DNA of 63,993 bases, counting the filler, from Dirinaria sp. TL-2023a (taxonomy: Eukaryota): the NCBI GenBank assembly GCA_051941275.1. It is 44 parts of 44 records of this genome, joined end to end, with 100 filler letters (N's around TTAATTAATTAA, not from the genome) between each part and the next. Parts side by side here need not be neighbours in the genome. Positions count along the whole stretch, not along the records: positions 46,860 to 48,201 come from JAVEBF010002789.1; 43 more parts are not named here. One strand, 5' to 3'. The notes under the pieces are model-generated. The model did no database searches and was not told the DNA's origin. It saw nothing but the letters and a program-made list of their open reading frames with translations. The position numbers and the translations under genes are program-made. Below are positions 1 to 63,993 of the stretch, piece by piece. How positions within the stretch are numbered: position 1 is the first letter of the stretch; each line of letters begins with the position of its first letter.

Positions 1-543
1 AGACATGGCTCAAGAGACTGTACCGTAGGCGGCATCCATGGTAAGGGATAGCATAAAGCTTTAGCTCAAATCAGCGGAGAGCGTTCCCAGATTGACAGTA
101 ACGAGAACAAAGTAGCTGACAGTGAATGACTCACACTGTAAAAGTCAAAGCATACAATGGGTTCGATAATCGAATAGCCAACATTGAAGGCAGCCAAGCA
201 ATGAAGACCCACCCAGCAACCCCACACCAAGCAAACTGCATCACCCCTCTTGAACCATTTTTTGGGATCTGTAGAATTATACTTGGCGGTAAAATGCACA
301 TAGTATTGACTTCGCAGTCTTTCGTCATCTAGAAATACGTCCATTATTCAAGGTTCTTTTAAGAGGCTTGCCCCGACTTCTCAAGACTGAGGACCTTCAT
401 TCCCTAGCCCGCCAAAAATTTTAGACCTTGAGCGTAATCCCTCCTCATCCAAAATGCAGCACCGCAATGTCGAATTAGAGCTAGAAACGGTGAACCTCCG
501 GCGTGCTTCTAACAAGCAATTACCGCTCGAGCCGCTAAGGCTC

Positions 544-1140
544 CTAAGTCAACGAGGTATTTCCCAGAAGATAGAAAAACCCCAATTCAAACGTCTGCAA
601 TACCACAATTGTGATTACAGTAGCAACGGCACATAGCGGACAAAGCCAAGCCAAGACTTTGAGTAAAATCCGTTGTTTCGGACGGTTGATCCTCAGATAT
701 TGTTCTAGCGATGTTCCAATAGCTCCATGGAAAATCGAAAGTATGACAAAAGTGCTGGTATAACAAAAGGAAAAGCTGATTATGTAATATCCTGTAGAGA
801 CGATTAATATATATAATCGTGTAATGCGTCCCGATAAGGCGAGAAAAGAGATAATGACCGTCGACACTGATGAGAAGATTGCAGAGATCAAAATCCAGTA
901 CCACTCGAATTGCTGGTACACATGCGGTATTTCTGATCTCGTTTCTTCTCTCGTTGAACTTTCGTTGGCTGAAGTCCCGAGCGTTGTGTAGCCGTCGTTT
1001 GCTAGTGTGCTACAGCCAAACGATGCTCTAGAGCGAACCCCGCCTATGCGTTCTTCCTCAGTCTCAATGTCTGTTCCCGTTCTTCTAATAGACGATCGGG
1101 TTTCCAAAGCGATAGCATCGATATTTGTGGCGTCTTCCAT
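544..1140 (-). CDS. Hypothetical membrane protein (probably partial or spliced)
   Basis: 198-aa ORF with a Ser/Thr/Arg-rich N-terminus followed by several hydrophobic segments (WYWILISAIFSS..., LYILIVSTGYYII..., VLAWLCPLCAVATVITIVVL). No family recognised. Confidence 0.4.
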   Translation of the reverse strand: MEDATNIDAIALETRSSIRRTGTDIETEEERIGGVRSRASFGCSTLANDGYTTLGTSANESSTREETRSEIPHVYQQFEWYWILISAIFSSVSTVIISFLALSGRITRLYILIVSTGYYIISFSFCYTSTFVILSIFHGAIGTSLEQYLRINRPKQRILLKVLAWLCPLCAVATVITIVVLQTFELGFFYLLGNTSLT

Positions 1141-1489
1141 TCTTGGTTTCCAGTAACCGACGCGTATGAGGTTTGATTGGGTTTTGTCTCTGCCACGGAG
1201 CTCTTCACCATTCGAGGTACTTCCAGGCCCAGTGTGGGAGTCAACCGCTATGTTCTCATGACTGGAAAAGTCTATTTCTGAGAAGAATCAGTATAAACTT
1301 TCCCCCCGTATGATGCTTTACGTTCTTGACTCACCGTAGTAGGCCTCCAAAATGCTTAGCAGCGGTAGCACCAGCAATATCACGGGGAANNNNNNNNNNN
1401 NNNNNNNNNNNNNNNNNNNNNNNNNNNNNNNNNTTAATTAATTAANNNNNNNNNNNNNNNNNNNNNNNNNNNNNNNNNNNNNNNNNNNN

Positions 1490-1776
1490 TTTATTCGATA
1501 GATAAATCTTTTGTTGAGTTTTTTGATCCTTTTAATCGCTACTAAACTTGGCTCCTCATTATTATCTGAATCGATCACGGCGTGCTCGCCCTGATTCATA
1601 GTCATGAATTCGTCATAATGTTCTTGCAGAGTAATCACTAAAGATTGCTCGAAACTCTTTTTCTCGACATTTGAAGTTTTAGTCTCTCGATTCTGATAAG
1701 ATGCTGAATCGAATGAAGATAATCTGAGTTGATTTACAGCAATACGTTTTTTCAGAATTTTAGTGTCTGAAGACAT
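1490..1776 (-). pseudogene. Mutated protein-kinase-like N-terminal fragment
   Basis: LVAIKRIK resembles kinase subdomain II. It lies in CC/GG-depleted sequence and is truncated by the contig end. Confidence 0.4.
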
Positions 1777-2151
1777 CGACGAAACAACTTGCGATGTGTC
1801 ATCAGCAACGATTGATGCGAAGTCTCAGAGCTGAGTGATAGATCTTTTTTGCTCAGACATGATTTGAAGATTCGAACATGAATTCAAAGAGAGTCATATA
1901 GCATTTCGAATCGCTTTGAGTCTACTTTTGAAGTTCTCATACAGTCAAAGACGGAGCAAAGAGCAGCCTAAAAGTGAATAAAAGGAGTGATCAGAAGCAG
2001 TCAAAAATGAGTGAGATGATCTCTCAATGATTGATATCGTCTGAAGCTTAGCACGACAGGCTTGATCAAATTTTTTAGAATTGCTTTAAGGAAGCTATCT
2101 CTGTAATATCATCTAAAGCTATCGTTTCACATAGCGAGATCATGTAAGAGA

Positions 2152-2878
2152 TCACATGTCTTGTCTCTTCTTAGCTGGCTGATAGTCAAGTTTTAACAAT
2201 TTTACTCTCAGATCTAGATGCGGCTGAATAAGATCTCGCAATTCGTCTCGGATCTTCTCATTTGCAGAAACTGCATCAATAGTCATATCAAGACTCTCTT
2301 CGAAAGTTCTGCGGACTTATCTGTGATTAACATATTCCCTCTATTCTTCTCTGAACGTGGCTTTACATGATTCTTCAAAATGTGTCGTAGGTCTGTCATA
2401 TCATTATGATAAAGGGCCCGTCGATGCTTTTCGACATACTGTGAGCTTGAGGCCAGTCTTTCATTCCTAAAGTACAGTCATACTTGAAGCATCTGACATC
2501 AATAACTTAGTAAAGTTCTTAGAGAGTGCTTCTCGTAAGTCTAATACTTACGTAATCATGATTCAGGGTATTTTTCTTCAAAGCTCTGTCGAGCAGCTCG
2601 ATAGCGAGATACTCATTCTCTGTCATTGTTAAATAATTTCTAGCAATCAAGAAGTCTTTCGTGTTTATTTAGATCGTTTAACTGTCATATCAAATGAATA
2701 TTGCGCGTGCGAACTTCTGATCTATTGAAATCTTGTATAAGCTCTTTTAAGAAGAACAGTTGTGTCGCGATTTCAAAATCGGAGGCTATCATTAGAACTT
2801 TTCCGTAGTCGTCGATAATTCCATCGAAGCAGTGCGGCTCACTGAAGAAAGCTATGTGAAAATTAGACAGTTTTAAGT
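2152..2878 (-). pseudogene. Ferric-reductase-like NAD-binding domain, C-terminal part, RIP-mutated
   Basis: Manual minus-strand translation gives FFSEPH..IDDYGKVLMIASDFEIATQLFFLKELIQDFNRSEVRTRNIHLI*QL, matching FRE NAD-binding GPHG..YxxVLMxASGFGIAxQLPxLKxL...RxIHLVWQ. Intron remnants are present and the terminal exon reads VSANEKIRDELRDLI...LKLDYQP. Confidence 0.75.
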
Positions 2879-4520
2879 NNNNNNNNNNNNNNNNNNNNNN
2901 NNNNNNNNNNNNNNNNNNNNNNTTAATTAATTAANNNNNNNNNNNNNNNNNNNNNNNNNNNNNNNNNNNNNNNNNNNNTATGGGTGTTGTAAGTAAGATC
3001 TACACACTACATTCAACACACAGGAACCGGGATGTCACACTGACACTTTGAAGGATATGTGAAAAGGAGGAGTGATGAGATTCATTTTCGTAGGCGCGGG
3101 CTCAGGTGTTGAGCGGAACCTTTTGATTGTTGTGACGCTTCTTTTCGTTGTTCAATGCCGTTCTGAGCAGTGCTATATAGTATACTAGATCATCCTCCGC
3201 CGAAGGGAGATCTTTCACTGCAATGATATCAAATCATTGCCCATTAATCATGTTCGAGTATAAATATTTGAGCAGCTATCAAATGCAAGCCATCAATTAG
3301 GATTACGCTGACAGATGGTACCACTCCAAAGGCCAAATTGGGGTTACATACTCATGTTGGAAATAGAGCATTGACGATTGGAAATCTAATCTGAGGTCAT
3401 AACCAGGTGCCTATATAGAGCATTAGGTGTTTGCCTACCTACCTGGTTGCCAAATGATAAAGATAGTGAAAAAAATCAAAGAAATCTATCTAGAATACAT
3501 GTGGGTAGTAAACATCATGGTAAACATCTATGTGCCATCGGCCAAACATCGGTTCAGCCCTATGGTAAGGGGGATTCCCAACAACTCATCATTTGAACAG
3601 CGAGACTGGCAGACGCATAGAAGTGCAACAAAGAAGAATCACTCTACGCTATTTGCCACCGCTCTCTAAAATACCGTATATAGCAAGCATGATGAATAAT
3701 AACCGCACTTGATGGCTGTCCCTGTTACATACTCCCTTGCATAATCTCCATTATCTACAATGCTCCTTATATCCACTCTCCTACTACCACAGCCTACTTT
3801 CCCTCCATCAACCCACCCTTACCTTAACATCCAGCATTGCCCTCAATCTCAAAGACTGACACAGGTGCGTTCCAGCTTCCGAACTCTCCACACTGGCTGT
3901 ATTTCCTGTTCAGACAAGCAACAGTGAAACAGTTAATCAAGCAATATGCATTGATACTAAGTAACTACCTGTAAAACCGGAAACGGGTGGTCCGGTAACT
4001 ACCAAATGCCAGGTATAAGTTGACGAAAACGGTTAGCCTCCACAAGATGGCAGTCCTCGGGAACGGTAGTCCTCGGATAGGTAATAGGTAATGGATAATA
4101 GGTATAGGCAGTGGCCCGGATAGTATACATGGCAGTCCGCAAGATGCCAGTCCGCGGATAGGTAAACCGCAGGGCTCCGGGTAATAGTAATATCGGGTAT
4201 ATAGTAACCCACAATTCCTCGCTTTTCTTATAGATGTTAGGCAATTAATCACACACATACAAACTGCAAAACATAGGTACAATTGACCTCACAAACATCT
4301 TCTAAATCTGACAATCTTGTTAAATGGATCTTGGTAAATGGATTTGGTAAATGAATACTGGGACAGGNNNNNNNNNNNNNNNNNNNNNNNNNNNNNNNNN
4401 NNNNNNNNNNNTTAATTAATTAANNNNNNNNNNNNNNNNNNNNNNNNNNNNNNNNNNNNNNNNNNNNTGATAGGCCTGCGAGACCATTTGTGATGCATGT
4501 CCTCGTTTTCTTTTCGGTCT

Positions 4521-5734
4521 TCAGACCCTTTTGAACCAAGAAGATTTTTCGATCGCCTCTTTCTGAATTTTCCAAGGGTTTTCCCCCAACGTGATCAGTC
4601 TTTCGCCAAACTTATCCATTGCCTCCGTGACTTATTTTTTCAAGACCACGTCCTCACTTCTGTAATCTGAGTGTGCATCCTCGCCTGTCAAATTGTGGAA
4701 TGTGGCATCCTTCCAGGACTTGGTCCAATCTTGGATCCCTCTGAGAGCATCTTCATTATCCGGTTGAGTGTCCTTAGCAACAAGGTAAAATGAGCTCCTG
4801 GATTTATGTGCTGCCAAGGGTTTGAACAATGTGATGCTCGCAAATCGATCAAAGGTGCGTATTGTCAACACAGTGTCCCATCTATCAATCTTGTGCAACA
4901 ATACCACCATCGAGCCTCCTACCCTTACATGTCGTAATCCGATCAACAGCTGACTACAGATCAGTCGCCTCGACTCAAATCGTTGTCGAGACTCCACCAT
5001 ATTATGAGAATGATTCCGAAACACTTGACTGTCGCAGAACACAAGATCGAACCTCTCCCCCGCCCAGATCTCATCCTTTTGGAAATTTTCAAAATCCGAA
5101 TGTCGTTCGAGAATATTGCCATCATCGATACCCATGTCTCCCGCAAGCGACGTGAGATCCCCTTGCCAAACTCGTACAGCCGCACCTCTGAAACCGTCCC
5201 GCACGAATAATTTATGACCTCCATGCTCCTCCGGTAAAGTGGCTCCTGACACAGATGCCTGAGAGTTGAACTTTAGCGCTGAGGCGCTGTACCCACCAGA
5301 TGCCATGCACAGATCGAGGATATTCCTAGTGTCGACGAGGCTCATCACACCTGTGATCTCGTGCTTTTCATTTCCGATCCGTTGCATAAGGTTGAAAAAT
5401 CCCAGTGAAGTTCTCATATCTGCATTATCTGCCGTTCGCCGCTGACTTTGGAAATAGCTGTCCCTTGATTGCATGCTCCAACCCTAGCGATTGATCAGTT
5501 TGTTTGTTCGATGTGCTCCTGAGTTAGCAGCAAGCTAGCTTTATTTGAGATGTTTTGCTATTCATTTCTTCTTGCACCTTCTTAGGAGCCATTGAATCCG
5601 AGACTTGCCTCGACTTGAATTCTCACTAGCTCACGGAATACTTCAGATCATGAGCACAGATAGTTACGGATGTACTGGTTCGGAGGCCCTGGACTTTCGC
5701 CTTTGCTGACAGGGGTGTCCTGGTTGACGCTCAT
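4521..5734 (-). pseudogene. FtsJ-like (RrmJ-fold) SAM-dependent methyltransferase, apparently pseudogenised
   Basis: Motifs ILDLCMASGGYS, FDLVFCDSQV and LFKPLAAHKSRSSFYLVAK. There is an in-frame TAA at 4632-4634 followed by 36 more plausible codons (FGERLITLGENPWKIQKEAI), and an in-frame TGA at 5648-5650 in the putative first exon. Confidence 0.72.
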
Positions 5735-6057
5735 TCTCACCACTTTTCACCGAGCCAGGGATGACAAAAGTAGACGCCAACAATGCCAGGATACATTCAA
5801 ATAAATCCAGGTTTCACTGTACAAAAACCTTTGCTGCTGGGAAGGTCTTACGGTANNNNNNNNNNNNNNNNNNNNNNNNNNNNNNNNNNNNNNNNNNNNT
5901 TAATTAATTAANNNNNNNNNNNNNNNNNNNNNNNNNNNNNNNNNNNNNNNNNNNNCTCTCCCTCTTCCCCACCCCCTCGGTCAATATTCATCTCCCCCTT
6001 TTCTCTCCGCCAAAACCCTAATCCTACTAACCCTTTTCACTTCCCGCACCCCCGCAG

Positions 6058-6729
6058 CGCAACGCCGAAGAACTCTCCTCCTACCAAAAAAAGATCCTCG
6101 AACTCGATTCCCACTTCGGGCTCGCCCTCGCCGGCCTCGCCTCGGACGCGCGCGTGCTCTCAAATTTCATGAAACAGCAAGCCCTGGCCTCGAAACTGAC
6201 CTACGGGCGCGCGATCCCGCTCGAGCGGATCATCGACCAGATCGCCGACCGCGCGCAGTGGAACACTCAAATGGCCGGGAAACGGCCCTACGGCGTCGGG
6301 CTCCTCGTCGCCGGCGTCGACGACACGGGCCCTCATCTGTTCGAGTTCAGTCCCAGCGGCATGACGCAGGAGATGGCGGCTTGTGCGATCGGAGCCAGGA
6401 GTCAGATGGCCAGGACGTATCTGGAAAGGCATTTGGCGGAATTTGAGGGCGCGGGTAGAGAGGATTTGATTAGGCATGGGTTGAGGGCGTTGAAGGAGAG
6501 TTTGCCCCAGGATAAGGAGCTCAGTGTTGAGAATACGAGTGTGGGTGTTGTGGGCAAGGGAGCCGGGGGGAAGAGAAAGCTGGAGAGCTTTAAGCTGTAT
6601 GATGGGCCTGAGGTGGCGGCTTTGCTGGATGCGAGTTTGGAGAGTGCCGAGGGAGGGAATGCAGCGGAGACGGGGACGGGGGCGGCGGCGGCGGCGACGC
6701 AGGGAGAGGCGATGGATGTTGATTCATAG
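6058..6729 (+). CDS. PRE5: 20S proteasome subunit alpha type-6, last exon
   Basis: After a CTAAC...CAG acceptor the frame reads RNAEELSSYQKKILELDSHFGLALAGLASDARVLSNFMKQQ..GKRPYGVGLLVAG..GPHLFEFSPSG..AIGARSQMARTYLE. Confidence 0.95.
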   Translation, partial: RNAEELSSYQKKILELDSHFGLALAGLASDARVLSNFMKQQALASKLTYGRAIPLERIIDQIADRAQWNTQMAGKRPYGVGLLVAGVDDTGPHLFEFSPSGMTQEMAACAIGARSQMARTYLERHLAEFEGAGREDLIRHGLRALKESLPQDKELSVENTSVGVVGKGAGGKRKLESFKLYDGPEVAALLDASLESAEGGNAAETGTGAAAAATQGEAMDVDS

Positions 6730-6903
6730 ATTTCTTTTTTGCCTGTAAAAGATAGCTCGTATTTGGGTCCCTCAAGATTATTATGCATATTCCTATAAAC
6801 CTGTGCCCTAGATACTCATTACGCCTCGCTATGCACAGATCGATCGTATATATACACCATGGGTATCTTTCCCCACCTCCCCCTCCCCCAAAAAAACCAC
6901 ACC

Positions 6904-7342
6904 TCACTTCAGACTCCAATCAAGCTTCATCCTCTCCTCACTAACCCGATACTCCCTCAAACACCGCACACACTCCTCCGCGCTCAGCGCCTCGACCAAA
7001 ATCCCCGCATTTCCCCCCGAGATAAACCCGCCGCTGACGGCCGCCCGGATCCAAGCAATCAACCCATCGTAGTAACCCTCCACGTTGAACACCACGATGC
7101 CGCACCCGTGGATCCCGAGCTGGTTCCACGTCACCACCTCCATCAGCTCCTCCATGGTCCCGAAGCCGCCGGAGAGAGCTATGAACCCGCTTCCTGGCCC
7201 ACCTTCCATGACGCTCTGCGCCATCAGGTGTTTGCGGCTGTGCATGTCGCGCACGACGGTTACGCGCCCGTAGAGAGAGGGGTTGGGGGTGTTTTTCGCG
7301 TCGGTTTCTTTTTTTCCGACTCCTCCTCCTCCTCCTTCTTCT
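6904..7342 (-). CDS. LOG-family (lysine decarboxylase-like) nucleotide phosphoribohydrolase, 3' part
   Basis: VVRDMHSRKHLMA, GFIALSGGFGTMEELMEVVTWNQLGIH and FNVEGYYDGL are LOG signature motifs. Convergent with PRE5. Confidence 0.9.
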
Positions 7343-8052
7343 NNNNNNNNNNNNNNNNNNNNNNNNNNNNNNNNNNNNNNNNNNNNTTAATTAATTAANN
7401 NNNNNNNNNNNNNNNNNNNNNNNNNNNNNNNNNNNNNNNNNNGCCCTCTCTCTCTCTCTCCTTCCTTCTTCGTCCTCAAGCCCCTCTCCAAAAAAATAAA
7501 TAAATAAATCCAAAAAGCAGAGAAAGACATAAGAAGGCCAAGGAGTAAGTAAATAAGATCAGAACCCCCAAAAAGGAAAAAAAAAAAAAACCACACACAC
7601 AAATCGAACAGATCCCCCCCCCCCATTTGCGGCGGAGAAAAAGCGAAGCGTAGCTATCTGGTCGTAATGAGATAGATGGTTCTAGTACCAGGTAATCTTA
7701 CGTACGTAGAGGAAAGGAGGGGGGGGATATTTCCTGCAAAGGAAACAGGATTGAAAGACCAAAGGCAAGGCATGCATGCACTTCTGATGTATGGATGTAT
7801 GTGATGTGTAAAACCAGACATAATTGGAATCGAATGGATGGATGGCTGGGCACTCTTCAATCTTTTCACGAAAATCTTGAATCTTCCATCACAACATGCT
7901 TTCCTCAATAGTAGTGAATCATCATCATCAAAAACGCCGCGCTGTATATGAATGTACTATTTACCCAGGTAGGTAGGTACCTTAGGTAGTTAGCAGCAGC
8001 CAAGAACCGAAACCATGTTCCATACACAGACTCAGACTTAAAGTATTCCATC

Positions 8053-8824
8053 TTATGAAAACTCCACATTCCCTGCCCTTCCCCCCTCCCGCGCCAACTT
8101 GGCCTGTGCCCTTTCGGCCCTTCTCCTCTTTCGATTACTCGCGTATTCCGCGCTCGCCTCGGTCGTGTTGCCGTAATCCGTGCCGGGGCTCCCTACACTG
8201 CCTGCGCCTGGAGTGGCCAGCGGCCTCCCCGCGGCGCTTTCTGGGATCGGCGGTGGTTGTGGCATTGGAGGTTGCAGGTACTGCGGTTGAGGCGGCTGGC
8301 TCTGCTGCTGCTGCTGTTGTTGCTGCTGTTGCTGTGCCAGTAGTCTCTCATGCTCCTGTTGTCGCACTTGCTCGGCTGCTTGCTGTTGCTGCTGTTGTTG
8401 CTGACGCTCGAGAGCTTCCGTGCGTCGCCAACGGCGTGCACTCGCGCCTTCGGCTGCGCTCAGATCGCTGCCGCTGCCTCGTCGACGGCGGGAGCTACGG
8501 TCCTTGCGCCGTGCTTCGCGTGTAGCGGCTGCTTCTTCTTCAGGTAGTCGCCGTAGCGTGACGTGGCGGCCGTCGCTGTGCATCTTGACTTTGACGCTGA
8601 CCGGAGGAGAAGCGACACTACCTCCACTGCCAGAATGGTGGCGGCTACGGTCACGTTGCCGAGACGCTTCGCCGGCTGCAAGACCACCTACCGCTGCGCC
8701 TGCAAGGGCTGCCGCTGCAGCGTCACGCGATGGTCGTTGGTTAGAAGCGCTGGATTCAGAGTCGGAATAATTTTGGTGGAGGATCCCCTGGGGGTCAGGG
8801 GGAAGCGGGGGCATGGAAGCCTGT
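8053..8824 (-). CDS. Low-complexity fungal hypothetical protein, C-terminal part (polyQ, Ser/Arg-rich)
   Basis: Long GC-rich open frame running to the contig end, with PPVSVKVKMHSDGRHVTLRRLPEEEA and terminal RKRRRAERAQA; CAG/CAA polyQ tracts. Confidence 0.7.
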
Positions 8825-10401
8825 NNNNNNNNNNNNNNNNNNNNNNNNNNNNNNNNNNNNNNNNNNNNTTAATTAATTAANNNNNNNNNNNNNNNNNNNN
8901 NNNNNNNNNNNNNNNNNNNNNNNNATCATCTACCTGCTAGCGATCTACTTTATCTGCTTAAAATGCTTTCGATACATTAGAGAACATACATTAAAAAGTC
9001 GAGAAGTTTCACTCATTTGAATTCTCGTTTTTTCTCTGCTTTTTTTCAAAAATTAAAAAACCTACTCCGCTGTCTGATTTTGAAAAAAAATTGATTCATT
9101 TTACGCGCGTTTATATAATCATTGAAAACTCTGCAATTGACAATTGCAGTTAAAAGACTTTTGAAGCAAAAAGAGTGCTTGATTGTTTGGTTACTTGAGT
9201 TGCTTGATTTTTTTTAGAAGCAAAACCCTCTAGACTTTCAACCCGAAACGTCAGCCACAGATATCTACTGCACGCCCCACCTCAAGCAGAAAGAGGTCGA
9301 CTTTTTCTGTTTCACGTTATCATATACAATCAATACAGGGGACGGTAAAGCATACGAGATCCTGCTTGATAACAAAAACGAAGCATTATCTCAAAAGATT
9401 TTCTGTAATGTTATGAGAGAAAAGCTCAAGCAAATCACTACCTTTAGTGATGAAACCTACTCAATGGACGTGGCTACGATTGACGACCTCCCCCTTTGCT
9501 ATGAAAGAAACAGCTAGCTCTTTCCGCAGTTGTTAGATGGAGTAAACCAACTTTAACACAGGCACCAGCAAGACAAGGCTATTCACAAACTACGTATTTG
9601 GAAATTCTTGACCAACCTGGTTGCCAGAGCAAATAACTGTTCTAGAAGCGACCAAAGATGCCGAGCCAAAAAGTTGTGGTTGACAGAAGCGCCAGTCATT
9701 GGTGCTTTGCTAATTATTCTCAAATCATATGTTATCAGCGAGAAGCATCAGAAGCAAATCCGGATATTTAGGATTCCCTGACTCTCCCCGGGGAAGCAAA
9801 TAAGAAGAGAACTGGTCCAAGCAGGAGTAGTGATATCTAACCTAGCGCAAGCGGTTATAGGAGAGAAGGCGGTTGCTGTTGGAATCGTCAAGTATTTTCC
9901 TAGAGTTGATGGGGCAGGCAAGAGAAGTGGACACTATGATGGAAATCACGTCGAAAGTAATTCATGAATGATGACAATATTATTTTTTAAATGAACATAT
10001 TGATTTGAGATTTGATCTTTTATTTTTTTCTCTCTCGTATCTTATCTCTTTTATTTTGATGCTTTTTAAATCCTTTTATTCATCAACGCACACTCCCACT
10101 CTCCTCTTGTCAAGATCACCACTCCTTCCCTTCACAAAGCATCTCCCCCCTGGGCCCTCGCATTCTATGCAAATCTCAACCCTCAATACATGTACGAGTA
10201 TATGTCAAAAAAAAAAAAAACAAAAAAATCAAGATCGTCTGACGCTTTAAAAACAAAAATTCAATTTTAGATCCTAGCTCAAAAATCCCGCACATTTAAA
10301 TNNNNNNNNNNNNNNNNNNNNNNNNNNNNNNNNNNNNNNNNNNNNTTAATTAATTAANNNNNNNNNNNNNNNNNNNNNNNNNNNNNNNNNNNNNNNNNNN
10401 N

Positions 10402-10606
10402 AGACCAGAACACTAAGTATAAGGAAGAAAAGAAGGAAAAAACCAGAAGAAGCAGAAGTATAAGTACAGGAGGTGCAAGCAACAAATAGGGGCTCGGGTA
10501 TGCGGGTAACACGCCTAGGAGGGTATAGTGCAAAACCCCTTAATATCAGAGTCCTCAGGGTCCTCCAGGGTCCACACATAGGTGCTTCCAGGTCAGGTTC
10601 ATGACA
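10402..10606 (-). mobile_element. LTR family B, partial copy
   Basis: Ends ...CAGGTCAGGTTCATGACA on +; near-identical to the copies at 31869-32102 and 50509-50756. Confidence 0.85.
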
Positions 10607-10611
10607 GTCTC

Positions 10612-10741
10612 TGTTACGACCCTAGAACACCTAAGTAGTAAGATAGGCACCAAGTCCCTTAACTTGGTTTAGTTAGTCTTTTGGCGCTGCCGGGACTTTT
10701 ATCATTGGGAAACCTATGTAACCAAGGTTGGGTCTTTGACA
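10612..10741 (+). mobile_element. LTR family A (130 bp), solo copy
   Basis: TGTTACGACCC...GGTCTTTGACA with TG..CA ends; reverse complement of the copies at 47785-47914 and 34046-34175. Confidence 0.9.
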
Positions 10742-13700
10742 ATTTTCATCGAGTTTAGCATCTCAACAGAGCGTTTGATTACTTAGAATTGTAACTGTGA
10801 GATCGTATGTATATTTTTCGAGATGTTTGTTTCTTTTGATTCTGCGAGAGCAGTATCTGATATCATCGATACGCGTCGTTTTTTTGTCTTTTTCAATAAT
10901 TAAATTATGCGTTGCTGAGACGTCATTGTCAACTCATCTGAGAAATTCGATAACAGTTATCGCGTCGACGTTTTTTTTTCTTCTCCTTCTGAGTCTAAGT
11001 ATTTGTTTTCGTCTGTTGTGTCTATGCTCTCTCGTTGACGTCTCTAGTTATTGCTGATATCATCAATCAAATCGTACTTCTTTCTTATTATCTCGCGAAG
11101 TAACGAGAGCAAAGAGTAAAATATGTAAACAACATTGCTCAGTTCAATTGTAAATGATAGCACAGATGTCGTTGCGATTGTTTGAAACTCGTACAATTGC
11201 AAAACGAGATAAAGGATTTGATGCTTTGTGTAATATCAGGATTGGTGAAGAAGATATAATCTATGCAGGTGCTATCAACTAAATACACAAAGTATGAAGA
11301 AGACAAGAAATCTATAAACTGAAACCAGATATAATATGAATGTGTAGCCGTTGGACCCTGATCGATCGGACCGACCACCACTTCGGATGCGCTAGCCCCG
11401 ATCAGGTCAAAACTCAACACCACACACAAAAACCTTGTAGAAAATGACGCGGGTAACAACAGTAAGAACCAGGCTCGTAACAATAACGAAGTCACTGCTC
11501 TCGACAAAATTAGAAATCGTCGCTGCCGTCTTTTGAGGTTAACGAGGGCTTTTATCGTTTAGTTATTTCGAATACGCAGTTAGAGTCGAAGAGTGACAAG
11601 TTCTTTCAGTCATCTCGTTACGACTGATTCATGTATAATCGAAATTTTTAGTCTTTCGTGTGCGATGTACGCGTGTATAACTCACCCTCAGCGTTTCTAA
11701 ATTTACGCACAGCATTTCGCGACTAGTACGCGATATCTCAAAACGTGTTTCTTACGATCGTGACAGAAAGACGACTGNNNNNNNNNNNNNNNNNNNNNNN
11801 NNNNNNNNNNNNNNNNNNNNNTTAATTAATTAANNNNNNNNNNNNNNNNNNNNNNNNNNNNNNNNNNNNNNNNNNNNTCCTGGTCCCTCGAACCCGTTGC
11901 AGAGAAACCAGATATAAGTCGTGAGCAGTGGGTCCTCGATATTTGCGAAAAACTCTGCACGAACCTTGACATGGGTCATACTTTTTGGAAGTCCCCAAAG
12001 ACGCTGAGGAGAAAGATAGTACCAGTGGTTCGGAGCTCTGGAGCTCGATCTGTTTGAGAAGCCCTCATTTCCAATTCTCACAATGTAGTGGACTCGTGAC
12101 ATATCAGACATTTATACTCATTTTCGCTGATTTGATCTTCACCGTGGTACATATAGACCTATATCATCAACATCACCAGCACAGCTAGGTTCATTCAACT
12201 TCGAGACTCGATGCTGCAAACGAGGCTGAAAGTCATGTGATGAGTCTAGAACATGCACGGAATTAGAAGCCGGGCTTAACTCCAACCTTTCCAATCCGGT
12301 GCATCAACTTGGCCCAAATAGATGAGCGCACCTAATGCTGGTCTTTTTCGCAGTTCTTGAATATGATCTTCAGCATGTACTGCTTGTACTACTCATGAGT
12401 CTAGCCAGTCAAATACGCGAGGCCCGTACAATCGTGTATCAGTCTCAAGGACAATGCCAAGAAGGCTTTCAATTACTGTCTCATTCGTTTATCGAATTTG
12501 TCAGACTTTGAAGTGGAAATGGTTGTGCAAAGAGTACTGTCCTTCAATGCGTCAGCGGTCTTACCTGAGCTAAAGACAGTCCTGATTCTAAGGGAGGCTC
12601 AAAATAAATACCCTGAACTCGGAAAACATTTGTTACCCTATGCTCATCGGCCTGCCAAGCCGGCGTCCTTGACATTTTCCAAAAATCTTGCTACAGAAGC
12701 TAGAACTTGAAACTTGACTACCGTCCTGCGACACCTAAAAGGCAGCTGCTGAGGCGACCTTCTTTGAGGTGCAGCAGCACCGACGCTATTTCATTCAATA
12801 GGATGGTCCTTCAATGGCTTTTGAAGAACTAATCTTAACGATAAAAGCCCCGGTCCCCTTGCGACTGCAACCAGCCCTCGAATCGCCTAAAAAGGAAATA
12901 GGACACCAAACAGTTCCCCACGACTATTGAAACTAAGCCAACACAAGCAGCTTGACTGCAATCCGACTAGTGAGGCTCTGTCTCGTGCTACTTCCGTCAA
13001 CACGATACAGATGACCAATCACGGCAAACGCAGAGGCCCACACGGAATTGTTAGCTGCAAACGGAGATAGACTGCGGCTTTGTCGACTTTCAAAGTCAAA
13101 GGAACGATAGAGGGTAATGATTTTGAAAAGTAGGTGGTGAAACGCGAGGCCGTCCGAAAGAACGGCCGGCCGCTGGGAAGGCCCAGCCGAGCCATCCACG
13201 AGGCGGTTTCGTGGCTCTGGGGATCCTCCCGAGATCTGAGACACTGACAANNNNNNNNNNNNNNNNNNNNNNNNNNNNNNNNNNNNNNNNNNNNTTAATT
13301 AATTAANNNNNNNNNNNNNNNNNNNNNNNNNNNNNNNNNNNNNNNNNNNNAAGATTGTGGTTGATGTTGCTGGAGAGCCGGTGGATGGGTAGGGATCTTT
13401 TTTTTCCCCTTTTTTTGGCTTTTTCCTTCTCTGTGGTCTCAGGTCGGCGTCCAAGTTTTATATACCTAATTTATAGCGTACATTATCTACATGTAATCTG
13501 ACACACAAAATATCCATTCCAGTACTCAGCAGCTATTATTATTCTTTCAGGACGGAAAAAATCATCTCCCCCCTTTTTCTCTTCACACACGAAAGGCTTT
13601 TCAGCAGTACCTGCAATTCTTTGCAAACTTCTGCATTACTCTCTCCACCTCCTCATCAAATTTCCCTCCAATCTCCGCTCCACCCCCACACCTCCCATTC

Positions 13701-15116
13701 AAGTCTATCCCTTACCGCATTTCTCAAAGACTTAAAAAACCAGCTATTCACTCAGCTGGCGGGGAAGGTGAAAATCTAATATCGAAGCTGGGTTCTATCC
13801 CTTGACGCAAACTGATGAACCCTGATTCCAAGGGATTTAGATCTATACGTAGTGCGGCGTGGGCTAGAATCTTTATGTGTTGATAATATGGATACATATA
13901 GTTTGCGGTTGGGGGGACGTTGGAGTTGATGTAAGATTGTCAATGTTTTTCTTGATATGGTTCTGATTCATACGCAATTTCATCGCGAGATTCATATGTA
14001 TACGATAAGCAAAGATTCCACAACCGGGGGTGTTATATCTCTGACTCGCTCCTGCAATTATTTTTCTTTTTTTTTTTTTTTTTTCGGGATTTTCCAATAC
14101 TTGCACCTCCTTCTCACCAGACATACCTGCTGCGTTGAATGCTCATGGCATTTTAACTGCTAGGAATTAGAGGTAGGTTATCATTGAAGTAAAGGCTGTG
14201 GTATAAAATCCGAAAGATAAAAACTTTTGATTCGTATGATAAGACATGGATATAACTAAACTAAAAAATCGCGCTCTTTCCCGGTCTCGATGAGGTAGCT
14301 GGTTCGAATCGTAAGAAATTTGGCCGTGCTCGCAATCTCCCGCGCTAATCGTTTCCTCCTTAGGATAATGGGTTCCTGCTTATCCTTTAGCTGCGAGGCA
14401 GAAGTCGAAAGATGCTTACTCTCGAAAGTGGAGTAGAGGTAAGATGACGCTCTTTACAATAATTTTCGGGTACAAGAATTGGGAAGCCTGTGTCAGCGAG
14501 AGTAGAAAAAAGTGTACTCTGGCCGTGAGGCAGGAGTCGAGAGTTGGTGATGATAAAGAGAGAGGAGCAGCACGAAGTTGAAGCTCTATAATGATGATTT
14601 TTATGTATATGGGATGGGATATCTGTAGAGTGTAGGGGCGAGAGCAGAATGCAGAGTTGTGTAGCTGTGAGGTCGTCTTCGGATGTCAGGGTCTGAATAT
14701 TTAAGGATGGAATTGATAAGNNNNNNNNNNNNNNNNNNNNNNNNNNNNNNNNNNNNNNNNNNNNTTAATTAATTAANNNNNNNNNNNNNNNNNNNNNNNN
14801 NNNNNNNNNNNNNNNNNNNNACTGCAAGATATAAATATACTGTGAATCGAATGAAGAGTACGTTCGACAAAAGAGCAAAAGTATGTTACAATGATCATCG
14901 AGATAACGATTTCAGAGACGAAAAACGTCATTCTGAATTACAATCTGAAGATGAACAAGATAATGCACGTCTGCTTAGTATTCAACAAAGCATGCAGAAT
15001 TATTCAATGCTTTAAATATTATAATTACGAGTACATTGTGATCGAGTGAATTATACTCAGTTCTTAGAGAAGAGTCACGTGAGACGATTGTCTGCCCGTC
15101 TATTTGAGAGGTCTTT

Positions 15117-15278
15117 TGTTTCTAGCTAGAAGATCATCTTCCACCACCATTGAGTGATCTATACAGGTTGTTTCCCCTAGATCATTGGAGCACGCATTGG
15201 TGTTAGATGTTTGGTTCTATATGATCTAGTAGCTAGAATATCGGATCCCACTTCTATTCCCTTAAAACGCTGCTAACA
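15117..15278 (-). mobile_element. Putative LTR (family E)
   Basis: On minus it reads TGTTAG...GAAACA followed by AAAGACCTCTCAAATAGA, which resembles the post-LTR leader GACCTCT at 15765 and 40633. Only one copy is visible. Confidence 0.4.
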
Positions 15279-15432
15279 TTCGTCGCAAACCTAGTTACTC
15301 AACATCAAATTGATACGATGATTATCGACGTTTCTTTGTCATCTGCAAAACGTGCAAATAGCACGACTTATTTCACAATTAATTTGATTAGCGTATCGCT
15401 TGCGAAGACGACGGATGAGTTCACGATGTTAT

Positions 15433-15764
15433 TGTTACGACCCTGATCTAACATCTAGGGTTAGTGTAAGGGTTAGAGGTTGATCAGTGAACCCTGAACT
15501 TGATCAGTACTGAGCAAGAGATCTTGGCACTGATCAATGCTCAGTTGATCAGTGTGTTCAGTATACTGAGCATACTGAGCATACTGAGCAAGAAGTCTTG
15601 ACAGCTCTGAGCAAGATGTATATAGATCTTCAGCGCGACGCTCTTTTTCAGCGGCGTGCTCAATCTTGAATTCTACTTTACTAGTTATTCTAGTTTCTAC
15701 TTCAAGCAACCCTTATCTTGTGTGATACTTGTCATATCACGTTGACACTCGTTGTTTCTTGACA
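15433..15764 (+). mobile_element. 5' LTR of a Ty3/Gypsy element (family D)
   Basis: TGTTACGACCCTG...CTTGACA with an internal TATATAG and short CATACTGAG repeats. Followed by a leader shared with 40633-40658 and then gag. Confidence 0.7.
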
Positions 15765-15852
15765 GACCTCTTCAATAGATCAAACTCTAGTCTCTTATTA
15801 GTCTAGCTCTAGACGACGTGAGTAGACTGTAGCAACTTGAAGCACTCTTAGA

Positions 15853-16188
15853 ATGTCTATCTCAGAACAACGTAACTCTGCTTCAAGCATCATCGACTCA
15901 GCAACATTTCGCATCTCAATGATCAACACGAATCGTGATCATGACGACAGAGTCAAAATCAACAAACTCGACGTCTATAAAGAAGAGCGCGAAGATCTCG
16001 ACGATTGAATCATTCAGATAAAGTTATACTTTGTGTTTCATTCAGTGACTAACAATCAGAAGACGATCTTCGCTTCTACGTTTCTTCGAGAAAAAGCTCA
16101 ATATTGAATCAAGTCTAAACTAAAAAAAAGACTCGAGAATGAAAACGATATTGACGATAATATCTTTACGTCATTCGATAACTTTAAG
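15853..16188 (+). pseudogene. Ty3/Gypsy gag N-terminus, RIP-mutated
   Basis: VKINKLDVYKEEREDLDD*IIQIKLYF...KTIFASTFLREKAQY*IKSKL matches the gag motif KPDxYxGxRxxLxxW...ASTFLRGxAxxWIKP with P->L/S, G->E and W->TGA changes. Confidence 0.85.
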
Positions 16189-17753
16189 NNNNNNNNNNNN
16201 NNNNNNNNNNNNNNNNNNNNNNNNNNNNNNNNTTAATTAATTAANNNNNNNNNNNNNNNNNNNNNNNNNNNNNNNNNNNNNNNNNNNNACTAATACCGCT
16301 CATGTGAGGTACTAGCCTACAACTCAACGACAAGCGCAGACCAAAAGAGATAGGAAGGTGTGAGATGGTAGCTGTATGATAGGTAAGAAACTGATTACTG
16401 GCCTCCCTACAACTGGGAGCCAAGCGGTAAATATAACCCCGCTCGGGCCCACGTCAATCTGACGTCATCCCTATCCGGGAGAGACGTCACCAAAATAGCG
16501 GCCATGTACCTATCTAGATATCTCTTGGCAGGCGTCAAATAGCTAGTGCCTGACACGTTAAATGGCCAAATACCGGTAGCAGAGAATCCGACATATATGT
16601 TAGAAGCAGTTAAAGTGTCAGAGCCATAGTGCTGCTCCCCTTAAGCGCCCTCCTGGAGCGCTAGGCCTTCGCCTCGTGGGCGCCAAGGCTTGGCGCCCAC
16701 TCATATATAGCTCGCTCCCCATTTTCTAGACTTCCCCCCTTAAGTGATTAATCTTGTATAGCTAGCATAGGTACTGCTACATCTACGAAATCATACCGCT
16801 TACTATTAGCCCTCACAGTTACTTATATTTCGATATAGGTGCCGACGTTAGGAGGTTATAATACCTGATGTATGTATTCTAGCTCCAACTAGGAGTCTAT
16901 GAATACCTCTTCAATCTCCTCCTCTACTACCTCTTCTGGTACCTCTTCAGAGGCTTATTTTGGGGGATTTTCGGCATCAATCAATAGAAAATCCATTGTA
17001 CGTACAACCGACGTAATCGTAGGTAAAAAATCAACATATATGTGTACCTAATTTAGGTGTGGAGCTGTTGGACCCATTTACAAATTTTTGGCGCGGATAT
17101 AACGGACTTAAGTGGCCTAACTCTAGGTGTGGCCCAACTCCGGGGGAAATGGAGTAGCGCCAAGGTTGGGGTTGCGGGCACCGGTAAAAGCTCTGCAATC
17201 CCTTGTACTTTCCTACCATATCTTGTATCCAGCTCATTATTTGATCAACCACCTTCGTTAATTGCCGCATTACTGCCTTCACAGATACCATTCCATGGTA
17301 TGTAGACTAATCTACCCAACATTTGTGCCTACCCACGACAACACGCTTCTGTTCAATTTTACTGATGGGACAATCAATCAAAGGTACGATGAAGCCTAAA
17401 CAGGCACAACATAGACTTGATCAATTCAGTCAAATGTTATTGAAGCCGAAGTATTGCGAGAACACGATTGCCATTCAGTACAATATACCTGTCTGTGCAT
17501 CAATCCAGGCAAAGGCAAAACCATTGGATAAACAATATCGATACTTGGGGGATATTAAGAGGAGTCCACTAGAGGAAGAACTATATTGGAAGGCGCGTCA
17601 AGACATAATCAAAGCATATGCCGAAAATCATCTGTCAGAAGACTCATCTAGATNNNNNNNNNNNNNNNNNNNNNNNNNNNNNNNNNNNNNNNNNNNNTTA
17701 ATTAATTAANNNNNNNNNNNNNNNNNNNNNNNNNNNNNNNNNNNNNNNNNNNN

Positions 17754-18424
17754 GCCAGAACGAACCATGGATGATGCTCACGTCCGAGATCCATGTCCAT
17801 CACAAGGACGTGACCGGTTCGAGTCCAGGAAATGTCCGATCGAACCTGAATTACCCATCCCAAACTCGCAAAACGACGGAGTTTGTTGTCTGCAACATCT
17901 TGAATCATCAGACTCCTCTCGTCAAATTCGGATGGATGGCCGTCTGCATAAGCAATTGCGCCAGAATCGGTTCGGGCATATGGGAGATCCGTAGTCTTCG
18001 TTGAGTCTTCTGTAGTCGGCAGAGCGCCCATGCCCGGAATGAGTTCTAATTTGACGCCATTGAGTCTACCCAGAGGCACAGATTCCAAATTCTTCATCAT
18101 CAATATCCTTTGCAACTCTGTCACGCCGGAACCCGAACGAGCAGCGTTGTGAGGATCGAAACTGTAAGCGGCCTCCCAAAACTGCGCTGCTGTCGGTTTT
18201 GGCCGAGCGAGTGCAACATTCTTCTTATGCGCGTCATTCTTCACTCTCCACGCAAAGAACTCCAGTCCGGTAGCATCATCCATAAAGGAATGTATACGAC
18301 GCCATTGGTCGATTTCATTATCGACGAATTTAGGATACTCGTGAAACTTGTAAGCTGCACCACTTTCTTTAGCGGCTTTATGGATTGCTTCGAAAACTTC
18401 TTCCATTGTACGAAGATGCGCCAT
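17754..18424 (-). CDS. Hypothetical protein, N-terminal part
   Basis: Uninterrupted frame from MAHLRTMEEVF to the contig end with globular composition; no family recognised. Confidence 0.6.
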
Positions 18425-19218
18425 TGGGACTTGTGATTTGAATGAATAGGAGATCAAGGGAGAGAGGAAATTAGTGATGGTGAGACAGTAAGGACAAGGC
18501 CGAGTGGAAGCTTTTATACTGTCAAGCAAAAGCTTGAAAAAAAAAAAAAAAACTCGCCGCAGAATGTTGAGCCGCTAATTAACCTACACGATGACTTATT
18601 TCTATATCAGAAAGTCGCAGTGCTAAAGTGCTTGTTACCCAACGGAAATCATTCCATATCAGGACCGCGGTAGCGAATCGGTCCTCAACCAATGCAAAAT
18701 TTTTCTGTATTAAAGACTCACGGTAATAAGTCACTAATGAATCTAAAATCACAGATTTATATTAGTGTCAGGACTATCTGCTTCCACTCACAGTTTAGTT
18801 GTCTGCGATTCCGAGATAAATCATCCAAGGATAGAAGATTCAGACCAGAGCTTCCAGTGTCCATAACCATAATAATCATTTAAAAAACTCAGAGAAGGCG
18901 CTCCAAAATAAAATAGTTTGCTCGCATGTTCGTTACAGATATCTAAAATGCTGAGACGAGTCAGACAAGCAGCAAAAGACAACCGCCTCAGCGCAACACC
19001 CTCTTGGTGCACCAATCTTATAAACATCTCCCTCGGCACCTATTTCAGAATCCTGGATCGAGGTTTGGACCATGTCCGGCTCTGCAAAAATGTAAACCGC
19101 CGCACAGACCGCACATTGNNNNNNNNNNNNNNNNNNNNNNNNNNNNNNNNNNNNNNNNNNNNTTAATTAATTAANNNNNNNNNNNNNNNNNNNNNNNNNN
19201 NNNNNNNNNNNNNNNNNN

Positions 19219-19841
19219 GAGGTGGAAATACCCCGCTGATATACGCTGCGCAATGCGATCATGTGGACATAGTCAAACTGCTGCTTGAAAGAGACGAGCT
19301 CGAGCTCAATTGCAAGAACAAAAAGGATGAAACTCCGCTGACATACGCCGCGAGTAACGGTCATGTGAGAATCGTCAAACTGCTGCTTGAAAGAGACGAT
19401 ATCGAGCTCAATTGCAAGAATGAATGTGGCGATACTCCGCTTTTATGCGCCACGTATAACGATCATGTGGAGATAGTCAGTATGCTGCTTGAAAAAGACG
19501 GGATCGAGCTCAATTGCAAGAATAAACTTGACGATACTCCGCTTTTATGCGCCACGTATAACGACCATGTGGAGATAGTCAGTATGCTGCTTGAAAAAGA
19601 CGATATCGAGCTCAATTGCAAGAATAGATTTGGTCATACTCCTTTGCATTATGCTGCCAGCACGGGATCCGCGAGTGTGGTTCAGCTGCTGCTTGAGAAC
19701 GGTGTCGATTTCGACAATGGCACGGAAAGCGGTCAGATGCTAATTCGGCAGGCCGTAAGATCCGAGTACACAGAGATCGTCAAGCTACTGCAAGATCATA
19801 ATGCCAGCAGCAGTCAATCGCGACCACCGAAAAGGCGCTGA
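19219..19841 (+). CDS. Ankyrin-repeat protein, C-terminal part (possibly an NLR-type repeat domain)
   Basis: 34-aa repeats (TPLxxA...HVxIVxLLLExDxIELNCKN) encoded by near-identical 102-bp DNA units; GAGCTCAATTGCAAGAA recurs every 102 bp. Confidence 0.92.
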
Positions 19842-20809
19842 CTTTCATGAACCTGGGTTCATTGATCGGAAGCGGCGAAGGGTCAGTCAAAACTGGGACT
19901 TCGTGAACCTGGGGCCTTAATGGGTGTAAGATGACACCTCCTCGTACAACCTGATTCAAGATCATGTAAGGACAGGATCCGCTCAGTACTGTGGTCGACC
20001 TAGCCTGGTTTTGCGGCAGGCCGCAAGACTCGGTCCTTGGATTCAGAGCACATCACACAGTTCAGGAAAGTGATCCAAAATTCATTGTTTGCACATACTT
20101 GGTGTTTGAGGGCCGGATCCTAACCTCGTCTTTTGCTACTGTCTTCGCAGAATCGGAAAATCATGTTGTGTGGTCAGGACCCTCTGGAGGCGCGCTTTGG
20201 GATCTGGGTTTTGAGAGCTGAGAGGGATTATCGCTGTGAAAGATCTTATTCGAAGCATTTTGCCTGAGGCGGAAAGGACCACGGGGATATAGGCGTCAGC
20301 TGTATTGGGTATTGGATAAGATCCTGGTGTGAGATTGTTATCTTCTTTTAGTGTTCTATGCAAAAAGGTTACCCAAACTCACACATATCTACCTTATACA
20401 AGCCTATCAGAATCCCGTTGCAAGAATCCCCGTTTCCAAATCCTTATATGGATTCAAGACCATATCCATCCATCCATCTCTATCCCACCCCACCAAAGAA
20501 TATTCTCTTAATAACGAACTACAAACCCCTGATTCATTTCATCACCCTCACAGTCTCTACAGCAAACGAAACCTCTTCAGACNNNNNNNNNNNNNNNNNN
20601 NNNNNNNNNNNNNNNNNNNNNNNNNNTTAATTAATTAANNNNNNNNNNNNNNNNNNNNNNNNNNNNNNNNNNNNNNNNNNNNATCAAAGAGGATGAAAAA
20701 CAACGTTTGACGAGAAACACGAAGGACTCAGAAACAAGAGCGCGAGACAGCATGTTGCAGAAAACGTGTGCTGCAATGCTAGTCGACAAAAAGAAAACGC
20801 AAAATGACA

Positions 20810-21599
20810 TTACGTTATCACGCTTTGAAATTTTCGCGAGAAGTTCAAAATTTGCTTCACATCGCGATCAACATAAAGTCGATAGGCATCGAATTTCCAT
20901 CGGTCTAAGATGCGGATTTCGTCATCAGAAAGACTTCGCAAATGTGTCTTCGTTGCTGTATCTCGACGAAAAAAATGATCAGAATAGTCGTCATCGATGT
21001 CGCGCATCAGTTTTTTCAAAATGACGACGATGTGTTGTCGCGAAAACGACAGTCGCGATAAATGAAAAAGCGACGTATTAGAGAGTGCAGAGTGCATCTC
21101 AAACAGATGCTTTAACGTCTTAACTGAGAAGACATCGTCGTCTGTTGCCGCAATAAAGATAACAACGTTTTGTCGTCAAGAGTCGATCTTTGAAACAGAT
21201 AAAAGAAGTTTTAGATGTGTGACTCGAAATTTAATCGAAGCTCTGATTACGTGCCATTGCGCGAAGTTCTTTGTCGTCAAATCGACTTCGAAATATATGA
21301 TTTCGTCTATGCGCAAGAAATCAGCGAAGATCAGAAAGAATGCGGCGTGTATGTTGATCTGATCTGTATTGTCTATATGCAATCTGCTAAATAATTGCTG
21401 CAGAATGTCTCTTGTGATAAACGTTCGTTTCAGAGTACTCGTTTCGTCATTGCGTCTTCTGATGTCGACAATAATGCGTTTCAGAACCGCGTTTGCAAAT
21501 ATTTTCAAGCATGTTTCGATGTATTCTAGATCGATGTGATGTGATCTGAGATCTACTAAACAGAATTCAATTGTTTTGTCTTGTATTCTGCGAGCATTT
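20810..21599 (-). pseudogene. Tyrosine recombinase of a DIRS/Ngaro-type retroelement, RIP-mutated and interrupted by a family A mini-element
   Basis: FADFLRIDE, SKIDS*, SDHFFRRDTAT and LDRWKFDAYRLYV correspond to GFLRxGE, SKTDP, GHSFRRGAAT and LGRWKSDAYxxY (R-H-R-W-Y catalytic set). Confidence 0.88.
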
Positions 21600-22046
21600 T
21601 GTCAAAGACCCAATCTTGATTAGATAGATTTCTCAATGATAAAAGTCCCGACAGCGTCAAAAAACTAACTAAATCAAGTCAAAGGACTTGATGTTTATCT
21701 TATTACTTGATTTTGTTTTCACGATCGTAACACTATTCGAGTCTCTCTCTGAGTTTCGTTTCGAAGCTCAGCGCTCAGAGTGTGATAGAAGATTCGTCTT
21801 AATGAAAACGATTAAGTAGTCGCCTCGAGTTTAGTAAGCTCTCAGTCGTAAAGCCTCGTCGAAAACTCGAAAATCCTTCAAACGTTCGAGCTGAGAATCG
21901 AACTCAGAATCTTGCGACCGTGTTGACTTGGTTTAATGTCAAAGACTCAATCTTGATTAGATAGATTTCTCAATGATAAAAGTCCCGACAGCGTCAAAAA
22001 ACTAACTAAATCAAGTCAAAGGACTTGATGTTTATCTTATTACTTG
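21600..22046 (-). mobile_element. TRIM-like non-autonomous LTR mini-element, family A
   Basis: LTR 21600-21732, 204-bp non-coding interior, second LTR from 21937 to the contig end. Confidence 0.88.
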
Positions 22047-22430
22047 NNNNNNNNNNNNNNNNNNNNNNNNNNNNNNNNNNNNNNNNNNNNTTAATTAATT
22101 AANNNNNNNNNNNNNNNNNNNNNNNNNNNNNNNNNNNNNNNNNNNNAGGAGAGCAGGGTTTACTATTAGATACGCAGGGTCAGATCATTTCCTGCTGTAT
22201 CAAAATACATCTACTTACGCATCAACTTCTGCCATGTCGGTTCGAAAGAGCTAGTCTTGGAGTCGCTGAAACTTTGTCACTAGAGGTAACATACTATAGC
22301 AGAGCTATCTTGTGTTAAGGCGAGGCTATTATGATGTCGTGGGGTAGTCGTCAATGGCGGAACAAATTCCGTCTGCGTCTACGAGTATTTATAGATCCGG
22401 ATCATCTTGACCGGATAACCTAAAGGCCAG

Positions 22431-23500
22431 CACTACCGATACACCACCCTAGAACCCTAGGTATAACCCTAAACATTTGCGCCGGGCGTAATCTTCCCTC
22501 AACACATCCACCGGGCGCAATCTTCCCCCAATACATCCACTTTTTCAAGTACACCACCATCCCAATTGCTTCAAAATGTCTACGAAACTCGCTCCTCCTA
22601 CTGAGAGAAGCTACGAGCACACTTCCCTCGATCTGCTTGTCAAACAAATCAACGAACACACCAAAAACGAAGGATACGCGGTGACGCGAAAACGAAGCAA
22701 GCAATTCAAGCTTGAGATTCTCATGAAAGCACATCTTTGCTGCGAGTCTACAGCTGTTCCGGCGTGCACCGGCATCTTCAATGAAACCATGAGACTGCCG
22801 TGTGCTCATAAGATACAAGAGCGATGGTATGATCGCGCAAGCGGCGGAGTTTTGAAGCTTGAGAACTTCCACCCTCACTGGCGGTATACTAAACCATCAG
22901 AACAAGAATATACTGAAGAAATTGAAGTACCCGAAACAGCACCACCGACGAGCCGGCGATTATCCGCAGATATCTTACGCGTTCAGGAACCCGCCGTAGT
23001 CAGAGCCAAAGGTCGCCCTCCGGGCGCACTAAATAGAGCAAGAGCAGAAGCATGATCAATACCATCCGCCTCGCAGCAACGACGTCAGCAAGTATTCGAG
23101 CGCTCTACGTATCGCGAGCCCTCAGGATTTGAGCTGGTGGGTGACCTACCAACGACCATGATACCGGACAGTCAATCAAGCGCTCGGGAGGCCCGTCAGC
23201 AAGGTGGCCGAGGCGGTGAAGGACGAGGAGCACGAGTGGGAGATGTTCCGGAGGCTATGATGGATGTTTTTCAGACATAATGAGGCGGTTTTGGGTGGTT
23301 ATGGATGTTTTCTACATAGATTTTGAGCATGCGAAAGATATGTATCAGATTTGCAAACGACTTCAGGGACAGAGGAGAAAAACACGGTATTTGCACCAGA
23401 ATTTGCACGTTTCCCAGCCTGTTTCTCCTCATTCAAAAAATCTTCAGGGGTAAGTGCTGAAACCCTAAACTTAGGGTTCTAGGGTGGTGTGTCAGTAGAG
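22431..23500 (+). mobile_element. Mutator (MULE) internal-deletion derivative with ~32-bp TIRs
   Basis: TIRs at 22431-22462 and 23469-23500 (about 28/32 identical). ORF 22576-23280 (one TGA at 23053) joins the FAR1-like start (EGYAVTRKRSK) directly to the post-catalytic CTGIF..TMRLPCAHKI..FHPHW, KGRP and STYREPSGFE motifs. Confidence 0.85.
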
Positions 23501-23609
23501 TAGGGTGGTNNNNNNNNNNNNNNNNNNNNNNNNNNNNNNNNNNNNNNNNNNNNTTAATTAATTAANNNNNNNNNNNNNNNNNNNNNNNNNNNNNNNNNNN
23601 NNNNNNNNN

Positions 23610-24446
23610 CCACCATGACGGTCCGTGGACTCGCGACCAGCTGTACGGTACCATGGGAAACGTGAAGTTTTTGTAGAGTACGTAACATTGCACGGGCAGC
23701 CCGAGAAGAATGAGAGTTAGAGACATGAAAAACAGGCGTAAGAAGCGAGACTTGGTGATGCCGGAGCTGGAAGCGTTCAGTATGAGGGCGAATTCTTTCC
23801 GATATTTGCGGATTCGATAGATTACAATGACTAGGGAAGGTAAGCTATTGCCTTTTCTTTCATAAGGGTGTCAGGCTTGCTCACTGCTGTAGTAGGCGGC
23901 AACAACGCTGAGAAAGGGAGACCAGATCTGGACCAAGACAATACTAGGCCAGCTGTTGTCAAATGGTACAACGCAGCCCGCGATGGCGAAGATATAGTAC
24001 CGAGCATCTTGGACAATGTAGTGGACAATAATCACGTAAACAGGCGCACCACAGCAAAGCAGGAGTTCAATGGCGATTTGTCGTTTTCGCTGTGCTGGTT
24101 TAGGCTGCAGTACCGTTCGATTGGTGTCAAGCACTCTTGCAAGATTGCGCATGAGGAATACCAGAGCGGCTGGAATTCCCACAGTGGCAGCGACTTGGAG
24201 CTTGACCTCGATGTCACAGAGGCCGTAACCACGCCACCAACCATCCAGATTGTCGCTTGGCCATATCAGCGAGTTGATGAAGTAGAGGATATTGGTAAGA
24301 ATGATCCAGAAGACTAGGCTTGACGCTGCGAGATTCCGATTCTTAATGTGCCAGAAGAACGGAGGGAGGGAGAGCAGCGTGGTGAGCAGGGTGAGCACGC
24401 TGAAGAGTTTACCCTCATCTGACGGACCAGCTTCGACAGAAGCCAT
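23610..24446 (-). CDS. STE3: STE3-type (a-factor) pheromone receptor, 5' part; intron 23831-23884
   Basis: PPFFWHIKNRNLAASSL, INSLIWP, GYGLCDIEVKL, HYIVQDARYYIFAIAGC; exon 2 reads RIRKYRKEF..TKSRFLRLF..PYSWSRVH. Confidence 0.95.
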
Positions 24447-24830
24447 TTCCTAAGGTGTTCTGGTATTCCACGTATGGAGAAGGCGGCGGTGCTGATCTCA
24501 GTGCAGGATGGGAGAGCCTTCGAACCAGAGAATCTTGCTTATTTCGAGCAGGAAGAAGTTGATTGTATGAAAAGACGTGAGCTTTGATCTCTGTGAGCAA
24601 GGCAAAAGATGCTTTAGGTCTTTGGGCGTGCTTTCGCGAGGGCAACAAGGTCAAGTAGGGAAAGATCGATGAGGTAGCACAACGAGTAGAAATAGAATAT
24701 GTTGAAGATCGGATATGCAGATGCCCAAAACATTCAATGTCAATAGACAAGCAGGCCACAGGCGGAAGACCAATAATGAGACGGCCCCCGCGCCAGGAGT
24801 CGGGAGCCAGTGGACCTCCAGCTTCATACT

Positions 24831-24971
24831 TATTGAGCAGGCTATTGCAAAAGATAACACGAGCGAGCACATGAAACATGAGAGATATAGTGACGCTATT
24901 GAGGAGAGCATTTTGCCGACAAAGGAGCTTAGACGTTCCCCTTTAGGTTGTCAATAGGAAAGTCACGTGCA
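24831..24971 (+). other. 141-bp contig-end overlap identical to 52624-52764
   Basis: TATTGAGCAGGCTATTG...GTCACGTGCA ends this contig and starts the contig at 52624. Confidence 0.95.
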
Positions 24972-26834
24972 NNNNNNNNNNNNNNNNNNNNNNNNNNNNN
25001 NNNNNNNNNNNNNNNTTAATTAATTAANNNNNNNNNNNNNNNNNNNNNNNNNNNNNNNNNNNNNNNNNNNNGCGTCGGTCCAAGCCGTACCCAGAACGTG
25101 CTTTTCGAACTCTTGAGACGCTAGTGAGCCCTAGCACTCGCTTCAGCCAGCACGTATAGTCAGCAACGGCGCCGTGGCCGGCTTCCCATACCTTTGCATT
25201 GTAAAATCTTAAACCAACTGCACGAGCACCATTTTTAGTCAGCCATCAGAGTTTCAATGAGCTGATTGCATGGACGATGGTGGAAAACTTGCCACGCGTA
25301 CCACTTTGACGTGCATGCTCCCTGCCTGCTGTTGAAAATGGGATTGCTTGACCACCAACAAAGATATAAAACAAGAGAAGAAAGCAAGAGAGTATATCAG
25401 AAGTCATCAAAATGCATCAACCGTGGATTTGCTTGCGGAAAGCAAGAGATTATTGAAGCCATGGGGACAAGTGCCGAATATGTAAGGCCAATGCTTCCAG
25501 GTGCCCAAGTCAGCGTCCAGCCTGCATCATCTTTCCACTGTTAACATAGTGGACTAGGCATTTACACCAACTGTAATTGTGTTCTCATCCCAATGGGTGG
25601 TTAGCAGTTCACAGCGCTGCGTCAGGGGCCCATTCCCAGCACCTGTGCCAGAGCACCAACATCCAGGGAGAGACATAAGCAGGTTAAGGGCTGTTAACTT
25701 ATTCATTTAGTATTGATATCAACTATAGCGGCTTTGATGCCCCAACAGGCCTCCATAGTGTTTCGCGTAAGATATTATGGCCACGTCATTCAAGAGAGGC
25801 TGCGCAGCAGCTGACGGGCGCCTTAGGCATCCCGTCAGTAGTGTTGAGAGGTTGAGCGCGCTACTGAACATGACAGACTTAGGCAGGGTAACGAAGATGC
25901 TACATTTGAGAAAGAGAATACGTTGCAATATTCAGAAAGAACCCTTCGGGAATTTGCCATCTGAGAAAATGGGGGAAAAGATGGAGAGCATATGACATGA
26001 ATTTAAATGGAAAGCTGAGGCAACCCATAAAACGGATACAGCCGAATTAACATAAATTCTTGAATAGGGTAGGGGAGGTTCTGTGAGGACGAGAAGGCAC
26101 GCGCTGCAATCATCCACAGAACTTGTTGTGTGCGTGTATCAATAGGAGTTTGCTTTTGTCATGAAGAACTTCCCAAAACTCCCAACCACAGCATCTGAAC
26201 ACTCTAAAGCTCAATCGAATCAATCTGAAACCCCCGTATAAGGGAAGTAGCCTCTCTCCGTCGCAGCTACCGATGGCTCTGGCGCCTCCGGCATCAATGC
26301 AGAGGCTATTGCGAAACAAACGTTCGAATCAGGTCGAAGATGCTCATCTGAAGCGTCTATAGAATGCAAGCAGGGGGAACATTCTGCGCTCGTCAGCAAC
26401 TCTACGAGAGCGAAAGCTGAATACCTTTGGGTNNNNNNNNNNNNNNNNNNNNNNNNNNNNNNNNNNNNNNNNNNNNTTAATTAATTAANNNNNNNNNNNN
26501 NNNNNNNNNNNNNNNNNNNNNNNNNNNNNNNNAGACACTTCCCCCTAGCCCTACTAGGCGCTACAATGGCGACGTCGTGACGAGAAAGCACGCGGCAAGA
26601 TCGGTCTAATGTGCAGCAAGACGCTACAGATTGCTCAGTGCTTCAACAGTCTCTACCGGTGGTAGCTATACCACAAAATCAGTCTCCATCCCATCTTCCT
26701 ATGAACTTCAACTGCCTCCAACAGTGAGTCTGAGGCAGGGTTCCAAGGAAATTTTCTTCTTCGCACCTCACCTTCATCTCTACTACCACCTACCTTATTG
26801 CCTCTATACTACCTACCTTATTACCACTATCAAC

Positions 26835-27230
26835 ATGCCCTCATTAAACAGTGACGATAGAGCTCAGATTAATCTGAATGATGATACTGCTAATTTCAGA
26901 GCGCAGCATGCGATCTTAACCCTCGCCCAAACAAGTCTTTCTAAGAACACCTCCAAAGCCTATGATCGCGTTGAAAAAAAATGACGAGGCTGATGCGAGC
27001 AAATGCAATATGACGATGACGATTTGATACATGAAGCAAAGCTGATTCGGTTTCTGTCAGACGAGGTCGTCAATCGATCATTGCGCCGCATAGAAAAGAA
27101 GGGGAAGGCAGACGACGATGATGCTTCTGAGAACGACGATCTCTTCATACATGCAGATCTCGCGGAGAAGCTCGCGGAGGAGGTGGACCAGGATGCAGAT
27201 GCTAAGACGCTCAAGTTTCAAAGTATTCAA
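26835..27230 (+). pseudogene. Crypton/Ndc10-like tyrosine-recombinase N-terminal region, mutated and truncated
   Basis: SKNTSKAYDRVEKK*RG*CEQMQYDDDDLIHEAKLIRFLSDEVVNRS...TLKFQSIQ resembles the fungal Crypton/Ndc10-type N-terminus (PKNTxxAY..W..WC...DG..VxExKL..FL..VVxRP). TGA at 26982 and 26991 sit at Trp positions. Confidence 0.65.
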
Positions 27231-27992
27231 TGGGTCGATTTTTTCCGCGCAATAATTGGTCGGCTTTGTGTATTTAGTTGATAGGAACCTGCATAGACTA
27301 TGTTTCTTGCACCCGGTCCCAACATTCCTGCACCTCAGCCAGAAGTAGCTGTACCAGTATCAACCTCCATTCTGCTCAGTCTTAGACTCCTATATGATTA
27401 GATACACCGCGGGAAGTATATTTACCCCTAGAATACTCTATGAACACTATCCTAGATTAAGACATGGATCAAAATCTCAAGCCAGCAGCTATTAGTACAC
27501 CGGTCTCCAAAAAAAAAAAAAGAGAGAGAGGTAAAGGGGTTAGGGGAAGAAAGTAGCAGACGGAGGAGAGCGCCATGGGCCGAAAACATTTCATTATAAA
27601 AACCGGCATGATGTCGGACACATTCCACATCTAGTACAAATGAGAAAAGATTACTCTCTATCTCTGAACGCGGCCAGACAGGGAAATCATCGCACACATA
27701 CTGATTCCAGTGAACCAAATCTCTCGATTATATCGAATGAAATACAGCCAGTATGGAGATGTTCGGGTGTTGGAACGCACTCGGATCAGTCTTTGAGATT
27801 GAGGGCAATGGTGGAGGTCGTGAGAATGGATCAATATAGGAAAAGTAGGATAATAGTAGGAGAGTGGATATAAGGAGCATTGTAGATAATGGNNNNNNNN
27901 NNNNNNNNNNNNNNNNNNNNNNNNNNNNNNNNNNNNTTAATTAATTAANNNNNNNNNNNNNNNNNNNNNNNNNNNNNNNNNNNNNNNNNNNN

Positions 27993-28577
27993 CCTCTGCG
28001 CCCCGTCCATACCCCCCAAACTCTGGCCCAAAAACCGGTACTGGCCGAACGCGAGCAGGCGATAACATCGATCTTCCGCGGGGCGACGGCTGTACTGCTG
28101 CATTGTCTGTGAGCAGCCCACGGCGCCGTTGGTGGGTTCGATCCACCACGCCACCACGTCCACGAGGTGCAGGAGGGCGCGGCACTCGTCGATGCTGAGC
28201 TCGACTGGTTTCCTGGGCGCGATGCTGATTTGGATCGAGATGGAGGAGAGGGCGGTCCAGAGTGTTGAGGTGGGGGAGGAGGAGAAGGGGTCGAGGTGCT
28301 GGCGCGGGAGAAGGACTTCGGCAAAGCGGAGTGGGTGCAGCAGGGAGATTTTGCGGTGGTGGAGGGTGCGCAGGGTCAGGATTGTGAAGATTTGCTTGCG
28401 TTTTGCAAGGTAGGTGGCGTGGTAGTTTGGGGAGGCGTGGATGAGAGCGCGGAGAGCGGTGGGGTCGGGAAGAGCGAGGAGGATCATGTGGCGGATTTCT
28501 GAGGGGAGGGTTTCGAGCGCTGGGAACGGTTTTGTTGTTGTCAAAGCCTGGATGAGATTGTTAGATTGTGTTTTCAT
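27993..28577 (-). CDS. F-box-like domain hypothetical protein, 5' part
   Basis: LETLPSEIRHMILLALPDPTALRALIHASP is an F-box-like start. Confidence 0.65.
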
Positions 28578-29451
28578 GATTTTTGATGGAGATTTTGCTT
28601 TACCATTTTGGAGGAGGTGGTAGCGATGGAAGATGGTCTTGCCTGTATAAGCTCGGTAGCAACATATGTGTTGATAGTAGAAAATGTGAGGGGAAAGTGA
28701 GATGATATATAGTATTCTCGGTTAAATTTTGGCTAAATTCGTGCTTCACTAGAAATGTTGATCACTGACCTGTCAAAAATAAACAAAGGGGCACTATCAC
28801 ATCTTGGGACATGTAAATCATTTTACATTGCTCCATCAGTGCTCACACAAAAATCATAGCATGTATATCATGAGACAACGGTATGTTAAGTCAATCCTAA
28901 GTTTGACAATAGACAGTCAGAGATTACCTGGCCCGAAGTTTGCTCTTGCTGAATTGTCAGAACAAGATTTGATTTTTGGTCACAATCTGATATTCTCATT
29001 TCGAAGCCTGGTATTAAGTTTTCCTAATTAAAGGGAAAGGTTTCTCCAAGTTATTTCAATGTTCTGGATTGATCATCCATCTTCTTGGGGTTAAAATTGG
29101 CATCAACAGGAGTTTTCACTATTTCATACAATCAGAAGCTCCTATCCAAATGAAATTCAACTCAATGCTGAATTCAGATTATCTCAGCCGTATGGTGCCA
29201 AAGAGACTAAAAGAAGCACAAAAAATCCATGGATTCTAAAAAAGCGAATGTGGGAAAAGTAGGTAAAGACAGAACTTAAAGGCAGCGAAATGGACCAGAT
29301 CAAATCTCGGTGCTGTAAAATGCTTGTACAGGATACATAAAGACACCCAAGNNNNNNNNNNNNNNNNNNNNNNNNNNNNNNNNNNNNNNNNNNNNTTAAT
29401 TAATTAANNNNNNNNNNNNNNNNNNNNNNNNNNNNNNNNNNNNNNNNNNNN

Positions 29452-30810
29452 ATCTCGAATTTCGAAATCTATCTCAGTATTGAATTTCTTAAATATCTCG
29501 TCATTATTGTCTTTCTGAGAGATATTAGAGTGGCTGAGAATGAGTTTCTTCATAGCAACGCGTTTCTTAAGACTAGTTAACATCGCAAACATGATACTTC
29601 ATGTTCTTTTCTTTTGATAATCGACGATGACGACAGTCTTGAACTCGTCTGACATAATCACAAGAGTGTCTTGATAGACATATGCCTACTCTGTTCGTTC
29701 GACGTCTTTCAGACCGTCATGATAAGTGTCAAAATTTAGAGTATCAATGTCATGAATACTATCGCTAGTTGACGTAGTCGACAATCTGAAGAGCGCGTTC
29801 GATATCACGTGTTGTTTGCTCGAGCGATGCTTAATGTTCATTTGAAATTGAGATAAGTAGATTGACGCTCTGATTAGTCGTAAATTAAGTTTGTCGATGC
29901 TGCTTGAGGTCAATTTCGTTTGATTTGCTATGACGAGATTTGCAGAGTGATCGATGAAGACGATAGTCTTCGCGACGACGTCGATCATGTGACGAATACG
30001 CTTAACAATTCACACTAGATCTGTCATTTTCAATTCAGTTGATCAATAATGACTCTCTGCAATATTGAATAGTCTGAATAGAAACATAATAAACTCAATA
30101 TCAGTGCGTTTTGATTTCTCAGAATTGATATCGTTTTTGAGATGATAGATCATTGCTTCAAAGTCACGCTGTTTGAAAGCATCGATGTCGATGTAAAGCG
30201 TACGAGTTCTATCGAAATGTACTAGAAATTCTGCTCTACTGAAGACGTCTTGTAGCTGATGATAAGAATCGAGTTCCGCGAGAGTAGATGCTTCAAGCAC
30301 AGCACGATTGACATAGATCTTACGTTGACGTTCTTTATTAGATGATGACAACTTAAATAACGCGGTCTTTCTTCTTTGCAAAGGTTCTATCTTTTGCGCA
30401 TAGTAAGACACATAGTTGCGAAGTCAATCTGTAAGCCTCAAATAGAGCTCTAAATCAGCAAGCTTGCGCGAGAATTGAAGGCGTTGAATAGCGGCTATTT
30501 TGTTCGCCGCGATGATCAAATCAAAGACATCAATCTTTTGATTTAGTAAAGTCATCGACGAGTAATCTAAAAACGACTTTTTGAGCGACAATGTAACCTT
30601 TTTGCGATTCAATAATGTAAATACAACGCGCAAATGCTTTAAGTGTTTCTCGAAAGTTTCGCTGAATATAACTAAATCGTTCATGTATGTCTTGACAAAT
30701 GCACGATAAGATCGTAATAAGATATCGATTTGTCGTTGTACATATGAAGATGAATTTTTGAATTTCATAAATGCAACGTTGTATTGCTTCTGACCTCGAT
30801 GCGATACTAC
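29452..30810 (-). pseudogene. Ty3/Gypsy pol (RT-RNase H region), RIP-mutated
   Basis: MKFKNSSSYVQRQID, TYMNDLVIFS (YxDD), LYIDIDAFKQRDF and NLRLIRASIYLSQF..HRSSKQHVISNALFRL, broken by TGA codons. Confidence 0.92.
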
Positions 30811-31094
30811 NNNNNNNNNNNNNNNNNNNNNNNNNNNNNNNNNNNNNNNNNNNNTTAATTAATTAANNNNNNNNNNNNNNNNNNNNNNNNNNNNNNNNNN
30901 NNNNNNNNNNAGTATAGATACAGAAGGTGCAAGCAACAAATAGGGGGTCGGGTATGCGGGTAAACAAATATCAGGGTCCTCCAGGGTCCTAAGGGTCCTC
31001 CAAGGCAGGCACGTGACCACACATAGGTGCTCCCAGGTCAGGTTCATGACATTATCCTCTCCCTCCAATTAGCAACGTCCCTGTTGCTGTCACC

Positions 31095-31550
31095 TCTTAT
31101 AGATTGCCTAAACAGGCCTTGACGATGTGCCTGCCGCGCAGGGCTTTGAGGGTGCCTGAAAAGGCCTTGACGATGCCATTGAAGCAGGCTCACTATAGAG
31201 GGTGCCTGAACAGGCCTTGACGATGCCATTGAAGCAGGCTCACTATAGAGGGTGCCTGAACAGGCCTTGACGATGCCATTAAAGCAGACTCACTATAGAG
31301 GGTGCTTGAAAAGGCCTTGACGATGCCATTAAAGCAGGCTCACTATAGAGGGTGCCTGAAAAGGCCTTGACGATGTCATTGAAGCAGGTTCATTATAGAG
31401 AGTGCCTGAAAAGGCCTTGACGATGTCATTGAAGCAGGCTCACTATAAAGGGTGCCTGAATAGGCCTTGACGATGTCATTGAAGCAGGCTCACTGTATGA
31501 GGTGTCTGAACAGACTTTGGCGATGCTATTGAAGTAGGCTTACTGTAGAA
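31095..31550. repeat. 50-bp tandem repeat, about 8-9 copies
   Basis: Unit CACTATAGAGGGTGCCTGAACAGGCCTTGACGATGCCATTGAAGCAGGCT starts at 31191, 31241, 31291, 31341, 31391, 31441 and 31491, with degenerate flanking copies. Confidence 0.97.
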
Positions 31551-31579
31551 CTTGATCATTGAAGGAGTCGTAAATAGTC

Positions 31580-31763
31580 GATCTGCAGTTGCTTGGTCTA
31601 CTCGTGCAACGCTCAAAACGAGTGTGATCTTGTAGTTACTTAGTCTACTCGTGCAACGCTCAAAACGAGTGTGATTTTGCAGTTGCTTAATCTACTCGTG
31701 CAACGCTCAAAACGAGTGTGATCTTGCAGTTGCTTGTTCTACTCGTGCAACGCTTAAAACGAG
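31580..31763. repeat. 47-bp tandem repeat, 4 copies, each with an ACTCGT..ACGAG inverted repeat
   Basis: CTACTCGTGCAACGCT(C/T)AAAACGAG at 31598, 31645, 31692 and 31739. Confidence 0.95.
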
Positions 31764-32219
31764 CTTTTTTGCCTTCGCCGTGTAAGAACTTTCTCGCATT
31801 CTAGATGGCACGGACTTGAGAAAAGAGACGAAATTAACATCGCTCGTCACGAGGGATAGATAGTGTAATGTCATGGTCTGCACAGCGCTCATAGGCATAT
31901 GAGTACTACTAGACTAGGACACTATCTATAAGAAAGAAAAGGAAGGACCAGAAGAAGAAGAAGTATAGATACAGAAGATGCAAGCAACAAATAGGGGGTC
32001 GGGTATGCGGGTAAACAAATATCAGGGTCCTCCAGGATCCTAAGGGTCCTCCAAGGTAGGCACGTGACCACACATAGGTGCTCCCAGGTCAGGTTCATGA
32101 CAAAATTTCGTTGATCGTTTGCAGAACATTGAAATTGTTCTGATACGCGTATCAAAGAGATGAAAAATAATTTATCGAATTGATCAGCGCTAAATGAAAA
32201 ACAATCGTGATTCGAAGAA

Positions 32220-32267
32220 TGTTACGACCCTGGAACACCTAAGTAGTAAGATAGGCATCAAGTCCCT
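32220..32267 (+). mobile_element. LTR family A, partial (contig end)
   Basis: TGTTACGACCCTGGAACACCTAAGTAGTAAGATAGG matches the family A LTR start. Confidence 0.85.
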
Positions 32268-32367
32268 NNNNNNNNNNNNNNNNNNNNNNNNNNNNNNNNN
32301 NNNNNNNNNNNTTAATTAATTAANNNNNNNNNNNNNNNNNNNNNNNNNNNNNNNNNNNNNNNNNNNN

Positions 32368-32741
32368 ACAATTCGTTCAATCAACTGAAGAGACACGCTT
32401 CGTCGATCGCTGATTATGAAACTTCTGTCAAGTCTAGCGTCACTCGCTCAAAATTCTCGACGTCTACTCTCATCACTACTGAAGATAATAATGTCATGAA
32501 CTTGTCGATCAACAAGATACGTCGACCTTTGACTCAAGCTGAGAAGGAAGCCAACAAGATATATCGGCTCGCAAATAATCAATGCCTGTACTGCGGCAGT
32601 CCCGAGCACAGGGTTGCAAACTGTCCGCTGGCCAAGAAGGCTAGCCTTCGAGCAGCTTCTACGAATGGAAGCTCACCTGCTCCGTCTCTCAGCTCGAACG
32701 ACCACCACGATCATAGTCATAATCACTCGGAAAACGCATAG
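32368..32741 (+). mobile_element. Ty3/Gypsy gag C-terminus with CCHC zinc knuckle
   Basis: CLYCGSPEHRVANC; ends SENA* over a GGAAAAC slippery site. Confidence 0.88.
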
Positions 32742-33722
32742 TCTCTGGACATCGTCGCGCCCGGAGACCTGCTCAAGGTTTAAGTCTTTCTAGTACGGTC
32801 ATCCATGATGAACAAGCGCTGGAGGATCTGTCCATGCATGTACTTGTTAGCGGCAGCATAGCCAAGGCCGTTAACAATCAATTGTTCATCCCCTTTCAAG
32901 CTCTTGTTGACCCCGGTGCCTCTGGGCACGCTTTCATTGACCAAACTTTCGCGCAACGACATGATCTCGATATGATTCCCCTCAAACACCCTATTTCCCT
33001 TGAGACTTTTGACGGGTCTGCAGCTATCGCAGGCCCCATCACTCACTATGTTTATGAACCCTTTAGTACTGGTCGATCTCACCAGTACACCAAGTTCTAC
33101 GTTACTAAGATCCCGAACTGGCCCATCGTGCTGGGCTTCCCTTGGTTTAAGAAAAATAAGGCTCGTCTAGACTTCGGCAAGATGAGTCTAGAGCTTCCCA
33201 TTGATAAGATATCGAAAGAACCTACGACATCGACTGCCACTGCGTCGATGGAGTACTCCTCTAGCCCTTTGCTTATGACTGTCAATGATGACTCCCCCAT
33301 AGATGTTAATCTTGTTGGCGCCGTCGCTTTCTCACGGTTAGCCAGAAAGAAGAATCACGTTCTCGGCGCCTTTAGTCTAAAAGATATAGAAAAGGCCCTT
33401 AGTACCAAACCTAAGACCAATCCGGCGACGAAGCTGCCATCGGAACTCAGTCACTTTCTGGATGTATTTTCCCACAAAGAGGCTGACAAGCTCCCCGCGC
33501 ATCGTCCTTATGATCACAAGATCGAACTACTAGATGGTAAGGAGCCAGGCTTCGGGCCCCTGTACGGCATGTCCAGGGACGAACTTCTGGTCCTACAGAA
33601 ATACTTGACTGAGAATCTAGCCAAAGGATTTATTAGGGCTAGTTCTTCTGAATACTCGTCACCAGTACTCTTTGTTAAAAAACCCAGTGGAGGACTGCGA
33701 TTCTGCGTGGACTATAGAGGCC
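32729..33722 (+). mobile_element. Ty3/Gypsy pol (protease and start of RT), open frame
   Basis: ALVDPGASGHAFID (protease), IVLGFPWF, LPAHRPYDHKIEL and SPVLFVKKPSGGLRFCVDYR; in the -1 frame relative to gag. Confidence 0.95.
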
Positions 33723-33822
33723 NNNNNNNNNNNNNNNNNNNNNNNNNNNNNNNNNNNNNNNNNNNNTTAATTAATTAANNNNNNNNNNNNNNNNNNNNNN
33801 NNNNNNNNNNNNNNNNNNNNNN

Positions 33823-46759: not shown

Positions 46760-47784
46760 NNNNNNNNNNNNNNNNNNNNNNNNNNNNNNNNNNNNNNNNN
46801 NNNTTAATTAATTAANNNNNNNNNNNNNNNNNNNNNNNNNNNNNNNNNNNNNNNNNNNNCGGCGATCCTGACGATTCTGATTGATCGTGAGTGTTTGATC
46901 TCGATAAAGGTTTTGATGATCGTGAAAGACTTGCGATGATCGTGACGAGTGAAGCTTGACTGCGCAGAATCACACTGCTTAGTAGACTTCGCAATAACGA
47001 CAATAACAATAGCAATTGATGATCGTAGATTAGACAACAGCGCATGATGATCGTGGTGAGCGTGAATAACATAGAAATTGTGATCGCACTATAGTCTCAA
47101 TAGTATGAAACAATAGGAAGAAAAGGCGCGTGTGAGTTTCAGACGCGTGATTGAGATGACAGTAAAAGGTATTTAATCATCTTTCTTTTCGTCTGCTTCT
47201 TCTTCTTCTTCTTTTCTTCTTCATTTACAGACATAGACAAGCTTTGTAAGTATAATCTCAGCGCTCTTTCTGCGACGTTTTGCTATCTGATCATCTTCTC
47301 TTGCGTGTCTGATTACTCTGATATCTGCTCTGCGATGACATCGACAGTCGCAAGTCGATATGAATGCGATTTGAGCTGATTTCTGTTGCTTGCAGCGCGA
47401 GTTTGCGTTGCGATCATTCTCTTGATGTTGCTATGCGTTTCAAATCGAGCAGACTGACTAACATATCGACTTCTATTTGACAGAGAACAACTATGATAAG
47501 TACTTTCGCTGCGAGACTGCTGAGATCGCTGAGAATCATCGCTGACGTTCGCATAGACAAAAAAGTCTATTCTTCGAGATCGCTCGCGCGATCTCAACGA
47601 TCGTTTTGTGTCGTCGTCTGCGCTGTCGTCTCTCTCGCTCTTCGCGCAGTTGCTCTTCGAGCTCGCGCTCACGATTCTCGTCGACGTCGCTCTCTCGTCT
47701 GCGAGCTTTTCTGACGTGCTCGCGTCTCTCTTCGGCTCTCTCACTTCTTTGATGCCGATTTTCGCCGCAGATAAACTCGCTACG

Positions 47785-48201
47785 TGTCAAAGACCCAACC
47801 TTGGTTAGATAGGTTTCCCAATGGTAAAAGTCCCGGCAGCGCCAAAAGACTAACTAAACCAAGTCAAGGGACTTGGTGTCTATCTTACTACTTAGGTGTT
47901 TCAGGGTCGTAACACTACTCGGAGCTCTCTCCGAGCTTCGTCCCGAAGCTCAGCAAGCTCAGAGCCAATGAATAGAAGGTTCGTCTTAAGTGAAAAGGTT
48001 AAGTAGTCGCCCCGAGCTTAGATAAGCTCTCAGTCACAAGTCCTCGCCGAAACCCGAAAACCCTTCAAGCGTTCGGGCTGAAAATCGAACTCAGAACCTT
48101 GCGACCGGGTTGACTTGGTTTAATGTCAAAGACTCAACCTTGGTTAGATAGATTTCTCAATGATAAAAGTCCCGGCAGCGCCAAAAGACTAACTAAATCA
48201 A
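47785..48201 (-). mobile_element. TRIM-like mini-element, family A (least mutated copy)
   Basis: LTR 47785-47914 (130 bp), 209-bp interior, second LTR from 48124 to the contig end. Confidence 0.9.
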
Positions 48202-49219
48202 NNNNNNNNNNNNNNNNNNNNNNNNNNNNNNNNNNNNNNNNNNNNTTAATTAATTAANNNNNNNNNNNNNNNNNNNNNNNNNNNNNNNNNNNNNNNNNNN
48301 NGAAAAGAAAAGAGGGAGAAAACGGAGTTATTTCCATACTGTTTGATCTTACACCGTCATTGTGCATTCTTTTCGTTTTCTCGTTCTTTTCTTCTGCCCC
48401 ATTTTGCCGCCATCGCACTGCAAACGACTTTTTGGGAGGATAGGGGTTGGGCTGGATGATAGGGTTGGCAGAGTCCTCTCACTAGCCAATTTAACTTTAC
48501 TTGAGCATCTTTTTAGACTCATGTTAGAGAGTCTGGAGAGTGACACATGATCTTATGCACATTGATATCTGGAGAAGAGGGGCGAAGAAGGGGTAAGATG
48601 TCGTAGAGAGGGGACAGAGCTGGATGACCGATCGATTTCGATCAAGCAGAAGGATCATGTCTGTTGTACATGCATGAGTTTCTCGGCTCAATCTCAGTCT
48701 CTAGAAGATCTCAAGATCGCAAGCACTCGATGTTGAACATATACAGGGGCAAGAAAGAGAAAGTGATGAGTGCTTGACAAAGAGATCTTAACAACTAGAA
48801 ACGATATGTAATTGAACAAGTATTACCCAACCCAGGAACAACGTTGAGGTCGGTAAAGTTTTCATTGTACAATCATATGCTACATCCCGTTGATGGGCGG
48901 ATGTAATCCATTGCTGATGTGTTCTCAACTCGCACTTAAGTCATGCGTGAGCAGATTTGAGCTCAAAACGAAACCAGATCAAAATCCAAAGTCATGAATC
49001 ACGCCTAGTAACGGCCGACGCGCTGATAGCCTTCGAAACCGTACTCCATCATCTAAGGGTTGTCGCAGAATGCGTCAGGAATGTAGATGCGTCTTCCAAT
49101 GTCTGCAAAGTGATGAACAATGCCCGCCGTCGACAGATTTTCTGAAGGCTTCTATCCTGATATTCATTTATCGACTTGATCATCGGAAGAGCAGTGGAAA
49201 GATGCAATGGGCTGCACCA

Positions 49220-49642
49220 CTAGTGAGGTGCAAACCCAATTTGCGGATTGAGCTGATAATTTGCTGCTTCGGAAGGCTGGAAGAGCACAGGAGCACTATG
49301 ATCATTAGTTGCTCGTGTTGTCGGCAACTCCACATAGCGTGAAGGGCTGGCACAATGACCAAGAGTAGATGGAAGCATGCCTTCCTCGCGAAGCGCAGCT
49401 GCAAGATCAGGTTGACTGTTATGAGCTCCTTTCTCGATCAGCCAGTCAATGTAGTCTGGTGGCACATCCCGCAATCGGTTGCCATGGTATTTGCCAAAGT
49501 CAAGCATGTAGGCAGATCCGTCATAGTTGAGCATCGTGCCATTGCGTCTCGCAATGTCGTTGTGCGACCGCTTTCGCGCAATAGAGATGGGGATATTAGT
49601 GTCATCGAAATCACTGGATCTGCCATTCCGCTTTGGAGTAGA
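49220..49642 (-). CDS. Hypothetical protein with an FGKYxG..L.DVP.DY..WL motif (DUF3820-like)
   Basis: LDFGKYHGNRLRDVPPDYIDWL; the frame is open to the contig end. Confidence 0.6.
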   Translation of the reverse strand, partial: STPKRNGRSSDFDDTNIPISIARKRSHNDIARRNGTMLNYDGSAYMLDFGKYHGNRLRDVPPDYIDWLIEKGAHNSQPDLAAALREEGMLPSTLGHCASPSRYVELPTTRATNDHSAPVLFQPSEAANYQLNPQIGFAPH

Positions 49643-49742
49643 NNNNNNNNNNNNNNNNNNNNNNNNNNNNNNNNNNNNNNNNNNNNTTAATTAATTAANN
49701 NNNNNNNNNNNNNNNNNNNNNNNNNNNNNNNNNNNNNNNNNN

Positions 49743-49882
49743 GCATACCCGACCCCCTATTTGTTGCTTGCACCTTCTGTATCTATACTTCTTCTTCTTC
49801 TGGTCCTTCCTTTTCTTCCTTATAGATAGTGTCCTAGTCTATTTGTACCCATATGCCATTGAGCGCTGTGCAGGCCCTGACA
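49743..49882 (+). mobile_element. LTR family B, 3' part, abutting an integrase gene
   Basis: ...ATAGATAGTGTCCTAGTC...GTGCAGGCCCTGACA. Confidence 0.85.
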
Positions 49883-50508
49883 AAAGCTCTTAGATATTGC
49901 TCTAAAACTTGATTTTGACGTTCGATTAAATCATTCGTCTGTGAATGAAAAGCAGTGCTCAATCGACGTTTAATTTTCGCATGAAAACATACTGCGAACC
50001 AAAAAACACTAATGAATACAGATTCTCTGTCACTCACTATGTCGTCTGATATATCAAAACGTAGAACGATTTTTTCGAAAAATATTTTCGTCAGTTGCGC
50101 GACGTTTATAATTTTTTTAACAGATAAATATTTAGTCATTTTGATGTATCTGTCAATCATCACTAATATAAAGTCATAGACAACGTTGCGTCGTTTGCTC
50201 GTCGACAAGCTCGATATAAAATTCATGATTAATTCTTTTCATGACTTTGTGACAACAGACAAAGACTTAAACTCATCATATGATCTATGTCGCGATGCTT
50301 TGATGCGTTGACAAATATCACATGATCGAATATATTCTTTCATCTGCTCTTCGCAGACGAGTCAGTAATATTTTCTCTGAATTAGTTTCAGAGTTTTTTC
50401 TGCATCAAAGTGATCGATCAAAGAATCATCATGATTTTTGCGAATAAGTTCTTCTCTTACAGCCTCATTCCCGAGAACATAAAGTCGATCTTCATGTCTA
50501 ACTAGACC
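49883..50508 (-). pseudogene. Ty3/Gypsy integrase (HHCC and catalytic core), RIP-mutated
   Basis: HDDSLIDHFDAEKT, CDICQR, ILVMIDRYIKM, IVSDRESVF, STAFHSQTNDLIERQNQVLEQYLR. Confidence 0.92.
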
Positions 50509-50756
50509 TGTCATGAACCTGCCCTGGAAGCACCTATGTGTGGACCCTGGAGACTTCTAATATTAAGGAGTTTTGCACTATATTCTTATAGGCGTTATCC
50601 GCAGACCCGTTACCCGCACACCCGATCCCCTATTTGTTGCTTGCACCTCCTGTACTTATACTTGTGCTTCTGGTTTTTTCCTTCTTCTCTTCCTTATACT
50701 TAGTGTCCTAGTCTAGTAGTACTCATATGCCTATGAGCGCTGTGCAGGTCATGACA
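50509..50756 (+). mobile_element. LTR family B, solo copy (248 bp)
   Basis: TGTCATG...CATGACA inverted termini; homologous to the other B copies. Confidence 0.9.
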
Positions 50757-51083
50757 CTAGATGTCTTAGAAAAGGCAACAGAGACATTCACGTTCTGAGT
50801 TAAGTCGCATGAGATGATCAAAGCGACATGAACAGACGAGTGCACTCAGGCAGTGAAAGAGACTAAACGTCTGCGTCGCGAATGTCGTACTTCGACAGAC
50901 TGACAAACGTATATAAAAGTCTGCGATCGCAAAAGAAAAATATTGAGAAAACATAAACGAAACGAGTTTCGCACGATCATGCAGATCTCGAAAACGACTA
51001 GTAAAACTCTCTTCAGCAACGTCAAATGAGCTCGAAACGCGATAACAGACACGTTGACTCAAGCGATCATTTCATCGTTAAAT
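50757..51083 (+). pseudogene. LINE ORF2 fragment (endonuclease-RT linker), RIP-mutated
   Basis: Near-identical to about 58116-58269, which continues a LINE endonuclease domain. Confidence 0.75.
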
Positions 51084-51639
51084 NNNNNNNNNNNNNNNNN
51101 NNNNNNNNNNNNNNNNNNNNNNNNNNNTTAATTAATTAANNNNNNNNNNNNNNNNNNNNNNNNNNNNNNNNNNNNNNNNNNNNGTTCAATACTCACACAT
51201 TCATATTATGCCTGATTTCAGTTCATAGATTTCTTTTCTTCTTCATGCTTTGTGTATTTAGGTAATAGTACCTGCATAGATCATATCTTCTGCATCGGTC
51301 CTGACATGTGATGGATTTTCACATTCTTCTTCCTATGCTTCTGGGACTAGCATTTCTGGTACTAGCTTTTATCTTTTACTTCTATGGCTTTGCATCATGC
51401 ACTTGGCGCATTCCGCACCAATGCCGGTTTCACATGCCTTCCGGGCCTATGGCGGAACCCCCTGGGGCAGGTATGGTCTATTTAGCAGGCGATTGCACCC
51501 AGATTTCCCAGGCGATCTCCATTATTATTAGCTATTTTGACTATCTACCTTATAGGTAATATCATTATATTTGGCCCATCATTTGGCCCATAACATTGAG
51601 AATAAGTTATGCATAACGACTTCACGTTTGATAATAACA

Positions 51640-52167
51640 AACAATTTGTATCACGATCTCAAAAAACTCACAACAGTTAAAACGTGTTATTAACACGTCG
51701 TCAATGAGTATAAACTCAGAGATTTCAGCGTTTTAATAAACACGTTAATTAAATTCGAACTTCTTAAAACAATCGATTGCGAATTCGTAAATTCGTATGA
51801 TATCAAATTTCGAGAAATCATCAACGAACTTAACATATATCTCGATTATTCAAAAATGAACGAGAATTGATTGATTTTTAAATATTTAGTTGAATTTTCT
51901 CACTCGACTCGCATTTTCATTAATCGTTGAGCTCATGAGCACGAATCGTTCATCGATGAAAACACTTTTAAATACAAATTTCAAATTGTTATGCACGATT
52001 ACGAATCTCAGTGCATCAATTTCATTGAAACGTCATCTGCAAATCGTTTCGATATCGTCTCGTTGACTCAGAGTTTTGTCGTAAACATTAGTGAAATCAG
52101 CGCATACGTCGCAAACTCTGTTTCTGATCGAAGAGTGATCATCGAAAACGCAGTTTTCGATGCTCAT
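51640..52167 (+). pseudogene. Copia-like gag remnant, heavily RIP-mutated
   Basis: VNEYKLRDFSVL..KFELLKTIDC..YDIKFREIINEL...NEN*LIFKYL resembles the Copia gag helical domain. Confidence 0.55.
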
Positions 52168-52260
52168 TGTCAGGGTCTGCACAGCACTCAATGGCATATG
52201 GGTACAAATAGACTAGGACACTATCTATGAAGAAGAAAAGGAAAGGAAATCTAAATACAG
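52168..52260 (-). mobile_element. LTR family B-related fragment
   Basis: TGTCAGGGTCTGCACAGCACTCAATGGCATATGGGTACAAATAGACTAGGACACTATCTAT is the reverse complement of the B LTR 3' end. Confidence 0.8.
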
Positions 52261-53483
52261 ACAGATTTAAATGTGAGATCGAAATAACATCGATTCGAGA
52301 ACGTTAAATTTGATCAGACAAAAACACAACATTTTTAACAAAATATTTGATATAAATTTTTTCACATACATGTGATATTTAGAGACTCTGTTTTAGAATT
52401 CAGAGTTCAAAAAATTACATAATTTAGTCATGTGATCAAATTCATAAAGATTTAATTTATGAGATTATTTTTCTTTTCAATAAACAACGTCTCTATTGCG
52501 ATTGAAATAAGATTATTTCGAAANNNNNNNNNNNNNNNNNNNNNNNNNNNNNNNNNNNNNNNNNNNNTTAATTAATTAANNNNNNNNNNNNNNNNNNNNN
52601 NNNNNNNNNNNNNNNNNNNNNNNTATTGAGCAGGCTATTGCAAAAGATAACACGAGCGAGCACATGAAACATGAGAGATATAGTGACGCTATTGAGGAGA
52701 GCATTTTGCCGACAAAGGAGCTTAGACGTTCCCCTTTAGGTTGTCAATAGGAAAGTCACGTGCACGAAACAGGGGATGGAATAGACGGCTACACTGACTC
52801 AAAATCTTTGAAGAAACAATTGATGTACACATAAGAGAGGCAGATAAACCGGAGGCGAAAAAAAGAAAAAGACCACTCGCATCTATGTGCGCGGCAAGAC
52901 GGTTCTCAACAATCCGTTTGCCGGCATACCTACTGTAGAAACGGGCGCTCCTCTTGTTCGGCCAATACCCATTTGAGGCTTGCTCTTCCACACATGCCCA
53001 CATATTGGAGAGAACGGCATTGTGAATTCGATTGCTCAATAACATGGTGTTACTATCGCAAAAGATGAGCTGCGTAAAGCTCCCAGAGACTGTAAGTGAA
53101 GAAGATGGGATAGTAGAGGGCGGGAGAAACACGAGCCCCTAAAATGTATTAGCGTCTTGTGATATCGCGTACCGCGCATTGATCGCCCGGTCCGTCTTCG
53201 GCTCCCGACGCGTTCGATTGGGGGACGCGCTATTGACCAATCACACGTCATCGAGACCCTTTCTGGTCTCGTGCGGCATAAAAGTAATTGACTTGCTACA
53301 AACCGTACAGTAGGTGTTTGTCATTGGCTTCACTTCACCTAATCATCACTTACCACGTCGAATATCACCTACGAGAACAAGCTACTCCATCACCTGCATG
53401 CCAATTACCAATAAAGCTCCGCACTCTGGAGAGTTGACTGGCTTTTGTGACAATGCTTCAAAGCCGAGGAGAAGTCCACCGAT

Positions 53484-53961
53484 ATGGCAGTGAACAACGA
53501 CCCAAGTCCGCCCGCCAGCGCGAGTGGTATTGCTGCTAGATCGACAGGCAGGAAAAGTCTGTCACCGCTTCGCCATCGTCCACTGGGCAGAGCTTCCACC
53601 TTTGCCACCGACATCGCCAATCCTCGAAGAAGCTCCAATTTTTCAGAGTCGATCGACGAAGCAAGGCACTCTCTAAAATCACTGACCGACGACCTTCTCT
53701 TGCCAAATGTGCAAAATGGCGGTCTTGAGACGGACGGCGAACCATCGCACTGGCATTCTGCGCCTCTGGCGTTGGCATTACTGCCAGCCATAGGGGGATT
53801 GCTCTTTAAGAATGGAGGTGCTGTTATAACTGACGTGACCCTACTCGGTATGGCTGGTATCTTCCTCAACTGGACCGTGAGGCTGCCATGGTATACTTGG
53901 ACCTTCCAGCTATTGTCAATTATTCCACTGACCACTTCCAGGCATTGGTACCGCTCCGCCC
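53484..53961 (+). CDS. Ascomycete hypothetical membrane protein, 5' part; intron about 53891-53941
   Basis: SHWHSAPLALALLPAIGGLLFKNGGAVITDVTLLG..FLNWTVRLPW, then GT..CTGAC..CAG and HWYRSA. Confidence 0.8.
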
Positions 53962-54112
53962 NNNNNNNNNNNNNNNNNNNNNNNNNNNNNNNNNNNNNNN
54001 NNNNNTTAATTAATTAANNNNNNNNNNNNNNNNNNNNNNNNNNNNNNNNNNNNNNNNNNNNGAATATGAAACGTATCTTTATATAGAGCTTATTCACAGA
54101 CGAGAAACTATA

Positions 54113-54595
54113 ATGAAGACAAGCTCAGAGCTTCGAATATTACAGTACAACGTTCAAAAATCGAGAAACAAGATGATGATAACTCTGCTGCAGAAGAAGA
54201 AAATTAAGAAATACGATATACTGATAATACAAAAGCTTTGACGTCACAGCGAAAACGCGAGAACGTATAATTCACGAAACATCAATTTCACGCTAAAAAA
54301 CAATGAAGAAAGAACGTGTTTTTACGTCAACAAACGAATCGACAATAACAGTTGACACACAAAATGACATTTTAAAAACGTAAACACGATTACATTGCAT
54401 TTACGCTCTGACGACGAGAGAAACGAGAACACGATATTTCATGTTTATAAGATATACAACTCGCTCTCGATCAATCACAACGAGATAAATAACAAAAAAA
54501 GTTTATTAGAAATGAAAACGACAATGAGTATGCACGAAAAAAGTGTGGTAATTAAAGATTTCAATTTGCATCACTCGTTATGAGCTAACTCATTT
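54113..54595 (+). pseudogene. Tad1-like LINE ORF2 apurinic endonuclease domain, RIP-mutated
   Basis: LRILQYNVQKSR..YDILIIQKL*..RTCFYVNKRI..IYN..VVIKDFNLHHSL* corresponds to LQxN, QEPW, YNP and GDFNLHHPLW. Starts at an overlapping TAATG. Confidence 0.88.
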
Positions 54596-54757
54596 TGTCA
54601 GGGATCTAGGCTGCATAGATAGATATGATATTGACGAGAATACTAGCTATGCAGAACTAAGATACAGGGGAGCGAGATTTAAATAGAAATCTCGTCCGCT
54701 AGCGCTCCCGAGGTTCCTCCGAGGGAGCTTCAACACCATCGCACTAAATTCGTGACA
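54596..54757 (-). mobile_element. LTR family C (162 bp), 3' LTR
   Basis: TGTCA...TGACA termini; homologous to 57566-57727; purine tract GAAAAGAGAGATGA precedes it on minus. Confidence 0.82.
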
Positions 54758-54913
54758 TCATCTCTCTTTTCAAAGACGACGAGCTCTCGTGAGTTTATCT
54801 CAAAAACCCCGAGTAGCGTGCGTGATCATACTCGAGTATTTGACGTGAAAATAATCGAGTATCGAGCGTGAAAAAACGAGTAATGAAAATGATAAAACGT
54901 TCGCAGAGTAACG

Positions 54914-55200
54914 TGTTATGAATCTGACCTGGAAGCCCTATTATAGGTCACATGCTTGTGGTCACGTACTTGTCACTAGACCCTGAAGACCCCTATTACT
55001 AGGTTTTTACCCGACCGGGTCCCTACAAAACCAGGCACCCACCTCTGTATCTAGACTTCTTCTTTTCTTCCTCATAGTTAGTGTCCTAGTCAAATAGTAC
55101 CCACATGCTATGTTCGCTGTGCAGGCCCTGACATTAATATCAGAGTTCTCAGGGTCCTCCAGGGTCCACACATAGGTGCTTCCAGGTCAGGTTCATGACA
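54914..55200. mobile_element. B-related LTR (+, 54914-55133) abutting a partial family B LTR (-, 55134-55200)
   Basis: TGTTATGAATCTGACCTGG...GCAGGCCCTGACA followed by sequence matching about 10540-10606. Confidence 0.8.
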
Positions 55201-55498
55201 TTACCCCTGAGAGCCCTGGGAGGTGTTGCCCCAGGTAGTATACCAGGTGCATGCTCGTAACAGATTTAAACTCTCATTAGCTCACGGAATATTTCAGATC
55301 GTGAGCACAAGTAATTACGAATCTACTGATTCGAATACGATGAGTTTTTTTTTTGTCGACAAGAGAGTTCTGATGAGCGTTCATTCTCATGGTCTTGCNN
55401 NNNNNNNNNNNNNNNNNNNNNNNNNNNNNNNNNNNNNNNNNNTTAATTAATTAANNNNNNNNNNNNNNNNNNNNNNNNNNNNNNNNNNNNNNNNNNNN

Positions 55499-56501
55499 GT
55501 AGGATCGTTGGTGACATTCTGATAGTTGAGCACTGTGCGGACTAGGGACAGCGAGCCGGTACTTGGACGTGGGATAATGTTAGTTATTGACACCAGTGAT
55601 TATCAATTGAGGAAGGCCAACTTGTGAAATTAGTAGCGGCGACTTACATGACTCCGAGTCCCATGAGTAAGCAAAGGCCGACTTTGCTCCGAAAGCCGAT
55701 TTGGACTTTGCGAAGGATGAGAATGGGGAAAGCGGAGAGGAAGTAGTCCGAGATAATCGATATAACTGAAGAATGGTCCCGTCAGTTGTCGAACCGACCC
55801 AGTTCGAGAATCACGCCTAGGCTTCTTACTCGCTTGAGATATGATGATTCTTTCGAGTTGACCTTTGGAGAAGCATTTTCCTGGCATTTTCGTATTCCAA
55901 GCTTTATCGAGATGCGGTGTGCATTGGAGGATCCATAGCAGACTCAACACAATGTTGCTGATCGCAAGGATGGCAATTGCGACATAGAGCGGTCTGATGA
56001 AGGCTTTGGTAATTGTGATGCGCAGCAGGAACAGGCAGATGGAGATCTTGGTGAACGTCAAGGTCGCAAAGGTCTGTGCAGTTTGGATGAGCGCTGCTCC
56101 TTGAAGATCTGCTTTCCAGGAGGCGCCACCTACCTGTAACCATTCGCCATACGCGTACTTCATGAATTCCTGAAATTGATGTTCCGTTAGGTAGTATGCG
56201 GGTCTTCCAAAACCGTAACCGATTTGTGTAGCTATCAGTCCCATGCCGATTATGTGCCCAAACTATATCCTGGTACTAAGTTGTCTTCGATCTCATCCGA
56301 TTGCTCCCAGAGTGAAGGACTTACTGCGGCGAAAACGATACACCAATCATCCCAGCCTACTCTTTTCACGAGCCATATTCGAGTCAAAAAGCGCAGAGAA
56401 ATGGAAATGATGACGACTGTCAATGCCAGTATGGATGTGGCAAGAATCCCGCCTGAACGGTCTGCATTTCCTATGTCTGGTGGAGTAGTTGGCTTCTGCA
56501 T
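55499..56501 (-). CDS. Fungal rhodopsin-domain (PTH11-like) integral membrane protein, multi-exon, 5' part
   Basis: LRFLTRIWLVKRVGWDDW, GYGFGR, FTKISICLFLLRI, LQCTP..KAW..GKC; GT-AG introns, e.g. 56263-56324. Confidence 0.9.
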
Positions 56502-57565
56502 ATTCCAAACAACGATGTATGGTCCGACTTATTGGGGCAGTCCGATCGTAGCAAACAAGAACAGACAATTCGAAGTAGAAGAAGCACACAATCTTCACAA
56601 AGCTCAAGTAGTAACGAGAAGGCTGTGCACAAGAGTACCAAGAGAATCAATGGGACTTTACCAGCTAGTGTAGCTACTAGAGTACATTCTTCAAGCCGCA
56701 GTAGTGAAAGCCGCAGACAACAAGCAATGGAGAAAAGAAGAATGGACACGGAGAGATCGCGATCAAGTTATCCAGAGGTAAGGCTGCTTGGGCTGTGCCA
56801 CGGATGTCACCGTACCTATGGCGATCTGTCGCCCNNNNNNNNNNNNNNNNNNNNNNNNNNNNNNNNNNNNNNNNNNNNTTAATTAATTAANNNNNNNNNN
56901 NNNNNNNNNNNNNNNNNNNNNNNNNNNNNNNNNNGTTTTTGTAATCAAAAGAAATTGTTGCTTCATAATAATATTGCTTCATTTATTGTAACACGATTGA
57001 TTCGAATAACACGACTGCGAAAACTCGAGCGATTGTGTCTGAAAGTGTCGTTAGAAATCGCGTTGTCTGATGCAAACATTGATATATCGTTCGCTATTTT
57101 GATCAAGTCGCGAGAGTGTTAAAGTCTTTTGAAACAAACTCATTATTCGTTCGTGTACTGAGTATCTCGAATCGTTTTTAGAGCAGACTCATTATGTTTA
57201 ACTCTTTATCTTCTCGACGATAGACGAGTGAAGTCGTTTTTTCGTTGCATTGTATTCAGAACTGTTCTTAAACCAGACTCAATGTTCGTTCGTTTACTTT
57301 ATATCTCGAACTTTCTTTTTCGTGTGATCATCTTTTCTCAGAGTTCCTCAAGTCTTTTCGTGTGACGATGTTTATTCGAAAATAGCTCTTTCGAAACTGA
57401 TTTTTTCGAAACTGTCGACTTACGCAGTGACGACATGAAGAAAAAATTTGAGCTCATTTGCAAAAGTTTACTGTGATATTTTAGGAATCTAACTCGAGGA
57501 GTTGACGAAAAAACTTTCTTCAGAGTACGATTCGTCGACTGATTCTAAAGAAATAACTAGTATTA

Positions 57566-57727
57566 TATCAGAGATTTAGGTTACATAGATAGATATGATA
57601 TTGACGAGAATACTAGCTATGCAGAACTAAGATACATAAGGGCGAGGTTTAAGTAGAAATCTCGTCCGCTAGCGCTCCCGAGGTTCCTCCAAGGAAGCTC
57701 CAACACTATCGCACTACACCCGTGAGA
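57566..57727 (-). mobile_element. LTR family C (162 bp), 5' LTR
   Basis: Same length and core sequence as 54596-54757 (ATAGATAGATATGATATTGACGAGAATACTAGCTATGCAGAACTAAG). Confidence 0.8.
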
Positions 57728-58269
57728 CATTTTATCTCAGACAACATTTTCTCATCGATAATCTGCTAAATAACATGCGAAACGTCCACGTCTCGCTGAC
57801 GCTCTCAACTGACATCATAACGCGAGATTATCAGAGAGCTCAGATCATCATAAATTTGAGTTTTATCACACACGATGTTGCTGACAAACTAATATACTAC
57901 GAAATAAATAATGAAATAAAAAATTCATTTGATCATTTATCAATACGAACGATACTGAATTTTCGCACACAAAACGAGTCACAACGTCATTCTCAACGCA
58001 ACTGAAAGAAGATGAATGTGAAGAAATTCGACAATGTATTACGAGATCATTTATCAAAATCAATGTCACAAGAACTGACAAATCGTCAGCGCATTGACGA
58101 GTACACAATGAAGCTACTAAATGTTTTAGAAAAGGCAACAGAGACATTCACGCTCTGAGTCAAATCGCATGAGATGATCAAAACGACATGAACAGACGAG
58201 TGCACTCAGACAGTGAAAGAGATTAAACGTCTGCGTCGCGAATGTCGTATTTCGACAGACTGACAAACG
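57728..58269 (+). pseudogene. Tad1-like LINE ORF2 continuation, RIP-mutated
   Basis: FYLRQH..IINLSF..SFDHLSIRT..RN*KKMN correspond to TIDLxF, SDHLPI and RNWK motifs at the end of the endonuclease domain. Confidence 0.82.
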
Positions 58270-58876
58270 NNNNNNNNNNNNNNNNNNNNNNNNNNNNNNN
58301 NNNNNNNNNNNNNTTAATTAATTAANNNNNNNNNNNNNNNNNNNNNNNNNNNNNNNNNNNNNNNNNNNNGTGGCCTCAGACGATCACGGCAGCTCGATAC
58401 GGACGAGAACGAGCAGCGGCCGCCTGGGTACGTGTCTCGCAAAGGTCGCGATTGACGAACAGGTACACTCGACCACGGCTCCTCTGGGGGAGGACAAACG
58501 GCAGCGAGGAAGGAGAGACTCGCACGGTAGCTATCCCGCGCTCGACTGGCGAGCAAAGCAGCAGAGTCGAAGGCGACTCGAATCGGCAGCTGGATACGCG
58601 TCAAAGGTTGACAAACCAGCAGGGCCAACGGTGGCCTTCAATTGAGCTCCGGGGGAGCAACAGATTCATCGCCAAGGACGGCGACAACGTGGCTGGAATA
58701 GCCAACGACCAACTCACTAGGTCGCTAAAGGAATAGTGTATACACCACCTTCACCGCCTTGACGAGGCACCTTTTAGACGAGACGATTTCGTCTCCTCTT
58801 TCACCTTTTACAACTTCGATTCGCCCGTCACCTATACTCTATACTATACTCAATTCACTTCTGCACCTTACACGCC

Positions 58877-59702
58877 ATGGGGAACGACATCAGGAAGTCA
58901 ATTGGGTTGCTCACTCGAGCCACGAACGAGAAATGGTTCAGGAACATGAAAGACCACTTGATGGCAGAAGACCTCTGGAGGGTAGTCGAAACACCACGTT
59001 CCATCCCATACCCTGCAATCAAGACACCTACGAATTCCGAAGCATCTACACCCGGCGTAGCACTGGACCCAAACGACGTTAAAAATAATGCCAAAGCCAG
59101 ACTACATATTCGACAATGCTTGGAAGACGATGATGAGGAGGATGTGGCAGGCATGAACACGGCCAACGAGATGTACCAATACCTATACCTCAAGTATGCT
59201 GAAAAGCTCGAGACCACGAGACAGGATTACTTGAGGGAATACACCACCTACTTGAAGCCTGCGGATAAGTCAATCCAAGAAGCCCACACCCACCTCAAGA
59301 AGCTCGGACGAAAGATTGTCGCCACAAGTCCCACGCTATCACAGCTTTGCTCGGCCTCTCAAATTTTCTAGACTCTCCTACACGCACTGCCCAACGAATA
59401 CGACGCGATTCGAGATGGGATCAACGCACGAAAGGTTGATATCGGCGCCGAACGTCTTGATAAGTTCATTGCGGAGTCCCTTCAGATGCTGGAAGAGAAG
59501 GAGGCGAAAATCAAACTCGACGAGGCCGCGATGTACGCAAAGCGCGATCTAATGTTGAAACGAGGCTCCAGTCGCTCCAAATCTCGGCACCGACGACACA
59601 GCTCCTCTTCTTCAGGTTCAGGCAAGCACCGCCGAGATCGTGCTCCAAGGCCCGTATGTTGGCTCTGCTCGGAGTCTCACTCAGTGCGGAATTGCCCTCA
59701 CC
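58877..59702 (+). mobile_element. Copia-type gag with CCHC knuckle and a single in-frame TAG at 59369-59371
   Basis: KWFRNMKDHLMAEDLWRVVE, NAKARLHIRQCL, TANEMYQYLYLKY, LLHALPNEY and CWLCSESHSVRNC. Confidence 0.8.
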
Positions 59703-60619
59703 NNNNNNNNNNNNNNNNNNNNNNNNNNNNNNNNNNNNNNNNNNNNTTAATTAATTAANNNNNNNNNNNNNNNNNNNNNNNNNNNNNNNNNNNNNNNNNN
59801 NNACAGCTATTAAAACTTAATTACCCACATACTTTTAAGGTTGGCCGATTATGTGCGCTTTTCAATATGCAACCCAAACTTGCAACTCCAGCTACATCAC
59901 CAGGCGCAATATTTTTATCACGGATCTAGCGTAAATCTTTTTGCCGGCACGCAGCGTGAAAAACGACATCCGTACACTTAATCTCTCATCTCAATATGTG
60001 TTTGCACTCAGTGCTCGCACATATATCCGCGTTAAGGTGTTCGTGCAGGTTTCAAACTTGAAATCCGAAGATCTATTTCACAGAATTGTTGTAGCGAGCG
60101 AGAGTAACACGTTGCCACCCGTTTTGGACAGCGAATAAGAGCTTTCAGCTTCGATTATATTCCATAGCGCTGGAGTGTCTAACGCTTATGGCTGGGTATT
60201 GGATGGCCTCAAGCCTTCATGCCTTAAAAAATCCGGGCATCGCTAATAACCGACTTTATTTCGGCGATAGACTAGGAAGCTCTGGGCTGGAACATATCTA
60301 CGTCTTCTCAACACAGGCAGGATACATCGTATCTCAAGAGTGTCCTTTCAAGGAGGAAAAGTGGTATCAGATAGATAATCCATTGGATCCGATGAGATGA
60401 TCAGGCTAAAGAAAGCCCGAAGATCTACCGATGTGCGCAGTAGAACGCGTCCGCGTCTGATCTGCTCGCCACTTTGATATTATCCCACTTCACTCTGTCT
60501 GGCACCTGAGCTCTGAACAGCTTTTACCCTTTATTGACCTTCTTTCAAATATCCATCATGCGAATCGATCCAAGATCAGAATAAATTCATTCATGAATCT
60601 ACCATGACAATATCTCACC

Positions 60620-61135
60620 ATGCCAAGGCCAAACCGCAAACGCCAAACCCGCCTATCTTTCTCCCCACTTCCTTCCTCCTCTCCAGCAGCTGCCATCTAT
60701 CCTGAGCAAATCAAAGAAAGAGCAGCCTCGGTTCGCTACGATGGTGACCCTCGTTCATCAGCACAGCCGACCAAAAAGCGTCGTCTGGACAGTAATGGCA
60801 TGTCCAGTGGATCGCTTCTCAGCCCCACAGCGAGTTCTTCGCCAGCAGCCCCAGATAGAACCCGCGGAGTGGAAATTAACGCGACTTCGGAAACGAACGC
60901 GTCGAAGATCGGCAACAAATCTTCTGTATTTAGTCATGCAGCTTTACCTACTCCTGTAGCTTCTTCCCAGCTAGATGATATGGAGCCGCAAAGTAAGCCA
61001 CCCTAGTTCTACACTAGTTCGACGGCAATGGCCGAATTAGACTCATTCAATACATCAGGTGTTCCTAGAGAGAATCAAGAGGCAGAATTAAGTTCTAGTT
61101 CTGAGGACAAGATTCGAACTTCGATCCCCCGGAAA
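60620..61135 (+). CDS. Fungal hypothetical protein, Ser/Pro-rich N-terminus (spliced)
   Basis: Starts MPRPNRKRQTRLSFSPLPSSSP; GTAAGC donor near 60992 and CAG acceptor near 61058. Confidence 0.6.
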
Positions 61136-61468
61136 NNNNNNNNNNNNNNNNNNNNNNNNNNNNNNNNNNNNNNNNNNNNTTAATTAATTAANNNNNNNNN
61201 NNNNNNNNNNNNNNNNNNNNNNNNNNNNNNNNNNNGGCCTAATCGAGAATGCCGAGAGCGGACGGGAACGTCTTGTCTCCTCGAATGGTTCGCCTCTCTG
61301 CGAGTTCCAATTTACCACACTAGATCGATCCATCATCGCCAGACATGCTGTCGTGTAAAATGTCATATATAACATCCATCTACCATGACCTGACCATCCT
61401 CAGAGCGGGGCGCCTTCTTCATTGGGACGTTTCGTCGTTGCCTTGACTCGTCCGAAACATACTTCTTC

Positions 61469-62568
61469 ATGTATCTGACATCATCTTCATCTTCACGCGA
61501 AAACAAAGCTTTCAGTTATGATGATTGCCGTCGAATGCTGTGTAAGTCACCGAAATCAGTAATGAAGACAGCTTACTTAGTGTGGTGCAGGGCCATGGAA
61601 CACTACATGCCATTTACGCCTCAGTTCAGAAGCCTTGTGAGATCAATGGCATCGATCTCCTCATCATTGGCGGCGATTTCCAGGTCTGCCACTACTCCCA
61701 CTCCCATCTTACAAGCTACCGCAGCTGATGGCCTTAGGCAGTCTGCAACTCCTACGATCTCAATACCATGTCAGTGCCTCAGAAGTACCGCGAGATAGGC
61801 GACTTCCATGAGTACTACAGCGGAGCTCGCAAGGCCCCCTATCTTACCCTCTTCGTCGGTGAGAATCATGAGGCCAGCTCACATCTGCAAGAGCTTCATT
61901 ACGAAAGCTGGGTGGTGCCCAACATCTTCTATCTCGGCGCGGCAAATGTGGTCCGGATTGGAGATCTAAGGATAGCTGGGCTGAGTGGGATTTGGAAGGG
62001 TTACAACTACAACAAGGCACACTTCGAGAGGTTACCGTATGACGAGAACGAAATCAAGAGCCTATACCATGTTCGGGAAATCGATGTGAGGAAGCTTCTG
62101 TTGCTGCGGTCATAGGTGGATATAGGGATCAGTCATGACTGGCCACGAGGAATCGAATGGCAGGACGATCACAGAACGTTGTTCAAGCAGAAAGATCGAT
62201 CTGAGGCAGAGGCAAAAGCTGGGAGACTGGGAAGTGCTGCCGCAAGTTACGTGATGGATCGATTGAGACCGGCCCATTGGTTTTCGGCACATCTACATTG
62301 TAAGTTCGCTGCTACCGTAGACTATGGTCAGAAAATCGAGCCTGGCCATCGTCATGTACCTGTGACCAATGGCAAGGCCAACCAGAACAATGGTACTACC
62401 AATGCGGGTGAGATTGAGATCGACCTTGAGGATGACGAGGAGGCAGCCGATCAGGTCACCGATCCTAAGCCTCCAGGTCCCGTCAACAACAATGACGAGA
62501 TCGATCACGACATGGACGACGACGATCCCTCTATCTCAACACACACCACAGCCCTCAAGCCCCAATCC
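61469..62568 (+). pseudogene. DBR1: RNA lariat debranching enzyme, intron-containing copy with nonsense and catalytic-motif mutations
   Basis: IAVECC|GHGTLHAIY..DLLIIGGDFQ|AVCN..DFHEYYSG..FVGENHEAS..YESWVVPNIFYLG..SLYHVRE..RS*VDIGISHDWP..HWFSAHLH. Introns 61542-61590 and 61684-61737; TAG at 62113-62115. Confidence 0.9.
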
Positions 62569-63993
62569 NNNNNNNNNNNNNNNNNNNNNNNNNNNNNNNN
62601 NNNNNNNNNNNNTTAATTAATTAANNNNNNNNNNNNNNNNNNNNNNNNNNNNNNNNNNNNNNNNNNNNAAATCATTGCTGGCGTGGATTGTGGCAGCTAC
62701 TATACTTGGATGAACCACTAAGACGGAGGGAGATATTACATCAATCGAACTTCCGAAACCATTTTTGCTCTCCTGGATGACCGCCACTCTCGCGATGGCT
62801 CAGGCGAACGGGATGAGGATCCTGACCTACAACTAATAATTAGACTGGCTGTGGTACCAAACCTCCCGCTCGTTTGATGGGGTTACTTCAATGTAAGTCA
62901 ATCCTCTCTTCGACTTGTTGATTGGACTCTTATGGGAAACTTGCTGCAAGCCTGACATCCACTATACGCAATATTGCGCATCTCCTACACAGCTGGAAGA
63001 GCTGGTATTATGTACTTGTACCCTACCAACGATCCACATTTACTAAGGTAAATGATGGTGGGCGTCCATGGACGGCAAGAATAACCAAGAAGTCCATGTT
63101 AATCCGGGAACGGACAATGCACATTATCCAATGGCGTATGATGTTCGACTGCGGCCTCGCTTCTCTGCTACGTCTATCATGCCTTGAAATGTACTTGCTT
63201 CCTATATCTCCCTGCCTATACAGAGCATGGACACAGTCTACTGTACTTGAAGTATGCATAGACAGCCACAGTCAAACAAGCGTATGTATTTTCACTCGCG
63301 ATTCACGGTAGCAATGTCGTCATCGTCGCAGCCCTCGGGTCGCTCGGCTGCTAAATGCATATGAGCCCAGCGATAGTGGGAGTTTTCAGCTGAGGGCGCG
63401 TGGTCGACTTAAGCCTCAATATCAGTGATCTCGTCTCCACCTTTTTTCATTTTTCGGCCCTGAAGCGTGTCGTAAGAATATATACATTCGAGAAAGGGAA
63501 TGTCTGTTGCAGGTTGGTGTTTTATTGATCACAATACCGGGCAGGATGCAGCGACTCGCAAGCTTGTTTGAGTGACCGCTGCGCGACGCCACCGTCGAAG
63601 GGAAGGTTTAGGAAGCGTGCAGGAAGACGCTTAGAATCGTACAGAAGGTGGAAGTCAAGGTTCTCAGGGGTGCCCAGCCAACGAAGAGAATGACAAGCAA
63701 GAAATGTGTGGCAGTGGAGATATTACCCAGCCACGCGATCCGGATCGTCATGAAAATAGTCAAGGTGCACGCTCTCGTGTCAATTTCACTGCTCACATGG
63801 TGGCATGTCCATCTTCTCGCATGCTGGAGCCAACGGACTTCGACCCTTTCACCATTGGGGTCCTAGGTGTAACATATCACCCCGAGTACGGGATCCTCTT
63901 GCACCAATGTAAGCTTCGAATCTTGAATGCGCCTGGGCTTAGCGCCGCTGCACCCTACTGCAATAGCAATGCATGCCAGGACGCTGGCGCAGG

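Follow-up and report, generated by a model that had tools for sequence, protein, structure and literature searches.

A small TRIM-like LTR element with a candidate self-primer in contigs of a probable lichen-type ascomycete

Results

The element and its copies in the window

The window, i.e. the whole stretch of DNA that was analysed, has a length of 63,993 bases and is not a single locus; it consists of 44 contigs of 1,325-1,389 bp each, ordered by size and separated by spacers of the form N44-TTAATTAATTAA-N44. The element under study, here called family A, lies at 47785-48201 and consists of two long terminal repeats (LTRs) around a short interior. A BLASTN search of 47785-48201 against the window returned 21600-22014 (85.3% over 422 columns), 33823-34123 (86.5% over 312 columns), 34046-34175 (93.8% over 130), 10741-10612 on the opposite strand (95.4% over 130) and 32267-32220 (93.8% over 48). 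This confirmed the plan given in the preliminary description, LTR-interior-LTR in three contigs and further LTRs at 10612 and 32220, with the addition that all three copies run into a contig end. With the solo LTR and the LTR fragment the family occupies at least five loci. The features are listed below; strands follow the sense reading of the element that is argued for further down.

47785-47914, minus strand: copy 1, 3' LTR in the sense reading; complete (130 bp), TG..CA ends, flank beyond 47784 unique
47855-47867, minus strand: copy 1, candidate self-primer of 13 nt; sense LTR positions 48-60, perfect complement of the candidate PBS
47915-48123, minus strand: copy 1, interior, 209 bp, non-coding
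47915-47944, minus strand: copy 1, candidate polypurine tract; 21 purines in 30 nt beside the 3' LTR
48110-48122, minus strand: copy 1, candidate PBS, one base downstream of the sense 5' LTR
48124-48201, minus strand: copy 1, 5' LTR; final 78 nt only (contig end), 73/78 identical to the 3' LTR of copy 1
21600-22046, minus strand: copy 2, visible extent; GC 37%, LTR pair 109/110 identical
21600-21732, minus strand: copy 2, 3' LTR, 133 bp
21733-21936, minus strand: copy 2, interior, 204 bp, with the PBS at 21923-21935
21937-22046, minus strand: copy 2, 5' LTR; 110 nt, cut by the contig end
33823-34175, minus strand: copy 3, visible extent; 3' LTR truncated, 5' LTR complete
33823-33847, minus strand: copy 3, 3' LTR; last 25 nt only, cut by the contig start
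33848-34045, minus strand: copy 3, interior, 198 bp, with the PBS at 34032-34044
34046-34175, minus strand: copy 3, 5' LTR; complete, unique flank beyond
10612-10741, plus strand: solo LTR, 130 bp, 95% identity with copy 1; a family-B LTR ends 4 nt before it
32220-32267, plus strand: LTR fragment, first 48 nt, truncated at the contig end; a family-B LTR ends 117 nt before it

The LTR at 21600-21732 has 133 bp, whereas those at 47785-47914, 34046-34175 and 10612-10741 are 130 bp long. None of the interiors (209, 204 and 198 bp) is coding; over the entire element no stop-free stretch exceeds 41 codons, and no frame that starts with ATG exceeds 26. As a small, non-coding and multicopy LTR-interior-LTR element it is of TRIM size, and the earlier label TRIM-like holds. 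A full element would measure 130+209+130 = 469 bp. It should be noted that all three copies run into a contig end, each losing part of one LTR there, and therefore this length of about 470 bp stays a projection and a target site duplication (TSD) is unreadable on the copies. Of the five occurrences four reach a contig end; a repeat at which short-read assembly breaks off would be expected to do so.

Termini, flanks and divergence of the copies

On the plus strand the LTR runs from TGTCAAAG to GTCGTAACA, and every complete end conforms to TGT...ACA. Three left ends, each independent, begin at the same TG, and three right ends, likewise independent, finish at the same CA; the flanks of the five family-A contigs show no mutual similarity. 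The solo LTR at 10612-10741 is the sole LTR with both flanks, each copy showing one flank only, and no TSD was found beside it. Such a TSD-less solo LTR is possible after recombination between different elements; it does not support mobility.

When the three copies are aligned they are 83-88% identical to one another. The two LTRs within a copy are closer than that, with 109/110 identical positions in copy 2, 73/78 in copy 1 and 22/25 in copy 3, which fits both LTRs having been copied from one template. Copy 2 differs in composition from copy 1 (GC 37% versus 46.5%) by an excess of C>T and G>A changes that is common to both its LTRs, and 18 of its 29 lineage-specific changes are C>T or G>A. 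As both LTRs carry these changes, the sequence suggests that copy 2 was copied from an already diverged template. Classic post-insertion RIP was considered as the cause of the divergence and found not to be supported, as the lineage-specific C>T changes lie in CpC and CpT, not CpA, and are common to both LTRs of copy 2. Transitions outnumber transversions in each of the pairwise copy comparisons (46:14, 28:8 and 46:10).

One LTR position sorts by side. The base 11 nt before the LTR end (sense position ~120) is A in all three PBS-side LTRs (48134, 21947 and 34056) and G in both far-side LTRs (47795 and 21610) and in the solo LTR (10731). Ordinary reverse transcription should make both LTRs of a copy identical and not maintain such a difference between the 5' and the 3' LTR. 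With only six observations the sorting may be due to chance, or to a chimera or assembly effect at the contig ends.

Complement between LTR and interior

The preliminary description reported a perfect 13-nt complement between the LTR and the PBS position. In copy 1 the complement between 47855-47867 and 48110-48122 is indeed perfect, and the PBS, TAAACCAAGTCAA on the minus strand, follows the LTR after one spacer base; it occupies the position of a PBS only when the element is read on the minus strand. A complement of 13 nt was reached in 0 of 20,000 shuffles of the interior and in 0 of 20,000 shuffles of the LTR, the maximum being 12. The PBS is kept in all three copies, with 0, 0 and 1 mismatch at the LTR-end/PBS junction.

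In the perfect match of copy 1 the partner of the PBS is the far (3') LTR, and the LTR next to the PBS in that contig has a G>A change at primer position 9. When PBS and 5' LTR of the same copy are compared, 12 of the 13 positions pair, the remaining one, primer position 9, being an A.C mismatch in copies 1 and 2 and a G.U pair in copy 3; in its present state none of the copies in the window is a perfect self-primer. The part of the earlier claim that concerns the far LTR thus stood, and the complement with the adjacent LTR is imperfect in every copy. The mismatches are single transitions, and as transitions dominate the divergence among the copies they are compatible with decay of inactive copies; yet they weaken the case for self-priming.

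For an RNA started at the 13-mer the fold-back onto the PBS is the dominant predicted structure, with pair probabilities of 0.95-1.0 for most pairs. The same 13-mer is also the 3' arm of a local 7-bp hairpin in the LTR, the other arm of which resembles the PBS. A TGG-type PBS, complementary to a tRNA 3' end, is absent at both family-A junctions, in agreement with the preliminary description.

Self-priming with a PBS complementary to the mRNA's 5' terminus is the rule in Tf1/sushi elements (PMC10085805, PMC7175516, PMC4600332), with Tj1 as one example (PMC4600332), and the structure involved is a three-duplex 'pretzel', the side duplexes of which join PBS-adjacent sequence with LTR sequence downstream of the primer (PMC10085805). 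In the three copies the downstream side duplex has -15.7, -10.3 and -6.8 kcal/mol, values matched by 7, 133 and 940 of 2,000 shuffles, and the upstream side duplex is matched by 840, 848 and 60 of 2,000 shuffles. In these models the central duplex is clear and neither side duplex clearly exceeds chance; of the two, the downstream one is strong in copy 1 only. Judged from sequence, the likeness to self-priming elements is supported by an LTR/PBS complement that is highly non-random and of the Tf1/sushi kind. No recognised promoter was found in the family-A U3, which would be only 47 nt long.

Reading strand and structure of the interior

The layout of the PBS, the purine-rich junction and the RNA folding all fit the minus strand of the window, and the element is therefore read on that strand, with 48124-48201 as the 5' LTR and 47785-47914 as the 3' LTR. 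On the plus strand the 13-mer would fall in the place of the polypurine tract, and the PBS position would be complementary to the LTR over at most 3 nt. The 30 nt next to the LTR hold 21-22 purines on the minus strand versus 14-15 on the plus strand. The minus-strand tract is interrupted; its pure run of 8-9 nt is separated from the LTR by about 12 nt, and purines make up 10-11 of the last 15 nt.

The predicted fold of the copy-1 interior RNA has -75.1 kcal/mol on the minus strand (z -2.52, 0 of 200 shuffles as good) and -58.5 kcal/mol on the plus strand (z -0.93, 35 of 200 shuffles as good). The earlier view of a structured interior is in line with the minus-strand prediction, and the three hairpins then named (47918-47935, 47933-47951 and 48014-48029) are real, with stems of 7-8 bp and loops of 2-4 nt. 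The consensus structure of the three interior sequences has eight helices with 96.6% of the cells paired. Changes on both sides were seen in 4 pairs versus 1.7 in shuffles, and 12 of 500 shuffles reached 4, a comparison that involves three sequences only. In this analysis of stem covariation, which had been proposed as a check, the modelled pattern is suggestive of a conserved structure, though thin at three sequences.

Further, a hairpin with a 5-bp stem and a 7-nt TTCGATT loop lies about 25 nt beyond the PBS on the minus strand (48078-48092 and 21891-21905) and is partly deleted in copy 3. By eye we take it to resemble a tRNA T-arm or a pol III B box; neither ARAGORN nor Rfam gave support for it. 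The 15-nt pattern occurs in copies 1 and 2 only, and 12 of 100 window shuffles give two matches at 2 mismatches.

ARAGORN found no tRNA gene or tRNA-like sequence in the window, LTRs included. The Rfam search gave no match for copy 1 and four for copy 2, all far below the gathering score (E 0.4-6) and treated as chance; no tRNA, 5S or hammerhead was matched at E up to 10 in copies 1 and 2.

Neighbouring elements

A second small LTR family, family B, has an LTR of about 234 bp running from TGTCATGG to CATGACA and was found at the following positions.

30911-32102: family B
49743-50756, minus strand: family B
10402-10607: family B
55134-55206: family B
52168-52243: family B

The contig at 30911-32267 holds two family-B LTRs, 97.9% identical over the 141 visible nt, which flank about 900 bp; this interior has tandem repeats of roughly 100-150 bp (31098-31549). 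Self-priming was considered for family B as well and set aside as support, the comparison of the LTR with the next 30 nt giving no complement of 7 nt or more in one copy and one of 8 nt in another. In two contigs a family-A LTR starts shortly past the end of a family-B LTR and in the same relative orientation, at a distance of 4 nt (10602-10615) and 117 nt (32096-32225). Nesting within DNA rich in transposons, or an insertion preference, may explain this arrangement.

Open reading frames in the flank of copy 2, at 20813-21601 on the minus strand, were considered as a decayed tyrosine-recombinase gene. This was abandoned; Pfam gave only weak unrelated matches (E up to 5), and no relative at E 0.001 or better was found among longer proteins.

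Coding sequence of larger retroelements is present in the window at three positions.

29689-30810, minus strand: decayed Ty3/Gypsy pol fragment, C-terminal part of the RT followed by an in-frame stop and a frameshift
32370-33721, plus strand: decayed Ty3/Gypsy pol fragment, retropepsin domain and start of the RT
58778-59371, plus strand: open frame with a Copia-type Gag domain (Retrotran_gag_2, E 5e-8)

The last of these means that Ty1/Copia elements are present too. The best solved relatives of the two pol fragments are the Ty3 RT and a caulimovirus polyprotein. These fragments share no sequence with family A, and no autonomous element with the family-A LTR or PBS was found in the window. The fragments are candidates for the kind of partner that the element would use. 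The proposal that the element is a parasite of fungal Gypsy elements was accordingly not borne out by a Gypsy partner sharing LTR or PBS in the window, and stays conjectural.

Outside the window, a 28-nt degenerate LTR pattern had no match in metagenome, viral and prokaryote genome contigs. A 20-nt LTR-end/PBS pattern matched seven metagenome loci; all of them are alike only over those 20-22 nt, and they were treated as chance.

Host

The identifiable genes of the window are fungal; they comprise a fungal rhodopsin domain, DUF7580, uricase, a proteasome subunit, an ankyrin protein and a STE3 pheromone receptor. The top named relatives of the uricase frame (36798-37535) come from lichen-forming Lecanoromycetes with 77-79% identity, other relatives reaching 83-89%. 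Searches with Pfam and against proteins gave no identifiable fungal gene on any of the five family-A contigs, and hence the assignment of a host to family A rests on the other contigs. From their sequences the host is most likely a lichen-type ascomycete, closest to the lichen-forming Lecanoromycetes.

Two observations concern the contigs themselves. The last 141 bp of the contig that bears the STE3 gene (24831-24971) are 100% identical to the first 141 bp of another contig (52624-52764). Such an overlap resembles what a de Bruijn assembler leaves at its k-mer length, and 141 is a default largest k in one widely used metagenome assembler; in that case the two contigs probably adjoin each other. 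At the DNA level the ankyrin-repeat coding frame at 19221-19841 on the plus strand is itself tandemly repeated, in diverged units of about 102 bp that are 78-83% identical.

Discussion

The observation made in the preliminary description was confirmed, and its interpretation is supported in part. The LTR-interior-LTR plan with sharp termini is found without coding capacity at loci that number at least five with the single LTRs, and it is very probable that family A is a TRIM-class LTR element. The window further contains the primer/PBS complement and the asymmetry between the strands. The full reading, a TRIM-class non-autonomous LTR retrotransposon with self-priming of the Tf1/sushi type, is the one that we favour, with moderate confidence.

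From these features we infer how the element, if active at present, would be transcribed, cleaved and served by a partner. Its RNA would correspond to the minus strand of the window, with transcription starting at or near LTR position 48. The first 13 nt would fold back onto the PBS one base past the 5' LTR, the RNase H of the partner element would cut the primer/PBS duplex, and the freed 3'-OH would prime minus-strand synthesis, as demonstrated experimentally for Tf1; the purine-rich tract at the other junction would prime the plus strand. The proteins needed in trans (Gag, protease, RT/RNase H and integrase) would most likely come from a Ty3/Gypsy chromovirus of the Tf1/sushi type, and the structured interior would be the packaging and priming scaffold.

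Within this framework the complement could have another role if the element were a TRIM whose primer was an RNA of the host, for example a tRNA half or an internal tRNA piece. According to Kojima 2024 (PMC10886601) most fungal Helenus TRIMs have a PBS complementary to tRNA anticodon loops and not to 3' ends, and priming of this kind would agree with the imperfect same-copy pairing of primer and PBS in all three copies and with the 13-mer being an arm of a local hairpin whose other arm resembles the PBS. The LTR/PBS complement would then be an RNA switch, serve dimerisation or packaging, or reflect an LTR segment derived from that host RNA. The perfect 13-nt match to the element's own LTR is however far beyond chance, and each single mismatch is a transition, like most of the changes by which these copies have decayed. 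Neither ARAGORN, which finds no tRNA-like sequence in the window or its LTRs, nor Rfam, which at E up to 10 matches no tRNA in either of two copies, points to a tRNA; we regard a host-RNA primer as unlikely. Much the same doubt applies to the idea that the units are pieces of tandem (LTR-interior)n arrays or of long elements that were recombined or internally deleted, with unequal crossing-over, gene conversion or segmental duplication as the main route of spread instead of retrotransposition, or that they are partly chimeric ends of short-read contigs. Every copy stops at a contig end inside its second LTR, contig ends in repeats can be chimeric, no TSD was seen, and the sorting of A and G 11 nt before the LTR end (A in 3/3 PBS-side LTRs, G in 2/2 far-side LTRs and the solo LTR) would suit such arrays, although these six observations could equally come from chance or an assembly effect. 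Random array breakpoints would not, however, let six independent junctions coincide to the base at TG and CA; moreover, the flanks of the copies are unrelated, and the LTR pair of copy 2 is 109/110 identical when copy 2 diverges 13-17% from the other copies. On balance we find arrays an improbable source of these units.

It is very improbable that family A is no retroelement at all and represents some other dispersed repeat, be it retrozyme-like, pol III-driven or derived from a DNA transposon. Such an origin would account for the lack of a visible reverse-transcription product, TSD or partner, and the interior hairpin at 48078-48092 and 21891-21905, which by eye we take to resemble a T-arm or B box, could be taken in its favour. 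The terminal repeats are however direct and not inverted, they end in TG..CA, the junctions are PBS-like and PPT-like, and a solo LTR exists; T4 runs, at which pol III would terminate, are frequent on the sense strand, and no hammerhead, tRNA, 5S or other Rfam match comes near threshold.

A more specific version of the self-priming reading can be imagined, in which family A represents a fungal TRIM lineage with a complete tRNA-independent priming module in less than 500 bp. Its LTR would act as a three-way switch, the primer 13-mer pairing either with the upstream LTR arm (the 7-bp hairpin) or with the PBS, and the T-arm-like hairpin would help to recruit the RT/RNase H of the partner. Given the 109/110 identity of the copy-2 LTRs and the contig breaks inside the element, such a lineage may still be mobile in lichen fungi. 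We offer this as speculation and consider it quite unlikely. If true, the lineage would be a minimal natural substrate for studying the recognition and cutting of a self-primer.

If the self-priming reading is correct, about 470 bp would hold all cis signals needed by a machinery of the Tf1/sushi type, i.e. att ends, self-primer, PBS, PPT and packaging structure. The element would then be a compact handle for defining these signals and for tracking down its autonomous partner among lichen-forming fungi; to our knowledge the transposons of this group are little studied. For annotation it should be noted that elements like family A break short-read assemblies, and that LTR finders demanding a tRNA-type PBS would miss them. 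Existing knowledge of the mechanisms of retrotransposition is unchanged by family A.

Comparison with known systems

The suggestion that the element is possibly undescribed was overstated, fungal TRIMs (PMC10886601) and self-priming of Gypsy elements of filamentous ascomycetes (via PMC6934838) being in print. TRIMs are there described as elements of less than 1 kb that are non-coding and have two LTRs, a PBS and a PPT (PMC10886601). For fungi there are Helenus in rusts and agarics (Kojima 2024, PMC10886601) and the work of Santana et al. 2013 on fungal TRIMs (as referenced in PMC6934838). Self-priming has been proposed for Maggy, Skippy, Cft-1, Boty, Grasshopper and Afut1 (Lin and Levin 1997, cited in PMC6934838), and the latter paper, on bivalve TRIMs, mentions self-priming merely as a possibility. 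As judged by titles and the starts of abstracts, we found no fungal self-priming TRIM or other non-autonomous LTR element; the literature located in the same way held no TRIM description for lichen-type ascomycetes.

Family A shares with TRIMs a length below 1 kb, the lack of proteins, two short LTRs, priming signals at both ends of a short interior, multiple copies, a solo LTR and a presumed dependence on an autonomous element; SMART elements are the smallest relatives in this class. It differs from TRIMs in that the PBS is not complementary to a tRNA 3' end and in its host, a lichen-type ascomycete. Helenus/TRIMp3 of rust and agaric fungi resembles it; this is also a fungal TRIM, its LTR measures about 120-320 bp and its PBS is non-canonical. 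According to PMC10886601, however, the defining feature of Helenus is a tRNA-derived pol III promoter within the LTR, which is not detectable in family A, and the Helenus PBS matches tRNA anticodon loops, whereas that of family A matches its own LTR. Retrozymes, as cited in PMC10886601, are likewise small non-coding LTR elements with a structured RNA, but carry a hammerhead ribozyme in their LTRs, and family A gave no Rfam hammerhead match at E up to 10. Identity with Helenus/TRIMp3 or with retrozymes was ruled out by these negative results of ARAGORN and Rfam.

The closest likeness in priming layout is to Tf1/Tf2 of Schizosaccharomyces pombe and to the Tf1/sushi chromoviruses (Tj1, Tosmo1-3, Tcn1), which also have a PBS just past the 5' LTR that is complementary to a site inside the LTR and not to a tRNA 3' end. 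The predicted fold-back duplex of family A has 13 bp, that of Tf1 11 (PMC7175516), and both have LTRs ending in CA, a purine-rich tract before the 3' LTR and a fungal host. Family A differs from Tf1/sushi elements by having no coding sequence, a length of about 470 bp versus roughly 5 kb, an LTR of 130 bp with a U3 of only 47 nt, and 'pretzel' side duplexes that are not clearly present. Its place beside Tf1/sushi is suggested by the priming layout. Self-priming being the norm in a sizeable group of fungal Gypsy elements, miniature derivatives that retain the parental self-primer are to be expected. Small non-coding LTR elements and self-priming are both already known in fungi, and family A is a new example, not a new kind.
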